In this document: positions 1 to 64,000 of the stretch, one piece after another
Layout of the letters: each line of letters begins with the position of its first letter
Position numbering within the stretch: position 1 is the first letter of the stretch
From: Escherichia coli
GTDB taxonomy: Bacteria > Pseudomonadota > Gammaproteobacteria > Enterobacterales > Enterobacteriaceae
Assembly: GCF_003018255.1 (NCBI RefSeq)
Contig: NZ_CP027440.1
Reading direction: 5' to 3' (one strand)
Length of the DNA stretch: 64,000 nt
The notes under the pieces: generated by a model
Database searches by the model: none
Told to the model about the DNA's origin: nothing
What the model saw: only the letters and a program-made list of their open reading frames with translations
Translations under genes and position numbers: made by a program

Positions 1-320
1 CGCAGTTAATCGCTGCCTGGCAGAGTGGAGAACCGTGGATCACCAGCTGGGTTGATCGCTCTGCCAATGCCATTGGTTTGAGTCTGTATAACTTCCTCAA
101 CATCCTCAATATTAATCAGATTTGGTTGTACGGTCGCAGTTGTGCCTTTGGTGAGCACTGGCTTAATACCATTATTCGCCAGACGGGATTTAACCCGTTC
201 GACCGCGACGAAGGACCGAGCGTGAAAGCGACGAAAATTGGCTTTGGGCAATTAAGCCGCGCACAACAGGTGCTGGGGATTGGCTATTTGTATGTTGAGG
301 CGCAGTTACGACAGATTTGA
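1..320 (+). CDS. yphH: ROK-family regulator/sugar-kinase-like protein, C-terminal part (5' end lies outside window)
   Basis: Open frame runs from window start to stop at 318-320; C-terminal sequence resembles NagC/Mlc (ROK) family; position immediately downstream of glyA matches K-12 synteny (symbol from memory). Confidence 0.5.
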   Translation, partial: QLIAAWQSGEPWITSWVDRSANAIGLSLYNFLNILNINQIWLYGRSCAFGEHWLNTIIRQTGFNPFDRDEGPSVKATKIGFGQLSRAQQVLGIGYLYVEAQLRQI

Positions 321-382
321 TGGCGCGATAACGTAGAAAGGCTTCCCGAAGGAAGCCTTTTTCAACAGATTAACCGTTTCGC

Positions 383-1636
383 TTATGCGTAAACCGGGTA
401 ACGTGCACAGATGTCGAGAACTTTACCTTTGATGCGCTCGATAACGGCTTCATCATTGATGCTGTCCAGCACGTCACACATCCAGCCAGCCAGTTCTTTC
501 GCTTCTGCTTCTTTGAAGCCGCGACGCGTAATCGCCGGAGTACCCACGCGAATACCGGAGGTCACAAACGGGCTCTTCGGATCGTTCGGTACGCTGTTTT
601 TGTTGACGGTGATGTTAGCACGGCCCAGAGCGGCGTCAGCTTCTTTACCGGTCAGGTTTTTATCAACCAGATCAACCAGGAACAGATGGTTATCAGTGCC
701 GCCGGAAACCACTTTGTAGCCGCGTTCCAGGAACACTTCTACCATCGCTTTAGCGTTTTTAGCGACCTGCTGCTGGTAAGTTTTGAACTCAGGCTCCATC
801 GCTTCTTTCAGAGCAACCGCTTTACCGGCGATTACGTGCATCAACGGACCACCCTGACCACCAGGGAAAACCGCAGAGTTCAGTTTTTTGTACAGCTCTT
901 CGCTACCACCTTTCGCCAGGATCAGGCCGCCGCGCGGACCCGCCAGGGTTTTGTGAGTGGTGGTAGTAACAACGTGAGCATGAGGAACCGGGTTCGGGTA
1001 GACGCCAGCTGCAACCAGGCCCGCAACGTGCGCCATATCAACGAACAGGTAAGCACCGATGCTGTCAGCGATTTCACGCATTTTCGCCCAGTCCACCACG
1101 CCGGAATATGCAGAGAAGCCACCGATAATCATTTTCGGTTTGTGTTCTTTGGCTTGTTTTTCCAGATCGGCGTAGTCGATATGACCGCTAGCATCGATAC
1201 CGTAAGGAACGATGTTGTACAGTTTACCGGAGAAGTTAACCGGAGAACCGTGAGTCAGGTGACCGCCATGCGCCAGGTTCATACCCAGAACGGTATCACC
1301 TGGTTCCAGCAGCGCGGTGTACACCGCAAAGTTAGCCTGGGAGCCGGAGTGCGGCTGGACGTTAGCGTAGTCAGCACCGAACAGTTCTTTCGCACGATCG
1401 ATCGCCAGTTGTTCAACGATATCAACATACTCGCAACCGCCGTAGTAGCGTTTGCCCGGATAACCTTCAGCATATTTGTTGGTCAGCTGAGAACCCTGCG
1501 CCTGCATTACGCGCGGGCTGGTGTAGTTTTCGGAGGCGATCAGTTCGATGTGCTCTTCCTGACGTACTTTTTCCTGCTCCATAGCCTGCCACAGTTCGGC
1601 ATCATAATCGGCAATGTTCATTTCACGCTTTAACAT
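383..1636 (-). CDS. glyA: Serine hydroxymethyltransferase
   Basis: 417-aa product starting [12 protein letters not shown]; ORF track 383..1642 trimmed to the internal ATG that gives the canonical length. Confidence 0.95.
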
Positions 1637-1754
1637 CCGCATCTCCTGACTCAGCTAACAATAAAATTTTTGGCCTTTATAGGCGGTCCTGTTGGACAAC
1701 GGCGAACAGTATAACCGAATCATTGTGTGATAACAGGTCTTGACAAAGGAATTT

Positions 1755-1770
1755 ACGCAAACGATTACCT
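1755..1770. promoter_or_regulatory. PurR-box-like motif (ACGCAAACGATTACCT) in glyA upstream region
   Basis: Matches the left half of the PurR operator consensus ACGCAAACGTTTTCNT; glyA is a known PurR target. Confidence 0.4.
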
Positions 1771-1914
1771 TCAGGCTACGCAAGGCTTTGGAGAATAAAG
1801 AGCTTGCAACCGGAAACGGATTTCTTTTCAGGTTTGTGATGCAAATTTTTCACTTCATCACATTCTTTCTGAAAAACACCAAAGAACCATTTACATTGCA
1901 GGGCTATTTTTTAT

Positions 1915-1937
1915 AAGATGCATTTGAGATACATCAA
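1915..1937 (+). promoter_or_regulatory. NsrR operator overlapping the hmp promoter (AAGATGCATTTGAGATACATCAA)
   Basis: Sequence matches the described hmp NsrR site; lies 28-50 bp upstream of the hmp ATG. Confidence 0.6.
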
Positions 1938-1964
1938 TTAAGATGCAAAAAAAAGGAAGACCAT

Positions 1965-3155
1965 ATGCTTGACGCTCAAACCATCGCTACAGTAAAAGCC
2001 ACCATCCCTTTACTGGTGGAAACGGGACCAAAGTTAACCGCCCATTTCTACGACCGTATGTTTACTCATAACCCAGAACTCAAAGAAATTTTTAACATGA
2101 GTAACCAGCGCAATGGCGATCAACGTGAAGCCCTGTTTAACGCTATTGCCGCCTACGCCAGTAATATTGAAAACCTGCCTGCGCTGCTGCCAGCGGTAGA
2201 AAAAATCGCGCAGAAGCACACCAGCTTCCAGATCAAACCGGAACAGTACAACATTGTCGGTGAACACCTGTTGGCGACGCTGGACGAAATGTTCAGCCCG
2301 GGCCAGGAAGTGCTGGACGCGTGGGGTAAAGCCTATGGCGTACTGGCTAATGTATTTATCAATCGCGAGGCGGAAATCTATAACGAAAACGCCAGCAAAG
2401 CCGGTGGCTGGGAAGGTACTCGCGATTTCCGCATTGTGGCTAAAACACCGCGCAGCGCGCTTATCACCAGCTTCGAACTGGAGCCGGTCGACGGTGGCGC
2501 AGTGGCAGAATACCGTCCGGGGCAATATCTCGGCGTCTGGCTGAAGCCGGAAGGTTTCCCGCATCAGGAAATTCGTCAGTACTCTTTGACTCGCAAACCG
2601 GATGGCAAAGGCTATCGTATTGCGGTGAAACGCGAAGAGGGTGGGCAGGTATCCAACTGGCTGCACAATCACGCCAATGTTGGCGATGTCGTGAAACTGG
2701 TCGCTCCAGCAGGTGATTTTTTTATGGCTGTCGCAGATGACACACCAGTGACGTTAATCTCTGCCGGTGTCGGTCAAACGCCAATGCTGGCAATGCTCGA
2801 CACACTGGCAAAAGCAGGCCACACAGCACAAGTGAACTGGTTCCATGCGGCAGAAAATGGCGATGTTCACGCCTTTGCTGATGAAGTTAAGGAACTGGGG
2901 CTGTCACTGCCGCGCTTTACCGCGCACACCTGGTATCGTCAGCCGAGCGAAGCCGATCGCGCTAAAGGTCAGTTTGATAGCGAAGGTCTGATGGATTTGA
3001 GCAAACTGGAAGGTGCGTTCAGCGATCCGACAATGCAGTTCTATCTCTGCGGCCCGGTTGGCTTCATGCAGTTTGCCGCGAAACAGTTAGTGGATCTGGG
3101 CGTGAAGCAGGAAAACATTCATTACGAATGCTTTGGCCCGCATAAGGTGCTGTGA
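1965..3155 (+). CDS. hmp: Flavohaemoglobin / nitric oxide dioxygenase
   Basis: 396-aa ORF with N-terminal globin domain and C-terminal FAD/NAD-binding reductase domain. Confidence 0.95.
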
Positions 3156-3199
3156 TTTGATGTTGCCGGATGGAAACATCCGGCAACCCTTGACGCGGT

Positions 3200-3574
<375 letters not shown>

Positions 3575-3598
3575 CTAAACGTAACACATAACGCCAAT

Positions 3599-4933
3599 TC
3601 ATTCCTTGAAATCGTTTGCATCCAGCTCGTGTCGGGAAAGCAGTTTATAAAATTCTGTCCGGTTGCGCCCCGCCATTCTCGCCGCGTGGGTGACGTTGCC
3701 TTTGGTGATTTGCAGCAGCTTACGCAAATAGTTGAGTTCAAAATGATTACGTGCCTCAACAAAGGTTGGCAGCGCCGTGTTTTCGCCCTCCAGCGCCTGC
3801 TCTACTAATGCATCGCTAATCACCGGAGATGAGGTCAGCGCCACGCACTGTTCAATCACGTTGACCAACTGGCGTACATTACCCGGCCAGCTAGCGGTCA
3901 TCAGGCGTTTCATCGCATCGGTGGAGAACGCGCGGACAAACGGTTTATGTCGCTCTGCCGCCTGGCGCAACAGGTGATTTGCCAGTAGCGGAATGTCTTC
4001 TGTGCGCTCTGCCAGAGCCGGAATTTTCAGGCTGACAACGTTGAGGCGGTAATAGAGATCTTCACGGAATTCCCCGCGCGCCATCGCTTTTGGCAGGTCG
4101 CGGTGAGTGGCGGAAATAATCCGCACGTCGATATCAATATCGCGGTTACTGCCCAGCGGGCGCACTTTACGCTCCTGCAACACACGCAGCAGTTTGACCT
4201 GCAACGGTGCAGGCATATCGCCAATCTCATCGAGAAATAGCGTACCGCCTTCCGCCGCCTGGAATAAACCTTCGCGATTGCTGACAGCGCCAGTAAACGC
4301 GCCACGCGCATGACCAAACAGCTCCGACTCCAGCAATTGCTCGGGCAATGCACCACAGTTAATAGCAATAAATGGTTTGCTATTGCGCGGGCTGGCGTTG
4401 TGGATAGCCTGGGCGAAAATCTCTTTCCCGGTGCCGCTCTGACCGTTAATCAAAACGCTAACGTCTGATTGCGCCACCAGCCGCGCCTGTTCCAGCAAAC
4501 GCAGCATCAGCGGGCTGCGGGTGACAATCGCCTCGCGCCAGCGTTCATCGGTGGCTGGCGCGGATTGTTCCAGCGCATCGTCAATTGCCTGATATAGCGC
4601 GTCTTTATCGACAGGCTTGGTGAGGAAACTGAACACTCCCTGCTGTGTTGCAGCAACGGCATCGGGAATAGAACCATGTGCGGTAAGAATAATTACCGGC
4701 ATTCCCGGCTGCACTTTCTGGATTTCAGCAAACAGCTGCATACCATCCATTTCATCCATCCGCAGGTCGCTGATAACTAAATCTACTTTTTCGCGATTCA
4801 GTACCCGTAATCCTTCAGCACCACTTTCCGCCGTGACCACGCTGTAGCCTTCGCTGGTCAGGCGCAGGCCAAGCAGTTTCAGCAATCCCGGATCGTCATC
4901 GACCAGTAATAAATGCGCAGGTTTATGGCTCAT
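3599..4933 (-). CDS. glrR: Sigma54-dependent response regulator (NtrC family)
   Basis: Receiver domain, AAA+ sigma54-activator motifs (GESGTGKE, GAFTGA) and C-terminal HTH; trimmed to the internal ATG giving 444 aa. Confidence 0.9.
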
Positions 4934-5636
4934 CAGGAGTGACCTCATCAGTGGATGGCGCGGGCTTTTCACTCTCGTGCGGCGTATCCGGCGAGAAATT
5001 TCCAGCCGGTTTGCGGGTCGAGAGCTGGCGTTCAATATCGGTCAGGTTTTCCAGCTTGCGGGTAGTGAGTTCCAGTTGCTGTTGTAGAACGTGATGTTGC
5101 TGGCGCAAAGTATCCAGCTCGCTGTCGCTGGACTGCTGGAGTTTACTGTAGCGTTGGCGCTCTTCCGCCAGTTGCAGTTGCAGCGCCTGACCGTCGCGCC
5201 AGAGTTGATACAGAGGGCGAACCTGTGCCGGGATCTCGGTACTTAGCGCATCAATGCGCGCGACCAGCTGGCGGCGCTCATACGGCGTAATTTTGGCGTC
5301 GGCGAGCAAAATCCCTTGTTTAAAGGTATTTTGCCAGTTGCCGTCGTCATATTGGCGGGCTTGCTGACGCGACTGCGCAGGCATTAAACGATCAGCACAA
5401 TCCATCGCCCGCAGCCAGTAAAGCGGATTGGTTTCGGTTGATTTACCTTGCAGCGCCCAGATGTCGCTACATTCAGTAGAAAGATAGTCAGCCAGTTGAT
5501 AAACCGGAATTTTTTCTTCTGCTGGCGTATCAATGGCTGGCTTATTGTGACTCTGCACGCAACCCAGCAATGCCAGACATGGCAGCCCTGCCAGCCACAG
5601 CCGTCGGGGCAATAATCGTTGAAAAATGTGTCGCAT
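4923..5636 (-). CDS. qseG: Outer-membrane lipoprotein QseG/YfhG
   Basis: 237-aa ORF with signal peptide and lipobox (LLGC), between glrK and glrR as in K-12. Confidence 0.85.
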   Translation of the reverse strand: MRHIFQRLLPRRLWLAGLPCLALLGCVQSHNKPAIDTPAEEKIPVYQLADYLSTECSDIWALQGKSTETNPLYWLRAMDCADRLMPAQSRQQARQYDDGNWQNTFKQGILLADAKITPYERRQLVARIDALSTEIPAQVRPLYQLWRDGQALQLQLAEERQRYSKLQQSSDSELDTLRQQHHVLQQQLELTTRKLENLTDIERQLSTRKPAGNFSPDTPHESEKPAPSTDEVTPDEP

Positions 5637-5800
5637 ATTCACCAGACTTAAAGCCTATCCCAGTGGGCGTAATTGTTGCAGGCAGTTTGGACATGGACAG
5701 CGCGGAGAAACCAGAGCGTACATGTCGTACGTGAAGATTTCGAGCACTGCCCGGGGCCGAACTGACAAATAAAATAGCCTGATGGGATGGGCTGTTAGCA

Positions 5801-7228
5801 TTATTTCGTGTTTTTCGACGACGGTAAATCAATGCGGAAACAAACGTCTTGCCCGCTCTCGTCGACCAGATACAGTTCCCCTTGCATACGGCGAATACAA
5901 TCCCTGGCAATGCTTAATCCCAGACCGCTGCCCTTCACCGCCCCTTTTCGCTGGTGGCTTCCCTGAAAAAAGGGTTCGAAGATCATGGCGCGTTCCTCTT
6001 GCGGAATGGGCGTGCCTGTATTGATGACATCAATATAAACCCGCGCACCATGTGAACTGCTGCGAAGGCAAATGTTACCGGATTCAGCCCCGTAGTGCAC
6101 CGCATTGGAGTAAAGATTATCCAGTACGCTCATCAGCAGCATTGGCTCCGCCAGGCAAGCTGTTGCTTTGAGATCGACGTCGGTATGCATCATTTTAGCC
6201 CGTGCGGGCAGGCTATGAGCAGAAACCACTGTCTCCACCAGCGGTGCTAATTCAACATTCTCCAGTTCCACCGCACTGTCCGCCTGTTTACGGTTGTAAT
6301 CAAGCAGTTGTTCGATCAGTTTTTGCAAATTGCGGCTGCTGCTATCAAGAATGCTCACCACCTCTTTTTGCTCTGGCGTAAGCGGCCCGACAACCTGGTC
6401 AGCCAGTAATTCAGTGCCCTCGCGCATACTCGCCAGTGGCGTTTTTAATTCATGAGATAAATGTCTTAAAAATTGATGGCGTTGGGATTCCAGCCATGAC
6501 AGGCGCTCACTTAACCAAAGAATACGTTGCCCAACCGAGCGTAACTCGCTCGGTCCACTGAACGAAACGCTATTGCCCAGAGAACGCCCTTCCCCCAGAC
6601 GGTTGATCATGCGCTCGATATTTTTCACCGGCCCGATAATCATCCGCGTGAAAAGTAGCACCATCACCAGACTCACCAGAAATAGCACCAGCGATTGCCA
6701 ACCAAAATATTGCCCACGTTCGGCGATTTCACGCTGAAGTTGCTGCCCACGAGAGAACACCACTGTGCGCGTGGCCTGCACCATTTCGGTATTGGCACTG
6801 GCAAAGGCTTCAAGACGCGCGGCGGCGGCAGCATCGGGACCACTGTTGTTACACTGAAGTTGGGCCAGATTGTTCAAATCCTGACGCAATGCCTGGTAAA
6901 GTTTATCGTCTGGCAGTACGCCTGCGTGGGCATCGAGCATTTCGCTGTAACGCTTGCGCTGGCTTTGATAAACCTTCGCAAGCGTAGGGTCGTCCAGCAC
7001 GCAATACTGACGGTAGCTACGCTCCATCTCCAGCGCCGCGTTGGTCATCGCTTCACTACGCCGGGCATCAATAAGCGTAGTGCGGTTAACCAGCGCCGCC
7101 TGATCGCTAAGCGCATTCAGGCTTTGCCAGGCTTGCCATGCCAGCACCAACAGGGGCAGCAGAATCAGCAAAAATGCCAGCATTACCAGTTGTCGTAATG
7201 AGCGGGGAAAAACGGGCCAGCGTTTCAA
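5801..7228 (-). CDS. glrK: Sensor histidine kinase
   Basis: Two TM segments, HAMP, H-box (HELKTPL) and ATPase domain; start set to in-frame TTG at 7226-7228 (475 aa) because the longer ORF would overlap the glmY terminator. Confidence 0.85.
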   Translation of the reverse strand: MKRWPVFPRSLRQLVMLAFLLILLPLLVLAWQAWQSLNALSDQAALVNRTTLIDARRSEAMTNAALEMERSYRQYCVLDDPTLAKVYQSQRKRYSEMLDAHAGVLPDDKLYQALRQDLNNLAQLQCNNSGPDAAAAARLEAFASANTEMVQATRTVVFSRGQQLQREIAERGQYFGWQSLVLFLVSLVMVLLFTRMIIGPVKNIERMINRLGEGRSLGNSVSFSGPSELRSVGQRILWLSERLSWLESQRHQFLRHLSHELKTPLASMREGTELLADQVVGPLTPEQKEVVSILDSSSRNLQKLIEQLLDYNRKQADSAVELENVELAPLVETVVSAHSLPARAKMMHTDVDLKATACLAEPMLLMSVLDNLYSNAVHYGAESGNICLRSSSHGARVYIDVINTGTPIPQEERAMIFEPFFQGSHQRKGAVKGSGLGLSIARDCIRRMQGELYLVDESGQDVCFRIDLPSSKNTK

Positions 7229-7282
7229 GGTGTTACTCTCGTCAGACGCGAATAGCCTGATGCTAACCGAGGGGAAGTTCAG

Positions 7283-7470
7283 ATACAACAAAGCCGGGAA
7301 TTACCCGGCTTTGTTATGGAATAAGGCGGTGCCTAACTCGACGTTTCGCCCGATGGTTGATATAGCTACGCTGATATCAGAAGTTGGACGGCAGGCACCT
7401 TGTTGTGCGTCATTCGTATTTTATGTAGCACGTCCCGAAGGGGCTGACATAAGTCGGTGAATGAGCCACT
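7283..7470 (-). ncRNA. glmY: GlmY small RNA
   Basis: Sigma54 -24/-12 promoter immediately upstream, 5' region AGUGGCUCAUUCACC, 3' terminator hairpin CAAAGCCGGG-N5-CCCGGCUUUG at 7289-7313; located between purL and glrK. Ends approximate. Confidence 0.7.
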
Positions 7471-7481
7471 GGTTACTATTA

Positions 7482-7496
7482 TGCAGTAACTGTGCC
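7482..7496 (-). promoter_or_regulatory. Sigma54 promoter of glmY (TGGCAC-N5-CTGCA)
   Basis: -24 GG / -12 GC elements with correct spacing, about 12 nt upstream of the predicted glmY 5' end. Confidence 0.6.
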
Positions 7497-7586
7497 AATA
7501 AAGAAAATAGTTTGGTAACGTACTGATTGTACGCTGTTTTGAAGGGGTTATGGCTTCTTCGCTATTTGGCTGTAAATCAGCCACTG

Positions 7587-7700
7587 TGTCGCTAAAAAGA
7601 GACAACTTAAGATAAACTTATTAGATGCCATTAAAATCAATTAGTTAAGTGTCGCCAGAAAGCGACGCGGTAAACCACCCATTGTCGTGATTTACAGACA
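7587..7700 (-). promoter_or_regulatory. Three GlrR-type activator boxes (TGTC-N10-GACA) upstream of glmY
   Basis: TGTCGCTAAAAAGAGACA (7587-7604), TGTCGCCAGAAAGCGACG (7650-7667), TGTCGTGATTTACAGACA (7683-7700). Confidence 0.55.
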
Positions 7701-7701
7701 C

Positions 7702-7727
7702 AAAAAAGCTCCCGAAGTTGGGAGCTT
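7702..7727 (-). terminator. Rho-independent terminator downstream of purL
   Basis: Hairpin AGCTCCC-GAAGTT-GGGAGCT followed by a U-run on the minus-strand transcript. Confidence 0.6.
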
Positions 7728-7784
7728 ATAATAGTAGTTGGTGCTTAATGCCTCATCCGGCTGCAAAACCAATGGGTTGACGGC

Positions 7785-10700
7785 TTACCCCAACTGCTTA
7801 CGTGCATTGCGGAAAATACGCATCCACGGCCCATCCTCGCCCCAGTTTTCCGGATGCCAGGAGTTGCTGACAGTACGGAAAACACGTTCCGGGTGCGGCA
7901 TCATAATGGTGACTCGACCACTTTCAGTCGTGACTGCCGTAATACCATTCGGAGAACCGTTCGGGTTAGCCGGGTAGGTTTCAGTGACTTTGCCGAAGTT
8001 ATCGACATAGCGCAGTGCCACCAGCCCTTTGCTTTCCAGTGCCGCCAGATGCGCCGCATCACGCACTTCCACGCGCCCTTCGCCATGAGAGACAGCAATC
8101 GGCATTTGCGAGCCCACCATCCCCTGCAACAGCAGAGACGGGCTTTGGGTTACTTCAACCAGGCTGAAACGCGCTTCAAAGCGATCGGAGGTATTGCGCA
8201 CAAAACGTGGCCACAACTCACTACCTGGGATCAGTTCGCGTAGGTTAGACATCATCTGGCAACCGTTACATACCCCCAGCGCCAGCGTTTGCGGACGGTG
8301 GAAGAAGGTTGCAAACTCATCGCGTACACGGTCATTGAACAGGATAGACTTCGCCCAGCCTTCACCAGCACCCAGCACGTCACCGTAGGAGAATCCACCG
8401 CACGCTACCAGAGCGTGGAAATCCTCCAGGCCCGTGCGTCCAGCCAGCAGGTCGCTCATATGCACATCGATTGCATCGAAGCCTGCACGGTGGAAAGCTG
8501 CCGCCATTTCAACATGCGAGTTCACCCCCTGCTCACGCAGCACGGCAACTTTCGGACGCGCACCAGTGGCAATATACGGTGCTGCCACATCTTCGTTGAT
8601 ATCGAACGACAGTTTCACATTCAGGCCCGGATCGGCGTCGTTTGATTTCGCCTGGTGCTCCTGATCGGCACACTCCGGGTTGTCACGCAGGCGCTGCATC
8701 TGCCAGGTAGTTTCTGCCCACCAGACACGCAACGTAGTGCGGCTTTCGCTGAATACAGTCTGCCCGTTGGCGGTAATCACAAAACGGTCACCGGAAACCG
8801 CCTGCCCTACATAATGGACGCAATCCGCAAGCCCATGCTGTGCCAGTACCGCTTCAACGGCTTCACGGTCAGCGGCACGAACCTGAATCACCGCACCCAG
8901 TTCTTCGTTAAACAACGCCGCCAGGCGATCGTCACCCAGAGAGGCGATATCCGCGTCAATGCCGCAATGACCAGCAAAGGCCATTTCCGCCAGCGTTACC
9001 AGCAGGCCGCCATCAGAGCGGTCGTGATACGCCAGCAGCTTACGCTGTGCAACCAGCGCCTGAATCGCGTCATAGAAGCCTTTCAGTTGCGCGACATCGC
9101 GTACATCTGCCGGTTTGTCGCCAAGCTGACGATAAACCTGCGCCAGCGCCGTTGCGCCCAGCGCGTTATTGCCTTTGCCCAAATCAATCAGCAGCAGTGC
9201 GTTATCTTCGGTAGAAAGCTGTGGCGTGATGGTGTGACGTACATCTTCCACGCGGGCAAATGCAGAAATCACCAGCGACAGCGGCGACGTCATTTCGCGC
9301 TCTTCGTTACCTTCCTGCCAACGGGTTTTCATCGACATAGAGTCTTTACCCACCGGGATCGTCAGGCCCAGCGCCGGACAAAGTTCTTCACCCACGGCTT
9401 TAACGGCTTCATACAGGCCTGCATCTTCACCAGGGTGGCCTGCCGCCGCCATCCAGTTGGCGGAAAGTTTAATGCGTTTGATATCGCCAATTTGTGTTGC
9501 GGCGATGTTGGTTAACGCTTCACCGACCGCCAGACGGGCAGAAGCGGCGAAATCCAGCAGCGCAACCGGCGCACGCTCGCCAATCGCCATCGCTTCACCG
9601 TAGTAGCTATCGAGGCTGGCGGTAGTGACCGCGCAGTTAGCGACCGGCACCTGCCACGGACCCACCATCTGATCGCGCGCCACCATGCCGGTTACGCTGC
9701 GGTCACCAATGGTCACCAGGAAAGTTTTCTCCGCCACGGTCGGCAGGTGCAGCACGCGTTTCACCGCGTCAGCAATGGTAATCCCTTCACGAACCAGCGC
9801 ATCACCCTTCGCTTTCAGCGTTTGTACTTCGCGGGTCATCTTCGGCGTTTTACCAAGCAGTACGTCCAGCGGCAGATCGATCGGCTGATTATCAAAATGA
9901 CGATCGTGCAAAGAAAGATGCAGTTCTTCGGTCGCTTCACCAATCACCGCGTATGGCGCGCGCTCACGCTTACACAGTTCGTCAAACAGCGGTAACTGAT
10001 CGGCAGCAACTGCCAGCACGTAGCGTTCCTGGGATTCGTTACACCAGATTTCCAGCGGGCTCATGCCCGGTTCGTCGCTCAGGATATCGCGCAGTTCGAA
10101 TTTACCGCCGCGCCCGCCGTCGCTCACCAGTTCCGGCATGGCGTTAGAAAGACCGCCTGCGCCAACGTCGTGGATAAACAGGATTGGGTTGGCATCACCA
10201 AGCTGCCAGCAACGGTCGATCACTTCCTGGCAGCGACGCTCCATCTCCGGGTTGTCGCGCTGTACGGAAGCGAAGTCGAGGTCGGCATCAGACTGACCAG
10301 ACGCCATGGAAGACGCCGCGCCGCCGCCAAGACCGATGTTCATTGCCGGGCCGCCGAGAACGACCAGCTTCGCACCAACGTTGATCTCGCCTTTTTGTAC
10401 GTGATCGGCACGAATGTTGCCGATCCCGCCCGCCAGCATGATCGGTTTGTGATAACCGCGCAGCTCTTCGCCATTGTGGCTGTTCACTTTTTCTTCATAA
10501 GTACGGAAGTAGCCATTCAGTGCCGGACGACCAAATTCGTTGTTAAACGCCGCACCGCCCAGCGGGCCTTCGGTCATGATGTCCAGCGCGGTAACAATGC
10601 GCTCAGGTTTACCGAAATCTTCTTCCCACGGCTGTTCGAAGCCAGGAATTCGCAGGTTGGACACGGAGAAACCGACCAGACCAGCTTTCGGCTTCGCGCC

Positions 10701-11672
10701 GCGCCCGGTGGCACCTTCATCGCGGATTTCACCGCCGGAACCGGTCGCCGCGCCCGGCCACGGAGAAATCGCCGTCGGGTGGTTGTGAGTTTCAACTTTC
10801 ATCAGGATATGCGCAGGTTCCTGATGGAAATCGTAGCGGCCCGTTTCGTGGTCAGCAAAGTAGCGGCCCACTTCAGAACCTTCCATTACGGCGGCGTTAT
10901 CTTTATAAGCAGAGAGAACGTGATCCGGCGTGGTTTCGAAGGTGTTTTTGATCATCTTAAACAGTGATTTCGGCTGCTGTTCACCATCGATAACCCAGTC
11001 GGCGTTAAAAATTTTGTGGCGGCAGTGCTCGGAGTTCGCCTGGGCAAACATATACAGTTCGATGTCGTTCGGGTTACGACCCAGCTTTGTGAAAGCATCC
11101 TGCAAATAGTCAATTTCATCTTCCGCCAGTGCCAGGCCAAGACGCAGGTTAGCGTCGATTAGCGCCTGACGGCCCTGCCCCAGCAAATCAACGCTGGTGA
11201 CCGGAGTCGGTTGATGGTGTGCAAACAGCTGCTCTGCATCATCTAAAGCAAAAAAGACCGTTTCCATCATGCGGTCGTGCAGTTCAGCGGTAACCTGCTG
11301 CCATTGTTCATTGGTCAGCGTACCGGCTTCTACATAGTAAGCAACGCCGCGCTCAAGGCGGTTTACCTGTTGTAGACCGCAATTATGGGCGATATCGGTC
11401 GCTTTCGAAGACCAGGGAGAGATGGTGCCAGGACGCGGGGTCACCAGCAGGAGTTTGCCTTGCGGGGCGTGGCTGGCGAGTGCCGGGCCATATTTCAGCA
11501 GGCGTTCAAGTTGTGCGTGCTCATCATCGTTTAACGGCGCATTGAGGTCAGCAAAATGGACATACTCGGCGTAAATAGTGTGAACCGGGAGCCTGGCAGC
11601 CTGAAAACGTGCCAGCAGTTTGTTGATTCGGAATGCCGACAATGCAGGCGAACCACGCAGAATTTCCATCAT
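7785..11672 (-). CDS. purL: Phosphoribosylformylglycinamidine synthase
   Basis: 1295-aa single-chain FGAM synthetase with C-terminal glutamine amidotransferase domain. Confidence 0.95.
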
Positions 11673-11748
11673 AAGTCTCTCGTCTTCTAAGCTTTCGGTG
11701 TACCCAAGGGGGGGAAACGGGCGTCATTATAAAGAATCTGATGCGCTG

Positions 11749-11764
11749 ACGAAACCGTTTGCGT
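11749..11764. promoter_or_regulatory. PurR operator of purL (minus-strand ACGCAAACGGTTTCGT)
   Basis: Near-palindromic match to the PurR box consensus, 77-92 bp upstream of the purL start codon. Confidence 0.55.
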
Positions 11765-11929
11765 GGAAATAAAATCACCATCGTGAATTAGCAACGCGTG
11801 CCGCCAATGGCTGTAATAAGTTGCCAACTGGCGCAGGTTTACGCAAAATGCCGCTCATTTATGAGTAAACCTTTCACTATTATTACGTTTTTTCAAGCTG
11901 GGACGCGCACGACACAGAGAATTAACTAA

Positions 11930-14031
<2,102 letters not shown>

Positions 14032-14043
14032 CTATGCTTTACT

Positions 14044-14679
14044 CTATTCCAGTTGCTGGAGTTCACCGCGCGGGGTTACTCGCCAACGATGCTGACAGAA
14101 ATAAAGCAGCGGATTGTCCTGATTACTGTCGCTATAGCCACTGTACAGCCGCAGCGGCGTGCCGATTTTGCGCTCCAGTTGTGCGACCTTTTCATGTCCC
14201 AGACAACGCATCGTCAATACCCAACCACCATAGCCACGCTGAATTTGGCTGGCGATAAGATTAACCCGCGGCAGCCAGGGCGTATCGAAATAAACCGCTT
14301 CAACCAGCGGCTGCGGAGAGCCGGTAATCAACCAGATATCAGCATCGGAACTTAACAGGTAGGTGGTTAATCGCTCCTGAACCAGCGGAAAGGCGGTAAC
14401 ATTGTCACGAAACCAGCGTACGAAATCGGCCTGCAACGCCTGCAAACGCGCTTCATTGTGACCAAAAGTGCATCCCCACAGAAGCAGACTCATCGGCCAG
14501 CGTGCCGCACGACCTTTTATCAATAACGCAATGGCTATGATCGGCAACAACGGCAGGACAAGTAACGCATTCAGCGGTTGGCGACGCAGTAAATAACGCA
14601 GAAAACTGCCGAACATATCCTGCTGATGCAATGTTCCATCTAAGTCAAAAAACACCACACGACGCTCGTGAGTTGCCAA
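14044..14679 (-). CDS. pgpC: HAD-family phosphatidylglycerophosphatase C
   Basis: 211-aa ORF with HAD motif FFDLDGTL; synteny with K-12 yfhB. Confidence 0.85.
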   Translation of the reverse strand: MATHERRVVFFDLDGTLHQQDMFGSFLRYLLRRQPLNALLVLPLLPIIAIALLIKGRAARWPMSLLLWGCTFGHNEARLQALQADFVRWFRDNVTAFPLVQERLTTYLLSSDADIWLITGSPQPLVEAVYFDTPWLPRVNLIASQIQRGYGGWVLTMRCLGHEKVAQLERKIGTPLRLYSGYSDSNQDNPLLYFCQHRWRVTPRGELQQLE

Positions 14680-14887
14680 ACCATACTCCTCTGGACTGAA
14701 ACATCCTGATTAATTTTCGCTACTACATAGCCTAACAGATAGATCATCACTTTTCCGGCAACAATCGAGCGCATCATGGCTAACTGGAATTTTTAATTCA
14801 TGGCAATTAGCGGCAATGGAATATAAAATTCACTCGCGTGTGTCTCATATTGCCTGTTGTCGCCACTATTTCATCGCGAGGAAAGAT

Positions 14888-15736
14888 ATGAACGGCTTAC
14901 TTCGTATCCGTCAGCGTTACCAGGGGCTTGCCCAAAGTGATAAAAAACTGGCGGATTATCTGCTGCTACAACCTGATACGGCGCGCCATTTAAGCTCTCA
15001 GCAACTGGCCAACGAAGCCGGAGTCAGTCAGTCCAGCGTCGTGAAGTTCGCGCAAAAACTCGGCTATAAAGGTTTTCCGGCACTTAAGTTGGCGTTGAGT
15101 GAAGCGCTGGCAAGCCAGCCGGAATCTCCCTCCGTGCCCATTCATAACCAAATCCGCGGTGATGATCCGTTACGGCTGGTCGGCGAAAAACTGATTAAAG
15201 AAAATACTGCCGCTATGTACGCAACGTTAAACGTTAATAGTGAAGAGAAACTGCATGAATGCGTGGCAATGTTGCGCTCTGCGCGGCGGATAATTCTGAC
15301 CGGTATTGGCGCTTCGGGTCTGGTGGCGCAAAACTTTGCCTGGAAGCTGATGAAGATTGGCTTCAATGCTGCCGCAGTGCGCGATATGCATGCGCTACTC
15401 GCTACAGTACAGGCGTCGTCCCCTGACGATCTGTTATTAGCCATTTCCTACACCGGTGTACGACGCGAGTTAAACCTGGCGGCAGATGAGATGCTGCGAG
15501 TGGGCGGAAAAGTGCTGGCGATTACCGGCTTTACTCCCAATGCCCTGCAACAGCGTGCTTCTCATTGCCTGTATACCATTGCCGAAGAACAAGCGACAAA
15601 CAGTGCTTCAATCTCTGCTTGTCACGCGCAGGGAATGTTAACGGATTTGCTGTTCATTGCGCTGATTCAGCAGGATCTGGAACTGGCTCCAGAACGTATT
15701 CGTCACAGTGAAGCGCTGGTGAAAAAACTGGTCTGA
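14888..15736 (+). CDS. murR: RpiR-family transcriptional regulator (HTH + SIS domain)
   Basis: N-terminal HTH and C-terminal SIS domain; start at ATG 14888 preceded by GAGGAAAG. Confidence 0.8.
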   Translation: MNGLLRIRQRYQGLAQSDKKLADYLLLQPDTARHLSSQQLANEAGVSQSSVVKFAQKLGYKGFPALKLALSEALASQPESPSVPIHNQIRGDDPLRLVGEKLIKENTAAMYATLNVNSEEKLHECVAMLRSARRIILTGIGASGLVAQNFAWKLMKIGFNAAAVRDMHALLATVQASSPDDLLLAISYTGVRRELNLAADEMLRVGGKVLAITGFTPNALQQRASHCLYTIAEEQATNSASISACHAQGMLTDLLFIALIQQDLELAPERIRHSEALVKKLV

Positions 15737-15755
15737 GTAAAGAATGCGCGTATAA

Positions 15756-16052
<297 letters not shown>

Positions 16053-16199
16053 TATTCTACCCTGGATGTAGAGTGTTAATTATTTTATAGAGAAACCTTA
16101 ACGCTATTATATTTATTTGATTGATGACATTAGCATAATTATTCACTAAGTTAATTTATATAGTATCTGCCCAGACACTTATTTATAGTTATTAAAGGC

Positions 16200-16223
16200 G
16201 CGTCCGACTGGTTCACCGGACGC
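16200..16223 (-). terminator. Hairpin (GCGTCCG-N10-CGGACGC) just downstream of shoB
   Basis: Perfect 7-bp stem 23 bp beyond the shoB stop on the minus strand. Confidence 0.4.
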
Positions 16224-16245
16224 ACCTTAAGTACGTTTCCTTGTG

Positions 16246-16326
16246 TTATAAGAACAGAAGGATCAGCTGTAAAACAGCAATGATGATTTTGATAATCCGT
16301 TTAATCAGGTATCGGCAATCAGTCAT
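16246..16326 (-). CDS. shoB: Type I toxin ShoB (26-aa hydrophobic peptide)
   Basis: Translates to MTDCRYLIKRIIKIIIAVLQLILLFL; below the ORF-track size cut-off; yfhL-acpS intergenic position matches the shoB-ohsC locus. Confidence 0.8.
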   Translation of the reverse strand: MTDCRYLIKRIIKIIIAVLQLILLFL

Positions 16327-16401
16327 TCGTTTTTCCTTAAACAAGGAATGCAGCCGTTCAGATTAGCCCTTACATCACCCCAAAACTGAACGTGCGAGTT
16401 A

Positions 16402-16420
16402 TTGGAATCGAGTGCTGCAC
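16402..16420 (+). repeat. 19-bp direct repeat, copy 1 (TTGGAATCGAGTGCTGCAC)
   Basis: Matches copy 2 at 18 of 19 positions. Confidence 0.6.
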
Positions 16421-16650
16421 TCCACACCAGAGCTTTGACGACACCACTCGTTTCAATGGGGGAATTCAGTGGCATGGTGTAAAGCACAGCAAAATTGCCA
16501 ATAACGAAACCGATTTTAATGTACTTATCAAAAAGCGGTCACGTTAATCTTTTTATCAATGTCGATTTCTTCGTAAAGGCTCGCGTTTTTTATGTCAGAG
16601 ATTGCAAGTTGCTTGTACAGGATAACGAAATTGATCCATAATCATTTCTG

Positions 16651-16669
16651 TTGGAATCGTGTGCTGCAC
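16651..16669 (+). repeat. 19-bp direct repeat, copy 2 (TTGGAATCGTGTGCTGCAC)
   Basis: Matches copy 1 at 18 of 19 positions; 249 bp downstream of copy 1. Confidence 0.6.
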
Positions 16670-16689
16670 AAAATTAAAGTTGTAAAGTG

Positions 16690-16722
16690 AAAACCCCCGT
16701 TCCTTACCAGTTCGGGGGTTTT
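16690..16722 (-). terminator. Rho-independent terminator downstream of acpS
   Basis: AAAACCCCCG-N13-CGGGGGTTTT hairpin flanked by A/T runs (could act bidirectionally). Confidence 0.6.
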
Positions 16723-16747
16723 ACTTTATAAAGAGAACGGTATTTTT

Positions 16748-17128
16748 TTAACTTTCAATAATTACCGTGGCACAAGCATAGTGGCGTTCATCTGCCAGCG
16801 TTACATGCATATTTACAACGCCGAGCTTTTCCGCCAGTTTTAATGCCTCACCCCATAGCCGTAGCCGTGGTTTGCCGAGCTCATCATTGAATACTTCAAA
16901 TTGATTAAACGCCAGACCATTGCGGATCCCGGTGCCAAACGCTTTTGCCGCCGCTTCTTTCACAGCAAAACGCTTCGCCAGAAAACGCACCGGCTGGTGG
17001 TGCGTTTTCCAGATTGCCCATTCGTTATCGCTTAATACGCGGCGTGCCAGGCGCTCACCGGATCGGGCGATCACCGCTTCTATGCGAGCGATCTCCACAA
17101 TATCCGTACCTAAACCTAATATTGCCAT
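16748..17128 (-). CDS. acpS: Holo-[acyl-carrier-protein] synthase
   Basis: 126-aa ORF starting [16 protein letters not shown]. Confidence 0.95.
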
Positions 17129-17859
17129 TAGCCACGCGCTTCCAGCATCAGACGCTTCATTTCTGCCACCGCATCTTTCAGTCCGGTCATCACTGCACGA
17201 CCAATAATGGCATGACCGATATTCAGTTCATGCATCTCAGGGATGGCGGCAATAGCTTTCACGTTGTGATAGGTCAGACCGTGACCAGCGTTAACTTTCA
17301 GACCGAGACTAGCGGCAAAGGTCGCGGCTTTGGCGATACGCGCCAGCTCTTGCGCCTGTTCGGCGTCAGTTTTGGCATCAGCATAGCAACCGGTGTGGAT
17401 CTCGATAAACGGTGCGCCAACCTCTGCCGCAGCTTTGATCTGCTCTTCATCGGCGTCGATAAACAGAGAAACCGGGATCCCGGCCTCCGCCAGACGTTTA
17501 CAGGCATCGCGCATTTTGTCACGCTGCCCTGCGACGTCCAGGCCGCCTTCGGTTGTTACTTCCTGACGCTTTTCCGGTACCAGACAGCAAAAATGTGGCT
17601 TCGTCTCAACGGCGATCGCCAGCATCTCTTCGGTCACCGCCATCTCCAGATTCATGCGGGTATCCAGCGTCTGACGCAGGATGCGCACATCGCGGTCAGT
17701 AATGTGGCGGCGATCTTCACGTAAATGCACGGTAATGCCGTCCGCTCCCGCCTGCTCAGCAATAAACGCCGCCTGCACCGGATCCGGGTAAGCAGTACCG
17801 CGTGCGTTACGCAGCGTTGCAATATGGTCAATGTTGACGCCTAACAGTAATTCAGCCAT
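17128..17859 (-). CDS. pdxJ: Pyridoxine 5'-phosphate synthase
   Basis: 243-aa product starting [21 protein letters not shown]. Confidence 0.95.
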
Positions 17860-17870
17860 GACAATCCTCA

Positions 17871-18599
17871 TCATTCATAATGTGTTTTCACCGTTCGCTT
17901 AGGCATAAACTGCCGGAACAGTTCCCTGCTCTTTAATGGTTTACCGCCAAGATACGGCTTAAGCGCCATGCGGGTAAAGCGTTTCGCGGCGCGCAGTGTG
18001 TCTGCGTCAGGAAATTCCCGCGCGTTTAACGCTTTTAACTGCCTTCCGGTGAACGTTTTATTGTCGATAACGACGCTTGCGATAAACCCTTTTTCTTCGC
18101 GATAACGATACGTCATGGTGTCATCTACCGGCTCGCCGCTACCCGCACAATGGGTAAAATTGACGCCATAGCCCAGATGCCCGAGCAGTGCCAGTTCAAA
18201 GCGACGCAGCGCGGGTTCTGGCGTACCAGTGGCACCTGCAAGTGACTGAATGCAGTGCAAGTAATCGAAAAAGAGTTCAGAGAAGCGCGTCTCGTATTCC
18301 AGTACGCGGGAGAGAAGTTCGTTGATGTACAGACCGCTGTAAAGCGTGATACCGCTTAATGGCAGCGCCAGCGAGACAGCTTCAGCACTGCGCAGTGTTT
18401 TGACTTCACCACGCCCACCGAAGCGAAGCAAGAGAGGGGTGAAAGGTTGTAATGCACCTTTCAGAGTAGAGCGTTTAGAGCGTGCGCCTTTGGCAACCAG
18501 ACGCACGCGACCCGATTCCTCCGTGAAGACGTCCAGCATCAGGCTGGTTTCGCTCCACGGGCGACTATGCAGGACAAATGCGCGCTGCCAGCCTTCCAT
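17871..18599 (-). CDS. recO: DNA repair protein RecO
   Basis: 242-aa ORF starting [19 protein letters not shown]. Confidence 0.95.
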
Positions 18600-18610
18600 C
18601 GGAGTTACTC

Positions 18611-20223
<1,613 letters not shown>

Positions 20224-20228
20224 TCAGC

Positions 20229-20319
20229 ACACGAAACAGACCTGATATACATGGCTCGGCTAACTGCTTCACTGCAGTTTCAGTTTACCGGTATATGGGG
20301 ACCAACGCTGTTTCGTGTG
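20229..20319 (-). promoter_or_regulatory. rnc leader stem-loop (RNase III autoregulatory site)
   Basis: Long inverted repeat CACACGAAACAG...CTGTTTCGTGTG in the rnc 5' UTR. Confidence 0.5.
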
Positions 20320-20464
20320 CCGTGGCAACCTAGAGGTGCCAACCTTAAACTTCGGGGGAATATTCTATACACAACGACGGGGGATGTCGTTAGCCACGGG
20401 AGATTTATCTCATAAATAATTCACGTTGTCGCCATAACGGCGACAACGTGAACGAAGATGGCTA

Positions 20465-21439
20465 TTAATGGATACCGCCAATGCGACTTAAGCGCACACC
20501 AGTCGGCCATTCGCCTTCTTGCTTATCGAAGCTCATCCAGATAGCCGTTGCCCGACCGACCAGATTCGCTTCAGGCACAAAGCCCCAGTAACGGCTGTCC
20601 GCGCTGTTGTCGCGGTTGTCGCCCATCATGAAGTATTGTCCCGGCGGAACAATCCAGGTTGCCAGTTGTTGCCCTGGCTGCTGGTAATACATCCCCACCT
20701 GGTCCTGCGCAATCGGCACTGTCAGAATGCGGTGCGTCACATCACCCAATGTCTCTTTACGCTCGGAAAGACGAATTCCATTTTCTTTGGTTTCGTTTTT
20801 CGGCACTTCAAAGAATCCGCTGGTCGCTTCCCCACCATTACGGCGTGAGAAGGTCTGAACGAAATCGCTCGGTTCCACGTTGGAGTAAGTGACCGGTAGC
20901 GCGTTTTCGCACGCCTGGCCGGAACTGCATCCCGGTTGAATCGTCAGCTCTTTTGAGACCGGATCATAAGTGACTTTATCGCCCGGCAAACCCACCGCGC
21001 GCTTGATGTAATCAAGCTTTGGATCTTCCGGATATTTAAAGACCACGATATCGCCGCGTTTCGGATGACCGGTTTCGATCAGCGTTTTCTGGTAGATAGG
21101 ATCTTTAATGCCATAAGCAAACTTCTCTACCAGAATAAAATCACCGATTAACAGAGTCGGCATCATCGAACCTGACGGGATCTGGAACGGTTCATAAATA
21201 AACGAACGCACAATCAATACGATAGCCAGCACCGGAAAAACAGAAGCACCGGTTTCCAGCCAGCCAGGCTTCGGCGCAACTTTCTTCAGCGTTGCTTTAT
21301 CCAGTGAGTCACCGGCAGCCGCCTGCGCCGCTGCCTGACGTTCCCGCCGTTTAGGTGCGAAAAAGAATTTATCCACGCACCATAAAATGCCCGTCACCAG
21401 TGTGGCAATCACCAGAATCAGGGCAAACATATTCGCCAT
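20465..21439 (-). CDS. lepB: Signal peptidase I
   Basis: 324-aa ORF with catalytic Ser box (IPSGSMMPTL). Confidence 0.95.
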   Translation of the reverse strand: MANMFALILVIATLVTGILWCVDKFFFAPKRRERQAAAQAAAGDSLDKATLKKVAPKPGWLETGASVFPVLAIVLIVRSFIYEPFQIPSGSMMPTLLIGDFILVEKFAYGIKDPIYQKTLIETGHPKRGDIVVFKYPEDPKLDYIKRAVGLPGDKVTYDPVSKELTIQPGCSSGQACENALPVTYSNVEPSDFVQTFSRRNGGEATSGFFEVPKNETKENGIRLSERKETLGDVTHRILTVPIAQDQVGMYYQQPGQQLATWIVPPGQYFMMGDNRDNSADSRYWGFVPEANLVGRATAIWMSFDKQEGEWPTGVRLSRIGGIH

Positions 21440-21454
21440 GCCAACTCCTAAGGG

Positions 21455-23254
<1,800 letters not shown>

Positions 23255-23451
23255 AAAGTATGATTATTGTGCCTTAATGCCCGGTTAACCAGGCTTTTAG
23301 AAGTCGCTGTTCTGAGCTTAACGTCTGTATTAATAGAAACGCCGCATTCTACACTACAACATTGAGGCGAGGAAATGTTCATACCGTATGGATTGTGGTA
23401 TCTGGAAACGTCCTCGCATTTGTTATGCAAAATGCAACAAAGCCAGTGAAA

Positions 23452-23931
23452 TCACTGGCTCGCGTCTTCCGAAGATGTTTCAAATCGCACAAGGCCAGGC
23501 GGCAAGGCCACGCTTAAGATGATCGGTTGCCATTCAGACCGGGCAGCAAACTTTCGAGAGCAGCCACGTGCAATCAGGAATCCACCAACGCCACCGAGAA
23601 TCGCACCGCATAATGCTGCAATATCTGAAGCAAAGAGTAGCTGAAATAGTGAAGCGATGAGGAATAGTCCCACCAACGGCGACATATAAACCAGTAATGC
23701 GGAGCTAAGCAGGCTGCCTTCGGCGATTCCTAATTCTACTTTTTGCCCCGGCACTAACGGCTCATCACAGGGTACGACAATGGTATGCGTGGTTTGCGGG
23801 CCAAGTTTATTCAACACGCGGCTACCGCAACCGGCACGTGAAGCGCAGCTGCTGCATGAGGCTTTAACATCACAACTAACCAGCGCCTGCCCGTTTTCCC
23901 AGGAGACGACGGTAGCCCACTCTTTGATCAT
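23452..23931 (-). CDS. rseC: SoxR-reducing system protein RseC
   Basis: 159-aa membrane protein, last gene of the rpoE operon. Confidence 0.9.
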   Translation of the reverse strand: MIKEWATVVSWENGQALVSCDVKASCSSCASRAGCGSRVLNKLGPQTTHTIVVPCDEPLVPGQKVELGIAEGSLLSSALLVYMSPLVGLFLIASLFQLLFASDIAALCGAILGGVGGFLIARGCSRKFAARSEWQPIILSVALPPGLVRFETSSEDASQ

Positions 23932-24884
23932 TGCGCTGCCCCGAACTTAATATTCTCGGCAATGCGTTTCGCCGTTTGCGGCGGCAGTTCACCGACAATG
24001 GTGATTTCGGCGTTATCACGTACGCTTGTACTGACGGTTCTGCGCCCGGTGCGCAACATCTGATCGGTGCTCGATGGCGTAGCGCGGTTAACGTTTACCG
24101 AGAAGCTGAATAATCCGTCGGAATAGAGACGTGATTCGATAGGCATGTTGTCCATCGTCGGTAGCGGACGTCGACTACTGGAAACTTCGCTAAAACCCTG
24201 TGGCAACCAGGTTGGCGTCCAGCTGAATTTAGCTTTTTCACCTACAGGAACAGAAAGCAACGGCGGCAAATTTGCCTTCGCCAGCGTCTGCATACTGCTG
24301 CTGATATCCTGATTGACATTAAAAGCAATCACGCGAAATTGTTCCAGCGTTTCACCATCGCGATCAAGGAGATCAACCCGCATCGGTAATTTCGATTCGG
24401 TGTCCATCCACACGATGTAGCTGTAGCGTGTACCATCTCGGGCAACCACACGAATGACTTCGCAAAGACGATCAGCAATACGCGTGCGCCCGACGGAGAT
24501 AAAGTCGTAGTAAGGAGAAAGGCGTTTGAAATCGGTATAGATGAGCGATGGTAGAGAATCAACAATGTAATCGCCATTAAGCGTGAACGGTTCAAGTCCC
24601 GGTTCAAAATAGCTGATTTCATTGCCGCGCTGTACCACTTCCCGGCGCGGGCCATCCATTTGCAACAATTGTGCAAGAGGACGGTTATCGAGGCGTGCAT
24701 GTCGATAACGCAGAGACTCAACACCCTGTTTATTGATGCTGATGAATGACAGCTCGTAATTCAGTGACTGACTGGCCAGGTTCATCTGCTGTAATAACGC
24801 CCCGGACGCGGGAGTGGCCGAGGCGTTAGCAGAGAATAACAGGCTACCTGTCACTAATGACATGGCAAACCAAAGTTGCTTCAT
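23928..24884 (-). CDS. rseB: Sigma-E regulatory protein RseB
   Basis: 318-aa periplasmic protein with signal peptide; overlaps rseC by 4 bp. Confidence 0.9.
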   Translation of the reverse strand: MKQLWFAMSLVTGSLLFSANASATPASGALLQQMNLASQSLNYELSFISINKQGVESLRYRHARLDNRPLAQLLQMDGPRREVVQRGNEISYFEPGLEPFTLNGDYIVDSLPSLIYTDFKRLSPYYDFISVGRTRIADRLCEVIRVVARDGTRYSYIVWMDTESKLPMRVDLLDRDGETLEQFRVIAFNVNQDISSSMQTLAKANLPPLLSVPVGEKAKFSWTPTWLPQGFSEVSSSRRPLPTMDNMPIESRLYSDGLFSFSVNVNRATPSSTDQMLRTGRRTVSTSVRDNAEITIVGELPPQTAKRIAENIKFGAAQ

Positions 24885-25534
24885 TACTGCGATTGCGTTC
24901 CTAAAGTTTGAATTCCTGGCACCTGTACAGCGGCTTGCTGAGTTTGCGCCTGCTCAAACTGAAGCTGTTCAGAGTGGAGTCGGCGTTGCAGTTCGTAATC
25001 CTGCAACATTGCATTAATGCGACGACGCTGCTCCTGTACCTGCTGCTGTTGACCATTGTTTGCGGTCGCTTCAGAAGGTACTCCCAGGCTTACCGGGCTG
25101 GCTTTACCCATCATCGGCAGTGTATTAAATACCGGCGTTTCGGGCTGCTGGGACGTTTCAGATTGTCCATTATAGTGCTGGACGCCAACGATAACTGCAA
25201 GCGATACGCATGCGGCTACGCCCATTTGGGTAAGCTGTGCCGCCCACGGACGTACTTTCTGCCAGAATGGCATTTTCTGCCATTGATGCGGCGCAGGCTG
25301 GGCTTCCGGGATCAATGTCGCCGGTTGACGTACTGGCTCTTCTTCAATGGCGGCCATCACGCGTGAAGAGATATCGAAATGGAGCACCTCGGGAGTATCA
25401 CCCCGCATTGAGTCACGGATTAAGTGATAGCTTTCCCAGGTTTTCTGCATTTCTGGGTTATGAGCCAGTTCGTTAAGCAGCTCACTATCCAGCGTTTCGC
25501 CATCCATTAAAGCGGAAAGTTGTTCTTTCTGCAT
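24884..25534 (-). CDS. rseA: Anti-sigma-E factor RseA
   Basis: 216-aa product starting MQKEQLSALMDGE, with a single TM segment. Confidence 0.9.
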   Translation of the reverse strand: MQKEQLSALMDGETLDSELLNELAHNPEMQKTWESYHLIRDSMRGDTPEVLHFDISSRVMAAIEEEPVRQPATLIPEAQPAPHQWQKMPFWQKVRPWAAQLTQMGVAACVSLAVIVGVQHYNGQSETSQQPETPVFNTLPMMGKASPVSLGVPSEATANNGQQQQVQEQRRRINAMLQDYELQRRLHSEQLQFEQAQTQQAAVQVPGIQTLGTQSQ

Positions 25535-25566
25535 GCCTAATACCCTTATCCAGTATCCCGCTATCG

Positions 25567-26142
25567 TCAACGCCTGATAAGCGGTTGAACTTTGTTATCA
25601 ATAGCTTCCCTCGCTCGGAAGATACGTGAACGCACCGTACCTACCGGACAATCCATGATAGCGGCTATCTCTTCATAGCTCAGGCCATCCAGCTCCCGCA
25701 AGGTTATTGCCATGCGTAAATCTTCCGGGAGGGACTCAATAGTTCGGAAAACTATCTGTCTCAGTTCTTCTGACAACATTAAGTTCTCAGGGTTCGAAAT
25801 TTCTTTCAACGCGCCGCCACTTTCGAAGTTTTCAGCTTCAATGGCATCCACATCACTGGAAGGTGGACGACGCCCCTGAGCAACCAGGTAATTTTTCGCT
25901 GTATTTACAGCAATCCGATACAGCCATGTATAAAAAGCGCTATCTCCCCGGAACGAATCCAGCGCACGATAGGCTTTAATAAAAGCTTCTTGTACCACAT
26001 CGGGAACATCACCCGACGGCACATAGCGGGAAACCAGACTCGCCACTTTATGCTGATAGCGCACTACCAGTAAGTTAAAGGCTTTCTGATCTCCCTTCTG
26101 GACCCGTTCAACCAGGACCTGGTCCGTTAACTGCTCGCTCAT
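25567..26142 (-). CDS. rpoE: RNA polymerase sigma-E (sigma-24)
   Basis: 191-aa ECF sigma factor starting MSEQLTDQVLVERVQKGDQKAF. Confidence 0.95.
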   Translation of the reverse strand: MSEQLTDQVLVERVQKGDQKAFNLLVVRYQHKVASLVSRYVPSGDVPDVVQEAFIKAYRALDSFRGDSAFYTWLYRIAVNTAKNYLVAQGRRPPSSDVDAIEAENFESGGALKEISNPENLMLSEELRQIVFRTIESLPEDLRMAITLRELDGLSYEEIAAIMDCPVGTVRSRIFRAREAIDNKVQPLIRR

Positions 26143-26224
26143 CCGAGGTAAAGTCTCCCCAAACCAAATTTCCACGCGCTATCGAAACGCCACTCCATTA
26201 GCTGCAATTTGAGCAAGCAAAGGG

Positions 26225-26252
26225 TTAGAGTGTCTCGTTTTTGTAAAGTTCC
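26225..26252 (-). promoter_or_regulatory. Sigma-E-dependent rpoE promoter (GGAACTT-N16-TCTAA)
   Basis: Close match to the sigma-E consensus about 80 bp upstream of the rpoE start. Confidence 0.65.
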
Positions 26253-26540
26253 GTAACGCATCTGTTTTTGTTTGTCATGCTGTAGACGGATCATTATCTA
26301 TCATTATAAGTCTACAGAATCTGAACATCGCATTATCTGTGTAGAAATGCCCATTTAACTGCCTGAAGAGTAACCCAACGGCCTTTTTATTTCACCACCT
26401 AATCCTCCACCAGCCAGTAACTTCTCTTTTTCTCGCCGCCCTGAGTCAGCGTGTTTAGTCACTGTAACAAATATTAAAATAGCAGGTGTTTAATCGCACA
26501 ACATGATGCTATGCTGACCAAACCATGTTTAGTAAATTAA

Positions 26541-28894
<2,354 letters not shown>

Positions 28895-29025
28895 GAAAAT
28901 AAAACCTTGCAGGAAAAACGGCGATAGCACCGGGTGAGAACAATACCCGAGAAGCGATATCCATACAAACAGATGAAGATTGCAGCCGTAACGTCTATAA
29001 TCAGCGCCCCACACAGAGGTAGAAC

Positions 29026-30360
29026 ATGACTGTAACGACTTTTTCCGAACTTGAACTCGACGAAAGCCTGCTGGAAGCCCTCCAGGATAAAGGTTTCACT
29101 CGCCCGACCGCCATTCAGGCTGCCGCCATTCCGCCTGCGCTCGATGGCCGTGATGTACTCGGTTCTGCGCCGACAGGCACCGGTAAAACGGCGGCGTATC
29201 TGCTGCCAGCGTTGCAGCACCTGCTCGATTTCCCACGTAAGAAATCCGGTCCGCCGCGTATTTTGATCCTCACCCCAACTCGCGAGCTGGCGATGCAGGT
29301 GGCCGATCATGCCCGCGAACTGGCGAAACATACGCATCTGGATATTGCCACCATCACCGGCGGCGTAGCCTATATGAACCACGCGGAAGTGTTCAGCGAA
29401 AATCAGGACATCGTGGTCGCCACGACCGGACGTCTGCTGCAATACATAAAAGAAGAGAACTTCGATTGCCGCGCGGTTGAAACGCTGATCCTCGACGAAG
29501 CAGACCGTATGCTGGATATGGGCTTCGCCCAGGATATCGAACATATTGCTGGCGAAACGCGCTGGCGTAAACAGACCCTGCTCTTTTCGGCAACTCTGGA
29601 AGGCGATGCGATTCAGGACTTTGCCGAGCGTCTGCTGGAAGATCCGGTGGAGGTTTCTGCCAATCCGTCCACCCGTGAGCGCAAAAAAATTCATCAGTGG
29701 TATTACCGCGCCGATGATCTTGAGCATAAAACCGCGTTGCTGGTGCATCTGTTAAAACAGCCGGAAGCGACCCGCTCAATTGTGTTTGTGCGTAAGCGTG
29801 AGCGTGTGCATGAGCTGGCAAACTGGCTGCGCGAAGCAGGCATCAACAACTGCTATCTCGAAGGTGAGATGGTACAAGGCAAGCGTAACGAAGCGATTAA
29901 ACGCTTGACCGAAGGCCGCGTAAACGTACTGGTTGCTACCGATGTTGCCGCGCGCGGTATCGACATTCCTGACGTCAGCCACGTCTTTAACTTCGATATG
30001 CCGCGCAGTGGCGATACTTATTTGCACCGTATCGGACGTACCGCGCGCGCCGGTCGTAAAGGCACCGCGATTTCGCTGGTGGAAGCCCATGACCATCTGC
30101 TGCTGGGCAAAGTTGGCCGTTATATTGAAGAGCCAATTAAAGCTCGCGTAATTGATGAGTTACGTCCGAAAACGCGTGCGCCAAGCGAGAAGCAGACCGG
30201 CAAGCCATCGAAGAAAGTGTTGGCTAAACGTGCCGAGAAGAAAAAAGCTAAAGAGAAAGAGAAGCCGCGGGTGAAAAAACGCCATCGCGACACTAAAAAT
30301 ATTGGTAAGCGCCGTAAACCAAGCGGAACGGGCGTGCCACCGCAAACGACAGAAGAGTAA
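29026..30360 (+). CDS. srmB: ATP-dependent RNA helicase SrmB
   Basis: 444-aa DEAD-box protein ([17 protein letters not shown] motifs) with basic C-terminal tail. Confidence 0.95.
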
Positions 30361-30392
30361 TCTCAATGCCGGGTTTAAGCCCGGCATTGTTT

Positions 30393-31274
30393 TTATCCCG
30401 GCAAAAAACACTCTTCAACACACTGAATAAAAGTGTGCATCGCCGGGCTAACCGCTTTTCCAGCATGGTGTGCGCACATGGCCGTAATGGTCTGCGACTG
30501 TTCGCCAAAAGGCAATTCGATTAATTCGCCACTCGCAAGTTCATTTGCCACTGTAAAGCGCGGCAGGTAACTGACCCCGATATTTGCCGCGACACAACGC
30601 TTGATGCTTTCGATACTTATAAGCTCAATGGTGTTTTCCACCGTGATCCGTCGCTGGCGCAGCGTGCTCTCAAATATCTGCCGGAAGACACATTGTGGTT
30701 CGTTGATAATAAAGCTACAGGCGTTATGTCTTCCCGGCTCAGTAAAATCGACATCTGCAATTTGCGGTGAAGCCACCAGCACCAGCGGTTGTTCACCCAA
30801 CTCTCGTCGGTTCAAAGCATCATCATTCCCTACGCGATAAAAAACCCCGACATCGGCCTCATCATTCAGTAGCGCATCACGGATCACGTAACAGTTCAGC
30901 GACTGCAACGATAAACGCACTTTTGGAGCGCGTTGCCGAAAACGCTGCAACACCTGCGGCATTCGATAAGAGAGCAACGTTTCGCCTGAAATAACGCGTA
31001 GTTCCCCGTCCGGATCCGACTCTTTTTTGGCAGCCTCACGAAGGGTATCCATCACTCTGGTGAGTTCATAAATGTGCGGCAGCAGCTTTTTTCCTTCGCG
31101 GGTAAGGCACATTCGTCGACCAATTTTCTCAAATAACTGGACTGAGAACTCCTGCTCAAGCTGCTGAATATGAAAAGTCACCGTCGATTGTGTGCAGCAC
31201 AATTTTTGCGAAGCTCGCAAAAAGGAACCCTCTTCCACCACGGTTTTAAGTGTAATAAAACGGCGCAGATCCAT
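30393..31274 (-). CDS. yfiE: LysR-family transcriptional regulator
   Basis: N-terminal LysR HTH; trimmed to the internal ATG giving 293 aa. Confidence 0.8.
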   Translation of the reverse strand: MDLRRFITLKTVVEEGSFLRASQKLCCTQSTVTFHIQQLEQEFSVQLFEKIGRRMCLTREGKKLLPHIYELTRVMDTLREAAKKESDPDGELRVISGETLLSYRMPQVLQRFRQRAPKVRLSLQSLNCYVIRDALLNDEADVGVFYRVGNDDALNRRELGEQPLVLVASPQIADVDFTEPGRHNACSFIINEPQCVFRQIFESTLRQRRITVENTIELISIESIKRCVAANIGVSYLPRFTVANELASGELIELPFGEQSQTITAMCAHHAGKAVSPAMHTFIQCVEECFLPG

Positions 31275-31376
31275 AACCCCAAACCTATCGAAAATATCGA
31301 ATTTAGAATGTAAAAACATTCATTTTTTTAAATGTTCCGTGTCGGGTACTGTCTACCAAAACAGAGGAGATAACAA

Positions 31377-31964
31377 GTGACACCGACCCTTTTAAGTGCT
31401 TTTTGGACTTACACCCTGATTACCGCCATGACGCCAGGACCGAACAATATTCTCGCCCTTAGCTCAGCCACAACGCACGGATTTCGTCAGAGTACTCGCG
31501 TGCTGGCAGGGATGAGTCTGGGATTTTTAATCGTCATGTTGCTATGCGCGGGAATTTCGTTTTCACTGGCTGTTATCGACCCGGCAGCAGTGCATCTGTT
31601 GAGTTGGGCGGGGGCGGCATATATTGTCTGGCTGGCGTGGAAAATCGCTACCAGTCCAACAAAGGAAGATGGGCTTCAGACAAAACCAATCAGTTTTTGG
31701 GCCAGCTTTGCTTTGCAGTTTGTGAACGTCAAAATCATTTTGTATGGCATTACAGCACTGTCGACGTTTGTCCTGCCGCAAACGCAGGCGCTAAGCTGGA
31801 TAATTGGCGTCAGCGTTTTGCTGGCGATGATTGGGACGTTTGGCAATGTGTGCTGGGCGCTGGCGGGGCACCTGTTTCAGCGATTGTTTCGCCAGTATGG
31901 TCGCCAGTTAAATATCGTGCTCGCGCTGCTGCTGGTCTATTGCGCGGTACGCATTTTCTATTAA
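31377..31964 (+). CDS. eamB: LysE/RhtB-family cysteine/O-acetylserine exporter
   Basis: 195-aa polytopic membrane protein; divergent from yfiE. Confidence 0.85.
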   Translation: MTPTLLSAFWTYTLITAMTPGPNNILALSSATTHGFRQSTRVLAGMSLGFLIVMLLCAGISFSLAVIDPAAVHLLSWAGAAYIVWLAWKIATSPTKEDGLQTKPISFWASFALQFVNVKIILYGITALSTFVLPQTQALSWIIGVSVLLAMIGTFGNVCWALAGHLFQRLFRQYGRQLNIVLALLLVYCAVRIFY

Positions 31965-32019
31965 CGAAAAAAAGCGGAAGAAGTCGCCCTCTTCCGCTTA
32001 GTAACTTGCTACTTAAGCC

Positions 32020-32403
32020 TTACAGGCTTTCAGTAAAGGTACGAGCAATAACGTCGCGCTGCTGTTCCGGAGTCAGAGAGTTAAAGCGAACTGCATAACC
32101 GGATACACGGATGGTCAGCTGCGGATATTTTTCCGGATGCTTAACTGCATCTTCCAGAGTTTCACGACGCAGAACGTTTACGTTCAGATGTTGACCACCT
32201 TCAACGCGAACTTCTGGTTTCACTTCTACTGGAACTTCACGGTACTCAATGTCACCCAGTTTGCTTACTGCAACCACTTCGTCTTCTGCAAAACCTGCTT
32301 TCGCAACGATGCAACGCGCTTCGCCTTTTTCGCTGTCCAGCAGCCAGAAAGAGTTCAGCAGATCGTCGTTAGCGGCTTTAGTAATCTGGATACCTGTAAT
32401 CAT
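32020..32403 (-). CDS. grcA: Autonomous glycyl radical cofactor
   Basis: 127-aa product ending in the PFL-like glycyl-radical motif RVSGYAV. Confidence 0.95.
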
Positions 32404-32510
32404 GTGATGCCTCCCCGGCAAAATTATTTGATTTGTTCAGCCTGTCGCGGCCAATTGGTAAAACCATTGTTGCTTGAGTGTATATATACTCCTCAAACAC
32501 CCTTGAATCT

Positions 32511-32524
32511 TTGATTTAAATCAA
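32511..32524 (-). promoter_or_regulatory. FNR/CRP-type box TTGAT-N4-ATCAA upstream of grcA
   Basis: Perfect FNR consensus half-sites with a TATATA -10-like element between box and gene. Confidence 0.55.
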
Positions 32525-32707
32525 TAAAAACCACACATCAAGTATGGTTGCAAATGGATTTTATTGTTTTACATCAACTTATGCAGGTGTGAAATTTTAC
32601 CAATTTACATTTTTTTGCACTCGTTTAAGTCTAAAAAATGAGCATGATTTTGTTCTGTAGAAAGAAGCAGTTAAGCTAGGCGGATTGAAGATTCGCGGGA
32701 GAGCGAG

Positions 32708-33397
32708 ATGGCAAACGAATTAACCTGGCATGATGTGCTGGCTGAAGAGAAGCAGCAACCCTATTTTCTTAATACCCTACAGACCGTCGCCAGCGAGCGG
32801 CAGTCCGGCGTCACTATCTATCCGCCACAAAAAGATGTCTTTAACGCGTTCCGCTTTACAGAGTTGGGTGACGTTAAAGTGGTGATTCTCGGCCAGGATC
32901 CTTATCACGGACCGGGACAGGCGCATGGTCTGGCATTTTCCGTTCGCCCCGGCATTGCGACACCGCCGTCACTGCTGAATATGTATAAAGAGCTGGAAAA
33001 TACTATTCCCGGTTTCACCCGCCCTAATCATGGTTATCTTGAAAGCTGGGCGCGTCAGGGCGTTCTGCTACTCAATACTGTGTTGACGGTTCGCGCAGGT
33101 CAGGCACATTCCCACGCCAGCCTCGGCTGGGAGACCTTCACCGATAAAGTAATCAGCCTGATTAACCAGCACCGCGAAGGCGTGGTGTTTTTGTTGTGGG
33201 GCTCACATGCGCAAAAGAAAGGGGCGATTATTGATAAGCAACGCCATCACATACTGAAAGCGCCGCATCCATCACCGCTTTCTGCGCATCGTGGGTTCTT
33301 TGGCTGCAACCATTTTGTGCTGGCAAATCAGTGGCTGGAACAACGTGGCGAGAAACCGATTGACTGGATGCCAGTATTACCGGCAGAAAGTGAGTAA
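32708..33397 (+). CDS. ung: Uracil-DNA glycosylase
   Basis: 229-aa ORF with motifs GQDPYH and HPSPLS. Confidence 0.95.
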
Positions 33398-33444
33398 ATT
33401 TGCAGGAAAACGCCGGATGGCAGCGTTGCCACCCGGCTGATTTA

Positions 33445-34482
33445 TCAGGCTTTATTCTGACGCCACCATTCACCAAGCAAAACGCCGGTTGCAACAGAGA
33501 TATTTAGCCCGGCAACGTTGCCAGTACCATCAATCTTCACGCGCAAATCGTTCGGATCGCGTGCGGCATCCGGTAACCCTTCATATTCCTGACCCAGCAC
33601 CAGTACCATTTTCGCTGGCAGACTGGTTTTGAACAGCGGTTTCCCCTGCTCGCTGGAAGTGGTCACTACGGTGTAACCTGCCTGACGGAAATCATCCAGC
33701 ACGTTAACAATGTTGTCGCCAGTAATCGGCTGAACGTGCTCTGCGCCGCCTTCTGCGGTACGGATAGCCGCCCCCGACTCCAGCAGTGCCGCATCCTGCA
33801 CCACAACGCCTTTCACGCCGAAGTGCGCGCAGCTGCGCATCATGCCACCCAGGTTATGCGGGTTAGATTCGTTTTCCAGCGCCAGTACACAATCCTGCGC
33901 GCCTGCCTGGCTTACCCACTGCAGCACGGTTGTACCGTTACGCTTTTTGATCAGGAAGCAAACGCCGCCGTGATGTTCCGTGCCTGACGCTTTTGTCAGT
34001 TCCGCTTCATCTACCACATGGTACGCTTTGCGGTTTGCTGCCATCCAGCGCAAGGCTTCTTTAAAACGCGGCGTTACACTCTGGATAAACCAGGCGCGAA
34101 CAATCGCTTCCGGACGGCTCTGGAACAGTGCCTGACAGGCATTTTCGCCGTAGACGCGGGTTTCTTCCGCACGCTGACGACGCAACACTTCCGGATCAAT
34201 AAAACTTTTACCACTGATGCCACCGTGATCGGCCTTTTCCGGCGTCTCATCACCCGGCGCGCGGGAAACTGTGCGCCACGGCGACTCTTCCCACTTGCGG
34301 TCACGGGGCTGACTCTGTTTGTCATCGCGGGCGGGGCGACGGCCACCGTCAGCACGAGATTTTCCTGGACGCCCGCCCCCTTTCCCGGTACGCGGGTTGT
34401 GGGTACGTTTATCAGAATCATCATCACTGCGGACATACATCACTTTGACCTTGCCGCTTTTACCTTTCATTTCATCGTTCAT
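33445..34482 (-). CDS. yfiF: SpoU-family RNA 2'-O-methyltransferase with basic N-terminal extension
   Basis: Trimmed to the ATG giving 345 aa; Arg/Lys-rich N-terminus then TrmH/SpoU fold. Confidence 0.8.
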
Positions 34483-34688
34483 GCTTTTCTCCACCAGCGC
34501 TGCGCGAAGCGCGCAGATTACCCGAAGTCCGCGCGGTTCGCCATGATTTCGTACCAAAGCCTGCGACTATCATACCTATTGAATAAAACAGATTGTTGTC
34601 TGGAACAATGTCCCCGATAATATGTAACATATTAGAAACATACCGGCGTCGTTGCCGATAAGTCTCCTTACTCATCCCGAGGTTAGTT

Positions 34689-35108
34689 ATGAATACCGTT
34701 TGTACCCATTGTCAGGCCATCAATCGCATTCCCGACGATCGGATCGAAGATGCGGCAAAATGCGGACGCTGCGGTCACGACTTGTTTGACGGAGAGGTGA
34801 TTAATGCGACCGGTGAAACGCTCGACAAATTGCTGAAAGATGATCTACCTGTGGTGATCGACTTCTGGGCACCGTGGTGCGGCCCCTGCCGTAATTTCGC
34901 ACCAATTTTTGAAGATGTCGCGCAAGAGCGTAGCGGTAAAGTGCGCTTTGTGAAAGTGAATACCGAAGCTGAACGTGAATTGAGCAGTCGCTTTGGAATT
35001 CGTAGTATACCGACGATCATGATTTTCAAAAACGGTCAGGTTGTCGACATGCTTAATGGCGCAGTACCGAAAGCGCCGTTTGATAGCTGGCTGAACGAAT
35101 CTCTTTAA
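34689..35108 (+). CDS. trxC: Thioredoxin 2
   Basis: 139-aa ORF with N-terminal zinc-finger CxxC pairs and WCGPC active site. Confidence 0.95.
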
Positions 35109-35176
35109 TCTTACCGGGGCGCATCTTGTGCCCCGTTTTCTCCTCTGCGACAATGGCGTTTTTTCGACGCTCTCTT

Positions 35177-35875
35177 ATGACCGAAAACGCTGTTCTCCAG
35201 TTACGCGCCGAGCGTATTGCGCGCGCAACACGTCCTTTTCTTGCCCGCGGTAATCGCGTTCGTCGCTGCCAACGCTGTCTTTTGCCAGAGACATTATGTC
35301 TCTGTTCGACAATTACCCCAGCACAAGCAAAAAGTCGCTTCTGTTTGCTGATGTTCGACACCGAGCCAATGAAGCCCAGTAATACCGGGCGTCTGATTGC
35401 TGATATTTTGCCTGATACCGTTGCGTTTCAATGGTCGCGTACCGAACCCTCGCTAGATTTGCTGGATCTGGTACAAAACCCGGACTATCAGCCAATGGTG
35501 GTCTTTCCCGCCTCGTATGCTGATGAGCAACGGGAAGTGATCTTCACACCACCTGCCGGTAAGCCTCCGCTATTTATCATGCTCGATGGTACCTGGCCTG
35601 AAGCTCGCAAGATGTTTCGTAAAAGTCCGTATCTGGATAATCTTCCCGTCATTTCCGTCGATCTTTCCCGGCTTTCTGCCTATCGCCTGCGTGAAGCCCA
35701 GGCTGAAGGCCAATATTGTACTGCCGAGGTAGCCATCGCACTGTTAGATATGGCCGGCGATACCGAAGCCGCAACGGGCTTAGGCGAGCATTTCACTCGT
35801 TTTAAAACGCGCTATCTGGCAGGAAAAACGCAACATCTGGGTAGCATCACAGCAGAACAGTTAGAAAGCGTTTAA
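35177..35875 (+). CDS. tapT: DTW-domain tRNA-uridine aminocarboxypropyltransferase
   Basis: 232-aa product with DTW motif (MLDGTWPEA); synteny with K-12 yfiP. Confidence 0.8.
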   Translation: MTENAVLQLRAERIARATRPFLARGNRVRRCQRCLLPETLCLCSTITPAQAKSRFCLLMFDTEPMKPSNTGRLIADILPDTVAFQWSRTEPSLDLLDLVQNPDYQPMVVFPASYADEQREVIFTPPAGKPPLFIMLDGTWPEARKMFRKSPYLDNLPVISVDLSRLSAYRLREAQAEGQYCTAEVAIALLDMAGDTEAATGLGEHFTRFKTRYLAGKTQHLGSITAEQLESV

Positions 35876-35906
35876 AATCATTCGGTCACTTCTGCGGGAG
35901 ACCGGT

Positions 35907-38567
35907 ATGAGTCAGCGAGGACTGGAAGCACTACTGCGACCAAAATCGATTGCGGTAATTGGCGCATCGATGAAATCCAATCGAGCAGGTTACCTGATGA
36001 TGCGTAACCTGCTGGCGGGAGGCTTTAACGGACCGGTACTCCCGGTGACGCCAGCCTGGAAAGCGGTGTTGGGTGTGTTGGCCTGGCCGGATATTGCCAG
36101 CTTGCCCTTTACACCCGACCTTGCGGTTTTATGTACCAATGCCAGCCGTAATCTTGCTCTTCTGGAAGAGCTCGGCGAGAAAGGCTGTAAAACCTGCATT
36201 ATTCTTTCCGCCCCGGCATCGCAACATGAAGATCTCCGCGCCTGCGCCCTGCGCCATAACATGCGCCTGCTAGGACCAAACAGTCTGGGGTTACTGGCTC
36301 CCTGGCAAGGTCTGAATGCCAGCTTTTCGCCTGTGCCGATTAAACGCGGCAAGCTGGCGTTTATTTCGCAATCGGCTGCCGTCTCCAATACCATCCTCGA
36401 CTGGGCGCAACAGCGTGAGATGGGCTTTTCCTACTTTATTGCGCTCGGCGACAGCCTGGATATCGACGTTGATGAATTGCTCGACTATCTGGCCCGCGAC
36501 AGTAAAACCAGCGCCATCCTGCTCTATCTCGAACAGTTAAGCGACGCACGACGCTTTGTTTCGGCGGCCCGTAGTGCCTCTCGCAACAAACCGATTCTGG
36601 TGATTAAAAGCGGACGTAGCCCGGCGGCTCAACGTCTGTTGAACACCACGGCAGGAATGGATCCGGCGTGGGATGCGGCTATTCAGCGTGCCGGTTTGTT
36701 GCGGGTACAGGATACTCACGAGCTGTTTTCGGCGGTGGAAACCCTCAGCCATATGCGCCCGCTGCGTGGCGACCGGCTGATGATTATCAGCAACGGTGCT
36801 GCGCCTGCCGCGCTGGCGCTGGATGCCTTATGGTCACGCAATGGCAAGCTGGCAACGCTAAGCGAAGAAACCTGCCAGAAACTGCGCGATGCACTGCCAG
36901 AACATGTGGCAATCTCTAACCCGCTCGATCTACGCGATGACGCCAGCAGTGAGCACTATATTAAAACGCTGGATATTCTGCTCCACAGCCAGGATTTTGA
37001 CGCGCTGATGGTTATTCATTCGCCCAGCGCCGCTGCTCCCGCAACAGAAAGTGCGCAAGCATTAATTGAAGCGGTAAAGCATCATCCCCGCAGCAAGTAT
37101 GTTTCTCTGCTGACGAACTGGTGCGGCGAGCACTCCTCGCAAGAGGCACGACGATTATTCAGTGAAGCCGGGCTGCCGACCTATCGCACGCCGGAAGGAA
37201 CCATCACTGCTTTTATGCATATGGTGGAGTACCGACGTAATCAGAAGCAACTACGCGAAACGCCGGCGTTGCCCAGCAATCTGACCTCTAATACCGCAGA
37301 AGCGCATCTTCTGTTGCAACAGGCGATTGCCGAAGGGGCTACGTCGCTCGATACCCATGAAGTTCAGCCCATCCTGCAAGCGTATGGCATGAACACGCTC
37401 CCCACCTGGATTGCCAGCGATAGCACCGAAGCGGTGCATATTGCCGAACAGATTAGTTATCCGGTGGCGCTGAAATTGCGTTCGCCGGATATTCCACATA
37501 AATCGGAAGTTCAGGGCGTAATGCTCTACCTGCGTACAGCTAATGAAGTCCAGCAAGCGGCAAACGCTATTTTCGATCGCGTAAAAATGGCCTGGCCGCA
37601 GGCGCGGATCCACGGCCTGTTGGTGCAAAGTATGGCTAACCGTGCTGGCGCTCAGGAGTTGCGGGTTGTGGTTGAGCACGATCCGGTTTTCGGGCCGTTG
37701 ATCATGCTGGGCGAAGGCGGTGTGGAGTGGCGTCCTGAAGATCAAGCCGTCGTCGCACTACCGCCGCTGAACATGAACCTGGCCCGCTATCTGGTTATTC
37801 AGGGGATCAAAAGTAAAAAGATTCGTGCGCGCAGTGCGCTACGCCCATTAGATGTTGCAGGCTTGAGCCAGCTTCTGGTGCAGGTTTCTAACTTGATTGT
37901 CGATTGCCCGGAAATTCAGCGTCTGGATATTCATCCTTTGCTGGCTTCTGGCAGTGAATTTACCGCGCTGGATGTCACGCTGGATATCGCGCCGTTTGAA
38001 GGCGATAACGAGAGTCGGCTGGCAGTGCGCCCTTATCCGCATCAGCTGGAAGAATGGGTAGAATTGAAAAACGGTGAACGCTGCTTGTTCCGCCCGATTT
38101 TGCCAGAAGATGAGCCACAGCTTCAGCAATTCATTTCGCGAGTCACCAAAGAAGATCTTTATTACCGCTACTTTAGCGAGATCAACGAATTTACCCATGA
38201 AGATTTAGCCAACATGACGCAGATCGACTACGATCGGGAAATGGCTTTTGTGGCGGTACGACGTATTGATCAAACAGAAGAGATCCTCGGCGTCACGCGT
38301 GCGATCTCCGACCCTGATAACATCGATGCCGAATTTGCCGTGCTGGTTCGCTCGGATCTCAAAGGGTTAGGCTTAGGTCGACGCTTAATGGAAAAGTTGA
38401 TTACCTATACGCGAGATCACGGACTACAACGTCTGAATGGTATTACGATGCCAAACAATCGTGGCATGGTGGCGCTGGCCCGCAAGCTCGGGTTTAACGT
38501 TGATATCCAGCTCGAAGAGGGGATCGTTGGGCTTACGCTAAATCTTGCCCAGCGCGAGGAATCATGA
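35907..38567 (+). CDS. patZ: Protein lysine acetyltransferase (ACS-like + GNAT domains)
   Basis: 886-aa ORF with CoA-binding/ATP-grasp N-terminal region and C-terminal GNAT. Confidence 0.9.
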   Translation: MSQRGLEALLRPKSIAVIGASMKSNRAGYLMMRNLLAGGFNGPVLPVTPAWKAVLGVLAWPDIASLPFTPDLAVLCTNASRNLALLEELGEKGCKTCIILSAPASQHEDLRACALRHNMRLLGPNSLGLLAPWQGLNASFSPVPIKRGKLAFISQSAAVSNTILDWAQQREMGFSYFIALGDSLDIDVDELLDYLARDSKTSAILLYLEQLSDARRFVSAARSASRNKPILVIKSGRSPAAQRLLNTTAGMDPAWDAAIQRAGLLRVQDTHELFSAVETLSHMRPLRGDRLMIISNGAAPAALALDALWSRNGKLATLSEETCQKLRDALPEHVAISNPLDLRDDASSEHYIKTLDILLHSQDFDALMVIHSPSAAAPATESAQALIEAVKHHPRSKYVSLLTNWCGEHSSQEARRLFSEAGLPTYRTPEGTITAFMHMVEYRRNQKQLRETPALPSNLTSNTAEAHLLLQQAIAEGATSLDTHEVQPILQAYGMNTLPTWIASDSTEAVHIAEQISYPVALKLRSPDIPHKSEVQGVMLYLRTANEVQQAANAIFDRVKMAWPQARIHGLLVQSMANRAGAQELRVVVEHDPVFGPLIMLGEGGVEWRPEDQAVVALPPLNMNLARYLVIQGIKSKKIRARSALRPLDVAGLSQLLVQVSNLIVDCPEIQRLDIHPLLASGSEFTALDVTLDIAPFEGDNESRLAVRPYPHQLEEWVELKNGERCLFRPILPEDEPQLQQFISRVTKEDLYYRYFSEINEFTHEDLANMTQIDYDREMAFVAVRRIDQTEEILGVTRAISDPDNIDAEFAVLVRSDLKGLGLGRRLMEKLITYTRDHGLQRLNGITMPNNRGMVALARKLGFNVDIQLEEGIVGLTLNLAQREES

Positions 38568-38680
38568 GTAAGGTACTGGAAATGTTGACCACTTAATCGG
38601 GACTGGTGTTATTATTGCCCGCTTATGTCGTCTGCATTGCACAGAGGACCCTTCAATGAACAGAGAAGAAATGCACTGTG

Positions 38681-40036
38681 ATGTTGTCAAAATTTAAGCG
38701 TAATAAACATCAACAACACCTTGCCCAACTACCCAAGATTTCTCAATCAGTTGATGATGTCGATTTCTTTTACGCTCCCGCCGACTTCCGGGAGACGTTG
38801 CTGGAAAAAATAGCCAGCGCGAAGCAGCGCATTTGCATTGTTGCCCTGTATCTCGAACAGGATGACGGTGGCAAAGGCATTCTGAACGCGTTGTATGAGG
38901 CTAAAAGGCAGCGTCCGGAACTGGATGTGCGGGTGCTGGTCGACTGGCATCGTGCACAACGTGGACGCATTGGCGCTGCGGCATCTAACACTAACGCTGA
39001 CTGGTACTGCCGCATGGCGCAGGAAAATCCGGGCGTAGATGTTCCGGTTTATGGCGTTCCAATCAATACCCGTGAAGCCCTTGGTGTTCTGCACTTTAAA
39101 GGCTTTATCATTGACGATAGCGTACTTTATAGCGGTGCCAGCCTGAACGATGTTTACCTGCATCAGCACGATAAATATCGCTACGACCGTTATCATCTGA
39201 TCCGTAACCGTAAGATGTCAGACATTATGTTTGAATGGGTTACACAGAATATTATGAATGGCCGCGGCGTTAATCGTCTGGATGATGTTAATCGGCCAAA
39301 AAGCCCGGAAATCAAGAACGACATTCGCCTGTTCCGCCAGGAGCTGCGTGATGCCGCTTATCATTTCCAGGGCGATGCCGACAACGATCAGCTTTCCGTA
39401 ACGCCGCTAGTGGGGCTGGGGAAATCGAGTCTGTTGAACAAGACCATTTTCCATCTTATGCCTTGTGCCGAGCAGAAACTAACCATCTGTACGCCATACT
39501 TCAACCTGCCAGCAATCCTTGTGCGCAATATTATCCAGTTGCTGCGCGAAGGGAAAAAGGTCGAAATTATTGTTGGTGATAAAACCGCGAACGACTTCTA
39601 CATTCCGGAAGATGAACCTTTCAAGATAATTGGCGCATTGCCTTATCTCTATGAGATCAATCTGCGTCGTTTCCTGAGCCGTTTGCAGTATTACGTCAAT
39701 ACTGACCAGCTAGTGGTTCGGTTATGGAAAGATGACGACAACACCTATCACCTAAAAGGGATGTGGGTTGATGATAAGTGGATGTTGATCACCGGTAATA
39801 ACCTGAACCCGCGCGCCTGGCGTCTGGATCTGGAAAACGCCATTTTGATCCACGATCCGCAACTGGAGCTTGCGCCACAGCGAGAGAAAGAACTGGAGCT
39901 GATCCGCGAGCATACCACCATCGTTAAGCACTATCGCGATCTGCAAAGTATTGCCGATTATCCGGTGAAGGTTCGTAAACTCATCCGTCGTTTGCGCCGT
40001 ATCCGCATCGACCGATTAATTAGCCGCATCCTGTAA
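38681..40036 (+). CDS. pssA: CDP-diacylglycerol--serine O-phosphatidyltransferase
   Basis: 451-aa ORF with two PLD-type HKD motifs. Confidence 0.9.
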
Positions 40037-40079
40037 TCACAACCCCGTCCTGTACGGGGTTTGTTTTGGAGGCCACGTT

Positions 40080-40403
40080 TTGCGTATTCTTTTTGTCTGT
40101 TCGCTATTGTTACTTTCTGGATGCAGCCATATGGCTAACGATAGCTGGAGCGGGCAGGATAAAGCTCAACACTTTATCGCCTCGGCGATGCTTTCCGCCG
40201 CCGGAAATGAATATGCACAGCATCAGGGGATGAGCCGGGATCGCAGTGCCATGTTTGGATTGATGTTCTCTGTCAGTCTGGGGGCGTCAAAAGAGCTTTG
40301 GGATAGCCGCCCTGAGGGGAGCGGCTGGAGCTGGAAGGATTTTGCCTGGGATATCGCCGGTGCAAGCACCGGCTATACCGTCTGGCAACTGACCCGTCAC
40401 TAA
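40080..40403 (+). CDS. yfiM: Putative lipoprotein YfiM
   Basis: 107-aa ORF with lipobox LLSGCS. Confidence 0.8.
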
Positions 40404-41698
40404 AGCCGCATCCCTTTTCCTTTACGGTGCAATGTTAGTGAAACCAGAAATGCCACCACGGCCATCAAGGTCACATACCAGAAGAAGGCTGTTTCCATTC
40501 CTATTGATTTCAGCGACAACGCTACGTACTCCGCCGACCCACCAAATATAGCATTGGCGACCGCATATGACAGACCAACGCCTAATGCGCGAACCTGTGC
40601 CGGGAACATCTCAGCCTTCAGTATTCCACTGATTGAAGTATAAAAACTCACTATCAGCAGGGCGCACATCACCAGACCAAAAGCGGCATAAGGCGAGGAA
40701 ACGTTCTGCAATGCTGAGAGAATAGGAACGGTAAAAATGGCTGCCAGAGAACCGAAACATAACATTGAGGTACGACGACCAATCTTATCCGACAGCGCGC
40801 CAATAAGTGGTTGAATAAGCATGAATACAAACAATGCGGCAGTCATAATGCCACTCGCCACGTTGGCATGCATTCCCGCAGTATTTACCAGATACTTCTG
40901 CATATAAGTGGTGAAGGTATAGAAACAAAGGGAGCCCGCAGCGGTAAAACCGAGAACCATGATGAATGCACGGCGATTGCGCCATAATCCTTTCAGAGAT
41001 CCAGCTTCTTTTAAAGCGCGTGTTTCTTGTTGTGAAGTTTCATCTAACTGACGACGTAACCACAACGCCACAACAGCTAACACAGCTCCTAACGCGAAAG
41101 GAATACGCCATCCCCACTCTCTAAGTGCAGCGTCTTCCATGGTGTGTTGTAAAACCACGACAACCAGTAGAGCTAGCAGTTGCCCGCCGATCAACGTCAC
41201 ATACTGAAATGATGCGTAAAAACCTTTGCGCCCTTCAACGGCAACTTCACTCATATAGGTGGCGCTGGTGCCATATTCTCCGCCAACGGATAATCCCTGA
41301 AATAAACGAGCGAGAAGCAATAATGCCGGAGCCCACGTACCTATAGTTTCATAACCTGGGAGGCAGGCGATAACCAGCGATCCGAAACACATCATACACA
41401 CCGATAACAGCATCGATTTTTTGCGACCATGTTTATCGGCTATGCGGCCAAATAGCCAACCGCCTATTGGGCGCATCAGGAATCCCGCAGCAAAAACACC
41501 TGCTGTTTGCAGTAGTTGAGTCGTCGTGTTCCCGGAAGGGAAGAAGATGTGGGCGAAGTAGAGTGAACAGAACGAGTAGACATAGAAATCGAACCACTCG
41601 ACCAGATTACCTGAAGAGGCCCCCACAATTGCCCAAATGCGGCGACGAGTATCACTACTTGTCAGTTTGCTGTCTGCCGTTACAGTACTTTCAGCCAT
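40400..41698 (-). CDS. kgtP: Alpha-ketoglutarate:H+ symporter (MFS)
   Basis: Trimmed to the ATG giving 432 aa ([13 protein letters not shown]...); 12-TM MFS pattern. Confidence 0.9.
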
Positions 41699-41937
41699 GC
41701 CATTATGTCTCCTGCCGTAATCCGATGCTTTTGTCGGTCGCTTTTGTTTATTTCTATTGGTAAAGAAAATGTTATACATTTGTTGCATATCATTATGCAA
41801 CCTTAACCACGAATTTAGTTAGCAGGAAAATGGTTATTGAGGAGCTTAAGGATAAATTTCTGGTAAGGAGGACACGTATGGAGGTGGGCACGTTGGGGAA
41901 GCCGTATTCGCTGCTGAATCTAGCTTATGTGGGAGTA

Positions 41938-41970
41938 TAAGACGCGCCAGCGTCGCATCCGGCATTTATT
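41938..41970 (-). repeat. REP-like (repetitive extragenic palindrome) remnant
   Basis: Minus-strand TGCCGGATGCGACGCTGGCGCGTCTTA resembles the REP consensus; lies between the kgtP promoter region and the rrn terminator. Confidence 0.4.
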
Positions 41971-42021
41971 CTGCTCCAGCGCAAAAAGGCCATCCTGACG
42001 GATAGCCTTCTGCTTAATTTG

Positions 42022-42141
42022 ATGCCTGGCAGTTCCCTACTCTCGCATGGGGAGACCCCACACTACCATCGGCGCTACGGCGTTTCACTTCTGAGTTCGG
42101 CATGGGGTCAGGTGGGACCACCGCGCTAAGGCCGCCAGGCA
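42022..42141 (-). rRNA. rrfG: 5S ribosomal RNA
   Basis: 120-nt match to E. coli 5S rRNA (one base differs from the sequence I recall). Confidence 0.9.
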
Positions 42142-42238
42142 AATTCTGTTTTATCAACACGTCTCGTTATGACATGTCGATTTAATCTGTATCAGGCTGA
42201 AAATCTTCTCTCATCCGCCAAAACATCTTCGGCGTTGT

Positions 42239-45143
<2,905 letters not shown>

Positions 45144-45336
45144 TCACAACCCGAAGATGTTTCTTTCGATTCATCATCGTGTTGCGAAAATTTGAGAGAC
45201 TCACGAACAACTTTCGTTGTTCAGTGTTTCAATTTTCAGCTTGATCCAGATTTTTAAAGAGCAAATATCTCAAACATCACCCGAAGATGAGTTTTGAGAT
45301 ATTAAGGCAGGTGACTTTCACTCACAAACCAGCAAG

Positions 45337-45412
45337 TGGCGTCCCCTAGGGGATTCGAACCCCTGTTACCGCCGTGAAAGGGCGGTGTCCTGGGCCTCTA
45401 GACGAAGGGGAC
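45337..45412 (-). tRNA. gltW: tRNA-Glu (UUC) in the 16S-23S spacer
   Basis: 76-nt exact match to GTCCCCTTCGTCTAGAGGCCCAGGACACCGCCCTTTCACGGCGGTAACAGGGGTTCGAATCCCCTAGGGGACGCCA. Confidence 0.9.
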
Positions 45413-45497
45413 GTATCAGTCTGCTTCGCAAGACGCCTTGCTTTTCACTTTCTATCAGACAATCTGTGTGAGCACTGCAAAGTACGCTTCTTTAAGG

Positions 45498-47039
<1,542 letters not shown>

Positions 47040-47214
47040 AAAAGTTTGATGCTCAAAGAATTAAACTTCGTAATGAATTACGTGTTCACTCTTGAGACTT
47101 GGTATTCATTTTTCGTCTTGCGACGTTAAGAATCCGTATCTTCGAGTGCCCACACAGATTGTCTGATAAATTGTTAAAGAGCAGTGCCGCTTCGCTTTTT
47201 TCTCAGCGGCGCGG

Positions 47215-47249
47215 GGTGTGCATAATACGCTTTCCCGCTACAGAGTCAA
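47215..47249 (-). promoter_or_regulatory. rrn P2 promoter (TTGACT-N17-TATTAT)
   Basis: Classic rrn P2 sequence TTGACTCTGTAGCGGGAAAGCGTATTATGCACACC, followed by a boxA antiterminator motif TGCTCTTTAACAA. Confidence 0.6.
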
Positions 47250-47332
47250 GCATTTGTTTTTGCTTTCTCTGCCGGAATTCTCAGGAGAACCCCGCTAACC
47301 CGGCGGCGTGTTTGCCGTTGTTCCGTGTCAGT

Positions 47333-47368
47333 GGTGGCGCATTATAGGGAGTTATTCCGGCCTGACAA
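47333..47368 (-). promoter_or_regulatory. rrn P1 promoter (TTGTCA-N16-TATAAT) with A/T-rich UP region upstream
   Basis: TTGTCAGGCCGGAATAACTCCCTATAATGCGCCACC; GC-rich discriminator. Confidence 0.6.
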
Positions 47369-47452
47369 GCAAAAAATATAAAAACTTTATCGTTCGCTCA
47401 TTTTTCAGGCAAAACATCTTAAACATAGTCTTTTCCGTCTAATTTATAGACA

Positions 47453-47478
47453 AAAACGAGCCCCGAAGGGCTCGTTTT
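47453..47478 (-). terminator. Rho-independent terminator of clpB
   Basis: AAAACGAGCCC-TTCG-GGGCTCGTTTT perfect hairpin 5 bp after the clpB stop. Confidence 0.65.
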
Positions 47479-47482
47479 ATCA

Positions 47483-50056
47483 TTACTGGACGGCGACAAT
47501 CCGGTCTTCATTAACTTCCAGGCGAATAACTTTACCCGGAACCAATTCACCAGACAGTATTTGCTGTGCCAGCGGGTTTTCGATCTGCTGCTGGATAGCA
47601 CGTTTCAGCGGACGTGCACCATAGACCGGATCGTAACCGTTCTCGCTCAGCAGTTTCAGCGCCTCGTCAGAAATGTGGATTTCATAACCACGTTCTTCCA
47701 GACGTTTGTACAGACGTTTCAACTGAATCTGCGCAATCGACGCAATGTGCTGTTCACCCAGCGGATGGAAGACCACCACTTCATCGATACGGTTAATGAA
47801 TTCCGGACGGAAGTTATGGCTTACCACACCGAGCACCAGCTCTTTCATGTGCGCATAATCCAGTTCACCGAAGCGTTCCTGAATCAAATCGGAACCGAGG
47901 TTAGAGGTCATAATGACAACCGTATTACGGAAGTCGACCGTTCTCCCCTGCCCGTCAGTCAGACGCCCATCATCCAGTACCTGCAACAGAATGTTGAAGA
48001 CATCCGGATGCGCTTTTTCCACTTCATCCAGCAGGATGACGGAATACGGACGACGACGCACAGCTTCGGTCAGGTAGCCACCTTCTTCATAACCGACATA
48101 TCCCGGAGGCGCACCAACCAGACGAGACACCGAGTGTTTCTCCATAAACTCGGACATATCGATACGGACCATCGCCTCGTCGCTATCAAACATAAAGTTC
48201 GCTAGCGCCTTACAAAGCTCAGTTTTCCCCACACCGGTTGGGCCGAGGAACAGGAATGAACCAATCGGGCGATTTGGATCCGCCAGCCCCGCACGGCTAC
48301 GACGAATAGCGTTAGATACCGCATCAACCGCTTCGTTCTGACCAATAACGCGATGGTGCAGTTCTTGCTCCATACGCAGCAGTTTTTCGCGCTCGCTTTC
48401 CATCATGCGAGAAACCGGAATCCCCGTCCAACGCGCCAGCACTTCAGCAATTTCGGCATCGGTCACTTTATTACGCAACAGACGCATAGTTTTGCCTTCG
48501 AGCTGCGTTGCGGCTTCCAGTTGCTTTTCCAGTTCCGGGATTTTGCCGTATTGCAGTTCAGACATCCGCGCCAGGTCCCCCACACGGCGAGCCTGTTCAA
48601 TAGCGATTTTCGCCTGTTCCAGTTCCGCTTTAATGGTCTGTGTACCAGAAAGCGATGCTTTCTCTGCTTTCCACTCTTCTTCTAACTCGGAGTACTGACG
48701 TTCTTTGTCGCTCAGTTCTTCGTTGAGCATATCCAGGCGTTTTTTACTGGCTTCATCAGACTCTTTCATTAACGCCTGTTGTTCCAGTTTGAGCTGAATG
48801 ATACGGCGATCGAGTCGGTCGAGTTCTTCTGGTTTTGAGTCAATCTGCATACGAATGCTGGATGCTGCCTCATCGATCAGGTCGATGGCTTTATCTGGCA
48901 GCTGACGGTCAGCAATGTAGCGATGAGACAACGTCGCCGCTGCAACAATTGCCGGGTCAGTAATTTGCACATGGTGGTGCAGTTCGTAACGTTCTTTTAA
49001 GCCACGCAGAATAGCAATGGTGTCTTCAACAGAAGGCTCGGCAACAAACACTTTCTGGAAACGACGCTCCAGCGCAGCATCTTTTTCGATGTACTGGCGA
49101 TATTCGTCAAGCGTCGTGGCACCTACGCAGTGCAATTCACCACGCGCCAGCGCCGGTTTCAGCATGTTTCCGGCGTCCATTGCGCCATCGGCTTTACCCG
49201 CACCGACCATGGTATGTAATTCGTCGATAAACAGGATGACGTTGCCTTCCTGTTTGGCAAGATCGTTAAGCACGCCTTTTAAACGTTCTTCAAACTCACC
49301 GCGATATTTCGCCCCAGCCACCAGCGCGCCCATATCCAGCGCCAGTACGCGGCGGCCTTTCAACCCTTCCGGCACTTCGCCGTTGATAATACGCTGCGCC
49401 AGACCTTCAACGATGGCAGTTTTACCGACACCGGGTTCACCAATCAGTACCGGGTTATTTTTAGTACGACGTTGCAGCACCTGAATGGTACGGCGAATTT
49501 CTTCATCACGACCAATCACCGGATCGAGTTTGCCCTGTTCGGCTCGTTCGGTAAGGTCGATGGTATATTTTTTCAAAGCCTGACGTTGGTCTTCAGCACC
49601 TTGATCGTTCACGCTTTCACCTCCACGCATTTGTTCAATCGCTTGAGTAATGTTGGCGGTGGTCGCCCCTGCTGCTTTCAGGATGTCGGCCAGCGTGCCG
49701 CGAGACTCAAGTGCCGCCAGAACGAACAGTTCTGACGAGATAAAGTTATCACCACGTTTTTGCGCCAGCTTGTCGCAAAGATTAAGAACGCGCACCAGAT
49801 CCTGTGATGGCTGGACATCACCACCAGTACCTTCAACCTGTGGTAAACGATTTAATGCCTGATTGATATCTGTGCGCAACTGGCCAGCATTAATGCCAGC
49901 GGATGTTAATAAAGGACTAACCGAACCCCCTTCCTGATTCAGCAGGGCGCTCATTAAATGAAGTGGTTCGATGAATTGGTTGTCGTGCCCGAGTGCAAGT
50001 GATTGGGCATCGGCAAGAGCAAGCTGGAATTTATTAGTAAGACGATCCAGACGCAT
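47483..50056 (-). CDS. clpB: Disaggregase chaperone ClpB
   Basis: 857-aa product starting [18 protein letters not shown]; two AAA+ modules and coiled-coil M domain. Confidence 0.95.
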
Positions 50057-50094
50057 AACTCCTCCCATAACGGATCAAAGTTGCTACTGGAGAT

Positions 50095-50123
50095 TAAATG
50101 AGGTCATCCCTCAATTATTCAAG
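50095..50123 (-). promoter_or_regulatory. Sigma32 heat-shock promoter of clpB (CTTGAA-N14-CCTCATTTA)
   Basis: Match to the sigma32 consensus CTTGAAA/CCCCATNT with correct spacing. Confidence 0.55.
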
Positions 50124-50185
50124 GTTATTGACCAGATTAATGTGAAAAGAAAATCACGCGTACCGGATCGTCTTGATTCTTTAGG

Positions 50186-50917
50186 TTATATCAGCCAAAT
50201 GAAACTTGCCATACGACCGGTGGTCTTGTCGCGACGATAAGAGAAGAAAGTCTCATTTTCCGTATATGTACAACGGTCACCGCCGAAAATTTGTTCGACA
50301 CCGACGTTCGCCAGACGCTGCCGGGCAAGGAGATAAATATCCGCCAGATACTTATCACCATGCTGAATGAAAGCTGTACTCGCTTTGGCGTCTACTGCCA
50401 TAAACGCCTCGCGAACCTCCGCCCCCACTTCAAACGCGCGTGGACCAATTGCCGGCCCTAACCAGGCGAGAATATTTTCCGGATTATCAGCAAAACAGGA
50501 AACCGTCTCTTCCAGCACGCCTGAGCACAGTCCACGCCAGCCAGCATGAGCGGCGGCGACTTCCGTTCCCGCTCGATTGCAAAACAGCACGGGGAGGCAG
50601 TCGGCAGTCATCACTGCGCAAACCGTGCCCGGCGTGTTGCTATAAGAGGCATCTGCTCGTTTTGAGGCATAAGGTTCGCCAGTAAGCTTAAGCACATCTT
50701 TGCCGTGTACCTGCTCAAGCCAGACCGGTTTTGAAGGCAAATTGCCCGCAGCAAAAAGTCGCTTACGATTCTCTTCAACGTGATCCGGGTTATCGCCACA
50801 ATGAGCACCGAGGTTGAGCGAATCATACGGGGGCAAGCTCACGCCGCCGATACGAGTGGAGCTACAGGCCGCAACACCTTTTGGCAGCGGCCACTGCGGG
50901 ACAATCAGCTTACTCAT
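50186..50917 (-). CDS. pgeF: Purine nucleoside phosphorylase / polyphenol oxidase-like protein (DUF152)
   Basis: 243-aa ORF; synteny with K-12 yfiH between rluD and clpB. Confidence 0.85.
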   Translation of the reverse strand: MSKLIVPQWPLPKGVAACSSTRIGGVSLPPYDSLNLGAHCGDNPDHVEENRKRLFAAGNLPSKPVWLEQVHGKDVLKLTGEPYASKRADASYSNTPGTVCAVMTADCLPVLFCNRAGTEVAAAHAGWRGLCSGVLEETVSCFADNPENILAWLGPAIGPRAFEVGAEVREAFMAVDAKASTAFIQHGDKYLADIYLLARQRLANVGVEQIFGGDRCTYTENETFFSYRRDKTTGRMASFIWLI

Positions 50918-51894
50918 AACCAGTCCACTTCATCCTTATGCTCTTCGAAATCGGCGCGCATCACCTCAATCAGCTCCACCATATCTTCTGGAATAGGCGC
51001 ATGCCATTCCATTTCGATACCGGAGATCGGGTGATAAAGACGCAGCATGGTTGCATGAAGCGCCTGGCGGTCAAACTTACGCAGCGTGGAGATAAACGCT
51101 TCCGAAGCACCTTTTGGCGGACGCGGACGGCCACCATAAACCGGATCGCCCACCAGCGGATGAGTGATATGGGCCATATGCACGCGGATCTGGTGCGTAC
51201 GTCCGGTTTCCAGACGCAACCGCAGACGCGTGTGCACACGGAAGTGTTCCATGATGCGATAGTGAGTGACCGCCGGTTTACCCATCGGATGCACCGCCAT
51301 GTGAGTACGTTTGGTCGGGTGGCGGCTGATTGGTTCATCTACTGTACCGCCAGCGGTCATATGACCAATTGCCACCGCTTCATACTCACGAGTAATTTCA
51401 CGCCGTTGCAAAGATTCGACTAAACGCGTCTGAGCCGGAACGGTTTTTGCCACAACCATCAGGCCGGTGGTGTCTTTATCCAGACGATGGACGATGCCCG
51501 CACGCGGTACATCGGCAATGGGCGGATAATAATGAAGCAACGCATTCAGTACCGTACCATCCGGGTTACCCGCGCCAGGATGTACCACCAGGTCGCGTGG
51601 TTTATTAATGACGATGATATCTTCATCTTCATAGACGATATCCAGCGGGATATCCTGCGGTTCAAAACGCGCTTCTTCTTCAATCTCAGCGTTGATGGCC
51701 ACCTGCTCGCCACCCAATACTTTTTCTTTCGGCTTATCACAAACTTTGCCGTTAACCAGCACGCGCTGGTCGAGGATCCATTCTTTTATTCGCGAACGTG
51801 AATAATCCGGGAACATTTCGGCCAAAGCCTGATCTAAGCGTTGACCGAGTTGGTTTTCGGACACCGTTGCAGTGAGCTGTACTCGTTGTGCCAT
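50914..51894 (-). CDS. rluD: 23S rRNA pseudouridine(1911/1915/1917) synthase
   Basis: 326-aa ORF with S4 domain and RluA-family catalytic motif HRLDKDTTGL. Confidence 0.95.
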   Translation of the reverse strand: MAQRVQLTATVSENQLGQRLDQALAEMFPDYSRSRIKEWILDQRVLVNGKVCDKPKEKVLGGEQVAINAEIEEEARFEPQDIPLDIVYEDEDIIVINKPRDLVVHPGAGNPDGTVLNALLHYYPPIADVPRAGIVHRLDKDTTGLMVVAKTVPAQTRLVESLQRREITREYEAVAIGHMTAGGTVDEPISRHPTKRTHMAVHPMGKPAVTHYRIMEHFRVHTRLRLRLETGRTHQIRVHMAHITHPLVGDPVYGGRPRPPKGASEAFISTLRKFDRQALHATMLRLYHPISGIEMEWHAPIPEDMVELIEVMRADFEEHKDEVDWL

Positions 51895-52028
51895 ATATAC
51901 TGCTTCTTCGTTTATCGTTGGGGTTTTACGGCTTTGCCGTTTAATATAGTGTGCTATTGTAGCTGGTCTTAACCGGGAGCAGGAACAGAGAATCTCCCGT
52001 ATTACATTTTGAGGAAAGTCAAAACGTC

Positions 52029-52766
52029 ATGACGCGCATGAAATATCTGGTGGCAGCCGCCACACTAAGCCTGTTTTTGGCGGGTTGCTCGGGGTCAAAG
52101 GAAGAAGTACCTGATAATCCGCCAAATGAAATTTACGCGACTGCACAACAAAAGCTGCAGGACGGTAACTGGAGACAGGCAATAACGCAACTGGAAGCGT
52201 TAGATAATCGCTATCCGTTTGGTCCGTATTCGCAGCAGGTGCAGCTGGATCTCATCTACGCCTACTATAAAAACGCCGATTTGCCGTTAGCACAGGCTGC
52301 CATCGATCGTTTTATTCGCCTTAACCCGACCCATCCGAATATCGATTATGTCATGTACATGCGTGGCCTGACCAATATGGCGCTGGATGACAGTGCGCTG
52401 CAAGGGTTCTTTGGCGTTGACCGTAGCGATCGCGATCCTCAACATGCACGAGCTGCGTTTAGTGACTTTTCCAAACTGGTGCGCGGCTATCCGAACAGTC
52501 AGTACACCACCGATGCCACCAAACGTCTGGTATTCCTGAAAGATCGTCTGGCGAAATATGAATACTCCGTTGCCGAGTACTATACAGAACGTGGTGCATG
52601 GGTTGCCGTCGTTAACCGCGTAGAAGGCATGTTGCGCGACTACCCGGATACCCAGGCTACGCGTGATGCGCTGCCGCTGATGGAAAATGCATACCGTCAG
52701 ATGCAGTTGAATGCGCAAGCTGAAAAAGTAGCGAAAATCATCGCCGCAAACAGCAGCAATACATAA
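52029..52766 (+). CDS. bamD: Outer membrane protein assembly factor BamD
   Basis: 245-aa TPR lipoprotein with lipobox LAGCSG. Confidence 0.95.
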
Positions 52767-52789
52767 CAGAAACCTGAAACACAAAACGG

Positions 52790-52803
52790 CAGCCCTTGAG
52801 CTG
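52790..52803 (+). repeat. Left copy of target-site direct repeat CAGCCCTTGAGCTG flanking IS4
   Basis: Identical 14-mer at 54231-54244 directly abutting the other IS terminus. Confidence 0.7.
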
Positions 52804-54230
52804 TAATGCCGATCAGTTAAGGATCAGTTGACCGATCCAGTGGCTGTGTAAGAATCCGGAAACGCTCACTTGTTTCCGGATTTTTTTATGCACATTGGAC
52901 AGGCTCTTGATCTGGTATCCCGTTACGATTCTCTGCGTAACCCACTGACTTCTCTGGGGGATTACCTCGACCCCGAACTCATCTCTCGTTGCCTTGCCGA
53001 ATCAGGTACTGTAACGCTACGCAAGCGCCGTCTTCCCCTCGAAATGATGGTCTGGTGTATTGTTGGCATGGCGCTTGAGCGTAAAGAACCTCTTCACCAG
53101 ATTGTGAATCGCCTGGACATCATGCTGCCGGGCAATCGCCCCTTCGTTGCCCCCCAGTGCCGTTATTCAGGCCCGCCAGCGCCTGGGAAGTGAGGCTGTC
53201 CGCCGCGTGTTCACGAAAACAGCGCAGCTCTGGCATAACGCCACGCCGCATCCGCACTGGTGCGGCCTGACCCTGCTGGCCATCGATGGTGTGTTCTGGC
53301 GCACACCGGATACACCAGAGAACGATGCAGCCTTCCCCCGCCAGACACATGCCGGGAACCCGGCGCTCTACCCGCAGGTCAAAATGGTCTGCCAGATGGA
53401 ACTGACCAGCCATCTGCTGACGGCTGCAGCCTTCGGCACGATGAAGAACAGCGAAAATGAGCTTGCTGAGCAACTTATAGAACAAACCGGCGATAACACT
53501 CTGACGTTAATGGATAAAGGTTATTACTCACTGGGACTGTTAAATGCCTGGAGCCTGGCGGGAGAACACCGCCACTGGATGATACCTCTCAGAAAGGGAG
53601 CGCAATATGAAGAGATCAGAAAACTGGGTAAAGGCGATCATCTGGTGAAGCTGAAAACCAGCCCGCAGGCACGAAAAAAGTGGCCGGGACTGGGAAATGA
53701 AGTGACAGCCCGCCTGCTGACCGTGACGCGCAAAGGAAAAGTCTGCCATCTGCTGACGTCGATGACGGACGCCATGCGCTTCCCCGGAGGAGAAATGGCG
53801 GATCTGTACAGTCATCGCTGGGAAATCGAACTGGGATACAGGGAGATAAAACAGACGATGCAACTGAGCAGGCTGACGCTGAGAAGTAAAAAGCCGGAGC
53901 TTGTGGAGCAAGAGCTGTGGGGTGTCTTACTGGCTTATAATCTGGTGAGATATCAGATGATTAAAATGGCGGAACATCTGAAAGGTTACTGGCCGAATCA
54001 ACTGAGTTTCTCAGAATCATGCGGAATGGTGATGAGAATGCTGATGACATTGCAGGGCGCTTCACCGGGACGTATACCGGAGCTGATGCGCGATCTTGCA
54101 AGTATGGGACAACTTGTGAAATTACCGACAAGAAGGGAAAGGGCCTTCCCGAGAGTGGTAAAGGAGAGGCCCTGGAAATACCCCACAGCCCCGAAAAAGA
54201 GCCAGTCAGTTGCTTAACTGATCGGCATTA
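52804..54230 (+). mobile_element. IS4-family insertion sequence (IS4-like, 1427 bp) with 18-bp perfect terminal inverted repeats
   Basis: IRL TAATGCCGATCAGTTAAG at 52804-52821 equals the reverse complement of IRR at 54213-54230; single internal DDE transposase gene of about 442 codons; flanking 14-bp direct repeat; size fits IS4 (about 1426 bp). Confidence 0.85.
52888..54217 (+). pseudogene. insG: IS4 transposase, reading frame split by +1 frameshift in a C6 run (53150-53155)
   Basis: ORF 52888..53193 (MHIGQALDLVSRYDSL...) and ORF 53147..54217 overlap in different frames; joined they give about 442 aa with the IS4-family YREIK motif ([13 protein letters not shown]). Confidence 0.75.
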
Positions 54231-54244
54231 CAGCCCTTGAGCTG
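54231..54244 (+). repeat. Right copy of target-site direct repeat CAGCCCTTGAGCTG flanking IS4
   Basis: Identical to 52790-52803. Confidence 0.7.
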
Positions 54245-54423
54245 CCGTTTTTTTATTCTGTTAGTTGTGAAACTGAAGCGATTTAGTCACTATCGATCTC
54301 ATCAAATATGGCTCGCTTTGAGATATTCCTCAAGTAAAAAAACACCTCTTCCTGCGATTTCTCACAAAAAAGATTCGTTGACAAAAAGTGACAAAATTAT
54401 GAGATTTCCATCACACATTTTGA

Positions 54424-54819
<396 letters not shown>

Positions 54820-54842
54820 TCCTTTATATTGAGTGTATCGCC

Positions 54843-54866
54843 AACGCGCCTTCGGGCGCGTTTTTT
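54843..54866 (+). terminator. Rho-independent terminator of raiA
   Basis: CGCGCC-TTCG-GGCGCG hairpin followed by TTTTTT. Confidence 0.6.
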
Positions 54867-54922
54867 GTTGACAGCGTGAAAACAGTACGGGTACTGTACT
54901 AAAGTCACTTAAGGAAACAAAC

Positions 54923-54970
54923 ATGAAACACACACCGTTTTTCTTCGCATTCTTTTTTACCTTCCCCTGA
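54923..54970 (+). CDS. pheL: pheA leader peptide (15 aa, 7 Phe codons)
   Basis: Translates to [15 protein letters not shown]; immediately followed by the attenuator. Confidence 0.8.
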   Translation: [15 protein letters not shown]

Positions 54971-55016
54971 ATGGGAGGCGTTTCGTCGTGTGAAACAGAA
55001 TGCGAAGACGAACAAT

Positions 55017-55046
55017 AAGGCCTCCCAAATCGGGGGGCCTTTTTTA
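55017..55046 (+). terminator. pheA attenuator terminator
   Basis: AAGGCCTCCC-AAAT-CGGGGGGCCTT hairpin followed by a T-run, 20 bp upstream of the pheA ATG. Confidence 0.7.
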
Positions 55047-55068
55047 TTGATAACAAAAAGGCAACACT

Positions 55069-56229
55069 ATGACATCGGAAAACCCGTTACTGGCGCTGCG
55101 AGAGAAAATCAGCGCGCTGGATGAAAAATTATTAGCATTACTGGCAGAGCGACGCGAACTGGCCGTCGAGGTGGGAAAAGCCAAACTGCTCTCGCATCGC
55201 CCGGTACGTGATATTGATCGTGAACGCGATTTGCTGGAAAGATTAATTACGCTCGGTAAAGCGCACCATCTGGACGCCCATTACATTACTCGCCTGTTCC
55301 AGCTCATCATTGAAGATTCCGTATTAACTCAGCAGGCTTTGCTCCAGCAACATCTCAATAAAATTAATCCGCACTCAGCACGCATCGCTTTTCTCGGCCC
55401 CAAAGGTTCTTATTCCCATCTTGCGGCGCGCCAGTATGCTGCCCGTCACTTTGAGCAATTCATTGAAAGTGGCTGCGCCAAATTTGCCGATATTTTTAAT
55501 CAGGTGGAAACCGGCCAGGCCGACTATGCCGTCGTACCGATTGAAAATACCAGCTCCGGTGCCATAAATGACGTTTACGATCTGCTGCAACATACCAGTT
55601 TGTCGATTGTTGGCGAGATGACGTTAACTATCGACCATTGTTTGTTGGTCTCCGGCACTACTGATTTATCCACCATCAATACGGTCTACAGCCATCCGCA
55701 GCCATTCCAGCAATGCAGCAAATTCCTTAATCGTTATCCGCAATGGAAGATTGAATATACCGAAAGTACGTCTGCGGCAATGGAAAAGGTTGCACAGGCA
55801 AAATCACCGCATGTTGCTGCGTTGGGAAGCGAAGCTGGCGGCACTTTGTACGGTTTGCAGGTACTGGAGCGTATTGAAGCGAATCAGCGACAAAACTTCA
55901 CCCGATTTGTGGTGTTGGCACGTAAAGCCATTAACGTGTCTGACCAGGTTCCAGCGAAAACGACGTTGTTAATGGCGACCGGGCAACAAGCTGGTGCGCT
56001 GGTTGAAGCGTTGCTGGTACTGCGCAACCACAATCTGATTATGACCCGTCTGGAGTCACGCCCGATTCACGGTAATCCATGGGAAGAGATGTTTTATCTG
56101 GATATTCAGGCCAATCTTGAATCAGCGGAAATGCAAAAAGCATTGAAAGAGTTAGGGGACATCACCCGTTCGATGAAGGTATTGGGCTGTTACCCAAGTG
56201 AGAACGTAGTGCCTGTTGATCCAACCTGA
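55069..56229 (+). CDS. pheA: Bifunctional chorismate mutase / prephenate dehydratase
   Basis: 386-aa ORF with CM, PDT and ACT domains. Confidence 0.95.
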
Positions 56230-56271
56230 TGAAAAGGTGCCGGATGATGTGAATCACCCGGCACTGGATTA

Positions 56272-57393
56272 TTAGTGACGGTTGTCATTCGCCTGACGCA
56301 ATAACACGCGGCTTTCACTCTGAAAACGCTGTGCGTAATCGCCGAACCAGTGCTCCACCTTGCGGAAACTGTCAATAAACGCCTGCTTATCGCCCTGCTC
56401 CAGCAACTCAATCGCCTCGCCGAAACGCTTATAGTAACGTTTGATTAACGCCAGATTACGCTCTGACGACATAATAATGTCGGCATACAGTTGCGGATCC
56501 TGGGCAAACAGTCGCCCAACCATCGCCAGCTCAAGGCGGTAAATCGGCGAAGAAAGCGCCAGAAGTTGCTCAAGCTGAACATTTTCTTCTGCCAGGTGCA
56601 GCCCATAAGCAAAAGTAGCAAAGTGGCGCAGTGCCTGAATAAACGCCATATTCTGATCGTGCTCGACAGCGCTAATACGATGCAGCCGAGCGCCCCAGAC
56701 CTGAATTTGCTCCAGAAACCATTGGTATGCTTCCGGCTTACGTCCATCACACCAGACCACAACTTGTTTTGCCAGGCTACCGCTGTCCGGGCCGAACATC
56801 GGGTGTAACCCCAGCACCGGACCATCATGCGCCGCCAGCATGGCCTGTAATGGTCCATTTTTCACCGATGCCAGATCGACCAGAATACAATCTTTCGGTA
56901 AAGGCGGTAATTTGCCAATAACTTGTTCAGTAACGTGGATGGGCACACTAACAATCACCATTCCGGCATCGGCAACTATCTCAGCCGCTCGATCCCAGTC
57001 ATGTTGCTCCAGAATCCGCACCTGATAACCCGATAGTGTCAGCATCTTCTCGAACAGGCGTCCCATCTGACCGCCACCGCCGACGATAACCACCGGGCGC
57101 AGTGACGGACAAAGCGTTTTAAATCCTTTGTCGTTTTCACTGGAGTAAGATTCACGCATCACCCGACGCAAAACATCCTCAATCAGATCTGGCGGTACAC
57201 CCAGAGCTTCCGCCTCTGCACGACGCGAGGCCAACATAGATGCCTCGCGCTCCGGAACATAAATAGGCAGTCCAAAGCGGCTTTTCACCTCGCCCACTTC
57301 AGCAACCAGTTCCAGACGCTTCGCTAATAAATTCAGCAGCGCTTTATCGACTTCATCAATTTGATCGCGTAATGCGGTCAATTCAGCAACCAT
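56272..57393 (-). CDS. tyrA: Bifunctional chorismate mutase / prephenate dehydrogenase
   Basis: 373-aa ORF; convergent with pheA. Confidence 0.95.
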
Positions 57394-57403
57394 AATAAAC
57401 CTC

Positions 57404-58474
57404 TTAAGCCACGCGAGCCGTCAGCTGCCCGTTCAGATCCTGATGAATTTCACGCAGCAAGGCATCGGTCATTTCCCAGCTAATGCAGGCATCGGTTACG
57501 GATACACCGTATTTCATTTCACTGCGCGGTTGCTCGGAAGACTGATTGCCCTCGTGGATATTACTTTCGATCATCAGACCAATAATTGAGCGATTGCCAT
57601 CTTTGATTTGAGCAACCACGGATTCTGCCACCGCAGGCTGACGGCGATAATCTTTATTGGAATTACCGTGGCTGCAATCTACCATCAGAGACGGGCGCAG
57701 TCCCGCCTGTTCCATCTCTTTTTCACATTGCGCAACATCCGCAGGGCTATAGTTCGGCGCTTTACCACCGCGCAGGATCACATGCCCGTCCGGATTCCCC
57801 TGAGTTTGTAGCAACGCCACCTGCCCTGCCTGGTTAATGCCAACAAAACGGTGCGGCTGGGCGGCGGCACGCATAGCGTTAATAGCCGTTGCAAGGCTGC
57901 CGTCGGTGCCGTTTTTAAAACCAACCGGCATGGAAAGCCCGGAGGCCATTTCACGGTGTGTTTGCGATTCCGTTGTACGAGCACCAATTGCTGACCAGCT
58001 AAACAGATCGCCCAGGTATTGCGGGCTATTCGGATCTAACGCTTCCGTCGCCAGTGGCAGTCCCATATTCACCAGCTCAAGCAGCAATTTACGCGCGATC
58101 TGCAGCCCGGCTTCTACATCAAAAGAGCCATCCATATGGGGATCGTTAATCAACCCTTTCCAACCGACAGTGGTACGGGGTTTTTCAAAATAGACGCGCA
58201 TTACCAGATAGAGGCTATCGCTGACCTCTGCGGCAAGGGCTTTAAATCGACGAGCATATTCCAGAGCAGTTTCCGGATCATGAATGGAACAAGGACCACA
58301 TACTACCAACAGACGAGGATCGCGCCCGGCGATAATATCTGAAATGGTTTTACGCGAGTCAGCAATCTGGGCTTCCTGTTGCAGGCTTAATGGAAAAGCG
58401 GCCTTCAGTTGTTCCGGAGTCATTAAAACTTGTTCGTCGGTAATATGTACGTTATTCAGCGCGTCTTTTTGCAT
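57404..58474 (-). CDS. aroF: Tyr-sensitive DAHP synthase
   Basis: 356-aa product starting [15 protein letters not shown] (ORF track start trimmed). Confidence 0.95.
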
Positions 58475-58568
58475 GATGGCGATCCTGTTTATGCTCGTTT
58501 GCGATAGTTGATCCTCAGCGAGGATGACGTAACGATAACACATAAAGTAAAGTTTTCAATCCATATTT

Positions 58569-58638
58569 CGTACATTTTTCTTTACACAAGCAATTTATTC
58601 GCGCTTTTAACCCTTGTTTATGTATAAATAAATTTACA
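58569..58638. promoter_or_regulatory. TyrR boxes in the aroF promoter region
   Basis: Minus-strand TGTAAA-N6-TGTACG (58569-58586) and TGTAAA-N6-TATACA (58621-58638) match the TGTAAA-N6-TTTACA consensus. Confidence 0.5.
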
Positions 58639-58683
58639 CCACCTTTGAAAACAATCCGCTATGCTTTGAAAAAGGAGAAAGAA

Positions 58684-59049
58684 ATGATGAAAAAGTTTAT
58701 CGCCCCCTTGTTGGCTTTACTGGTTAGCGGATGTCAGATTGATCCTTATACTCACGCGCCAACCTTGACCAGCACCGACTGGTATGATGTTGGTATGGAA
58801 GATGCGATATCGGGCAACGCCATAAAAGATGACGATGCATTTAGCGATTCACAGGCGGATCGCGGTCTATACCTTAAAGGATATGCCGAAGGACAAAAGA
58901 AAACTTGCCAGACCGATTTTACTTATGCCCGAGGACTTTCCGGTAAAAGCTTTCCTGCCAGCTGCAACAATGTTGAAAATGCCAGCCAACTGCATGAAGT
59001 ATGGCAAAAAGGGGCTGATGAAAATGCCAGCACAATACGATTAAATTAA
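58684..59049 (+). CDS. yfiL: Putative lipoprotein YfiL
   Basis: 121-aa product starting MMKKFIAPLLALLVSGCQ (lipobox). Confidence 0.8.
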   Translation: MMKKFIAPLLALLVSGCQIDPYTHAPTLTSTDWYDVGMEDAISGNAIKDDDAFSDSQADRGLYLKGYAEGQKKTCQTDFTYARGLSGKSFPASCNNVENASQLHEVWQKGADENASTIRLN

Positions 59050-59198
59050 TTAAACCCCCACAAATAAATTAAACATGAGATTCTACTCATTGTGTTTTAT
59101 TTCTCACATTGATGACGACCGCATGAAAGAATGATATTTTAATGAGCATTCTGAAAAAATATCGATGCATTTCGAGCGAAGATGGTGAGGATCCCTGA

Positions 59199-59717
59199 AT
59201 GCGTTTTTCTCACCGACTGTTCTTACTGCTGATTCTCCTGCTGACGGGAGCACCAATACTCGCTCAGGAACCTTCTGACGTTGCGAAAAACGTGCGTATG
59301 ATGGTTTCCGGTATTGTCAGTTACACCCGCTGGCCTGCGCTATCAGGGCCACCAAAGTTATGTATCTTTTCATCTTCACATTTTAGTAACGCCCTACAAG
59401 AGAATGGCACGACATCTTTGCCTTATCTACCTGTCATCATTCACACTCAACAAGAGGCGATGATTTCAGGCTGCAATGGTTTTTATTTTGGCAACGAGTC
59501 ACCGACATTCCAGATGGAATTAACCGAACAATATCCGTCAAAGGCGTTATTATTAATTGCCGAACAAAATACCGAGTGCATTATTGGTAGCGCCTTTTGT
59601 CTAATCATCCACAATAATGACGTCAGATTTGCCGTAAACCTGGATGCCTTATCGCGTAGCGGTGTAAAGGTCAACCCGGATGTCTTAATGCTCGCACGGA
59701 AGAAAAATGATGGATAA
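59199..59717 (+). CDS. yfiR: Periplasmic repressor of YfiN/DgcN
   Basis: 172-aa secreted protein; first gene of yfiRNB; overlaps yfiN by 11 bp. Confidence 0.85.
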
Positions 59718-60933
59718 CGATAATTCTCTTAATAAGCGCCCCACGTTTAAAAGAGCATTACGCAACATCAGTATGACCAGCATATTTATCACTATGATGC
59801 TGATCTGGTTGCTGCTTTCCGTGACCTCGGTGCTGACCCTGAAACAGTACGCGCAAAAAAACCTGGCACTGACAGCAGCAACAATGACTTACAGTCTGGA
59901 AGCAGCTGTCGTTTTTGCCGATGGCCCTGCAGCAACTGAAACACTGGCAGCGCTGGGCCAGCAAGGCCAATTTTCAACTGCAGAAGTGCGTGATAAGCAG
60001 CAAAATATTCTGGCATCCTGGCATTACACCCATAAGGAACCAGGCGATACTTTCAGCAATTTCATAAGCCACTGGCTCTTCCCTGCCCCCATCATTCAGC
60101 CGATTCGTCACAATGGTGAAACCATTGGCGAAGTACGCTTAACTGCTCGCGACAGTTCAATCAGCCATTTTATCTGGTTTTCGCTCGCTGTCCTGACCGG
60201 TTGTATTCTGCTGGCATCAGGCATCGCAATTACCCTCACCCGCCATTTGCACAATGGCCTGGTGGAAGCGCTGAAAAATATCACCGATGTCGTACATGAT
60301 GTGCGTTCTAACCGCAATTTTTCCCGACGAGTTTCGGAAGAACGTATCGCTGAGTTTCACCGCTTCGCTCTCGACTTCAACAGTCTGCTGGATGAAATGG
60401 AAGAGTGGCAGCTTCGTTTACAGGCCAAAAATGCGCAGCTTTTACGTACCGCGCTACATGACCCATTAACCGGGCTGGCTAACCGCGCAGCGTTTCGTAG
60501 CGGCATCAACACGTTGATGAACAATTCCGATGCCCGAAAAACGTCGGCGTTACTATTTCTTGATGGCGATAATTTCAAATATATCAATGATATCTGGGGT
60601 CATGCGACGGGCGATAGAGTCTTGATTGAAATCGCAAAACGGTTAGCTGAATTTGGCGGGCTGCGACATAAAGCATACCGCCTGGGCGGCGATGAATTCG
60701 CGATGGTGCTCTATGATGTACAGTCGGAATCTGAAGTGCAGCAGATATGCTCAGCACTGACACAAATCTTTAATCGCCCGTTTGATCTTCATAATGGTCA
60801 TCAGACCACCATGACATTAAGCATTGGTTACGCGATGACCATTGAGCATGCCTCTGCGGAAAAATTACAAGAGCTGGCCGATCACAATATGTATCAGGCC
60901 AAACACCAGCGTGCCGAAAAGCTGGTGAGATAA
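59707..60933 (+). CDS. dgcN: Membrane diguanylate cyclase (GGDEF)
   Basis: 408-aa ORF with two TM segments, periplasmic region, HAMP and GGDEF domain (RLGGDEF). Confidence 0.9.
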
Positions 60934-60948
60934 CAAGGATATATCGAT

Positions 60949-61431
60949 ATGATAAAGCACCTGGTAGCACCCCTGATTTTCACCTCACTAATACTGACTG
61001 GCTGCCAGTCCCCTCAGGGAAAGTTTACTCCTGAGCAAGTCGCCGCTATGCAATCTTATGGATTTACTGAATCCGCCGGCGACTGGTCGCTGGGCTTATC
61101 AGATGCCATTCTGTTCGCAAAAAATGACTACAAATTGCTCCCGGAAAGCCAGCAACAGATCCAAACCATGGCAGCCAAATTGGCCTCGACAGGGCTAACG
61201 CATGCCCGTATGGATGGACACACCGACAACTATGGTGAAGACAGTTACAACGAAGCCTTATCATTGAAACGGGCGAATGTCGTGGCCGATGCATGGGCTA
61301 TGGGTGGACAAATTCCGCGCAGCAATCTCACCACACAGGGTTTAGGAAAAAAATATCCCATAGCCAGTAACAAGACCGCCCAGGGCCGCGCCGAGAACCG
61401 CCGCGTCGCAGTGGTGATTACTACCCCTTAA
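60949..61431 (+). CDS. yfiB: OmpA-family outer-membrane lipoprotein YfiB
   Basis: 160-aa ORF with lipobox LTGCQS and OmpA-C-like peptidoglycan-binding motif (NRRVAVVI). Confidence 0.9.
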   Translation: MIKHLVAPLIFTSLILTGCQSPQGKFTPEQVAAMQSYGFTESAGDWSLGLSDAILFAKNDYKLLPESQQQIQTMAAKLASTGLTHARMDGHTDNYGEDSYNEALSLKRANVVADAWAMGGQIPRSNLTTQGLGKKYPIASNKTAQGRAENRRVAVVITTP

Positions 61432-61507
61432 AACACGAGCAAACAGATAAAAAAAGGGCCAGCCAATTGGCCAGCCCTTCTTAACAGGATGTCGCTTAAG
61501 CGAAATC

Positions 61508-61858
<351 letters not shown>

Positions 61859-61896
61859 TTAATCTCTTATCCTGGGTAAACTGATATCTCGGGGGC

Positions 61897-62664
61897 TTAC
61901 GCCATCCCATCATGTTTATGTTGCTGTTGTGCGTGTTCCGTTTTGAACTCCGCCAGCAACCTTGCTTGCTCTTCAGTCAGAGCCAGGTTTTCCAGAAGTT
62001 CAGGTCTTCTAAGCCAGGTACGGCCCAGCGACTGTTTCAAACGCCAGCGACGTATCTCGGCATGGTTGCCCGACAGTAACACTGGCGGAACTTCCATCCC
62101 TTCTAACACCTCAGGCCGCGTATAGTGCGGGCAATCCAGCAATCCTTCAGCAAAGGAATCTTCCGTTGCCGAGGCTTCATGTCCCAGTACTCCCGGAATA
62201 AACCGGGAAACGGAGTCAATCAGCGTCATTGCTGGTAACTCACCACCACTGAGAACGTAATCGCCGATTGACCATTCTTCGTCAATTTCGGTTTGGATCA
62301 CGCGCTCATCTATACCTTCGTAGCGACCGCACACCAGAATCAATTTTTGATTCGTTGCCAGTTCGCTGACGCCCGCTTGATCAAGCTTGCGTCCCTGTGG
62401 TGACAGATAAATCACCTTTGCGCCTTCACCCGCCGCGGCTTTTGCTGCATGAATGGCGTCCCGCAAGGGTTGCACCATCATTAACATCCCCGGTCCGCCG
62501 CCGTAAGGACGATCGTCCACGGTACGGTGCCGGTCATGCGTGAAGTCGCGAGGACTCCAGCTCTGGATGCTCAGCAGGCCATTTTTAACTGCCCGGCCAG
62601 TTACCCCGTAATCGGTAATTGCGCGGAACATTTCAGGAAACAGGCTAATTATGCCAATCCACAT
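61897..62664 (-). CDS. trmD: tRNA (guanine37-N1)-methyltransferase
   Basis: 255-aa ORF starting [13 protein letters not shown]. Confidence 0.95.
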
Positions 62665-62694
62665 AGCGCCGTCTTTTACCGTTTATCCGGTGGT

Positions 62695-63243
62695 TTAAAA
62701 ACCAGGATCCCAATCTACTTCGATTGAACGAGTAGTGAGATCGACTTTCTTGATAACCTGCCCATCGAGGAACGGTACGAGACGTTCCTTGATACCAAAC
62801 GCATCTTTCAGGTTTGCCTTAATGACGAGAACGTCATTAGATCCGGTTTCCATCATATCGACGACTTTACCGAGATCGTAGCCTTCAGTGGTTACTACCT
62901 GGCAGCCCATCAAGTCTTTCCAGTAGTAGTCACCCTCTTCAAGCTGAGGCAACTGCGATGAATCCACGACAATTTCACAATTCGTCAGCAGGTTCGCCGC
63001 ATCACGATCGTCAACGCCTTTCAGCTTGATGATCATGTCCTGATTGTGGTGCTTCCAGCTTTCCAGCTGGACTTGCTGCCACTGACCCGCCTTCTGGATA
63101 AACCAGGGCTGATAGTCAAAAATGCTTTCGGCGTCTTCGGTGGAAGAAAACACTCTGAGCCACCCACGAATACCGTAAGACGAACCCATTTTTCCCAAAA
63201 CGATGGGATCAACAGGTGCTTGCGCGGTGAGTTGTTTGCTCAT
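62695..63243 (-). CDS. rimM: Ribosome maturation factor RimM
   Basis: 182-aa product starting [18 protein letters not shown]. Confidence 0.9.
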
Positions 63244-63261
63244 CATGACCACCGTGACAGA

Positions 63262-63588
<327 letters not shown>

Positions 63589-63646
63589 TTACTGATTTCT
63601 GGAGAAAATGCAATCAGCAGTTAATAACTCTGTCGCATAAGGTCAT

Positions 63647-64000
63647 TTAGCGACCAGGAAATCCCGGCGGCATCATACCCTTCATGCTTCTCATCATCTT
63701 CGCCATTCCGCCCTTCTTCATTTTCTTCATCATGCGCTGCATGTCGTCGAACTGTTTCAGAAGACGGTTAACGTCCTGCACCTGCATACCGCAACCGGCA
63801 GCGATACGGCGTTTACGCGAACCTTTGATGATTTCTGGCTTAGCGCGCTCTTTCATCGTCATCGAGTTGATGATGGCTTCCATACGCACCAGCACTTTAT
63901 CGTCCATCTGCGACTTGACGTTATCCGGGATCTGCCCCATGCCCGGCAGTTTGCCCATCAGGCTGGCCATGCCGCCCATATTTTTCATCTGGCGCAGTTG
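63647..64000 (-). CDS. ffh: Signal recognition particle protein Ffh, 3' part (5' end outside window)
   Basis: Met-rich M-domain C-terminus (…MMKKMKKGGMAKMMRSMKGMMPPGFPGR); frame stays open to the window edge. Confidence 0.9.
   Translation of the reverse strand, partial: QLRQMKNMGGMASLMGKLPGMGQIPDNVKSQMDDKVLVRMEAIINSMTMKERAKPEIIKGSRKRRIAAGCGMQVQDVNRLLKQFDDMQRMMKKMKKGGMAKMMRSMKGMMPPGFPGR

Follow-up and report, generated by a model that had tools for sequence, protein, structure and literature searches.

Enteric bacteria rely chiefly on Hmp to remove nitric oxide under aerobic conditions. In the absence of nitric oxide, excess Hmp is harmful because it generates superoxide, and tight repression of hmp therefore matters for the fitness of the bacteria within the host. 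The repressor NsrR is a member of the Rrf2 family, and its operators in E. coli and Salmonella, known from hmp, ytfE, ygbA and hcp, are 11-1-11 inverted repeats of the general form AAGATGCATTT-n-AAATGCATCTT. In the ScNsrR–DNA structure (PMC9338935), base contacts are made at positions ±4, 5, 6, 9, 10 and 11, and the central bases are not key determinants. The literature records that NsrR occupies the E. coli hmp region and that the E. coli protein makes use of single half-sites. According to papers that cite Partridge 2009, one 11-bp motif can be enough for an NsrR site in this species. Tandem arrangements have also been described: pairs of NsrR sites exactly 25 bp apart are listed for hmp of Vibrio vulnificus (−80/−55) and V. 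parahaemolyticus (−64/−39), and the pair in front of Photobacterium nnrS (−74/−49) has the same spacing (Rodionov PMC1274295, Table S2). The hmp promoter, its NsrR operator and its FNR site are already known. The present analysis concerns a 9-nt word, TAAGATGCA, that occurs twice at this locus, once overlapping the left half of the operator (copy 1) and once downstream of it (copy 2), where it is already tabulated as a weak candidate motif. From the sequence, copy 2 may be a weak auxiliary NsrR contact in the register of the tandem operators, a reading that we put forward tentatively and consider to fall somewhat short of probable.

The glyA–hmp control region

The window, that is, the whole stretch of E. 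coli DNA that was analysed (64,000 nucleotides), carries glyA on the minus strand (383–1642 in the ORF list of the window) and hmp (hmpA) on the plus strand (1965–3155), the latter being a 396-aa ORF for the NO-inducible flavohaemoglobin, annotated as hmpA in 5,425 E. coli genomes. The intergenic region between the two genes (about 322–331 bp) is 100% identical to that of many E. coli chromosomes. Moreover, it is found in single copy, beside the gene annotated hmpA (NO-inducible flavohaemoprotein), in 5,425 of 5,426 complete E. coli genomes, and the locus is therefore the well-studied E. coli glyA–hmp control region. Consistent with this, a previous sequence-only reading had taken it for the hmp promoter with its NsrR operator.

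The two copies of TAAGATGCA lie on the plus strand at 1914–1922 and 1939–1947, and no third copy exists on either strand of the 64-kb window. The geometry proposed by the sequence-only reading proved accurate: the copies are spaced 25 bp start to start, 17 bp separate the end of copy 2 (1947) from the hmp ATG (1965), and the copies face different sides of the helix, 25 bp corresponding to 2.38 turns, or about 137 degrees. By itself, a repeated 9-mer is unremarkable. Exact local direct repeats of at least 9 nt, 9–40 bp apart, number 21 in the window against about 7 in first-order Markov simulations; such a repeat arises in 7% of simulated 322-bp intergenic regions of the same composition, and two or more copies of TAAGATGCA appear in 8 of 100 whole-window shuffles. 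What raises this case above an ordinary repeat is that, of the functional elements present, the repeated word is the most strongly conserved. A tandem duplication of the promoter segment was considered as the source of the repeat and rejected, as only 3 of 16 positions match between the 25-bp units outside the 9-mer.

Several related arrangements were observed in passing. In E. coli MS14384 (NZ_LR130562.1, positions 61–175 of the locus extracted from it), a 29-bp tandem duplication, TTTGAGATACATCAATTAAGATGCAAAAA, lies in the hmp leader and gives rise to three copies of TAAGATGCA and a pair of FNR-like sites; the duplication may exist in the strain or may be an error of assembly. In a Buttiauxella metagenome-assembled genome, about 70 bp upstream of hmp, TATAAGATGCATTAAAAGATGCATATTAAATGCATC contains the −10/half-site word, followed 12 bp on by a second AAGATGCAT that starts a complete NsrR palindrome, so that the same word has been independently duplicated in another genus. 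In the window itself, GATGCAAA is also present at 1838–1845, some 90 bp before the start, within the block TTTGTGATGCAAATTTTTCAC, which is conserved in E. coli, Salmonella and Klebsiella (Rodionov alignment) and is possibly a site for MetR or another factor.

Promoter, transcription start and leader

A promoter scan paired the −35 hexamer TTTACA (1890–1895, plus strand), which is 100% conserved in the 74 non-Escherichia loci described below, with TAAGAT (1914–1919, −13 to −8) across an 18-bp spacer. TAAGAT forms the first part of copy 1, which also overlaps positions 1–8 of the left NsrR half-site. The hexamer in copy 1 has the properties expected of a sigma-70 −10 element, namely, the pattern TAnnnT, a location 16–18 bp after a −35-like hexamer and a distance of about 7 nt from the start. 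The hmp transcription start has been mapped experimentally to the A given in parentheses in GCATTTG(A)GATACA (Rodionov et al. 2005, PMC1274295, Fig. S3), which corresponds to position 1927 on the plus strand of the window. Since the start is A1927, copy 2 falls at +13 to +21, within the transcript. The suggestion of the sequence-only reading that copy 2 might belong to the −10/start region can thus be dismissed: the −10 hexamer sits in copy 1, and copy 2 is part of the 5′ UTR. Copy 2 was also tried as the −10 of a second promoter, and this candidate was discarded, the possible −35 elements matching at only 0–2 of 6 positions at spacers of 16–19 bp. Downstream of copy 2, a run of eight adenines (A8; 1947–1954, +21 to +28), the length of which varies between strains, leads to the hmp Shine-Dalgarno sequence GGAAG (1955–1959, +29 to +33), located 5 nt before the ATG.

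The NsrR operator and the nested FNR-like site

For scoring of half-sites, we rebuilt an 11-mer matrix from 25–27 ChIP-seq-supported E. coli sites (Mehta 2015 Table 4), with hmp either left out or included. The hmp operator is a 23-bp element (11-1-11), AAGATGCATTT-G-AGATACATCAA, at 1915–1937 (−12 to +11, plus strand). It scores 20.8–25.2 bits, ranks first among all full-site PWM matches in the window, and is the published hmp NsrR site, listed in both Rodionov 2005 (PMC1274295) Table S2 and Mehta 2015 Table 4. Its left half-site, AAGATGCATTT (1915–1925), matches the half-site consensus at 11 of 11 positions and, with 15.6–15.8 bits, is the unique best 11-mer of the window. The right half (1927–1937) scores only 3.1–5.1 bits, with a frequency of 3–8e-3 among window positions. 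The sequence-only reading had described the two copies as bracketing the NsrR site, and here it has to be corrected: copy 1 makes up most of the left half-site, and copy 2 begins 2 bp past the end of the operator.

Nested in the right part of the operator is an FNR-like site, TTGAGATACATCAA (1924–1937, −3 to +11, plus strand), which agrees with the consensus TTGAT-N4-ATCAA at 9 of 10 specified positions and, with this one mismatch, is a candidate FNR site by sequence. An FNR site is marked in hmp by Rodionov 2005 (PMC1274295), where it is conserved in E. coli and Salmonella only. The E. coli right half (TTGATGTATCT on the reverse strand of 1927–1937) is the weakest of 79 Enterobacteriaceae loci, scoring 3.1 bits compared with a median of 11.7; it is weak because the same bases serve as the FNR site. 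FNR control in the Escherichia lineage seems to have been gained at the expense of operator quality.

Copy 1 carries two jobs, its TAAGAT being the sigma-70 −10 and AAGATGCATTT the strong left half of the NsrR operator. As the operator spans −12 to +11, an NsrR dimer bound there in its [4Fe-4S] form occludes RNA polymerase until nitric oxide abolishes DNA binding.

Some other matches in the window deserve mention. On the NsrR half-site matrix, the 11-mer AAGAACCATTT at 1882–1892, which overlaps the −35, equals copy 2 with 7.7 bits; its high conservation is most likely due to the −35 and upstream promoter contacts and not to NsrR. The second-best full NsrR-matrix match, CTCGCATTTGTTATGCAAA (23413–23431, about 11 bits), lies in the gap between two minus-strand ORFs (21455–23254 and 23452–23931); it is an imperfect palindrome that probably arose by chance. 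A perfect FNR consensus, TTGATTTAAATCAA (32511–32524), and a one-mismatch site (32564–32577) are found 53 bp apart upstream of a minus-strand ORF (32020–32421), the product of which reads as GrcA/YfiD. This arrangement agrees with the tandem FNR sites for which the yfiD promoter is known.

Copy 2 as a half-site-like sequence

Copy 2 forms the core of an orphan half-site-like 11-mer, AAGATGCAAAA (1940–1950), which matches the half-site motif AAnATGCATTT at 8 of 11 positions, positions 1–8 being exact. With the ChIP-derived matrix it scores 7.5–7.7 bits, a level reached at a frequency of 8e-4, that is, in the top 0.08% of window positions, which reproduces the PatSer ln P of −7.08 given for this motif by Mehta et al. 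2015. The right half of the operator itself scores lower. Where the motif has its inner TTT, copy 2 reads AAA, at a cost of about 3.3 bits. The core GATGCA (positions 3–8) is in the top 0.06% even when judged against the A-rich composition of the leader. Copy 2 fares less well with a 9-mer matrix derived from the gamma-proteobacterial sites of Rodionov, reaching only 5.3–5.4 bits, or one position in about 700. Furthermore, two additional 11-mers of at least 7.7 bits occur in the AT-rich intergenic region, making three with copy 2. The ScNsrR contacts correspond to motif positions 1–3 and 6–8, all of which are kept in copy 2; by homology, copy 2 may therefore offer the same contacts, with the qualification that the contacting residues of EcNsrR differ.

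In the published record, Table 2 of Mehta et al. 2015 gives AAGATGCAAAA as hmp (19), with a PatSer score of 5.00 and an ln P of −7.08, as a weak 'possible NsrR site', next to hmp (44), AAGATGCATTT, with 10.92 and −15.25. An NsrR ChIP-seq peak covers glyA–hmp with 3.8-fold enrichment, its summit displaced towards hmp by 84 bp relative to the centre of the operator (Mehta 2015). At this enrichment the offset of the summit is not informative, and sites 25 bp apart are beyond the resolution of the method. Moreover, the full operator 2 bp away explains the peak alone, so that the peak gives copy 2 no independent support for occupancy. A search of the published literature for footprints or mutants of copy 2 turned up none.

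An inverted partner for copy 2, sought 12 bp downstream, is absent: 1952–1962 (reverse complement GGTCTTCCTTT) scores −11 bits, with a frequency of 0.4, and the register in which a partner would have to lie shifts with the A7/A8 polymorphism. A second full NsrR palindrome at 1942–1960 was likewise tried and rejected, with a 19-mer score of −2 to −3 bits. The proposal of the sequence-only reading that copy 2 is an additional NsrR half-site is reasonable: positions 1–8 of the motif are kept, the ChIP-derived matrix gives 7.5–7.7 bits and the motif is listed by Mehta et al. 2015. Copy 2 is at most a candidate, however, as the partner half is missing and genera other than Escherichia lack the exact word.

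Conservation of the leader and of the 25-bp register

The 110 bp upstream of the start of hmp were aligned for 80 Enterobacteriaceae loci, of which 74 are non-Escherichia. In these 74, the mean identity to the window is 98% for copy 1, 74% for the right half and 93% for the Shine-Dalgarno sequence, as opposed to 39% for copy 2, and G1945 of copy 2 is absent from all of them. Exact copy 2 is confined, among the aligned loci, to Escherichia, namely, E. coli, E. whittamii and Escherichia sp. E1V33. Escherichia sp. MOD1-EC7003 has TTAGATGCA at this place, and one cryptic-clade Escherichia locus (L002) has TTAGAT instead of TAAGAT with GATGCA retained, a variant shared by no E. coli strain in a search of E. 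coli genomes. The 80-locus set does not include E. albertii and E. fergusonii, so that the age of copy 2 is bounded by the cryptic-clade Escherichia and E. whittamii only. Some Citrobacter of the amalonaticus/sedlakii type have CATCATTAAAGATTCA where E. coli has CATCAATTAAGATGCA, the two being equal in length and differing by three substitutions. Klebsiella hmp has no GATGCA core and yet has a predicted NsrR site (Rodionov PMC1274295).

Within E. coli, copy 2 is invariant among the strains sampled and aligned. An 82-mer from this region is found at 95% identity or more in 5,418 of 5,426 E. coli genomes and is identical in 1,414 of these 5,418. The invariance of copy 2 is weak evidence because diversity is low everywhere. 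The length of the adjacent A-run does vary: it is A8 here, A7 in K-12, EDL933 and E69, A6 in PCN033 and A5 in cryptic-clade Escherichia.

Copy 2 points the same way as the operator's left half and follows it by 25 bp. The plus-strand 11-mer in this register (j=2) scores at least 7 bits in 20% of 69 unique Enterobacteriaceae leaders, compared with 0–3% in other registers and 0.3% in composition-matched random sequence. Similarly, this register exceeds the 97.5th percentile of the background in 20–30% of the 69 leaders and other registers do so in 0–4%. The signal persists when the leader's own composition is used as background and the outer AA positions are removed. Its carriers are Escherichia, many Citrobacter (AAGATTCACAT, AAGTTTCAGAT, AAGATTCATAA and others) and a few Enterobacter and Leclercia. 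With the Rodionov 9-mer matrix, by contrast, a downstream half-site as good as copy 2 is found in only 3 of the 74 non-Escherichia loci; the register signal is thereby erased and hence depends on the matrix. Across 79 loci, the score of the right half is negatively correlated with the best downstream half-site score (Spearman −0.37), which fits compensation. Because these loci share ancestry, common descent without selection could account for the enrichment and for the correlation alike.

Possible functions of copy 2

Taken as an auxiliary contact, copy 2 would be a third, unpaired half-site-like sequence at which a second NsrR dimer could sit beside the first, as in tandem operators. One subunit of this second dimer would make specific contacts with AAGATGCA, and the other would lie non-specifically over the A-run and the Shine-Dalgarno sequence, so that repression might be modestly strengthened or extended. 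We infer both the binding of copy 2 and its consequence from the motif and its register. The variable length of the A-run argues against this reading, as it implies that the sequence to the right of copy 2 is unconstrained, and so does Salmonella hmp, which is repressed by NsrR without a GATGCA core. In a more elaborate version, a second NsrR dimer docks on copy 2 as a functional third half-site, in the 25-bp register of Vibrio, and this half-site arose or was kept in the Escherichia/Citrobacter lineage to compensate for the remodelling of the operator's right half into an FNR site. We consider this version unlikely; if it were true, nitric-oxide sensing by NsrR and oxygen sensing by FNR would be combined in a single short DNA segment, with tight repression kept at the low NsrR level of the cell.

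Alternatively, the match in copy 2 could be accidental, specific to one lineage and without any part in regulation, an explanation that we rate almost as high as the auxiliary contact and, like it, short of probable. An ancestral A/T-rich leader resembling CATCATTAAAGATTCA could have drifted to CATCAATTAAGATGCA in Escherichia by about three substitutions, one of which (ATCAT to ATCAA) would have improved the FNR half-site; the equal length of the Citrobacter and E. coli sequences, three positions apart, agrees with such a path. Chance is also favoured by the restriction of the exact 9-mer to Escherichia and its low identity elsewhere relative to copy 1, by the commonness of local 9-mer repeats in the window, by the three matches of at least 7.7 bits within 322 bp of intergenic sequence, by the lack of a partner half-site and by the free polymorphism of the adjoining A-run. 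Chance less readily accounts for a register-specific signal shared by Escherichia, Citrobacter and some Enterobacter leaders despite their differing sequences, for a register equal to that of the Vibrio tandem operators, or for the rarity of the GATGCA core against leader composition; the invariance of copy 2 in the sampled E. coli points the same way, weakly given the low diversity of the whole region. Two other explanations place the function of copy 2 in transcription elongation or in RNA. According to the first of these, TAAGAT of copy 2 (+13 to +18) would be re-bound on the non-template strand by retained sigma-70, causing a pause 10–15 nt further on and slower escape into hmp. Sigma-70 pause elements, such as those of lambda PR′ and lac and the G1d class (Sun et al. 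2021), are indeed −10-like hexamers on the non-template strand of the initially transcribed region, and promoter-proximal pausing of this kind is widespread in E. coli (PMC7876045). The hexamer in copy 2 fits TAnnnT and is identical to the promoter's own working −10. In addition, a TAnnnT starting at +10 to +22 is present in 42 of 79 orthologous leaders, compared with about 20 expected from shuffles, and 31 of these 42 have it at +12 (TAAAGT or TAAAAT); this count, however, ignores phylogeny, and the leader is A/T-rich. Pausing is nevertheless very unlikely. Canonical −10-like regions lie a conserved 11 bp after the promoter −10 and give pauses at +16–20 (PMC7876045), whereas the offset of copy 2 is 25 bp, and copy 2 is thus no pause element of the canonical geometry. 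Moreover, the TTAGAT of the cryptic-clade locus has lost the critical A at position 2 and kept GATGCA. The accessible part of the supplementary pause lists of PMC7876045 has neither hmp nor glyA, and no pause is on record for hmp, although the absence of hmp says little because hmp is repressed without nitric oxide.

A function of copy 2 in RNA, as an upstream AUG (a uORF or an N-terminal extension), as a target of SdsN137 or as part of a leader structure, we regard as highly improbable. Copy 2 is transcribed and contains an AUG (1943–1945), and SdsN137 is reported to repress HmpA synthesis. The repeat as such cannot act in RNA, copy 1 being upstream of the transcription start. In the A8 allele, AUG1943 opens an out-of-frame uORF of nine codons (MQKKGRPYA and a stop; 1943–1972) that ends over the hmp start, and in A7 strains such as K-12 the same AUG is in frame with hmp, seven codons upstream (MQKKEDH-M...). 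The frame flips with the A-run polymorphism, and therefore no reading frame is conserved; besides, the upstream AUG has no Shine-Dalgarno sequence, unlike the annotated start with its conserved GGAAG. The leader is essentially unstructured: the sole helix predicted is a 4-bp CAUC/GAUG stem, with an MFE of −5.2 kcal/mol and z = +0.56, and leader structure was rejected as a candidate. Pairing of SdsN137 to copy 2 is not supported, as the best windowed duplex predictions fall on 1955–1983 (the Shine-Dalgarno sequence and early codons). An Rfam search of the region returned nothing relevant, its only hit being a chance mir-67 match (E = 0.57) elsewhere in the region.

Comparison with known NsrR systems

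If copy 2 does contribute as an auxiliary contact, the locus would be a clear case of E. coli NsrR using an orphan half-site beside a full operator and would illustrate how FNR can be given a share in the second half of an operator at tolerable cost. If copy 2 plays no part, the textbook picture of promoter, operator and FNR site is unchanged. Either outcome would be a small refinement of a well-studied promoter.

Compared with the E. coli and Salmonella NsrR operators, 1915–1937 is the published hmp operator, and it covers the −10 and +1, as expected of a polymerase-blocking repressor such as NsrR. It differs from the other operators of this group in that its right half is unusually poor in E. 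coli and doubles as an FNR site, and copy 2 and the sequence downstream of it form no second inverted repeat. The single half-site targets described by Partridge et al. 2009, by Mehta et al. 2015 and, for LEE5, by Branchu et al. 2014 may be kin to copy 2. Its PatSer score is within the range of other single motifs listed by Mehta 2015 (3.7–9.4). Unlike these stand-alone targets, copy 2 sits 2 bp from a full operator. A further comparison is with the tandem operators of Vibrio hmp and Photobacterium nnrS. The second element in Vibrio is a full 19-bp palindrome, scoring 5.1–5.4 on Rodionov's scale, whereas E. coli has the left half of such an element only, the remainder being the A-run and the Shine-Dalgarno sequence. 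Nevertheless, the upstream Vibrio site, GATaCATTTgAgATaCAaC, is very similar to the E. coli GATGCATTTGAGATACATC, and the 25-bp start-to-start distance of the tandem sites is equal to that from the left half to copy 2 in E. coli.

What the first reader, a model, noticed from the sequence alone, without database searches (positions are those of the whole stretch)
7283..7700. glmY sRNA module upstream of the glrK-qseG-glrR operon
Between purL and glrK the minus strand carries, in order, three TGTC-N10-GACA boxes, a sigma54 promoter (TGGCAC-N5-CTGCA), an RNA of about 185 nt starting AGUGGCUCAUUCACC, and an intrinsic terminator. This matches the GlmY sRNA, which is activated by the downstream-encoded GlrR. 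The whole regulatory circuit is therefore present and apparently intact in this window. The longest glrK ORF would overlap the glmY terminator, which argues for the TTG start at 7228.
Basis: partly seen in the sequence, partly recalled or inferred. Interest (0 to 1): 0.4.

Follow-up and report, generated by a model that had tools for sequence, protein, structure and literature searches.

The report
Known E. coli glmY small-RNA gene
This is the already well-studied E. coli glmY small-RNA gene with its known control region and neighbouring sensor genes, all intact; the only unusual detail is a rare one-letter change in one activator-binding site.

Summary
The finding is correct and ordinary. Window 7470..7287 (minus strand) is glmY. 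Rfam GlmY_tke1 scores 146 bits against a cut-off of 33, and the sequence matches the annotated K-12 glmY at 184 of 184 bases. It lies between purL and glrK (qseE), as in K-12.

The sigma-54 promoter TGGCAC-N5-CTGCA (7497..7482) is the only such match in the 64 kb. GlrK, QseG and GlrR are full length and differ from K-12 by 3, 4 and 2 residues.

The TTG start of glrK at 7228 is confirmed. K-12 and PGAP annotate it. The published qseEGF transcript starts 25 bp upstream of it. The aligned codon is TTG or GTG in 76 of 76 other species.

Corrections:
- Only two boxes are exact TGTC-N10-GACA. The middle one (ABS2, 7667..7650) reads CGTC. This allele occurs in 9 of 5426 complete E. coli genomes, but the same change is fixed in 5 of 75 other species, so it is probably tolerated.
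- "Whole circuit" overstates it: rpoN, ihfA/B, rapZ, glmZ and glmS lie elsewhere.

Nothing here is new.

The parts
7706..7727 (-). purL intrinsic terminator. It sits just upstream of ABS1 and marks the distal edge of the glmY control region.
   Evidence: Terminator scan found 8 pairs plus a T run. purL is the ORF 7785..11672, 1295 aa, and is annotated as purL in K-12 and PGAP.
7683..7700 (-). GlrR/QseF binding site ABS1, TGTC-tgtaaatcac-GACA, at -230. Reported as dispensable in K-12.
   Evidence: Exact motif match. Identical in K-12 and in five other E. coli alleles. A site at the same position is perfect in 61 of 75 species. Its role is from PMC3045617.
7650..7667 (-). GlrR/QseF binding site ABS2, CGTC-gctttctggc-GACA, at -197. 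K-12 has TGTC. ABS2 is reported as essential for the sigma-54 promoter in K-12.
   Evidence: Sequence, one-mismatch match and T-to-C difference from K-12. The C allele is in 9 of 5426 genomes. The nearest common haplotype has T. CGTC occurs at ABS2 in 5 of 75 other species. Essentiality is from PMC3045617.
7635..7647 (+). Distal IHF consensus site, AATCAATTAGTTA, between ABS2 and ABS3.
   Evidence: Matches WATCARN4TTR. PMC3045617 describes two IHF-like sites flanking ABS3.
7587..7604 (-). GlrR/QseF binding site ABS3, TGTC-tctttttagc-GACA, at -134. Reported as essential in K-12.
   Evidence: Exact motif match. Identical to K-12. -134 is the modal position, found in 51 of 76 sequences (75 species representatives plus the window).
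7516..7528 (-). Promoter-proximal IHF consensus site, AATCAGTACGTTA.
   Evidence: Matches WATCARN4TTR. Invariant in all seven E. coli alleles aligned. The IHF requirement is shown in PMC3045617.
7482..7497 (-). Sigma-54 promoter, TGGCAC-agtta-CTGCA.
   Evidence: The only match in the window. Identical to K-12. It was part of the pattern that recovered glmY loci from 80 genomes.
7478..7483 (-). [quoted passage not shown]
   Evidence: Sequence. The hexamer and its overlap with the -12 element are described in PMC3045617.
7287..7470 (-). glmY primary transcript, 184 nt.
   Evidence: 184/184 identical to K-12 b4441. Fold has z = -5.15.
7323..7470 (-). Part of GlmY that corresponds in length to the 148-nt processed, active form. 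It is exactly the Rfam match.
   Evidence: Rfam RF00128 at 146 bits, model positions 1-163 of 163. The 184-to-148 nt processing is stated in PMC4152352.
7287..7315 (-). glmY terminator hairpin with a GCCGGG/CCCGGC core, followed by an interrupted U tract.
   Evidence: 13-bp hairpin in both the MFE and centroid folds.
7253..7288 (-). Weak sigma-70 promoter of qseEGF (glrK-qseG-glrR), with the transcript start near 7253. The candidate hexamers TTGTAT (7288..7283) and TAGCAT (7265..7260) are my inference.
   Evidence: [quoted passage not shown] This stretch is identical to K-12.
5801..7228 (-). glrK (qseE) sensor kinase, 475 aa, TTG start, with GAGAG Shine-Dalgarno at 7240..7236.
   Evidence: Same start as K-12 b2556 and PGAP. 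3 aa differences from K-12. The start codon is conserved as TTG or GTG in 76 of 76 species.
4923..5636 (-). qseG lipoprotein, 237 aa.
   Evidence: NCBIfam NF007997 at 359 bits against a cut-off of 234. 4 aa differences from K-12.
3599..4933 (-). glrR (qseF) sigma-54-dependent response regulator, 444 aa. D56 and the GAFTGA motif are present.
   Evidence: NCBIfam NF011695 at 981 bits against a cut-off of 763. 2 aa differences from K-12, and the sequence was printed.

Best explanation
This is the E. coli glmY locus. Shown here: the sequence is glmY, with its promoter, activator boxes, IHF consensus sites and terminator, followed by intact glrK-qseG-glrR. Taken from the K-12 literature and carried over because the sequences are identical: phosphorylated GlrR (QseF) binds the upstream boxes, with the ABS2 and ABS3 sites essential. 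IHF bends the DNA, and sigma-54 RNA polymerase starts at the A at 7470. A weak sigma-70 promoter (-10 CATAAT) overlaps it and gives basal transcription from the same base. GlrK, stimulated by the lipoprotein QseG, phosphorylates GlrR. The 184-nt transcript ends at the hairpin at 7315..7287 and is trimmed to 148 nt. Processed GlmY sequesters the RNase E adaptor RapZ, which spares GlmZ, and GlmZ then activates glmS translation. The glrK-qseG-glrR operon has its own weak sigma-70 promoter between the glmY terminator and the TTG start at 7228. The T-to-C change in ABS2 is most likely neutral or mildly weakening.
For: Rfam GlmY_tke1 at 146 bits, E = 1.5e-32, full model, no non-standard pairs. 184/184 identity to K-12 glmY, and complete identity from 7528 down to 7200. 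Same gene order as K-12. Unique sigma-54 promoter match. The three boxes sit at -230, -197 and -134, the modal positions in 75 species. IHF consensus sites flank ABS3. Fold z = -5.15 with a terminator hairpin. GlrR and QseG score above the NCBIfam cut-offs. GlrK is 472/475 identical to K-12. The locus is present in 5425 of 5426 complete E. coli genomes. The mechanism is from PMC3045617, PMC4152352 and PMC6075780.
Against: No expression data exist for this strain. ABS2, reported as essential in K-12, departs from the TGTC consensus at its first base, so GlrR-dependent activation could be weaker than in K-12. The partners rpoN, ihfA/B, rapZ, glmZ and glmS are outside the window and were not checked.
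Confidence: 0.97

Rival explanations
1. The locus is glmY, but in this lineage the T-to-C change in ABS2 substantially weakens GlrR binding. glmY would then depend mainly on the constitutive sigma-70 promoter, and QseE/QseF signalling would be partly uncoupled from it.
For: ABS2 is reported as essential for the sigma-54 promoter in K-12 (PMC3045617). The changed base is a consensus position in both TGTC-N10-GACA and the later TGT-N12-ACA form. The allele is rare, 9 of 5426 genomes, and derived relative to the nearest haplotype.
Against: CGTC is fixed at ABS2 in 5 of 75 other species that keep the whole system. The mirror change GACG occurs in 4 of 75, and two species have both. The outermost base pair is therefore the tolerated position, while the inner GTC...GAC is kept in 74 of 75. 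The C allele sits on two different E. coli haplotypes, which suggests it is not strongly selected against. ABS1, ABS3, the IHF sites and GlrR are all intact.
Confidence: 0.12
2. The RNA is not an independent gene. It would be the 5' leader of a glmY-glrK-qseG-glrR operon transcript, as reported for Proteus mirabilis.
For: glmY and glrK are on the same strand and 58 nt apart. The abstract of PMC8745638 reports that glmY-qseE-qseG-qseF form an operon in P. mirabilis.
Against: A strong terminator hairpin lies between them. In K-12, which is identical over this whole stretch, qseEGF is transcribed from its own promoter 25 bp upstream of the start codon, and read-through from glmY 'does virtually not occur' (PMC6075780).
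Confidence: 0.03
3. The RNA is the paralogue GlmZ, or a decayed copy, rather than functional GlmY.
For: GlmY and GlmZ belong to one Rfam clan, and a lower-scoring match to another family of the GlmY clan (CL00011) overlapped this site.
Against: GlmY is the best-scoring member of the clan at 146 bits. The sequence is identical to K-12 glmY. The purL/glrK context is that of glmY. According to PMC3045617, E. coli glmZ has only a sigma-70 promoter and no GlrR sites.
Confidence: 0.005

Closest known systems
E. coli K-12 glmY (b4441; formerly sroF or tke1), Rfam RF00128, with its GlrR- and sigma-54-dependent promoter
   Same: The RNA matches at 184 of 184 bases. [quoted passage not shown] Gene order is the same.
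   Different: There are 22 substitutions and one 1-bp indel in the 314 bp upstream of +1. All lie distal to the proximal IHF site, and 11 of them fall in 7570..7529. One of the 22 changes ABS2 from TGTC to CGTC.
glmY loci of other Enterobacterales, such as Salmonella, Citrobacter, Enterobacter and Erwinia
   Same: They share three boxes with 33- and 63-bp spacing, the sigma-54 promoter, and glrK downstream with a TTG or GTG start.
   Different: Most other genera have TGTT rather than TGTC in ABS3 (52 of 75). PMC3045617 reports that some genera lack the overlapping sigma-70 -10 element.
GlmZ (Rfam clan CL00011)
   Same: It is a homologous sRNA with a similar fold, and it also binds RapZ (PMC4152352).
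   Different: GlmZ base-pairs with glmS mRNA and lies at a different locus. [quoted passage not shown] It scores lower here.

Membership tests
GlmY sRNA (Rfam RF00128 GlmY_tke1) | Covariance-model score at or above the gathering threshold, over the whole model | tested here: met
   146 bits against 33, model positions 1-163 of 163, no non-standard pairs
GlmY sRNA (Rfam RF00128 GlmY_tke1) | Sequence identity to the experimentally studied K-12 gene | tested here: met
   184/184 identical to b4441
GlmY sRNA (Rfam RF00128 GlmY_tke1) | Conserved position between purL and glrK (qseE), on the same strand | tested here: met
   glrK lies downstream in 76 of 77 sequences examined (76 other species plus the window)
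GlmY sRNA (Rfam RF00128 GlmY_tke1) | Compensatory base changes that support the helices | tested here: inconclusive
   In my own 73-sequence alignment the helices are almost invariant, with one pair showing a double change. That says nothing for or against the structure.
GlmY sRNA (Rfam RF00128 GlmY_tke1) | Transcript of 184 nt processed to 148 nt, which binds RapZ and stabilises GlmZ | not testable with these tools
   Known for K-12 (PMC4152352) and inferred here from sequence identity
GlrR/QseF- and sigma-54-dependent glmY promoter | -24/-12 element TGGCAC-N5-YTGCW at the right distance from +1 | tested here: met
   7497..7482, the only match in the window; identical to K-12
GlrR/QseF- and sigma-54-dependent glmY promoter | Three TGTC-N10-GACA activator sites more than 100 bp upstream | tested here: met
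   The sites lie at -230, -197 and -134. Two are exact and ABS2 has one mismatch (CGTC). The same deviation is seen in 5 of 75 other species.
GlrR/QseF- and sigma-54-dependent glmY promoter | IHF sites (WATCARN4TTR) flanking ABS3 | tested here: met
   7635..7647 and 7528..7516
GlrR/QseF- and sigma-54-dependent glmY promoter | Expression dependent on glrR, rpoN and ihf | not testable with these tools
   Shown for K-12 in PMC3045617
QseE/QseG/QseF (GlrK/QseG/GlrR) three-component system | Intact kinase, lipoprotein and sigma-54 activator with the phospho-acceptor D56 and the GAFTGA motif | tested here: met
   GlrR NF011695 at 981 bits against 763, and QseG NF007997 at 359 bits against 234. GlrK is 472/475 identical to K-12, has no internal stops, and D56 and GAFTGA are visible in GlrR. 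No NCBIfam model specific to GlrK matched.

The most novel reading that the evidence does not exclude
The rare, derived T-to-C change in the first base of ABS2 appears in 9 of 5426 complete E. coli genomes, on two haplotype backgrounds. It could be a natural attenuator of QseF-dependent glmY induction. If so, these lineages would respond differently to envelope or host signals.
Probability: 0.12. Interest if true: 0.2.

Novelty: already known. Interest (0 to 1): 0.07.

Why it matters
It matters little beyond annotation. PGAP does not annotate glmY in the closest genome, so the scan correctly recovers an unannotated but well-known sRNA gene. It also correctly rejects the longest-ORF start for glrK. 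The only strain-specific item is a rare single-base variant in one GlrR site. That could serve as a natural allele for testing how much the outermost base of the palindrome contributes to binding.

Tried and rejected
1. I aligned 73 distinct GlmY sequences with MAFFT and folded them with RNAalifold to look for covariation. The helices are almost invariant, so the result is uninformative, and I rely on the Rfam model instead.
2. I scanned the 496-aa longest glrK ORF against NCBIfam to see where a GlrK model would begin. No GlrK-specific model matched, only generic histidine-kinase models that cover the C-terminal part. I replaced this with the cross-species start-codon test.
3. The simple promoter and terminator scan found no sigma-70-like site at its threshold. 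It also missed the glmY terminator, probably because the stem uses up part of the T run. The hairpin is clear in the fold, and the sigma-70 promoters are weak ones known from the literature.
4. I looked for a second GlrR/sigma-54 target, the rpoE promoter reported in PMC6075780. No TGGCAC-N5-TTGCW match with up to 2 mismatches lies between the rpoE ORF and nadB (26176..26549). I did not pursue this.
5. I considered GlmZ identity, operon-leader status and the small ORFs overlapping glmY (7366..7605 on the minus strand, 7230..7460 on the plus strand). I rejected all three on Rfam score, the published transcript mapping and the absence of any CDS there in the K-12 and PGAP annotation.

Full report
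**What is there**

Scanning the whole window against Rfam gave a GlmY_tke1 match at 7470..7323, at 146 bits against a gathering score of 33 and E = 1.5e-32. It covers model positions 1-163 of 163. A focused rescan showed no non-standard base pairs, and the overlapping match to another family of the GlmY clan scored lower. The 185-nt stretch folds at -65.3 kcal/mol, with z = -5.15 and none of 200 shuffles folding as well. It ends in a 13-bp hairpin at 7315..7287.

**Identity with K-12**

In NC_000913.3 the order is glnB, glrR, qseG, glrK, glmY (b4441, 184 nt), purL. Window 7470..7287 matches K-12 glmY at 184 of 184 bases, and the 58-nt spacer down to glrK is also identical. In fact the two sequences are identical from 7528 down to 7200. 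The 651-bp region is present in 5425 of 5426 complete E. coli genomes and is 100% identical in strain DETEC-S792. PGAP annotates purL and qseE there but not glmY. The window is therefore E. coli chromosome, and the RNA is glmY.

**Promoter and enhancer**

- TGGCAC-agtta-CTGCA at 7497..7482 is the only match to TGGCACN5YTGCW in 64 kb.
- Exact TGTC-N10-GACA occurs at 7700..7683 and 7604..7587. A third, unrelated copy lies at 35276.
- The middle box, 7667..7650, is CGTC-N10-GACA. K-12 has TGTC there.
- Relative to +1 at 7470 the boxes start at -230, -197 and -134.

The published description gives three TGTC-N10-GACA GlrR sites (ABS1-3) more than 100 bp upstream. It also gives two IHF-like sites (WATCARN4TTR) flanking ABS3 and an overlapping sigma-70 promoter whose -10 hexamer CATAAT overlaps the -12 element. 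ABS2 and ABS3 are essential for the sigma-54 promoter, and ABS1 is dispensable (PMC3045617). The window carries both IHF consensus matches, at 7635..7647 and 7528..7516, and CATAAT at 7483..7478.

**Is the cluster more than chance?**

Taken one at a time the boxes are not enriched in the window. I therefore scanned one genome per species for the sigma-54 promoter joined to the GlmY 5' end, which returned 80 loci. In 75 species representatives with enough upstream sequence, three boxes recur with spacings of 33 and 63 bp, most often at -230, -197 and -134, exactly as in the window.

- ABS2 is the best conserved, perfect in 67 of 75.
- ABS1 is perfect in 61 of 75.
- ABS3 is usually TGTT-N10-GACA, in 52 of 75.

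**The ABS2 variant**

A 55-nt query centred on the variant base can seed a megablast match only if that base agrees.

- The window version matched 9 of 5426 genomes, and the K-12 version matched 3202.
- The remaining genomes break the 28-base seed with other nearby polymorphisms. All four other alleles I read have T.
- The nearest common haplotype (strain MS6198) differs from the window at four positions, one of which is this base, and it has T. C is therefore derived.
- C occurs on two clearly different haplotypes, the window's and UTAK-1's.

Across species, CGTC is fixed at ABS2 in 5 of 75 and the mirror change GACG in 4 of 75, while the inner GTC...GAC is kept in 74 of 75. The outermost base pair of the palindrome is therefore the position that tolerates change. 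I judge the variant to be neutral or mildly weakening. Real attenuation remains possible, at roughly 0.12, and can be tested.

**glrK start**

The longest ORF starts at TTG 7291, inside the terminator tail. Four lines of evidence support 7228 instead.

- K-12 b2556 and PGAP both start at the TTG aligned with 7228, giving 475 aa.
- GAGAG lies 7 nt upstream of it.
- In K-12 the qseEGF transcript starts 25 bp upstream of the start codon, near 7253, so the upstream TTGs are not on the mRNA. Read-through from glmY is reported as virtually absent (PMC6075780).
- In 76 of 76 other species the codon aligned with 7228 is TTG (58) or GTG (18). In 28 of them no in-frame start exists upstream.

**The two-component genes**

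glrK, qseG and glrR have no internal stops and differ from K-12 by 3, 4 and 2 residues. GlrR keeps D56 and the GAFTGA motif. GlrR and QseG score above their NCBIfam equivalog cut-offs.

**How it works**

These steps are known for K-12 and inferred here from sequence identity. GlrK, stimulated by QseG, phosphorylates GlrR. GlrR bound at the ABS sites, together with IHF, activates sigma-54 polymerase at 7470, and the overlapping sigma-70 promoter gives basal expression. The 184-nt RNA is trimmed to 148 nt, which is the same length as the Rfam match. It sequesters RapZ, which protects GlmZ, and GlmZ activates glmS (PMC4152352, PMC3045617, PMC6075780). The genes rpoN, ihfA/B, rapZ, glmZ and glmS are not in the window, so "whole circuit" overstates what the window holds.

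**Verdict**

This is a correct identification of a well-known locus, with one factual slip (two exact boxes, not three) and several known features omitted. It is not novel.

Noticed in passing
window 7529-7570 (minus strand), between ABS3 and the proximal IHF site: There are 11 substitutions against K-12 in 42 nt (26%) with no indel, while the next 329 nt (7528..7200) are identical. Other E. coli alleles also vary here. It looks like a spacer where length is constrained but sequence is not.
   Followed up: partly
window 7740-7760, just after the purL stop codon: This is a REP-like sequence with an 18-bp indel polymorphism among E. coli. The window and K-12 have the short form. EC17GD31, Z1323HEC0422, AST85 and UTAK-1 carry an extra ~GGCATTCACGCCGCATCC.
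   Followed up: partly
window 7417 and 7354 (glmY +54 and +117): The window's glmY RNA is K-12-like at the two positions where its closest upstream haplotype (strain MS6198) differs: A where MS6198 has T, and A where it has C. This suggests a recombinant mosaic across the locus.
   Followed up: no
L063 (CACSKA010000009.1): A contig labelled Chryseobacterium sp. 18061 (a Bacteroidota genus) carries a typical enterobacterial glmY promoter, glmY and a glrK start. The likely cause is contamination or mislabelling of that assembly.
   Followed up: no
L045 (uncultured Erwinia MAG, CALYQW010000017.1): It matches the sigma-54 promoter plus GlmY 5' end pattern. However, it has no recognisable GlrR boxes upstream and no glrK downstream. 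It could be a relocated or rearranged copy.
   Followed up: no
window 35276-35293: A third exact TGTC-N10-GACA lies here, isolated and far from any sigma-54-like promoter match. About one is expected by chance in the window.
   Followed up: no
window 26176-26549 (between the rpoE ORF and nadB): rpoE is reported as a second QseF/sigma-54 target in K-12 (PMC6075780). No TGGCAC-N5-TTGCW match with up to 2 mismatches lies in this interval.
   Followed up: partly
window, whole: Other Rfam matches above threshold are an rRNA operon with a tRNA (42024..47039), AsrC (23136..23967), rncO (20139..20353), RyfD (50037..50175), StyR-44 (45151..45259), ohsC (16650..16727) and the Phe leader (54922..55047).
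   Followed up: no

What the first reader, a model, noticed from the sequence alone, without database searches (positions are those of the whole stretch)
16200..16700. shoB-ohsC type I toxin-antitoxin locus hidden in the yfhL-acpS spacer
A 26-codon ORF (16246..16326, minus strand) encodes MTDCRYLIKRIIKIIIAVLQLILLFL, a short hydrophobic peptide of the ShoB class, too small for the ORF track. In K-12 this spacer holds shoB and the divergent antisense sRNA ohsC. I can place the toxin ORF with confidence but not the exact ohsC ends. The roughly 700-bp spacer has no protein-coding ORF and contains several hairpins.
Basis: partly seen in the sequence, partly recalled or inferred. Interest (0 to 1): 0.5.

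Follow-up and report, generated by a model that had tools for sequence, protein, structure and literature searches.

The report
Known shoB-ohsC toxin-antitoxin locus
The spacer holds the well-known E. coli shoB toxin gene and its OhsC antitoxin RNA, so the finding is correct but ordinary; this strain carries a second version of the RNA-RNA recognition sequence, changed in matching fashion on both partners.

Summary
The observation and the interpretation are both confirmed, and the locus is already known.

- **Toxin:** the 26-codon ORF at 16246..16326 (-) is ShoB. It matches K-12 ShoB at 25 of 26 residues (V11I). It lies in the 695-bp yfhL-acpS spacer.
- **Antitoxin:** It lies at 16650..16729 (+), with an Rfam RF02495 score of 95.4 bits against a threshold of 50.
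- **Pairing:** the OhsC 5' end (16651..16669) and a site in the shoB leader (16402..16420) form a 19-nt direct repeat. The site is 76-94 nt upstream of the AUG. The two divergent RNAs can therefore pair.
- **Allele difference:** compared with K-12, 7 bases of an 8-nt block inside this repeat are replaced. The replacement is the same at both sites except for one central base, which gives a U:U mismatch.
- **Population count:** in 5,426 complete E. coli genomes the two versions are almost perfectly coupled.
  - 1,683 genomes carry the window type at both sites.
  - 3,509 carry the K-12 type at both sites.
  - One recombinant is mismatched in one direction; none was found in the other.

A 2024 survey left open whether shoB-ohsC pairing potential is kept in each strain. 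These counts answer that in silico. The repression mechanism is inferred from published K-12 work: pairing far upstream of a sequestered ribosome-binding site, with RNase III cleavage.

The parts
16246..16326 (-). shoB coding sequence: 26 codons plus a TAA stop. The peptide is MTDCRYLIKRIIKIIIAVLQLILLFL, the I11 allele.
   Evidence: Annotated as shoB in the 100%-identical strain RM14723. This exact 81-nt allele occurs in 77 of 5,426 genomes.
16333..16347 (-). Ribosome-binding-site hairpin. The Shine-Dalgarno AAGGAA (16338..16333) pairs with the upstream UUCCU (16347..16343).
   Evidence: Minimum-energy fold. Probability that the SD is unpaired is about 0.1 in all alleles and transcript forms tested. 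The sequence is invariant in all alleles aligned.
16402..16420 (-). OhsC target site in the shoB 5' UTR, about nt 87-105 of the mRNA and 76-94 nt upstream of the AUG. The allele-specific block is 16405..16412. The A at 16411 gives the U:U mismatch.
   Evidence: Direct repeat of 16651..16669. Duplex energy -34.2 kcal/mol. Pair counts.
16398..16505 (-). Predicted long 5' hairpin of the primary shoB transcript. Nt 2-32 pair with nt 78-109 and bury the constant half of the OhsC site.
   Evidence: 5' end against target region, -38.8 kcal/mol. The same fold is predicted in all 12 alleles. It agrees with published K-12 data: the full-length leader is inactive and a 5' end about 40 nt downstream is active (PMC5066626, PMC7708055).
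16186..16506 (-). Predicted shoB mRNA of about 320 nt, with a 5' UTR of about 180 nt. The start is placed from the promoter position, not mapped.
   Evidence: Inferred from the promoter (PMC11264685) and the terminator fold. Fold energy z-score -5.3.
16513..16542 (-). shoB promoter: -35 GTGACC (16542..16537) and -10 TAAAAT (16518..16513).
   Evidence: Promoter scan. These are the same hexamers given for shoB in PMC11264685.
16195..16228 (-). shoB intrinsic terminator hairpin: 13 bp with an 8-nt loop, followed by UUUAAUAA.
16613..16642 (+). ohsC promoter: -35 TTGTAC (16613..16618) and -10 CATAAT (16637..16642). The transcription start is G16650.
   Evidence: PMC11264685 lists TTGTAC in 33.1% of strains and CATAAT in 100%.
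16650..16729 (+). ohsC antitoxin sRNA of 80 nt. The 5' seed is 16651..16669 and the terminator hairpin is 16682..16729.
   Evidence: Rfam RF02495, 95.4 bits. Ends transferred from NC_000913.3 ohsC through the alignment. Fold.

Best explanation
This is the chromosomal shoB-ohsC type I toxin-antitoxin locus of E. coli, carrying the minority 'W' recognition allele. shoB is transcribed leftward from about 16506 as an mRNA of about 320 nt. Its 180-nt leader folds so that the ribosome-binding site sits in a small hairpin. The first 32 nt or so pair with nt 78-109. By analogy with K-12, this primary transcript is translationally inert, and a form shortened by about 40 nt is active (published for K-12, inferred here). 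OhsC is an 80-nt RNA made divergently from 16650. Its first 20 nt pair with nt 86-105 of the shoB leader. The duplex has 19 standard or G:U pairs and one U:U mismatch. Because this site lies 76-94 nt upstream of the AUG, repression must be indirect. The most likely routes are blocking the single-stranded 'standby' entry site that ribosomes need to reach the sequestered binding site, and RNase III cleavage of the duplex. ShoB itself is a 26-residue hydrophobic membrane peptide that is toxic when overproduced (published, not tested here). Relative to K-12, the recognition sequence was swapped as a block on both partners, so pairing is kept within a strain and weakened between allele classes.
For: Identity of the locus:
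- The peptide matches K-12 ShoB at 25 of 26 residues.
- Synteny is yfhH-yfhL-shoB-ohsC-acpS-pdxJ-recO.
- The Rfam ohsC hit scores 95.4 bits against a threshold of 50.
- Both promoters match the published hexamers.

Pairing:
- The 19-nt direct repeat is visible in the sequence.
- Cognate duplexes are -34.2 (W) and -41.4 (K-12 type) kcal/mol. Cross-allele duplexes are -21.5 to -27.7.
- 6 of 20 pairs change on both sides between alleles, and 97% of cells are paired.

Coupling in 5,426 genomes:
- W/W 1,683.
- K/K 3,003 plus 506 with a G:U wobble.
- K-target with W-OhsC: 1. W-target with K-OhsC: 0.

Structure:
- The leader fold has a z-score of -5.3, with the SD and AUG paired.

Literature:
- The OhsC 5' end has 19 nt of complementarity to the shoB 5' UTR (PMC3919570).
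- The full-length leader is inactive and a form starting about 40 nt downstream is active (PMC5066626, PMC7708055).
- An RNase III cleavage site was detected in the shoB/OhsC duplex region in vivo (PMC6212723).
Against: - Nothing here measures transcription, toxicity or repression in this strain.
- The shoB transcription start and the processed 5' end are transferred from K-12, not mapped.
- Thermodynamic folds do not show how OhsC binding changes access to the ribosome-binding site. The SD hairpin stays closed in the full-length and the shortened form, with or without OhsC.
- The W duplex carries a central U:U mismatch and is about 7 kcal/mol weaker than the K-12 duplex.
- One natural strain with a mismatched pair and an intact shoB exists, so perfect pairing is not essential for viability.
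- The NCBIfam library has no ShoB model, so no profile test of the peptide was possible.
Confidence: 0.9

Rival explanations
1. The locus is the same, but repression works through a dinQ-like structural switch instead of standby competition. In the shortened mRNA the OhsC target region would pair with the anti-SD strand and free the ribosome-binding site. OhsC binding would release the anti-SD strand, which then re-closes the SD hairpin.
For: The target region and the anti-SD strand are complementary (GGAGUGCAGC with GCUGCAUUCC, -19.6 kcal/mol). This is stronger than anti-SD with SD (-6.9). The 5' end, the anti-SD strand and OhsC all carry a GCUG(C/U)(A/G) motif that pairs with the same invariant half of the target. 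That could explain why this half never varies. Kristiansen et al. proposed this model for shoB (PMC5066626).
Against: Global minimum-energy and partition-function folds keep the SD hairpin closed (P unpaired about 0.1) in the shortened window mRNA, whether or not the OhsC site is blocked. There are no probing data for shoB.
Confidence: 0.3
2. Repression works through a hok/mok-like leader ORF. A reading frame spanning the leader, whose TGA overlaps the shoB ATG, would be translated and coupled to shoB. OhsC would block that translation.
For: The whole leader, 16505..16323 (-), is a single open frame ending in ATGA at the shoB start. It is open in every allele and in three Escherichia species representatives. 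PMC4147584 leaves a Sok-like mode open for these loci.
Against: No Shine-Dalgarno sequence precedes its AUG or GUG. OhsC pairs more than 50 nt downstream of those starts, not at them. Every substitution seen in the frame is nonsynonymous, including LDS to CTL in the seed block. 11% of shuffled leaders have an open frame by chance.
Confidence: 0.04
3. The matched change at the two sites is only linkage. Two sites 249 bp apart in one haplotype block travel together, with no selection for pairing.
For: All single-base differences between 16405 and about 16690 co-segregate with the seed allele in the sampled strains. The pattern traces to essentially one historical event. A mismatched recombinant is viable.
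Against: Linkage cannot explain why the same 8-nt block, with the same new bases at 6 of 7 changed positions, appears at both sites while the 40 nt flanking the target are invariant. Haplotypes of the yfhL-proximal 140 bp, a similar distance away, occur with both seed alleles. Target and seed are uncoupled in only 1 of 5,388 genomes.
Confidence: 0.15
4. The locus is a decaying remnant in this lineage, given the mismatch in the duplex and the substitution in the toxin.
For: There is a U:U mismatch in the duplex. The V11I change occurs in only 77 of 5,426 genomes. An extra G at 16689 forms a bulge in the OhsC terminator stem.
Against: The promoters, SD, start codon, ORF length, terminators and leader fold are all intact. 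The U:U mismatch is shared by at least 99% of the 1,696 W-type genomes, including O157:H7 and ST131 lineages. V, I and A at residue 11 are conservative hydrophobic variants.
Confidence: 0.03

Closest known systems
shoB-ohsC of E. coli K-12 (b4687 / b4608; Fozo et al. 2008)
   Same: The genomic position, gene order and orientation are the same. The peptide matches at 25 of 26 residues. Both promoters, the SD, the leader fold, the OhsC terminator and the 19-20 nt pairing between the OhsC 5' end and the shoB leader are the same.
   Different: The spacer is only about 91% identical. The 8-nt recognition block is GGAATCG(A/T) here and AGGGTGCA in K-12, at both sites. The duplex has a central U:U mismatch and is about 7 kcal/mol weaker. 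The ohsC -35 is TTGTAC, not TTGTAA. ShoB has I11 where K-12 has V11.
tisB/istR-1 of E. coli (standby-site model)
   Same: The antitoxin is divergent. About 20 nt of pairing at the antitoxin 5' end lies far upstream of a sequestered ribosome-binding site. The primary transcript is inert and is activated by 5' shortening. The duplex is cleaved by RNase III (PMC4147584, PMC7708055, PMC6212723).
   Different: The sequences are unrelated. shoB has no LexA control. The standby mechanism has not been shown for shoB.
zorO-orzO / zorP-orzP of E. coli O157:H7
   Same: The layout is divergent, with an 18-nt 5' seed and a leader of about 174-180 nt that both inhibits and enhances translation. A few seed differences separate specificity classes (PMC3919570, PMC5397157).
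   Different: In zor/orz the two specificities sit side by side as paralogues in one genome. Here the two shoB/ohsC specificities are alleles of a single-copy locus in different strains.
dinQ-agrB of E. coli
   Same: A four-element leader in which the antitoxin site can pair either with the 5' end or with the anti-SD strand. This was proposed for shoB in PMC5066626, and the complementarity is present here.
   Different: The switch is not supported by global folding of the window allele. The sequences are unrelated.

Membership tests
ShoB type I toxin | Short hydrophobic peptide (26 aa) with sequence identity to K-12 ShoB | tested here: met
   25 of 26 residues identical to K-12 ShoB. The identical DNA is annotated as shoB (WP_000128775.1) in RM14723.
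ShoB type I toxin | Match to a curated protein profile | tested here: inconclusive
   NCBIfam returned no family for either the window peptide or K-12 ShoB. The library has no usable model. The peptide is too short for the Pfam tool.
ShoB type I toxin | Chromosomal position between yfhL and acpS, single copy | tested here: met
   There is one place per genome, never on plasmids, in 5,420 genomes.
ShoB type I toxin | Long structured 5' UTR with a sequestered ribosome-binding site | tested here: met
   In silico only. The leader is about 180 nt, the fold z-score is -5.3, and the SD and AUG are paired.
ShoB type I toxin | Toxic (membrane damage, growth arrest) when overproduced | not testable with these tools
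   Published for K-12 ShoB (PMC5066626, PMC12022103). The I11 allele has not been tested.
OhsC antitoxin sRNA (Rfam RF02495) | Covariance-model score above the curated gathering threshold | tested here: met
   95.4 bits against 50, E = 1.8e-15, full model length 1-77, at 16650..16727 (+).
OhsC antitoxin sRNA (Rfam RF02495) | Transcribed divergently from shoB, with its own promoter and terminator | tested here: met
   Promoter-like site TTGTAC / CATAAT. Terminator hairpin followed by a U-rich tail. In silico only.
OhsC antitoxin sRNA (Rfam RF02495) | 5' end complementary over about 19 nt to the shoB 5' UTR | tested here: met
   20 positions, of which 19 are standard or G:U pairs and one is U:U. 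Duplex energy -34.2 kcal/mol.
OhsC antitoxin sRNA (Rfam RF02495) | Represses ShoB synthesis | not testable with these tools
   Published for K-12 only.
hok/sok-type leader-ORF coupling | Translated leader ORF overlapping the toxin start, with the antisense RNA acting at the leader ORF's start | tested here: not met
   An open frame with an ATGA overlap exists. It has no SD and no coding constraint, and the OhsC site lies more than 50 nt downstream of its start codons.
Standby-type regulation (tisB/istR-1-like); 'works like', not membership | Antitoxin site far upstream of a sequestered ribosome-binding site, and activation by 5' processing | tested here: inconclusive
   The distance (76-94 nt) and the sequestration are met in silico. 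The processing and the standby step are known only from K-12 literature (PMC7708055).

The most novel reading that the evidence does not exclude
E. coli carries two mutually poorly compatible 'address' classes of the single-copy shoB-ohsC pair. The K-12 type occurs in about 68% of genomes and the window type in about 31%. The classes arose by a block replacement copied to both halves of a 19-nt direct repeat. Selection for cognate pairing keeps them coupled, so only 1 of about 5,400 genomes is mismatched. Only the 8-nt block is free to vary. The other half of the site must also pair with the mRNA's own 5' end and possibly with the anti-SD strand. If this is right, OhsC from one class would not control shoB from the other. 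The lone recombinant strain Z1323CEC0015 would then be a natural derepression mutant.
Probability: 0.5. Interest if true: 0.4.

Novelty: already known. Interest (0 to 1): 0.2.

Why it matters
[quoted passage not shown] The modest added value is for specialists. A 2024 survey of over 2,000 strains (PMC11264685) reported large variation in the shoB-ohsC pairing regions. It stated that sufficient pairing within each strain could not yet be confirmed. The counts here show that the variation is compensatory and almost perfectly coupled across 5,426 genomes.

This gives sequence-level support for the predicted pairing. It defines two natural specificity alleles ready for cross-repression tests. It also points to one natural mismatched strain.

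Tried and rejected
- **Primary paper:** Fozo et al. 2008 (PMID 18710431, PMC2597788) is not held. The mapped K-12 5' ends are therefore quoted second-hand from PMC5066626 and PMC7708055.
- **Protein profile:** NCBIfam found nothing for ShoB.
- **Terminator scan:** the simple scan found no site in the spacer, because both real terminators fall outside its loop and U-run rules. The folds show them.
- **Leader ORF:** the 54-aa (60-codon) frame was considered as a mok-like element and rejected.
- **Switch versus standby:** accessibility and constraint folding could not decide between a dinQ-like switch and a standby model. The SD stays closed in every state.
- **Outgroup scan:** a degenerate ShoB peptide pattern run against one genome per species found only 3 Escherichia representatives, all K-12 type. 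No third, independent seed allele was found.
- **Third co-varying site:** mRNA nt 11, A in W and G in K, was examined as a possible co-varying site at the mRNA 5' end. It was judged too weak to claim.
- **Not attempted:** metagenome and viral scans, because E. coli genomes already answered the question.

Full report
**1. The observation**

The minus strand of 16246..16326 carries ATG, 25 further codons and TAA. It encodes MTDCRYLIKRIIKIIIAVLQLILLFL. The neighbouring genes set the context:
- yfhH at 14816..15736 (+);
- yfhL ending at 16052 (+);
- acpS at 16748..17128 (-), followed by pdxJ and recO.

The spacer is therefore 16053..16747, 695 bp. Its longest mechanical ORF is 54 aa.

**2. Identity of the locus**

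The spacer matches 5,425 of 5,426 complete E. coli genomes. The match is always chromosomal, with one place in nearly every genome (median 1, at most 2). It is 100% identical to strain RM14723, where the ORF is annotated as 'type I toxin-antitoxin system toxin ShoB'.

The reference K-12 record annotates shoB (b4687) and the sRNA ohsC (b4608) in the same spacer. The window aligns to K-12 without rearrangement at about 91% identity. The peptide differs from K-12 ShoB only at residue 11 (I for V). A and V also occur at that residue in other strains, and C4Y at residue 4 in one. The exact window allele is found in 77 of 5,426 genomes.

An Rfam scan of 15000..18000 at a permissive threshold gives one real hit. 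It is ohsC_RNA (RF02495) at 16650..16727 (+), at 95.4 bits against a gathering score of 50. Transferring the K-12 ends through the alignment gives 16650..16729.

**3. Anatomy**

*shoB, minus strand.*
- The promoter is -35 GTGACC (16542..16537) and -10 TAAAAT (16518..16513). These are the hexamers listed for shoB in PMC11264685. They place the start near 16506, which is an inference.
- The terminator hairpin is at 16228..16195.
- The resulting RNA of about 320 nt folds far better than shuffles (z = -5.3).
- Nt 2-32 pair with nt 78-109, forming the hairpin at 16505..16398.
- The SD AAGGAA (16338..16333) pairs with UUCCU just upstream.
- The AUG is also paired.

*ohsC, plus strand.*
- The promoter is -35 TTGTAC (16613..16618) and -10 CATAAT (16637..16642), with the start at G16650.
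- The 5' end is largely unstructured.
- A strong terminator hairpin lies at 16682..16729.

**4. How the two RNAs meet**

On the plus strand, 16402..16420 (TTGGAATCGAGTGCTGCAC) and 16651..16669 (TTGGAATCGTGTGCTGCAC) form a direct repeat. The two genes are transcribed from opposite strands. The OhsC 5' end is therefore complementary to nt 86-105 of the shoB mRNA.

The duplex spans 20 positions, including one G:U pair and one central U:U mismatch. Its energy is -34.2 kcal/mol. The site lies 76-94 nt upstream of the AUG, so OhsC cannot mask the ribosome-binding site directly.

Published work on K-12 says:
- the OhsC 5' end has 19 nt of complementarity to the shoB 5' UTR (PMC3919570);
- the full-length leader gives no reporter activity, while a 5' end about 40 nt downstream does (PMC5066626, PMC7708055);
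- an RNase III cleavage site is seen in the duplex region in vivo (PMC6212723);
- the mode of repression is undecided between a standby-site model and another translational element (PMC4147584).

My folds agree with the first part. Removing 30-40 nt frees the constant half of the OhsC site, and its probability of being unpaired rises from about 0 to about 0.35-0.5.

The folds do not settle the last step. The SD hairpin remains closed in every state modelled. This holds even though the target region is complementary to the anti-SD strand at -19.6 kcal/mol, against -6.9 for anti-SD with SD. That complementarity is what the dinQ-like model of PMC5066626 requires.

I therefore commit to indirect repression from an upstream site, accompanied by RNase III cleavage. 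Standby competition is somewhat more likely than a structural switch.

**5. What differs from K-12**

Inside the 19-nt repeat, an 8-nt block (16405..16412 and 16654..16661) differs from K-12 at 7 positions, and it does so at both sites:
- window: GGAATCG(A/T);
- K-12: AGGGTGCA.

The 40 nt on either side of the target are invariant. Counted formally on five distinct allele pairs, 6 of 20 duplex pairs change on both sides and 97% of cells are paired. Sliding the register by 1-3 columns drops pairing to 25-46%. Cross-allele duplexes lose 7-20 kcal/mol relative to the cognate ones.

**6. Population test**

I built 88-nt queries from a 46-nt target piece and a 42-nt ohsC piece. Their flanks are too short to seed a megablast hit unless the allele-specific block matches. 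Results in 5,426 genomes:

| Target piece | ohsC piece | Genomes with either piece | Genomes with both pieces |
|---|---|---|---|
| Window type (W) | W | 1,696 | 1,683 |
| K-12 type (K) | K | 3,706 | 3,003 |
| K | K with A-to-G change (G:U wobble) | 3,697 | 506 |
| K | W | 5,388 | 1 |
| W | K (either variant) | 5,280 | 0 |

About 197 K-target genomes carry other ohsC variants, such as the O145 type seen in locus L007.

The single discordant genome is Z1323CEC0015. It is a clean recombinant whose breakpoint lies between the two promoters, and its shoB is intact.

By contrast, haplotypes of the yfhL-proximal 140 bp occur with both seed types. Recombination therefore does shuffle this spacer at similar distances.

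The three Escherichia species representatives that carry ShoB all have the K type. The window type is probably derived.

My W frequency of 31% matches the 33.1% reported for the linked ohsC -35 variant TTGTAC.

**7. Interpretation of the co-variation**

Linkage alone cannot produce the same new block at two sites. Two routes could: gene conversion between the repeat copies, or compensatory selection. I cannot tell them apart.

The variation is confined to the half of the site that lies in, or next to, an internal loop of the leader hairpin. The invariant half also has to pair with the mRNA's own 5' end (-38.8 kcal/mol) and possibly with the anti-SD strand. This offers a reason why only the block is free to change, but it remains an inference.

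[quoted passage not shown] It also said pairing potential could not yet be validated. The counts above address that point in silico.

**8. Rejected readings**

- **Leader ORF.** The leader is one open frame whose TGA overlaps the shoB ATG. It has no SD, all its substitutions are nonsynonymous, 11% of shuffles give such a frame, and OhsC does not pair at its start. It is not a mok-like ORF.
- **Decaying locus.** The locus is not decaying. All signals are intact, and the U:U mismatch is shared by at least 99% of W-type genomes.

**9. Verdict**

The finding is correct and the locus is already known. Its interest as a discovery is low. The allele-level result is a small, testable addition for people working on type I toxin-antitoxin systems.

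Noticed in passing
window 16682..16729: The OhsC terminator is nearly palindromic and also matches the Rfam ohsC model on the minus strand (25 bits). It lies 18 nt downstream of the acpS stop codon. It probably acts as a bidirectional terminator shared by ohsC and the pdxJ-acpS transcript. Read-through from acpS would run into shoB in the sense direction.
   Followed up: partly
window 16053..16190: The AT-rich stretch next to yfhL has at least four divergent haplotypes among E. coli strains. They assort independently of the shoB/ohsC seed allele. Most of it (78 nt) is deleted in Escherichia sp. MOD1-EC7003 (locus L014). Its function is unknown.
   Followed up: partly
window 16323..16505 (-): The entire shoB leader is one stop-free reading frame whose TGA overlaps the shoB ATG (ATGA at 16326..16323). 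It is open in all alleles seen. It shows no coding constraint and has no Shine-Dalgarno sequence, and 11% of shuffles give an open frame.
   Followed up: yes
locus L016 (NZ_CP148423.1, strain Z1323CEC0015), 741080-743172: This is the only genome of about 5,400 with a K-12-type shoB target and a window-type OhsC seed. It is a recombinant with its breakpoint between the shoB and ohsC promoters, and its shoB ORF is intact. It is a natural mismatched toxin-antitoxin pair.
   Followed up: partly
locus L011 (NZ_CP144930.1, strain SCPM-O-B-9504): An IS5-like ISKpn26 element occupies the shoB side of the spacer. No shoB is annotated, and the shoB ORF and target motifs are not found, while ohsC is still present. 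This is an antitoxin-only strain of the kind mentioned in PMC11264685.
   Followed up: no
locus L015 (NZ_CM172720.1, strain FCI29): This W-type strain has a 1-nt insertion inside the OhsC target site (GGAATCGAGCTGCTGCAC) and a variant ShoB protein. The duplex would carry a bulge.
   Followed up: no
window 16613..16618 and 16689: The ohsC -35 is TTGTAC here and TTGTAA in K-12. It overlaps the variable CpxR box CB2 of PMC11264685 and is linked to the seed allele. The window lineage also has an extra G at 16689 that forms a bulge in the OhsC terminator stem.
   Followed up: partly
window 16411 / 16660: The U:U mismatch in the centre of the duplex is fixed in at least 99% of window-type genomes. 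The neighbouring position is an A-U or G:U pair in K-12-type genomes. The middle of the duplex seems to tolerate, or favour, imperfect pairing.
   Followed up: partly

What the first reader, a model, noticed from the sequence alone, without database searches (positions are those of the whole stretch)
20229..20319. Long stem-loop in the rnc leader
The rnc 5' UTR contains a roughly 90-nt imperfect inverted repeat (CACACGAAACAGACC...GGACCAACGCTGTTTCGTGTG). This is consistent with the RNase III cleavage site through which the enzyme autoregulates its own operon. The hairpin just upstream, at 20421-20451, may be the lepB terminator.
Basis: partly seen in the sequence, partly recalled or inferred. 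Interest (0 to 1): 0.25.

Follow-up and report, generated by a model that had tools for sequence, protein, structure and literature searches.

The report
rncO: RNase III's self-regulating leader hairpin
The long hairpin is real and is the well-known rncO element, the stem-loop in the leader of the E. coli RNase III gene that the enzyme cuts to limit its own production, so the finding is correct but ordinary.

Summary
The window is E. coli chromosome, with lepA-lepB-rnc-era-recO on the minus strand. The inverted repeat exists; the full stem is 20225-20322, transcribed from the minus strand (98 nt, -39.8 kcal/mol, z = -5.2). It is stem-loop II of rncO (Rfam RF00552): the full-length model matches 20353..20139(-) at 255.6 bits against a gathering score of 43. 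Reviews state that RNase III cleaves this hairpin in its own 5' UTR and so triggers decay. Published coordinates (5' UTR nt 1-160, cleavable fragment nt 1-129) map onto 20353 and 20225. rncO was found beside rnc in 36 of 36 Enterobacterales loci tested, and the lower stem and the 5' hairpin covary. Two refinements: (1) only a 13-15-bp lower stem plus a UUG/CAG mini-helix is conserved, and most of the ~90-nt length is an apical extension seen here only in Escherichia and some Citrobacter; (2) a published wild-type Term-seq 3' end maps to G20314 inside the lower stem, which fits a staggered RNase III cut at 20314|20313 and 20232|20231 (inference). The upstream hairpin (20419-20453) looks like the lepB terminator. 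It is conserved as a structure with 30 different stem sequences, but one Term-seq study called no 3' end there. Verdict: already known, low interest.

The parts
20139..20353 (-). rncO, the complete post-transcriptional operator of the rnc operon: the 160-nt 5' UTR plus the first 54 nt of rnc
   Evidence: Rfam RF00552, model positions 1-214 of 214, 255.6 bits against a gathering score of 43, E = 9e-61. The published 5' UTR length of 160 nt puts nt 1 at 20353.
20323..20341 (-). Domain I: a small 5' hairpin (UGGCACC/GG-UGCCA), transcript nt 13-31
   Evidence: Rfam structure line. The pairs covary across 94 leaders, for example col 31/59 shows UA, CG, UG, AU, GU and GC.
20225..20322 (-). Domain II: the long irregular hairpin of the finding, transcript nt 32-129, the RNase III substrate
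   Evidence: Folds at -39.8 kcal/mol, z = -5.19. Rfam structure. The nt 1-129 fragment is reported to be cleaved by RNase III in vivo.
20308..20322 (-). 5' arm of the conserved lower stem (CGGCACACGAAACAG). It contains the published Term-seq 3' end at G20314.
   Evidence: Pair counts on 94 leaders. K-12 3' end at 2,704,184(-) equals window 20314 (offset).
20225..20239 (-). 3' arm of the conserved lower stem (CUGUUUCGUGUGCUG). The predicted partner cut lies between 20232 and 20231.
   Evidence: Pair counts. The partner cut is inferred from the 2-nt 3' overhang geometry and from the G-C/C-G preference between staggered cuts.
20301..20305 (-). UUGGU, the 5' side of the conserved mini-helix above a 2x2 internal loop; it pairs with AUCAG at 20242-20246
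   Evidence: Minimum-free-energy fold, RNAalifold on 8 long forms, 78-93% of cells paired over 94 leaders. The Rfam annotation pairs CC/GG here instead.
20242..20246 (-). AUCAG, the 3' side of the mini-helix; its C and A are invariant in all 94 leaders and its G nearly so
20247..20300 (-). Apical extension of domain II. It is lineage-specific, seen here in Escherichia and some Citrobacter, and holds three of the four differences from K-12.
   Evidence: The spacer between the 13-nt arms is 15-34 nt in 91 of 101 leaders and 63-70 nt only in Escherichia and Citrobacter.
20154..20173 (-). Domain III hairpin inside the first codons of rnc (UCGGCUUC-AACG-GAAGCUGG)
   Evidence: Rfam structure line. 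I did not analyse it further.
20362..20390 (-). rnc promoter: -35 ACGACA (20390-20385), 17-nt spacer, -10 TAGAAT (20367-20362)
   Evidence: Consensus scan. The block CTAACGACA...CGTTGYGTATAGAATATYCCCCCGAAGTTT is nearly invariant in 30 Enterobacteriaceae. The TSS at 20353 lies 9 nt after the -10.
20410..20453 (-). Terminator-like hairpin (stem-loop 20453-20419) with U-rich tail UUAUUUAUGA (20419-20410), beginning 11-12 nt after the lepB stop codon (20467-20465)
   Evidence: -26.2 kcal/mol. In 30 of 30 Enterobacteriaceae leaders a 10-14-bp hairpin with a different stem sequence abuts an invariant AAUUAUUU.
19513..20193 (-). rnc coding sequence (RNase III, 226 aa), the regulated gene; its stop overlaps the era start
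   Evidence: ORF list. Annotated as rnc in the matching E. coli records.

Best explanation
The hairpin is stem-loop II of rncO, the cis-acting leader through which E. coli RNase III controls the stability of its own rnc-era-recO mRNA. Transcription starts at G20353 from a sigma-70-type promoter located between lepB and rnc. The first 129 nt fold into a small 5' hairpin (domain I) and the long irregular hairpin (domain II). When free RNase III is plentiful it cuts domain II. That removes the protective 5' structure and leaves an unstructured 5'-monophosphate end, which RNase E attacks, so the message decays and less RNase III and Era are made. When RNase III is occupied by abundant substrates such as rRNA precursors, the leader stays intact and the message is stable. 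These steps are established in the literature for K-12. My own inference is that the cut lies in the conserved lower stem, at 20314|20313 on the 5' arm and 20232|20231 on the 3' arm. That would leave a 38-nt A/U-rich leader on the mRNA. A second inference is that the ~50-nt apical part is a dispensable, lineage-specific extension.
For: Identity: a full-length RF00552 match, 255.6 bits against a gathering score of 43. The stretch is present once per genome in 5425 of 5426 complete E. coli genomes, between lepB and rnc, and is 99% identical to K-12. Mechanism from the literature: RNase III binds and cleaves a structure in its own 5' UTR, causing rapid decay. Cleavage of an irregular hairpin creates an unstructured 5'-monophosphate end recognised by RNase E. 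Coordinates: the published 5' UTR of nt 1-160 and the RNase III-cleavable fragment nt 1-129 map to 20353 and 20225, which are the Rfam model start and the last base of the lower stem. Selection on structure: rncO sits beside rnc in 36 of 36 Enterobacterales loci. On 94 distinct leaders 88.5% of cells are paired, against 35-42% when partners are slid; 12 pairs change on both sides; the covariation score is 0.164 against a shuffled 0.080, reached by 0 of 500 shuffles. Cut site (inferred): a wild-type Term-seq 3' end lies at K-12 2,704,184, which is window G20314. It was scored as not Rho-dependent and has an intrinsic-terminator score of 1.3. With a 2-nt 3' overhang the pairs between the two cuts are C-G and G-C, which is the in vivo preference. 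These pairs are conserved in 89 of 94 and 94 of 94 leaders.
Against: Nothing contradicts the identification. The limits are as follows. No experiment was done on this strain. The Term-seq 3' end has no rnc-mutant control. It could instead come from 3' exonuclease trimming that stalls 9 nt past domain I. Two lower-stem positions are mismatched in about half of the species (48 of 94 and 42 of 94), so a perfect lower stem is not required across the order.
Confidence: 0.96

Rival explanations
1. The hairpin is mainly a 5' stabiliser that shields the rnc mRNA from 5'-end-dependent decay, and RNase III cleavage is incidental.
For: 5'-proximal stem-loops stabilise bacterial mRNAs (general knowledge). 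From my memory of Matsunaga 1996, which I could not check, rncO stabilises the message when RNase III is absent. Domain I and domain II sit within 31 nt of the 5' end.
Against: This is one half of the accepted mechanism rather than an alternative to it. The literature ties regulation to cleavage. The lower stem is conserved in sequence, not only in pairing, which suggests recognition by a specific enzyme.
Confidence: 0.02
2. The hairpin is a transcription attenuator or terminator in the rnc leader that causes premature termination.
For: It is a strong hairpin in a 5' UTR. A 3' end is detected in the leader at 20314.
Against: No U-tract follows the hairpin; CUGAAUUGUUGACGC follows the 3' arm. 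The terminator scan found nothing there. The observed 3' end lies inside the 5' arm, before the hairpin could form. It was scored as not Rho-dependent and has an intrinsic-terminator score of only 1.3.
Confidence: 0.01
3. The repeat is a DNA-level element, such as a protein-binding palindrome, a REP-like repeat or a mobile-element remnant, and not an RNA structure.
For: Both strands fold about equally well (-39.8 and -42.2 kcal/mol), as for any inverted repeat.
Against: It is single-copy, with a median of one place per genome and none on plasmids. It always sits 5' of rnc in the sense orientation. The covariance model scores 255.6 bits on the minus strand and 22.1 bits on the plus strand. Compensatory changes preserve RNA pairing, including G-U pairs that would be A-C on the other strand.
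Confidence: 0.01

Closest known systems
rncO (Rfam RF00552), the leader of the E. coli K-12 rnc-era-recO operon (Bardwell et al. 1989; Matsunaga, Simons and Simons 1996)
   Same: It is the same element: same genomic position, same three-domain structure, 99% identical sequence, identical lower stem and identical promoter.
   Different: There are four substitutions relative to K-12. One is in the domain I loop (20332). Three are in the apical part of domain II (20271, 20258, 20255), where they shift the predicted pairing of the tip. Stability barely changes (-39.8 against -40.9 kcal/mol).
RNase III site in the rpsO-pnp leader (control of PNPase expression)
   Same: A long irregular hairpin in a 5' leader is cut by RNase III, and the cut destabilises the downstream message.
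   Different: The sequence is unrelated. In pnp the regulation is completed by PNPase acting on the cut duplex. In rnc the cutting enzyme is itself the regulated product.
RNase E autoregulation through the rne 5' UTR hairpin
   Same: A ribonuclease senses its own spare capacity through a structured element in its own leader.
   Different: It involves a different enzyme and a different element. It depends on binding of a stem-loop by RNase E, followed by decay that depends on the 5' sensor.
rnc autoregulation in Staphylococcus aureus, Bacillus subtilis and Streptomyces coelicolor
   Same: RNase III destabilises its own mRNA by cleavage.
   Different: The cleavage sites lie in a stem-loop inside the coding sequence (S. 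aureus) or elsewhere in the operon. They are not homologous to rncO, which I found only in Enterobacterales.

Membership tests
rncO (RF00552) | Matches the curated covariance model at or above its gathering score | tested here: met
   255.6 bits against 43, E = 9e-61, model positions 1-214 of 214, minus strand.
rncO (RF00552) | Lies immediately 5' of rnc, in the sense orientation, and spans the start codon | tested here: met
   rncO is at 20353..20139(-). The rnc ATG is at 20193(-). The arrangement is the same in 36 of 36 other Enterobacterales loci.
rncO (RF00552) | Three structural domains: a 5' hairpin I, a long hairpin II, and domain III with the translation start region | tested here: met
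   The full-length structural alignment has two non-canonical positions, marking one pair. Domain I and the lower stem of domain II are supported by covariation. I did not test domain III for covariation.
rncO (RF00552) | Begins at the rnc transcription start, giving a 5' UTR of 160 nt | tested here: inconclusive
   The published UTR length puts nt 1 at 20353, which is the Rfam model start. A conserved -35/-10 pair lies just upstream. No TSS dataset could be retrieved for direct confirmation.
rncO (RF00552) | RNase III-dependent cleavage within domain II | not testable with these tools
   Reported for K-12. A wild-type 3' end at 20314 is consistent with it but has no rnc-mutant control.
rncO (RF00552) | Cleavage lowers rnc mRNA stability and RNase III synthesis (negative autoregulation) | not testable with these tools
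   Literature only.
Intrinsic (Rho-independent) terminator, for the hairpin at 20419-20453 | G+C-rich stem-loop directly followed by a U-rich tract | tested here: met
   16 pairs counted with 8 G-C pairs, followed by the tail UAUUUAUGAG; -26.2 kcal/mol. The tract is interrupted by A residues (UUAUUUAU).
Intrinsic (Rho-independent) terminator, for the hairpin at 20419-20453 | Sits shortly after the stop codon of the upstream gene, on the same strand | tested here: met
   The lepB stop codon is at 20467-20465. The hairpin starts at 20453, which is 11-12 nt later.
Intrinsic (Rho-independent) terminator, for the hairpin at 20419-20453 | Structure conserved while the sequence changes | tested here: met
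   30 of 30 Enterobacteriaceae leaders have a 10-14-bp hairpin (-16.8 to -25.1 kcal/mol, median z = -5.3). There are 30 different sequences, each ending 0-2 nt before an invariant AAUUAUUU.
Intrinsic (Rho-independent) terminator, for the hairpin at 20419-20453 | An RNA 3' end maps to the U-tract in vivo | tested here: inconclusive
   The Adams 2021 tables hold no 3' end between K-12 2,704,200 and 2,704,399 in any condition. Only about a quarter of the 3' ends called there are gene-terminal, so absence is weak evidence. Other datasets were not available.

The most novel reading that the evidence does not exclude
The 40-nt 5' fragment released from the leader (G20353 to G20314: domain I plus 9 nt) may be more than a decay by-product. 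It is abundant enough to be called as a Term-seq 3' end in several growth conditions. It could act in trans, for example as a sponge, like the other 5'-UTR-derived fragments described in the same study. Separately, the lineage-specific apical extension of domain II could set a species-specific threshold for RNase III autoregulation.
Probability: 0.07. Interest if true: 0.35.

Novelty: already known. Interest (0 to 1): 0.08.

Why it matters
rncO is a textbook example of a ribonuclease measuring its own spare capacity through its mRNA leader. Finding it here shows that the first-stage reader can recognise a real regulatory RNA from sequence alone, but it adds nothing new about E. coli. The comparative results are small refinements. 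They separate a conserved core (lower stem plus UUG/CAG mini-helix), which is probably what RNase III recognises, from a fast-evolving apical extension. They also point to a specific, testable pair of cut positions. Both would help anyone designing minimal RNase III-responsive leaders or reporters.

Tried and rejected
1. I tried to read the primary papers (PMC1369450, PMC401487) and the Court 2013 review (PMC6311387). None is held.
2. I looked for mapped cut coordinates. Altuvia 2018 Table S2 is not held. The Gordon 2017 supplement has no rnc-leader entry. Hauk 2023 is not held. Weeks 2023 gives fragment boundaries but no cut position.
3. I looked for TSS and 3'-end datasets. Thomason 2015 is not held. 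No Dar and Sorek 2018 supplements are held. The Cappable-seq tables hold no entry in the region and may be incomplete as held.
4. A literature search for a lepB terminator or for read-through into rnc returned nothing relevant.
5. My regular expression for the stem arms missed 20 of 120 leaders. Two of these have almost no upstream sequence. Rfam then found rncO in all 16 of the others that I tested, so the misses reflect the narrow pattern, not absence of the element.
6. My automatic lepB stop detection failed for the long-form leaders, including the window itself. For the window I used the ORF table instead.
7. I rejected the attenuator, DNA-palindrome and repeat-element readings (see rivals).
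8. The plus-strand Rfam hit (22.1 bits) and the mir-2001 hit on the terminator hairpin (20.1 bits against a gathering score of 74) are below threshold. They reflect palindromy or chance.

Full report
**Context.** The window is E. coli chromosome. A 401-nt query around the finding matches 5425 of 5426 complete E. coli genomes, once per genome and never on plasmids. The best identity is 99.8%, and the matches are annotated lepB and rnc. All relevant genes are on the minus strand: lepA 23254..21455, lepB 21439..20465, rnc 20193..19513, era 19516..18611, then recO, pdxJ and acpS. Window coordinates equal K-12 (NC_000913.3) coordinates minus 2,683,870.

**Observation.**
- The inverted repeat is real. 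The arms lie at + strand 20228-20239 and 20308-20319, and pairing continues to give a hairpin at 20225-20322.
- As minus-strand RNA the quoted interval folds at -30.6 kcal/mol (z = -3.88; 0 of 200 shuffles fold as well). The full 98 nt fold at -39.8 kcal/mol (z = -5.19).
- The predicted shape, from base to tip, is a perfect 15-bp lower stem, a 2x2 internal loop, a 5-bp helix UUGGU/AUCAG, and an irregular apical part.

**Identity.** A scan of 19400-21000 against all Rfam families gives one strong hit: rncO (RF00552) at 20353..20139 on the minus strand. It scores 255.6 bits against a gathering score of 43, with E = 9e-61, and covers model positions 1-214 of 214 (repeated on the whole window). 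The plus-strand hit of 22.1 bits is only the mirror image of the palindrome. In the model's structure line the finding corresponds to the long second stem-loop, domain II (transcript nt 32-129). It is preceded by a small hairpin, domain I (nt 13-31; 20341..20323). It is followed by a single-stranded stretch holding the ribosome-binding region and a hairpin within the first codons of rnc (20173..20154).

Against K-12 the leader differs at four positions. One is in the loop of domain I and three are in the apical part of domain II. None is in the lower stem.

**Mechanism from the literature.** The two primary papers are not in the held library, but several accessible papers summarise them.
[quoted passage not shown] - say the same.
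- Weeks and Ostermeier 2023 define the rnc 5' UTR as nt 1-160. They use nt 1-129 as a fragment that RNase III cleaves in vivo, monitored by primer extension in strains with and without active RNase III.

Mapped onto the window, nt 1 is 20353, which is exactly the Rfam model start. Nt 129 is 20225, which is exactly the last base of the lower stem.

**Comparative test.** I scanned one genome per species for the N-terminal codons of rnc with wobble positions left free, so that the leader itself did not bias retrieval. This gave 120 loci across Enterobacterales.
- Rfam finds rncO above its gathering score, next to rnc, in 20 of 20 representative genera (56-228 bits).
- It also finds rncO in 16 of 16 loci that my own pattern search had missed.
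- On a MAFFT alignment of 94 distinct leaders, I counted domain I, the 15-bp lower stem and the UUGG/UCAG helix together. 88.5% of cells are paired, against 35-42% when the 3' partners are slid by 1-3 columns.
- Twelve pairs change on both sides. The covariation score is 0.164, against a shuffled mean of 0.080 that 0 of 500 shuffles reach.
- Clear compensatory changes in the lower stem are A-U to C-G at columns 77/172 (20 sequences), A-U to C-G at columns 73/176 (9, all Photorhabdus), and C-G to U-A at columns 71/178 (2).
- Two positions are unpaired in about half of the species: columns 69/180 (48 of 94, mostly A opposite A) and columns 73/176 (42 of 94, A opposite C).

The perfect stem of E. 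coli is therefore one of two common states.

**Refinement 1: the length is not conserved.**
- The spacer between the conserved 13-nt arms is 15-34 nt in 91 of 101 leaders.
- It is 63-70 nt only in E. coli, E. albertii and some Citrobacter.
- Separate extensions occur in Raoultella and one Enterobacter (91-92 nt) and in Symbiopectobacterium (53 nt).
- All other families sampled have the short form (Erwiniaceae, Yersiniaceae, Pectobacteriaceae, Hafniaceae, Morganellaceae), so the short form is the likely ancestral state (inference by parsimony).
- The Enterobacter cloacae hairpin is 47 nt: 15 bp, a 2x2 loop, 4 bp and a 5-nt loop, at -27.9 kcal/mol.
- The three apical differences between this window and K-12, and further differences in another E. 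coli, fit weak constraint on the extension.
- Directly above the lower stem, a UUG...CAG pairing is present throughout. Its C and A are invariant in all 94 leaders and its G is nearly so.
- Both the single-sequence fold and RNAalifold on eight long forms choose UUGGU/AUCAG here. The Rfam annotation pairs CC with GG instead.
- Covariation support for this small helix is thin, because its bases hardly vary.

**Refinement 2: a likely cut site.**
- The Term-seq tables of Adams et al. 2021 (wild-type K-12) list an RNA 3' end at 2,704,184(-), 121 nt upstream of the rnc ORF. The flanking sequence ...CACGGCACACG|AAACAGCGTT confirms the mapping.
- This is window G20314, transcript nt 40, inside the 5' arm of the lower stem. 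It was scored as not Rho-dependent and has an intrinsic-terminator score of 1.3. The paper does not discuss it.
- RNase III leaves 3'-OH ends with 2-nt 3' overhangs. If this end is its product, the partner cut falls between G20232 and U20231 on the 3' arm.
- The two base pairs between the staggered cuts are then C-G and G-C. In vivo those positions are paired in about 90% of targets, with a clear preference for G-C or C-G.
- These two pairs are among the best conserved in the stem, at 89 of 94 and 94 of 94.
- The 5' fragment would keep only 7 bp with the mRNA and should fall off. That leaves 5'-P-UGUGCUGAAUUGUUGACGCAUUUAUUUAUUGGUAUCGC-AUG, which is unstructured and A/U-rich, as the review describes.
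- This chain is inference. The 3' end has no rnc-mutant control, and it could come from an exonuclease stalling 9 nt past domain I.

**The flanks.** The promoter scan finds -35 ACGACA and -10 TAGAAT at 20390..20362 with a 17-nt spacer. In 30 Enterobacteriaceae leaders the block that carries them, through to the first transcribed bases, is almost invariant.

The hairpin after lepB begins 11-12 nt past the stop codon. It folds at -26.2 kcal/mol and is followed by UUAUUUAU. In the same 30 leaders there are 30 different hairpin sequences of 10-14 bp, at -16.8 to -25.1 kcal/mol with a median z of -5.3. Each ends 0-2 nt before an invariant AAUUAUUU. This pattern of conserved structure with changing sequence is what a functional terminator would show.

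Two things count against a strong claim. The Adams tables call no 3' end between 2,704,200 and 2,704,399 in any condition. The A/T-rich tail also lies 58-65 nt upstream of the rnc start, where it could serve the promoter instead.

In Erwiniaceae, Photorhabdus, Edwardsiella, Cedecea, Buttiauxella and others, the distance from the lepB stop to the lower stem is only 30-90 nt and no such hairpin is found. In those genera rnc must be transcribed from within lepB or together with it. I did not pursue this.

**Rivals.**
- An attenuator is excluded. No U-tract follows the hairpin, and the leader 3' end lies inside the 5' arm.
- A DNA-level palindrome or repeat element is excluded. The element is single-copy, has a fixed position and orientation, scores asymmetrically on the two strands, and shows RNA-type compensatory changes.
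- A pure stabiliser role is part of the accepted mechanism rather than an alternative to it.

**Verdict.** The element is already known (rncO, RF00552). Interest is low. The small additions are the separation of a conserved core from a lineage-specific extension, a testable pair of cut positions, and comparative support for the lepB terminator.

Noticed in passing
window 20314 (K-12 2,704,184, minus strand): A published wild-type Term-seq 3' end lies inside the 5' arm of the rncO lower stem. It defines a 40-nt fragment made of domain I plus 9 nt. It is listed as an orphan 3' end and is not discussed in the source paper.
   Followed up: partly
window 19938 (K-12 2,703,808, minus strand): The same Term-seq table lists a second 3' end inside the rnc coding sequence. 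Its origin is unknown.
   Followed up: no
window 20373-20391 (minus strand): A perfect inverted repeat AACGAC-N7-GTCGTT overlaps the -35 hexamer and spacer of the rnc promoter. The left half is invariant in 30 Enterobacteriaceae, while the right half is broken in a few. It could be a protein-binding site, although reviews report no transcriptional control of rnc.
   Followed up: partly
window 20247-20300; loci L109 and L088 (Raoultella, Enterobacter JUb54); L087 (Symbiopectobacterium): The apical part of rncO domain II has been extended separately in several lineages. The spacer between the arms is 63-70 nt in Escherichia and Citrobacter, 91-92 nt in Raoultella and Enterobacter JUb54, and 53 nt in Symbiopectobacterium, against 15-34 nt elsewhere.
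   Followed up: partly
loci L013, L042, L072, L076 (Rahnella and relatives), upstream of the lower stem: The loop of rncO domain I carries an insertion of about 30 nt in Rahnella and related genomes.
   Followed up: no
loci of Erwiniaceae, Photorhabdus, Edwardsiella, Cedecea and Buttiauxella (for example L051, L068, L030, L054, L116): The lepB stop codon lies only 30-90 nt from the rncO lower stem, and there is no terminator-like hairpin. The rnc promoter must lie inside lepB, or rnc is co-transcribed with lepB. Either way, domain I may not be 5'-terminal in those genera.
   Followed up: no
alignment A3, columns 69/180 and 73/176 (window 20317/20230 and 20313/20234): Two positions of the lower stem are C-G and A-U in E. 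coli. In about half of the species they are A opposite A (or A opposite G) and A opposite C. The changes at the first position often occur on both sides at once without restoring a pair.
   Followed up: partly
window 19513-19516: The rnc stop codon overlaps the era start codon (ATGA), an arrangement typical of translational coupling.
   Followed up: no
window 42024-47039, 7323-7470, 23136-23967, 54922-55047, 50037-50175, 16650-16727, 45151-45259: Other Rfam matches above gathering score in the window: an rRNA operon (5S, 23S, a tRNA, 16S), GlmY, AsrC (antisense to rseC), the Phe leader, RyfD, ohsC and StyR-44. All are expected for this part of the E. coli chromosome.
   Followed up: no

Follow-up and report, generated by a model that had tools for sequence, protein, structure and literature searches.

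Within the 64,000 nucleotides of Escherichia coli DNA analysed here (contig NZ_CP027440.1, hereafter the window), the spacer between bamD and raiA carries an inactive, frameshifted copy of IS4, very probably seated in a preferred target of that element, a bidirectional terminator-type hairpin after bamD. This is an already known kind of event, and no new kind of system is involved. The consequence for this genome is small: bamD and raiA are both intact and the IS4 copy is dead. The more general point is that target preference, and not regulation, should be the first explanation considered for an insertion sequence found in a terminator.

The essential gene bamD is an intact open reading frame of 245 aa at 52029-52766 on the + strand (stop codon 52764-52766); strain 104, in which the locus is identical, has the gene annotated under this name. 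Behind it, an exact 14-bp direct repeat, CAGCCCTTGAGCTG, is found at 52790-52803 and again at 54231-54244, on either side of the element. When 52804-54244 was deleted in silico, the sequence AAAACGGCAGC-CCTTGA-GCTGCCGTTTTTTT was obtained, a hairpin with an 11-bp stem, a 6-nt loop and seven T's, with a folding energy of -19.7 kcal/mol that none of 200 shuffles equalled (z = -5.05). The empty site of strain TUM14759 (L109) is exactly this sequence with a single copy of the repeat; therefore, the duplication is truly 14 bp long. The sequence-only reading had arrived at the same reconstruction, and a natural empty site now agrees with it in every letter. Its description of an 11-bp GC-rich stem with a T-run, beginning 17 bp past the bamD stop, is likewise confirmed by sequence and folding: 17 nt separate the last base of the stop codon (52766) from the hairpin, and IS4 begins 37 nt past the stop. 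The pre-insertion site has a GC-rich stem, a short loop, a T-run and a position close behind a stop codon, as intrinsic terminators do, and it is predicted to have been a terminator, with a hairpin of the bidirectional type. An Rfam scan of 51900-55200 returned the Phe leader only, with zero matches in the bamD-raiA spacer or in IS4.

The same reading had placed IS4 in the loop of this hairpin. The identity of the element and the splitting of the hairpin were both upheld, but the staggered cuts lie 4 bp down either side of the stem and not simply within the loop, so that the duplication consists of the loop together with the top 4 bp of both arms. The cuts through which IS4 integrated lie directly behind AAAACGG in one strand and ahead of CCGTTTT in the opposite strand, and the 14 bp between them were duplicated in the process. 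Each junction retains the full loop with a 4-bp mini-stem. The left remnant of the terminator (52783-52803, + strand) comprises the 5' arm AAAACGGCAGC at 52783-52793, the loop CCTTGA at 52794-52799 and GCTG at 52800-52803; alone it forms a 5-bp mini-hairpin that is no better than shuffles (z = -0.24). The right remnant (54241-54254, + strand) comprises the 3' arm GCTGCCG followed by seven T's at 54248-54254, and when folded with the IS end it gives a 4-bp stem with z between -0.37 and -1.63.

The element itself occupies 52804-54230 on the + strand, measures 1427 bp and is defective, and its transposase gene is codirectional with bamD and raiA. The IS4 terminal inverted repeat was matched at 2 places in the window, where chance alone would give 0.01. 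The left repeat, TAATGCCGATCAGTTAAGG, lies at 52804-52822 on the + strand and contains GATC; the right repeat lies at 54212-54230 on the - strand and has one mismatch to the reverse complement of the left arm. At 54220-54223 the right repeat also reads GATC, where the intact copies compared have GACT (the differing bases being 54222-54223). Aligned to the K-12-type copy, the window element shows 6 differences in 1427 columns (99.6% identity), and copies 100% identical to it over the 1427 bp were found in further E. coli genomes. Complete E. coli genomes together hold IS4 at roughly 5,500 places. The C-run at 53150-53155 (+ strand) has six C's here and five in intact copies, and this one additional base brings the length to 1427 bp instead of 1426 bp. 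The run is the site of a +1 frameshift that breaks the transposase gene of the insG type (52888-54217, + strand, with its ATG at 52888) into two open reading frames, 52870-53193 (counted from the first upstream TTG) and 53147-54217. With one C deleted in silico, a 442-aa transposase is restored that differs from the K-12 type at 2 aa and scores 304.5 bits against NF033592, for which the cutoff is 115. The K-12-type transposase is matched by PF13006 and by PF01609 (DDE, IS4 family). It can be seen that the window element has the inverted repeats expected of IS4 (about 18 bp, TAATGCC...), the near-identity to the reference of about 1426 bp, the single DDE transposase and the target duplication of about one helical turn, and that of the marks of IS4 (IS4 family, IS4 subgroup) only the intact transposase frame is absent. 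Among the 2555 E. coli records that matched, just 76 have the six-C allele, and in the identical locus of strain 104 PGAP labels the element 'IS4-like element IS4 family transposase, frameshifted'. The window copy is thus a dead copy, or 'fossil', of a minority allele, and it is non-autonomous because of the extra C that shifts the frame of its transposase.

A useful comparison is provided by the IS4 copy of K-12 (insG, next to nanX/yjhB). Its left inverted repeat is identical to that of the window copy, and both copies are bounded by a target duplication, which measures 12 bp in K-12 and 14 bp in the window; the frameshift and the GATC in the right repeat belong to the window copy. The target duplication of IS4 is usually quoted as 11-13 bp.

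The prevalence of the insertion was surveyed with a 2251-bp query spanning bamD, IS4 and raiA, and a genome was counted when the query was covered in full. The set searched held 5426 complete E. coli genomes; 317 of these have IS4 at this place in the orientation of the window, and the same query with IS4 inverted in silico was found in 70 further genomes, including IAI39, CE10 and NCTC86. In total, the bamD-raiA site is occupied in 7.1% of the 5426 genomes (387), a count that reflects clonal sampling and not the number of events. In both orientations IS4 joins the host DNA at the same nucleotides. In IAI39, whose IS4 is inverted, both copies of the duplication are 13 bp long (CAGCCTTGAGCTG). 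An 83-nt empty-site query with a loop shorter by 1 nt matched 1013 records at 99% identity or more, and the identity was 100% in all 8 records listed; this difference of 1 nt in loop length is the sole hairpin polymorphism observed. Because the 13-bp duplication matches the shorter-loop empty allele, IS4 of the IAI39 type entered a different, pre-existing allele. At least three independent IS4 hits are therefore shown at this one place, namely one in the window orientation, one inverted with a 14-bp duplication and one inverted with a 13-bp duplication. In all of them the cut points stay beside AAAACGG and CCGTTTT, and the duplication length tracks the spacing between the two.

It could be argued that homologous recombination carried a single ancestral insertion to other genomes and that the element was later turned round at its locus, with no recurrent hot spot. 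All three window-orientation junctions inspected are indeed identical, and recombination nearby is visible in one locus (L003), where the hairpin and the junction are unchanged despite 19 substitutions in 52707-52781. This explanation is nevertheless very improbable, since both orientations of IS4 occur and since the 13-bp duplication, present in both copies of the IAI39-type allele, would need two identical deletions from a 14-bp event. Moreover, a second locus, the adhE terminator, is likewise occupied in both orientations. The locus is already annotated in the same manner in RefSeq genomes; among the papers searched, none was found to link IS4 with bamD or raiA, to discuss a bamD hot spot or to address where bamD transcripts end.

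Repeated insertion raises the matter of what IS4 recognises. The bamD site reads AAAA-CGG-(CAGC CCTTGA GCTG)-CCG-TTTT, which is AAAA-N20-TTTT exactly, and its duplication opens with C and closes with G. Other IS4 sites are AAACGG-CCCCTTCTGGGG-CCGTTTTTTT at the adhE terminator, AAATCGC-CAGACCTGGCTG-CCATTTA at yicI and AAACAC-CAGAACCAAGAT-GCCTATTT in K-12. Public genomes and metagenomes were scanned with the IS4 left end, which gave 62 distinct left junctions; four metagenome copies with no matching duplications (L052, L090, L099 and L102), being recombinants or chimeric assemblies, are excluded from the target tables. One flank from Kosakonia (L022, AAAAAAACGGCAGCCATTGGCTG) was considered as an orthologous bamD terminator and was rejected, as tblastn with BamD located no bamD there.

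The 62 sites share a distinct architecture. A is found at position -18 in 89% of them, within an A-run extending over -16 to -21, followed by a C/G-rich stretch from -15 to -9, a G at -4 in 74% and a G at -1, the last duplicated base, in 79%. AAA within -24 to -13 is present in 51 of the 62 sites, compared to 16% of control positions, and a palindrome of 3 bp or more at the apex in 50%, compared to 10% of controls; both together are found in 29 of the 62, compared to 1.6% of controls. Within the 120 nt that precede the insertion, 27 of 60 sites have the end of an open reading frame of at least 100 codons, compared to 12% of controls; the distance is mostly 19-46 nt (37 nt for bamD). A share near one half is roughly the expectation if most sites are gene 3' ends and IS4 lands in random orientation. 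Complete targets were available for 14 distinct loci, whose duplications measure 11-14 bp; a folding energy of -11 kcal/mol or lower was reached by 10 of these loci and by only 7% of random 36-mers, and the spacing between A-run and T-run ranges from N17 to N20 across complete sites. The sites surveyed show that the target sought by IS4 is an A-run followed by a GC-rich hairpin and a T-run, and that most complete sites are strong hairpins beside gene 3' ends. Published support for a target preference of IS4 is also available (PMC2266710).

A weight matrix was trained on 61 IS4 sites, with the bamD site left out, and was used to scan the 62.6-kb IS-free window. Only one locus scored higher than the bamD hairpin, and the register actually used ranked 14th of 250,156. 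The other top loci were a hairpin near 7709 and the terminators of clpB and of the pheA attenuator. The target model predicts further hot spots of IS4, such as the terminators of clpB and adhE and the attenuator of pheA.

In 1984, Mayaux et al. reportedly described in Gene a copy of IS4 inserted in the attenuator of pheS,T, and an IS4 target consensus of AAA-N20-TTT is said to stem from Klaer et al. in 1981 and Mayaux et al. in 1984. The preference surveyed here agrees with this consensus, with spacings from N17 to N20. The pheS,T case resembles the one at bamD in that a terminator hairpin lies between an A-run and a T-run. The two differ in that the pheS,T insertion is said to have broken a regulatory attenuator upstream of its operon, whereas at bamD it is the terminator of a gene end that is broken, and the promoter further downstream is spared.

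With regard to mechanism, the transposase complex may read two symmetric target arms, each composed of the A-run and the base of the GC stem, in which case the duplication length (11-14 bp) would follow the spacing of these arms. This arm model is only approximate, because the offset from the A-run to the duplication varies from 2 to 4 nt across sites and because some sites (K-12, yicI and L119) have a weak hairpin or none. A stricter statement with a fixed offset of 3 nt from A-run to cut was tried and given up: it is true at bamD, adhE and L024, and the offset is 2-4 nt elsewhere, so the weaker statement of arm-anchored cuts was kept. Alternatively, the choice of target may be structural, with an extruded cruciform or hairpin captured at the palindrome apex and the A/T arms merely accompanying terminators. 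The excess of strong hairpins among the complete loci (10 of 14, against 7% of random 36-mers) would agree with such capture, as would the centring of the duplication on the hairpin apex and the manner in which duplication length tracks loop length at bamD (13 vs 14 bp). The A-run, however, is more constant than the palindrome (82% vs 50% of sites), although the palindrome test was a strict one and the comparison is not decisive, and the K-12 site, yicI and L119 fold at only 0.0, -5.1 and -2.6 kcal/mol, respectively, all with A/T arms. On balance a purely structural choice is possible but doubtful, and recognition of the arms is the reading retained here.

Comparable habits are known from other insertion sequences. 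IS186, also of the IS4 family, has the target GGGG(N6/N7)CCCC (PMC5009759). Like IS4, it recognises palindromic flanks and not the duplicated core, tolerates a variable core length and inserts in both orientations at one site; unlike IS4, which uses an A-run and the base of a GC stem, it uses GGGG/CCCC flanks around a shorter core and has no association with terminators. IS1397, IS621, ISPa11 and ISRm22, the last of the IS4 family, target REP or other palindromes (PMC1525189). Like IS4, these elements settle in palindromes outside genes, a 'safe' intergenic niche. The REP-targeting elements differ in being directed to a repeated sequence family, whereas the targets of IS4 are unrelated single-copy hairpins that share architecture alone.

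Additionally, the fate of bamD transcripts has to be considered. A hairpin is located inside IS4 at 52850-52887 on the + strand, 47-84 nt inside the left end, formed by an inverted repeat with 14-bp arms (52850-52863 and 52872-52885) and a run of seven T's (52881-52887) that abuts the ATG of the transposase (52888); its folding energy is -23.3 kcal/mol (z = -6.97). Terminators at the 5' end of IS elements that block incoming transcription have been described (PMC2965389; bioRxiv 10.1101/2025.07.22.666184), and in these, as in IS4, the stretch from the IS end to the start of the transposase holds a hairpin with a U-run. The segment 52850-52887 thus has the structure of an IS-borne 5' protective terminator. 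A consensus scan also indicated a promoter-like sequence, TTGACC-16-AAGAAT with a TG before the -10 hexamer, at 52828-52855 (+ strand), which is a candidate transposase promoter. Transcripts from it are predicted to begin within the 5' arm of the hairpin or slightly beyond, so that native transposase mRNA would lack the hairpin and incoming transcripts would contain it, an arrangement known from the published 5' terminators (PMC2965389; bioRxiv 10.1101/2025.07.22.666184). The hairpin in IS4 rests on folding and is in discrepancy with a simple terminator scan, which did not call it and, on the + strand, listed none after the bamD stop until that of raiA at 54843; the scan likely missed it because the stem runs into the T-run and too few T's follow.

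The sequence-only reading had expected that bamD transcripts could no longer terminate and would read into the IS. The first part is consistent with the split host hairpin and with the scores of its remnants (z = -0.24 and -0.37), and the host terminator would indeed no longer form. The second part has to be restricted, as a stop is predicted about 85 nt into the element, near 52887, where the IS4 hairpin and its U-run would halt transcripts arriving from bamD. Read-through is therefore predicted to be short, because IS4 carries a hairpin and U-run of its own: the bamD transcript would end about 120 nt past the stop codon instead of about 90 nt, still capped by a hairpin, and the dead transposase would not be driven from outside. 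In the 70 genomes with the inverted orientation, the strong IS4 hairpin does not face bamD; these strains are viable, which suggests that termination here may matter little in either orientation.

A stronger version of the read-through argument is that the insertion abolishes termination of bamD, that transcripts run deep into or through IS4, and that bamD mRNA stability and the stationary-phase induction of raiA are measurably altered. Several observations speak in its favour, namely that 1.4 kb now separates the two arms of the host hairpin, with neither remnant beating its shuffles, that the scan lists no + strand terminator before that of raiA, and that only a 4-bp stem precedes the right T-run, so that a trickle of transposase-gene transcription could reach raiA. 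It is opposed by the hairpin and U-run of IS4 with their low folding energy, by the 233 nt upstream of raiA being the same as in the empty-site genome, and by the failure of a consensus scan for outward (hybrid) promoters to find any at the right IS4 end. The presence of the allele in 317 genomes from many hosts also argues against a strong cost. Altered expression of this kind is thus unlikely, and an early stop inside IS4 is the reading preferred here.

On the far side of the element, raiA is intact at 54478-54819 on the + strand and has its own terminator at 54843-54862. The adjoining part of the bamD-raiA spacer, with the raiA promoter region (54245-54477, + strand), is unchanged: from 54245 through the end of the coding sequence at 54819, identity to the empty-site strain TUM14759 is 100%, in agreement with the initial view that the raiA promoter region is intact. 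A sigma-70 promoter has been mapped in the bamD-raiA spacer (PMC3946193), and control of raiA by cAMP-CRP, ppGpp, FNR and cold shock has been reported (PMC8778775). Nothing suggests that raiA would need sites as far upstream as the IS4 junction, and the gene would keep its own unchanged promoter.

Given that the end of bamD is probably still capped, that the dead transposase is presumably not driven and that the raiA promoter is unchanged, the insertion would be close to neutral and would persist as a lineage marker. Positive selection might instead maintain it in some lineages through a beneficial change in the expression of bamD or raiA. Such an explanation would draw on the fairly high frequency of the allele (7.1% of complete genomes) and on its persistence after the death of the transposase (the 76 frameshift records). 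It is very improbable, given that target preference alone predicts the site, that both orientations are found and would differ in regulatory effect, and that frequency among clonal database isolates does not testify to selection.

As a tentative and rather speculative extension of the near-neutral reading, IS4 may be regarded as a dedicated 'terminator-swapping' element, which would read the geometry of bidirectional intrinsic terminators (A-run, base of the GC stem and T-run), cut symmetrically about the apex with an adaptive stagger of 11-14 bp and supply its own 5' terminator in exchange. If this is true, insertion of IS4 would be nearly cost-free. The bamD-raiA alleles, which include the empty site, both orientations of IS4, two loop lengths and live or dead transposase, form a natural series for terminator loss and for insulation against read-through, and they are also usable as a simple lineage marker.

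A second IS4 hot spot, besides that at bamD, is the adhE terminator (AAACGGCCCCTTCTGGGGCCGTTTTTTT) in the adhE-tdk spacer. An intact IS4 lies at this terminator in record L005, and an internally deleted and diverged IS4 relic of 1145 bp is found there in L006, representing UTI89-like strains. The opposite IS4 orientation at the same terminator is shown by the flanks in two metagenome contigs (L099 and L102). Within the window itself, potential targets were scored with the weight matrix built from the 61 non-bamD IS4 sites. The top-scoring predicted target, AAAAACGAGCCCCGAAGGGCTCGTTTT (47449-47485), lies downstream of the 861-aa clpB ORF on the minus strand, and it holds no IS4 in the window. 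Additionally, the attenuator terminator (55017-55041) of the Phe leader (54922-55047; Rfam RF01859, 132 bits) is one of the four top-scoring predicted targets in the window. An IS4 insertion has reportedly been recorded, historically, in the pheS,T attenuator, and this event is echoed by the high score of the Phe attenuator terminator in the window.

As seen in the repeat search, an inverted repeat of 46 nt with 85% complementarity (52776-52821 versus 54213-54258) spans the two ends of the window IS4 copy. It arises from the palindromic nature of the bamD target, whose hairpin halves lengthen the IS4 inverted repeats. A long inverted repeat combined with direct repeats, which are of 14 bp here, is an arrangement known to favour precise excision, and precise excision of the window copy would restore the bamD terminator. 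The right inverted repeat reads GATC at 54220-54223, versus GACT in the intact copies compared; therefore, the right IS4 end gains a Dam site and mirrors the left end more closely. On the minus strand at 54135-54150, the terminator scan found a weaker hairpin of terminator type (GGGAAGGCCCTTTCCC and then TTCTTGTC), which faces into the element and lies some 80 nt from its right end. In the 70 complete E. coli genomes with IS4 inverted at the bamD site, this is the hairpin that read-through from bamD would encounter.

The bamD 3' end was also compared with that of another IS4-bearing record, L003 (NZ_CM188076.1). Relative to the window, L003 carries 19 substitutions across the equivalent of positions 52707-52781, a stretch that covers the 3' end of bamD and 15 nt beyond its stop codon. 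No change from the window sequence is seen in the hairpin, at the IS junctions or in the downstream spacer. The substitution block looks like a recombination tract with an end at the hairpin.

In five other records (L051, L052, L090, L099, and L102), the left and right flanks of a full-length IS4 come from different known targets, and no matching target duplication was present when these flanks were compared. These are either products of IS4-IS4 recombination leading to rearrangements or chimeric metagenome assemblies. A 265-bp contig from Methylobacterium mesophilicum NBRC 15688 (L025, NZ_BPQU01000128.1) has exactly the sequence of the left IS4 junction in E. coli K-12, down to the flank, which is that of record L007; it is probably E. 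coli contamination of that assembly. In Kosakonia oryziphila REICA_142 (NZ_FMBC01; L008-L023), the exact IS4 left-end 30-mer occurs on at least 16 contigs, about 350 nt or less from a contig end, except on the 16th, L016, where the distance is up to about 45 kb. This number of contigs indicates that an IS4 of E. coli type has expanded in this enterobacterium, which is plant-associated. Most of the K. oryziphila IS4 flanks display the pattern of an A-run plus a GC-hairpin.

Follow-up and report, generated by a model that had tools for sequence, protein, structure and literature searches.

A frameshifted IS4 copy within the terminator hairpin behind bamD in Escherichia coli

What occupies the spacer between bamD and raiA in this Escherichia coli chromosome, and is it a mobile element that arrived there recently in a single strain? 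The window (the whole 64,000-nucleotide stretch of DNA analysed here) is collinear with positions 2,683,737–2,746,784 of the K-12 chromosome, and a sequence-only reading had singled out an insertion sequence in this spacer as the only DNA outside the conserved core gene order. The alignment bears this out: no other large insertion sets the window apart from K-12. There are also smaller differences. K-12 has about 126–152 bp extra at three intergenic places (window 359–373, 30365–30388, and 63632–63647), none of which is present in the window, and the first two of these extras contain REP/BIME-like sequences (GCCTGATGCGCTACGCTTATCAGGCCTAC ... GCCGGATAAGGCGTTCACGCCGCATCCGGC). The rRNA operon of the window, which corresponds to rrnG, has about 20 bp at 45412–45433 where K-12 has about 106 bp; this difference adjoins the tRNA-Glu gene in the 16S-23S spacer and is of the ordinary kind seen among rrn spacers.

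The element is 1427 bp long and lies between the two copies of a direct repeat, while canonical IS4 is 1426 bp long. Compared with the MG1655 feature "insertion sequence:IS4" (NC_000913.3, 4502090–4503515), 1421 of 1427 aligned positions are identical (99.6%), and the six that differ comprise one extra C, substitutions at 53707, 53799, and 53865, and a CT>TC dinucleotide change at 54222–54223. Copies identical to this one are named "IS4-like element IS4 family transposase" in RefSeq. The larger reading frame scores 252 bits against NCBIfam NF033592 (transpos_IS4_1; cut-off 115) and matches positions 3–200 of the 200 in Pfam DDE_Tnp_1 (PF01609; E 6.3e-32). It also contains the Y(2)R(3)E(6)K motif of the IS4 family (motif as defined in PMC2266710), as Y307, R310, E314, and K321 in InsG numbering. 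The end signature of the IS4 subgroup, -AATR--------WTW---- (PMC2266710, Table 1), fits the terminal repeat TAATGCCGATCAGTTAAG, positions 2–5 of which are AATG and positions 14–16 TTA. Judged by its sequence, the element is thus IS4, an isoform of the K-12-type copy, as had been proposed. The proposal that K-12 keeps its single IS4 elsewhere also proves correct, the K-12 bamD-raiA spacer being empty. More generally, IS4 is present in 2,685 of 5,426 complete E. coli genomes (megablast), at 5,489 places, and many of these copies match the window at 100% across all 1427 bp.

The 18-bp inverted repeats and the exact 14-bp direct repeat are located by sequence where they had been reported (Table 1). 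No further TAATGCCGATCAGTTAAG site occurs in the 64-kb window beyond the two ends when three mismatches are allowed, and no further CAGCCCTTGAGCTG site when one is allowed. For these terminal-repeat and direct-repeat motifs, shuffled sequences give 0.05 matches on average, and two matches occur in 0 of 100 shuffles.

Table 1. Features of the occupied bamD-raiA spacer, in window coordinates
Feature	Position	Strand	Basis or remark
bamD, upstream neighbour, coding sequence intact	52029–52766	+	245-aa ORF; annotated bamD in identical RefSeq loci
Left half of split bamD intrinsic terminator (AAAACGG and first duplication copy)	52783–52803	+	Folding
Target-site duplication, left copy, CAGCCCTTGAGCTG, 14 bp	52790–52803		Once only in empty-site genomes
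IS4 element	52804–54230	+	6 differences from K-12 IS4; 100% identical same-site copies in other E. coli
Left terminal inverted repeat (IRL), TAATGCCGATCAGTTAAG	52804–52821	+	Identical to K-12 IRL
Promoter-like site TTGACC-16-AAGAAT, possible transposase promoter	52828–52855	+	Consensus scan, weak
IS4-internal hairpin and T-run	52850–52887	+	Inverted repeat; ends just before transposase ATG
Truncated transposase frame	52888–53193	+	89 aa identical to InsG, then 12 out-of-frame aa, stop
Downstream frame, DDE catalytic domain and YREK motif	53147–54217	+	Pfam, NCBIfam; detached from start codon
C6 run with extra C	53150–53155	+	K-12 has C5 (alignment); frameshift point
Right terminal inverted repeat (IRR), exact reverse complement of TAATGCCGATCAGTTAAG	54213–54230	-	Alignment, end survey
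Target-site duplication, right copy, CAGCCCTTGAGCTG	54231–54244		Exact repeat of left copy
Right half of split bamD terminator (second duplication copy and CCGTTTTTTT)	54231–54254	+	Folding
raiA, downstream neighbour, coding sequence intact	54478–54819	+	113-aa ORF; annotated raiA in identical loci

The element divides the intrinsic terminator of bamD. The uninterrupted site, AAAACGGCAGC-CCTTGA-GCTGCCGTTTTTTT, lies 17 nt past the bamD stop codon and was read directly in K-12, O157:H7, and ATCC 25922, a comparison of the locus that the sequence-only reading had suggested; the spacer is uninterrupted in all three. The rebuilt empty site has the fold expected of a classic intrinsic terminator (-18 kcal/mol, z -4.3). 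The left junction by itself is no more stable than shuffled sequences (z 0.07). At the right junction a weak hairpin re-forms from the IS4 terminal CGGCA and the flanking UGCCG before the U-run (-11.8 kcal/mol), and this hairpin (54205–54254) is not significant against shuffles (z -0.97).

The hairpin inside IS4 that precedes the transposase start is more stable, at -23.5 kcal/mol (z -4.9), and an equally stable fold appears in 0 of 200 shuffles. Transcripts of bamD are probably now terminated at this predicted structure, which, from its folding, may also shield the transposase gene from read-through. A promoter/terminator pattern scan does not include the hairpin among its predictions, and promoter-like sites in the region are no more numerous than in shuffles. 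On the plus strand at the right end of the IS, the pattern scan gives no sign of outward transcription into raiA. That gene retains 233 bp of native upstream DNA, from which its promoter region is probably untouched. The Phe leader at 54922–55047 is the only Rfam match in the neighbourhood.

Duplications of 11–13 bp are usually cited for IS4, and the sequence-only reading had suspected that the palindromic target could make the 14-bp repeat look longer than it is. The two alignment blocks of the window overlap by exactly 14 bp on K-12 (2736907–2736920), so 14 bases are truly duplicated. The repeat is therefore a real duplication, as claimed; the suspected lengthening need not be invoked, since comparison with the K-12 copy settles where the IS ends and the duplication is not continued by the bases beside the repeats. 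Nor are the repeats native to the spacer: the 14-mer is present in a single copy in 5,009 empty sites, and none of these has native 18-bp inverted repeats or a second 14-mer.

To place this length in context, we surveyed IS4 copies at other places and rebuilt their targets, which gave seven distinct genomic sites and eight target alleles. The duplication ranges from 11 to 14 bp over this set. It is 11 bp in the terminal hairpin of IS200 (three copies); 12 bp at K-12 yjgZ-nanX, at metK-galP, and on plasmid pNE1127-2; 13 bp in the B2 allele of the bamD terminator; and 14 bp both in the common allele of that terminator and at ygcG-eno (two strains). At every surveyed site except that of K-12, the duplicated bases form the tip of a GC-rich hairpin, and the cuts fall 3–4 nt inside an A-run on the left and 3–5 nt inside a T-run on the right. 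The bamD target, AAAA-CGG[14 bp]CCG-TTTTTTT, has exactly 20 nt between the runs, and five other sites share this A-run/hairpin/T-run architecture with 18–20 nt between runs. Mayaux et al. are said to have arrived in 1984 at the rule AAA-N20-TTT for IS4 targets, with which the 20-nt spacing at bamD agrees. We searched the literature for a published target consensus of IS4 and for accounts of the element at bamD-raiA, with no specific result.

A 14-bp duplication is thus one base past the published range yet normal for IS4 with a 14-nt hairpin tip. That the two bamD alleles give 14 and 13 bp suggests that the cuts are positioned from the hairpin arms. The hairpin-tip rule is approximate, since cutting is asymmetric at the metK-galP and K-12 targets. 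The locus provides a tidy natural example of the preference of IS4 for terminator hairpins, with a duplication length that appears to follow target geometry.

Two of the other surveyed sites merit description in their own right. In three genomes, the terminal hairpin of IS200 (AAAACCCC[CAGCTAGGCTG]GGGGTT) holds an IS4 in its tip, flanked by the 11-bp duplication, and the hairpin of another IS thus serves as an IS4 target. The ygcG-eno site is a second recurrent IS4 site, with the 14-bp duplication CAGCCCGAAGGCTG in both strains. The IS4 alleles there differ, being K-12-type T/G/G in one case and the common A/C/T in the other at positions 903/995/1061, which suggests either independent hits or gene conversion.

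The insertion behind bamD had been thought probably strain-specific and useful by its presence as a lineage marker. We determined occupancy in the 5,426 complete E. coli genomes. The site is empty in 5,009; a bamD-IS4 junction in the orientation of the window is present in 336; and about 40 carry IS4 at that position in the opposite orientation, with an identical 14-bp duplication in the one examined, NCTC86. About 376 of the 5,426 are therefore occupied, in both orientations and on two target alleles. Within the 336, a perfect right end with the 14-bp duplication is found in 80, of which 77 also have the extra C, and an E2348/69-type deleted copy is found in 11. Subtracting these (336 - 80 - 11) leaves about 245 genomes with intact copies and canonical ends (e.g., AH50 and SWHEFF_69). 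A direct count with a 42-nt K-12-type right-junction query was unusable because 29 of its 42 bases are common to all IS4 and many other targets begin CAG(CC).

Neither expectation survives these counts. Far from being confined to one strain, even the extra-C allele is found in 77 genomes, and occupancy as such is homoplastic; a PCR size marker across bamD-raiA would lump unrelated lineages. The combination of the extra C with the perfect IRR, by contrast, marks a clade of roughly 77–80 of the 5,426 complete genomes, many of them from poultry. Many of the carriers listed are avian isolates (e.g., APEC O78:H4).

The occupied sites in NZ_CP027452.1 (C6W71_RS16885) and NZ_CP029164.1 (DDV95_RS11080) have the same site, orientation, duplication, and frameshift, and are identical over the element and 1000 bp of each flank, with no difference detected. 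The copies in AH50 and SWHEFF_69 (same orientation) and in NCTC86 (opposite) share the insertion point and the 14-bp duplication but have C5, intact genes of 442/448 aa, and canonical 16/18 ends. The E2348/69 copy shares the insertion point in the bamD terminator and differs in length, duplication, and end tips. Both it and the copy in Z1323PEC0014 are internally deleted to 1089 bp and diverged by more than 20 substitutions; in the E2348/69 locus (NZ_CP059840.2) IS4 occupies 1441–2529, as it does in a second locus (L011). These deleted elements are flanked by a 13-bp duplication (CAGCCTTGAGCTG), each repeat of which lacks one C of the 14-mer. The B2 strain ATCC 25922, whose site is empty, natively has CAGCCTTGAGCTG, with a loop one C shorter, so the E2348/69-type copy is a separate insertion into a different target allele.

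In the E2348/69 copy the two end tips have changed places with respect to the interior, with ...CCAGTCAG at the left and ...CCGATCAG at the right. This arrangement suggests that the interior flipped through recombination inside the repeats, in their inner 8 bp, which would be expected to swap the tips. In one genome examined, GmM077 (NZ_CM183654.1, ~3160–3900), an IS200C lies immediately after the T-run of the bamD terminator. In Shigella sonnei lineage 2, an inversion of ~45 kb is flanked by IS4-family transposases, and its gene list runs from raiA to bamE/IS4, according to a 2026 paper (PMC12795559). This suggests that IS4 upstream of raiA is also found in Shigella, where it may have driven a rearrangement, and hints at the same site.

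Because both orientations occur, and because 13-bp and 14-bp duplications lie on different target alleles, there would have been at least two independent insertions and probably three or more. An in-place flip by recombination between the 18-bp ends could change orientation and, from the swapped tips of E2348/69, may have happened once. The window-type copies and the intact copies of the same orientation (AH50 and SWHEFF_69) could represent one insertion or two, as these copies differ from one another at only 1–6 positions. The substitutions at K-12 positions 903, 995, and 1061 were considered as a sign of common descent at the bamD site and discarded; they are the common IS4 allele, with K-12 as the outlier.

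A different account would derive all occupied sites from a single ancient insertion, followed by inversion, mutation of both duplication copies, and recombination, with no hot spot. It would accommodate the exact coincidence of all occupied sites at one position, the right flanks of three same-orientation carriers, which are identical over 1000 bp, and the swapped tips of E2348/69, which an in-place interior flip would give. However, it requires two parallel deletions to turn both duplication copies into the native B2 allele. It also has to contend with an E2348/69-type IS diverged by more than 20 substitutions when the other copies have 6 or fewer, with empty sites in 5,009 genomes across the species, and with the use of similar hairpins elsewhere, including ygcG-eno in two strains with different IS4 alleles. 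We regard a single insertion as very improbable. Recurrent insertion at bamD remains the preferred reading, although its full form, in which the bamD terminator is a recurrent IS4 hot spot, duplication length is set by the hairpin arms rather than by a fixed stagger, and the ends of the E2348/69 and window copies record recombination or conversion, seems to us evenly poised between right and wrong.

The transposase gene of the window copy is broken. Translation from the InsG start ATG at 52888 yields 101 aa without a catalytic domain; all DDE and YREK residues are encoded downstream of the break, and positions 3–66 of NCBIfam transpos_IS4_1 match the truncated upstream frame. With one C deleted in silico, the frame again encodes 442 aa, and G304A and R326L are the only differences from InsG. 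Thus, where one DDE-transposase gene had been reported, there are two out-of-frame pieces owing to the extra C. The identical copies in NZ_CP027452.1 and NZ_CP029164.1 carry the PGAP note "frameshifted," and the feature is an IS4 pseudogene that is already annotated in RefSeq genomes. It should be named as such, not as an active IS.

The extra-C allele was counted with a 42-nt query in which every 28-mer seed spans the C6 run. It is present in the 77 genomes at one chromosomal place each, which indicates that the extra C is real and inherited rather than a read error, and for 23 of the 25 best identical records that place is the only IS4 place. The allele shows no sign of spread by transposition. 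From its sequence, the window copy would be an immobile fossil, which in principle could be mobilised in trans by an intact IS4 in the same cell because its ends are perfect. Rescue by programmed frameshifting was set aside: it would require a +1 shift, for which a C6 run is not known to be a slippery site, canonical IS4 is built around one ORF (PMC2266710), and each of the 77 carriers has the allele in one copy.

These findings bear on an alternative view of the element, namely an intact, active IS4 recently inserted in one strain only. Its perfect 18-bp ends, its exact and undecayed 14-bp duplication, and its mere six differences from K-12 IS4 would all suit such an origin. The break in the frame, which leaves a product lacking the DDE domain, the occurrence of the identical element and flanks (0 differences over 1000 bp on each side) in other strains, and the 77 carriers of the frameshift allele all speak against it. 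They refute this view unless the extra C is an error found in the window only, which is very unlikely given 77 independent assemblies; we consider the view highly improbable. Least credible of all is that the transposase is truly intact and the extra C a sequencing or assembly error, since, although the change falls in a C-run and single-base homopolymer errors are the commonest in long reads, the C6 allele recurs, each time at one chromosomal place, in 77 complete genomes that were assembled independently, co-occurs with a private IRR change (80 genomes), and contrasts with intact C5 copies at the bamD site in other strains, so that annotation pipelines distinguish both.

The private change in the right end is what makes the terminal repeats perfect. 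All seven canonical IS4 copies surveyed have 16/18 ends, with ...CCGATCAG at the left and ...CCAGTCAG at the right, and the K-12 IRR likewise gives 16/18. Owing to the CT>TC change, both ends of the window copy carry the dinucleotide typical of the left. A double change at adjacent positions in the IRR is most simply, and probably, a copy of the left end. Recombination with an E2348/69-type or NCTC86-type chromosome was also considered as its source and rejected, as the crossover would be confined to ~20 bp; moreover, the window has none of the other E2348-type variants at 1199–1311.

We have high confidence in an overall account in which IS4 entered the apex of the bamD terminator hairpin, later suffered a frameshift, and was inherited by a clade. 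In outline, the target of IS4 transposition would have been the hairpin apex of the rho-independent terminator behind bamD, with staggered transposase cuts at CGG^CAGC and GCTG^CCG, and gap repair would then have duplicated the 14-bp hairpin tip. IS4 prefers targets of this kind, in which an A-run and a T-run enclose a short GC-rich hairpin, and such a preference would explain why the bamD site has been struck several times in E. coli. The copy in the lineage of the window would later have gained one C in its C5 run, leaving the transposase its first 89 native residues and none of the catalytic ones, and would then have passed by vertical inheritance to a clade of about 77 sequenced genomes. 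The CT>TC change would have rendered the right end identical to the left, from which it was probably copied.

One of the nearest known systems is the K-12 IS4 (insG, b4278), with which the window copy shares the left end, the internal hairpin, the gene layout, and a flanking direct target duplication. The two differ in length (1426 bp in K-12, with the extra C and the frameshift in the window copy), in their terminal repeats (16/18 versus 18/18), and in their duplications (12 bp at another chromosomal site versus 14 bp). Relative to K-12 InsG, the window copy also has G304A and R326L, the commoner allele among the copies surveyed. At the level of the IS4 subgroup (De Palmenaer, Siguier and Mahillon 2008, PMC2266710), the likeness extends to a DDE and YREK transposase, a size within 1400–1650 bp, the end signature, a duplication of about one helical turn, and strong target-arm specificity. 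The subgroup is tabulated with duplications of 10–13 bp, one base fewer at most than in the window, and with a single uninterrupted ORF, which the window copy has lost. Neither departure indicates another element: the ORF is interrupted because this copy has decayed, and the duplication falls outside 10–13 bp because the published range is too narrow.

Follow-up and report, generated by a model that had tools for sequence, protein, structure and literature searches.

This locus raises the question whether an insertion sequence whose transposase gene is divided over two reading frames is a broken copy of a normal element, an artefact of sequence assembly, or an element that is read by way of a frameshift. 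It lies in a stretch of 64,000 nucleotides of an Escherichia coli chromosome (hereafter the window), which is colinear with the glyA-purL-rnc-rpoE-rrnG-clpB-bamD-raiA-pheA region. A first-pass annotation had described the transposase of an IS4 element as two overlapping ORFs that switch frame inside a run of six C residues (C6), had predicted a frame of about 442 codons after deletion of one C, and had considered the copy to be probably inactive and fixed in place, unless the run was an assembly error or a site of slippage. The coordinates and frames of both ORFs were reproduced (Table 1). Deletion of one C indeed yields a continuous ORF of 442 aa (InsG), which differs from InsG of E. coli K-12 at two residues. 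As set out below, the reading that we prefer, with a probability of about 0.9, is that a canonical IS4 resides in the terminator of bamD and that a +1C slippage became fixed in one lineage, which would make this copy a transposase-dead, non-autonomous pseudogene with intact ends.

The ends of the element are well defined. The terminal repeat pattern TAATGCCGATCAGTTAAG has two matches in the window, where 0.05 would be expected by chance, and both are directly bordered by copies of a 14-bp direct repeat, CAGCCCTTGAGCTG. When the flanks are joined with a single copy of this repeat, the terminator hairpin of bamD is rebuilt. The collection that we searched comprised 5,426 complete RefSeq E. coli genomes, and the reconstructed empty site has matches in 5,008 of them, one at 100% identity. 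Since the single-copy empty site is found in other genomes, the IS4 is a true insertion with a 14-bp duplication. Copies that are 100% identical to the IS4 of the window are present in many RefSeq genomes.

Table 1. Positions in the window of the IS4 element, its reading frames, its target site and the neighbouring genes.
Feature	Positions	Strand	Description
bamD	52029..52766	+	Upstream neighbour; IS4 inserted into its terminator hairpin
Target-site duplication, left copy (CAGCCCTTGAGCTG)	52790..52803	.	14 bp; from direct-repeat search
Complete IS4	52804..54230	+	1427 bp, i.e. the 1426-bp K-12 reference plus one C; ends from inverted-repeat search and alignment to K-12 IS4
Left terminal inverted repeat (TAATGCCGATCAGTTAAG)	52804..52821	+	18 bp
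ORF A	52888..53193	+	101 aa: 89 native N-terminal InsG residues and 12 out-of-frame residues; stop at 53191-53193
ORF B	53147..54217	+	356 codons; +1 frame relative to ORF A; rest of InsG
C6 homopolymer	53150..53155	+	Position of the +1C frameshift; the reference has C5
Right terminal inverted repeat	54213..54230	-	Perfect 18/18 match to the left one
Target-site duplication, right copy (CAGCCCTTGAGCTG)	54231..54244	.	14 bp; from direct-repeat search
raiA	54478..54819	+	Downstream neighbour

Directly 5' of the transposase ATG the element contains a stem-loop followed by a U-run at 52850..52887 on the plus strand (AAUCCGGAAAC...GUUUCCGGAUU), with a predicted RNA fold of -23.5 kcal/mol (z = -4.86). 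This region is identical in K-12 IS4 and is part of a normal IS4. The structure looks like an intrinsic terminator or a translation-masking hairpin that would guard the start of the transposase gene, but a scan with a terminator consensus did not flag it despite its strong fold. A promoter scan gave a single promoter-like match, at 52828-52855, which is at chance level (one found against 1.8 expected). Elsewhere in the window, all indels and most substitutions relative to JNE112863, the closest relative in the collection, cluster in the rrn operon (42129-46776; 5S, 23S and 16S), where they occupy the 5S-23S spacer and short patches of the 23S and 16S genes. Heterogeneous copies of the rRNA operon, gene conversion among them, or the choice of one copy over another during assembly would be expected to produce this pattern.

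Within the IS4 there is only one run of six C residues, at 53150-53155 (context GTTGCCCCCCAGTG), and it falls in the 47 nt over which ORF A and ORF B overlap. Pfam searches with the repaired protein returned Nterm_IS4 at residues 18-109 and DDE_Tnp_1 at residues 126-352 (E = 1.1e-31). As the frame shifts at residue 89, ORF A ends inside the N-terminal domain. ORF B holds the whole DDE_Tnp_1 domain as well as the Y-(2)-R-(3)-E-(6)-K (YREK) signature, found at residues 307-321 of the repaired protein. The only start codon at the 5' end of ORF B is a TTG, the first ATG does not occur before codon 80, and a convincing Shine-Dalgarno sequence was not found at this end. Against the NCBIfam model NF033592 (transpos_IS4_1; cut-off 115 bits) the repaired protein scored 304.5 bits and ORF B alone 252.2 bits, while ORF A alone stayed below the cut-off with 38.4 bits. 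In every C6 genome that we inspected, the identical copy appears in the PGAP annotation as an insG pseudogene with the note 'frameshifted'. The lesion is thus already on record in public annotation. A search of the insG literature returned nothing about the bamD-raiA locus or the C6 allele.

The reference copy of IS4 in K-12 has C5 at this position and a single ORF. We then determined how both alleles are distributed. IS4 is present in 2,685 of the 5,426 complete E. coli genomes. An exact match to the 62-mer that includes C6 was found in 76 of 2,545 IS4-bearing records; the other 2,469, K-12 included, matched imperfectly (C5-like), and C5 is thus the state of more than 97% of the IS4-bearing records. 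To count alleles at the insertion site, we used chimeric queries that joined a junction piece to a C-run piece, and set the E-value cut-off so strictly that a hit required the C-run piece to match exactly. With these queries, 74 genomes were found to have the bamD junction with C6, and 289 to have the identical junction with C5; the test left two of the 76 C6 records unassigned to the bamD junction. None of the searched complete genomes combined a C6 copy with a bamD site that was recognisably empty. The C6 genomes came from poultry, pigs, dogs, people, river water and seawater, and from several continents. A single IS4 place was found in 34 of 36 listed C6 genomes, but as a sign of inactivity this low copy number was downgraded to weak evidence, because the closest intact relatives also have only one or two IS4 places and phylogeny confounds the comparison.

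Together, the C5 state of the reference and of most records, the score of the repaired ORF and the PGAP label support the earlier proposal that the extra C probably inactivated the IS4 transposase and left the copy fixed in place. Whether this happened once or repeatedly can be judged from the flanks of the element. For this, about 12 kb around the site was taken from seven C6 genomes and from nine genomes with the junction only (C5), evenly spaced along the list obtained in the junction search, and the window was added. In a neighbour-joining tree of the 9.6-kb flanks, all eight C6 sequences (window included) formed one cluster, and each of the nine sampled C5 sequences was placed outside it, at a distance of 73-173 SNPs. 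The flanks within the main C6 cluster differ by 0-3 SNPs, and the C6 copies of the IS that were examined are identical except for one private SNP. Only 77 records match the adjoining 15 kb of the window at 99% identity or more, a number near that of the 76 C6 records.

Intact copies occur at exactly the same place. RM14723, 2015C-4136CT1 and Z1323HEC0355 carry IS4 at the identical bamD-raiA position, with the 14-bp duplication and perfect inverted repeats, and their copies differ from that of the window only by C5 and one SNP. The right flank of this group has 0 SNPs to the main C6 cluster and two to the window, and the left flank 73-81 SNPs in 5.3 kb. For these three genomes, and also for FCI1 (NZ_CM172811.1), the PGAP annotation gives insG as intact, with 442 aa. 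FCI1 is the single genome that has the exact repaired allele, again at the bamD-raiA site. No SNP separates its 9.7-kb flanks from those of the main C6 cluster, and in 12 kb there is no indel other than the C-run. FCI1 is either a revertant or a case in which the homopolymer was undercalled during assembly. Judged from these alignments, C6 is the derived state, confined to one lineage, with intact parent alleles at the same site. The simplest history would be that one C was gained once, in one ancestor, and was inherited vertically from then on.

The flanks also differ among the C6 genomes themselves. Two subclusters (the window and JNE112863 versus 104, D10, E956 and others) are separated by 32 SNPs in the 5.3-kb left flank and by 0-4 SNPs in the right flank. 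The locus is thus a mosaic of a left part, approximately 47500-52790 (clpB-yfiH-rluD-bamD), and a right part, 54245-58600, which suggests that recombination breakpoints lie at or near the IS4 insertion.

The terminator of bamD is a frequent target. IS4 was found in it in at least 363 of the 5,426 complete genomes (~7%), always in one orientation. The duplication at this site varies: besides the 14-bp form CAGCCCTTGAGCTG, there is a 12-bp form, GCCCTTGAGCTG (FDAARGOS_1249), and AR_0077 and two B2-type strains have a variant loop with a 13-bp duplication, CAGCCTTGAGCTG. In TCM3e1 and SX48 the left copy of the duplication is mutated to CAGTCC... These variants point to several independent insertions of IS4 at the bamD terminator. 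Most of the sampled C5 copies at the site have the K-12 version of the right inverted repeat. Some IS4 copies elsewhere, e.g. in NCTC86, match about 21 bp of the junction flank plus the IS end (query 30-102, 94.5% identity), which hints that IS4 may pick similar-looking targets elsewhere. Several copies in the bamD hairpin were inactivated independently, by lesions unlike the C6 of the window. The IS4 of EC1 lost one A from an A6 run (equivalent to 53674-53679 in the window), which leads to a stop after 271 aa; like the C6, this is a 1-bp homopolymer indel. The copies of EPEC O127:H6 and Z1323PEC0014 (B2-type) have in common an internal deletion of 336 bp (equivalent to 53409-53744), a 1-bp deletion and many substitutions. 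The pattern at the bamD site illustrates the known target specificity of IS4 and the decay of insertion sequences, and is not a new phenomenon.

Several other explanations for the C6 run have to be weighed, of which two concern the DNA itself. Homopolymers are the classic site of indel miscalls, and the real genome could have C5, with the sixth C as a sequencing or assembly error. FCI1, which is otherwise identical to the C6 cluster but has C5, means that at least one assembly could be wrong, in either direction. Yet such an artefact is hardly credible for the window, given that C6 stands at the junction in 74 complete genomes that are independent of one another and cover many laboratories, hosts and countries, that C5 was read at the same junction in 289 genomes and in thousands of other IS4 copies, and that C6 follows the local phylogeny. 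Moreover, the window differs from JNE112863 by nine SNPs and 0 indels over ~42 kb outside the rRNA operon, so there is no general homopolymer problem in the window. The assembly error that the first-pass annotation had left open is thereby effectively excluded. If the run is real, C5 and C6 might still flip and toggle the transposase, as in a phase-variable contingency locus. FCI1 looks as a revertant would, with 0 SNPs in its 9.7-kb flanks and an IS identical except for C5, and in EC1 the same-site copy was also inactivated at a homopolymer (A6 to A5). We nevertheless consider such a switch very improbable. C6 occurs in 76 of 2,545 records and is confined to one lineage, and tract length does not vary among close relatives, as all eight examined members of the C6 clade have C6; FCI1, the possible exception, would be one reversal among ~77 lineage genomes, by which the tract is stable, and it may simply be an undercalled homopolymer. 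Typical contingency loci have tracts longer than 5-6 bases, and the run discussed here is shorter than that.

The remaining explanations concern expression of the C6 allele. Leaky recoding would require that the ribosome slips by +1 on CCC-C, with tRNA-Pro moving from CCC to the next CCC, so that some full-length InsG is made and the element is hypoactive. The zero-frame codons are GCC CCC CAG, and a +1 slip would read CCC AGU GCC and restore the wild-type VAPSAV exactly. CC[C/U]-[C/U] motifs, the class to which the CCC-C in the C6 run belongs, are particularly prone to +1 shifts, with up to ~1% frameshifting in E. coli at codon 2 (PMC4519876). However, the motif lies here at codons 88-89, while codon 2, where the ~1% was measured, is the position where shifts occur most readily, and the average rate of non-programmed frameshifting is below 0.003% (PMC4519876). 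There is also no Shine-Dalgarno-like stimulator just upstream of the run. The next zero-frame codon is CAG, a common codon that is neither rare nor a stop. Furthermore, C6 was not encountered at any other locus, and the C6 genomes give no sign of transposition (a single IS4 place in 34 of 36, with the reservation made above). We therefore regard leaky recoding as unlikely; full-length InsG would be made in trace amounts at best, with a leak of no more than ~1%. Equally unlikely is the broader proposition that C6 is a reversible or leaky state, in which InsG is restored either by C6-to-C5 slippage, with FCI1 as the revertant, or by +1 ribosomal slippage at CCC-C. If it were true, the copy would be a dormant IS4 able to reawaken, and its activity might rise when m1G37 of tRNA-Pro or EF-P is compromised. 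Transcriptional slippage on C6 was set aside: known tracts for this process are far longer than six bases, and the population data show no activity. Finally, a fragment could have acquired a function, with the 101-aa ORF A peptide or an internally initiated ORF B product being retained because it regulates or inhibits the transposition of IS4. Transposase fragments that are N-terminal, or that lack the N-terminus, regulate other elements (such as IS1 InsA, IS911 OrfA and Tn5 Inh), which provides a precedent, and the C6 copies are nearly invariant across the clade. We give this very little credence, since ORF A stops inside Nterm_IS4 (18-109, with native sequence to residue 89), ORF B lacks an ATG until codon 80 and a convincing Shine-Dalgarno sequence, the clade is young (flanks with 0-3 SNPs in the main cluster), which accounts for the invariance, and in most C6 genomes there is no further IS4 copy that could be regulated.

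The reading that we prefer, inactivation of a canonical IS4 by a single added C, can be put as a series of events. IS4 inserted into the terminator hairpin of bamD, at a site that fits the IS4 target consensus AAA-N20-TTT, with duplication of the 14 bp now seen on both sides. Later, in the ancestor of the lineage, replication slippage presumably added one C to the C5 run at insG codons 88-89. Since then, translation leaves the native frame after residue 89 and stops 12 residues further on. The product consists of a truncated N-terminal domain, presumed to be DNA-binding, without the DDE catalytic domain, and the downstream 356 codons are left without a proper start. The copy appears to persist by vertical inheritance as a non-autonomous element; its ends are intact, and mobilisation in trans would be possible in principle. 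From these features we infer loss of transposase activity of the C6 copy, but the mutation may also have left a severe hypomorph in place of a null. For practical purposes, IS4 at bamD-raiA in the C6 lineage should be regarded as a landmark that is fixed and non-autonomous, not as an active element. In most C6 genomes this defective copy is the only IS4, so that they probably lack an IS4 transposase altogether. The C6 allele could also be used as a simple lineage marker.

It remains to compare the element with known systems. A DDE transposase with the Y-(2)-R-(3)-E-(6)-K signature defines the IS4 family, absence of a frameshift is a hallmark of its members, and the target duplication is quoted as 'about 10 bp' (PMC2266710). 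The repaired protein of the window has the signature and the DDE transposase domain and scores above the cut-off of the curated family model. The element has perfect terminal repeats of 18 bp and a duplication of 14 bp, where about one helical turn is expected; this is slightly more than the 12 bp of the K-12 copy and the 'about 10 bp' of the family. It is nearly identical to the reference, with six differences from K-12 IS4 in 1427 bp. It departs from the family in one respect only, its two ORFs instead of a single ORF without frameshift. Because this departure is a derived lesion, with single ORFs in K-12 and in the parents at the same site, it marks the window element as a defective IS4 and not as another kind of element. 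The element is thus IS4 itself, in a defective copy for which all features of the family are present except the single ORF.

The closest known system is K-12 IS4 (insG), the founding member of the family. Both elements have the same left inverted repeat, the same 1426-bp backbone and, after repair, a 442-aa transposase with Nterm_IS4, DDE_Tnp_1 and the YREK motif. K-12 IS4 has C5 and an uninterrupted 442-aa insG, whereas the window copy has C6. Beyond the extra C, the two differ by five substitutions, of which three are coding (G304A, R326L and one silent) and two are in the right inverted repeat. The right repeat of K-12 has two mismatches, CT instead of TC (54222-54223 in the window), while the repeats of the window match perfectly (18/18). 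The target duplication is 12 bp at K-12 IS4 and 14 bp at the window IS4. The copies also occupy different chromosomal sites, next to nanX in K-12 and between bamD and raiA in the window, although both sites fit AAA-N20-TTT.

Elements of the IS1 and IS3 families that use programmed frameshifting are superficially alike, in that their transposase, too, is encoded by two ORFs that overlap and change frame at a homopolymer. In these families the two-ORF layout is ancestral and conserved, and the shift is by -1 at motifs such as A6G. The window IS4 would need a +1 shift at a C run instead. It also has neither the A-site codon nor the upstream element of a stimulated shift site, as the A-site codon is CAG and the 18 nt upstream contain no Shine-Dalgarno-like motif. 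The suggestion that the run is a slippage site or a native two-ORF organisation is not supported: the intact references have C5, IS4-family elements are defined in part by the absence of a frameshift (PMC2266710), and C6 was not seen at other loci. Among the homologues the two-ORF layout is not conserved, since C6 is found in one lineage and the others are C5 with a single ORF. Unlike the arrangement in IS1 and IS3, the two overlapping ORFs of the window IS4 are a derived minority allele, present in 76 of 2,545 records.
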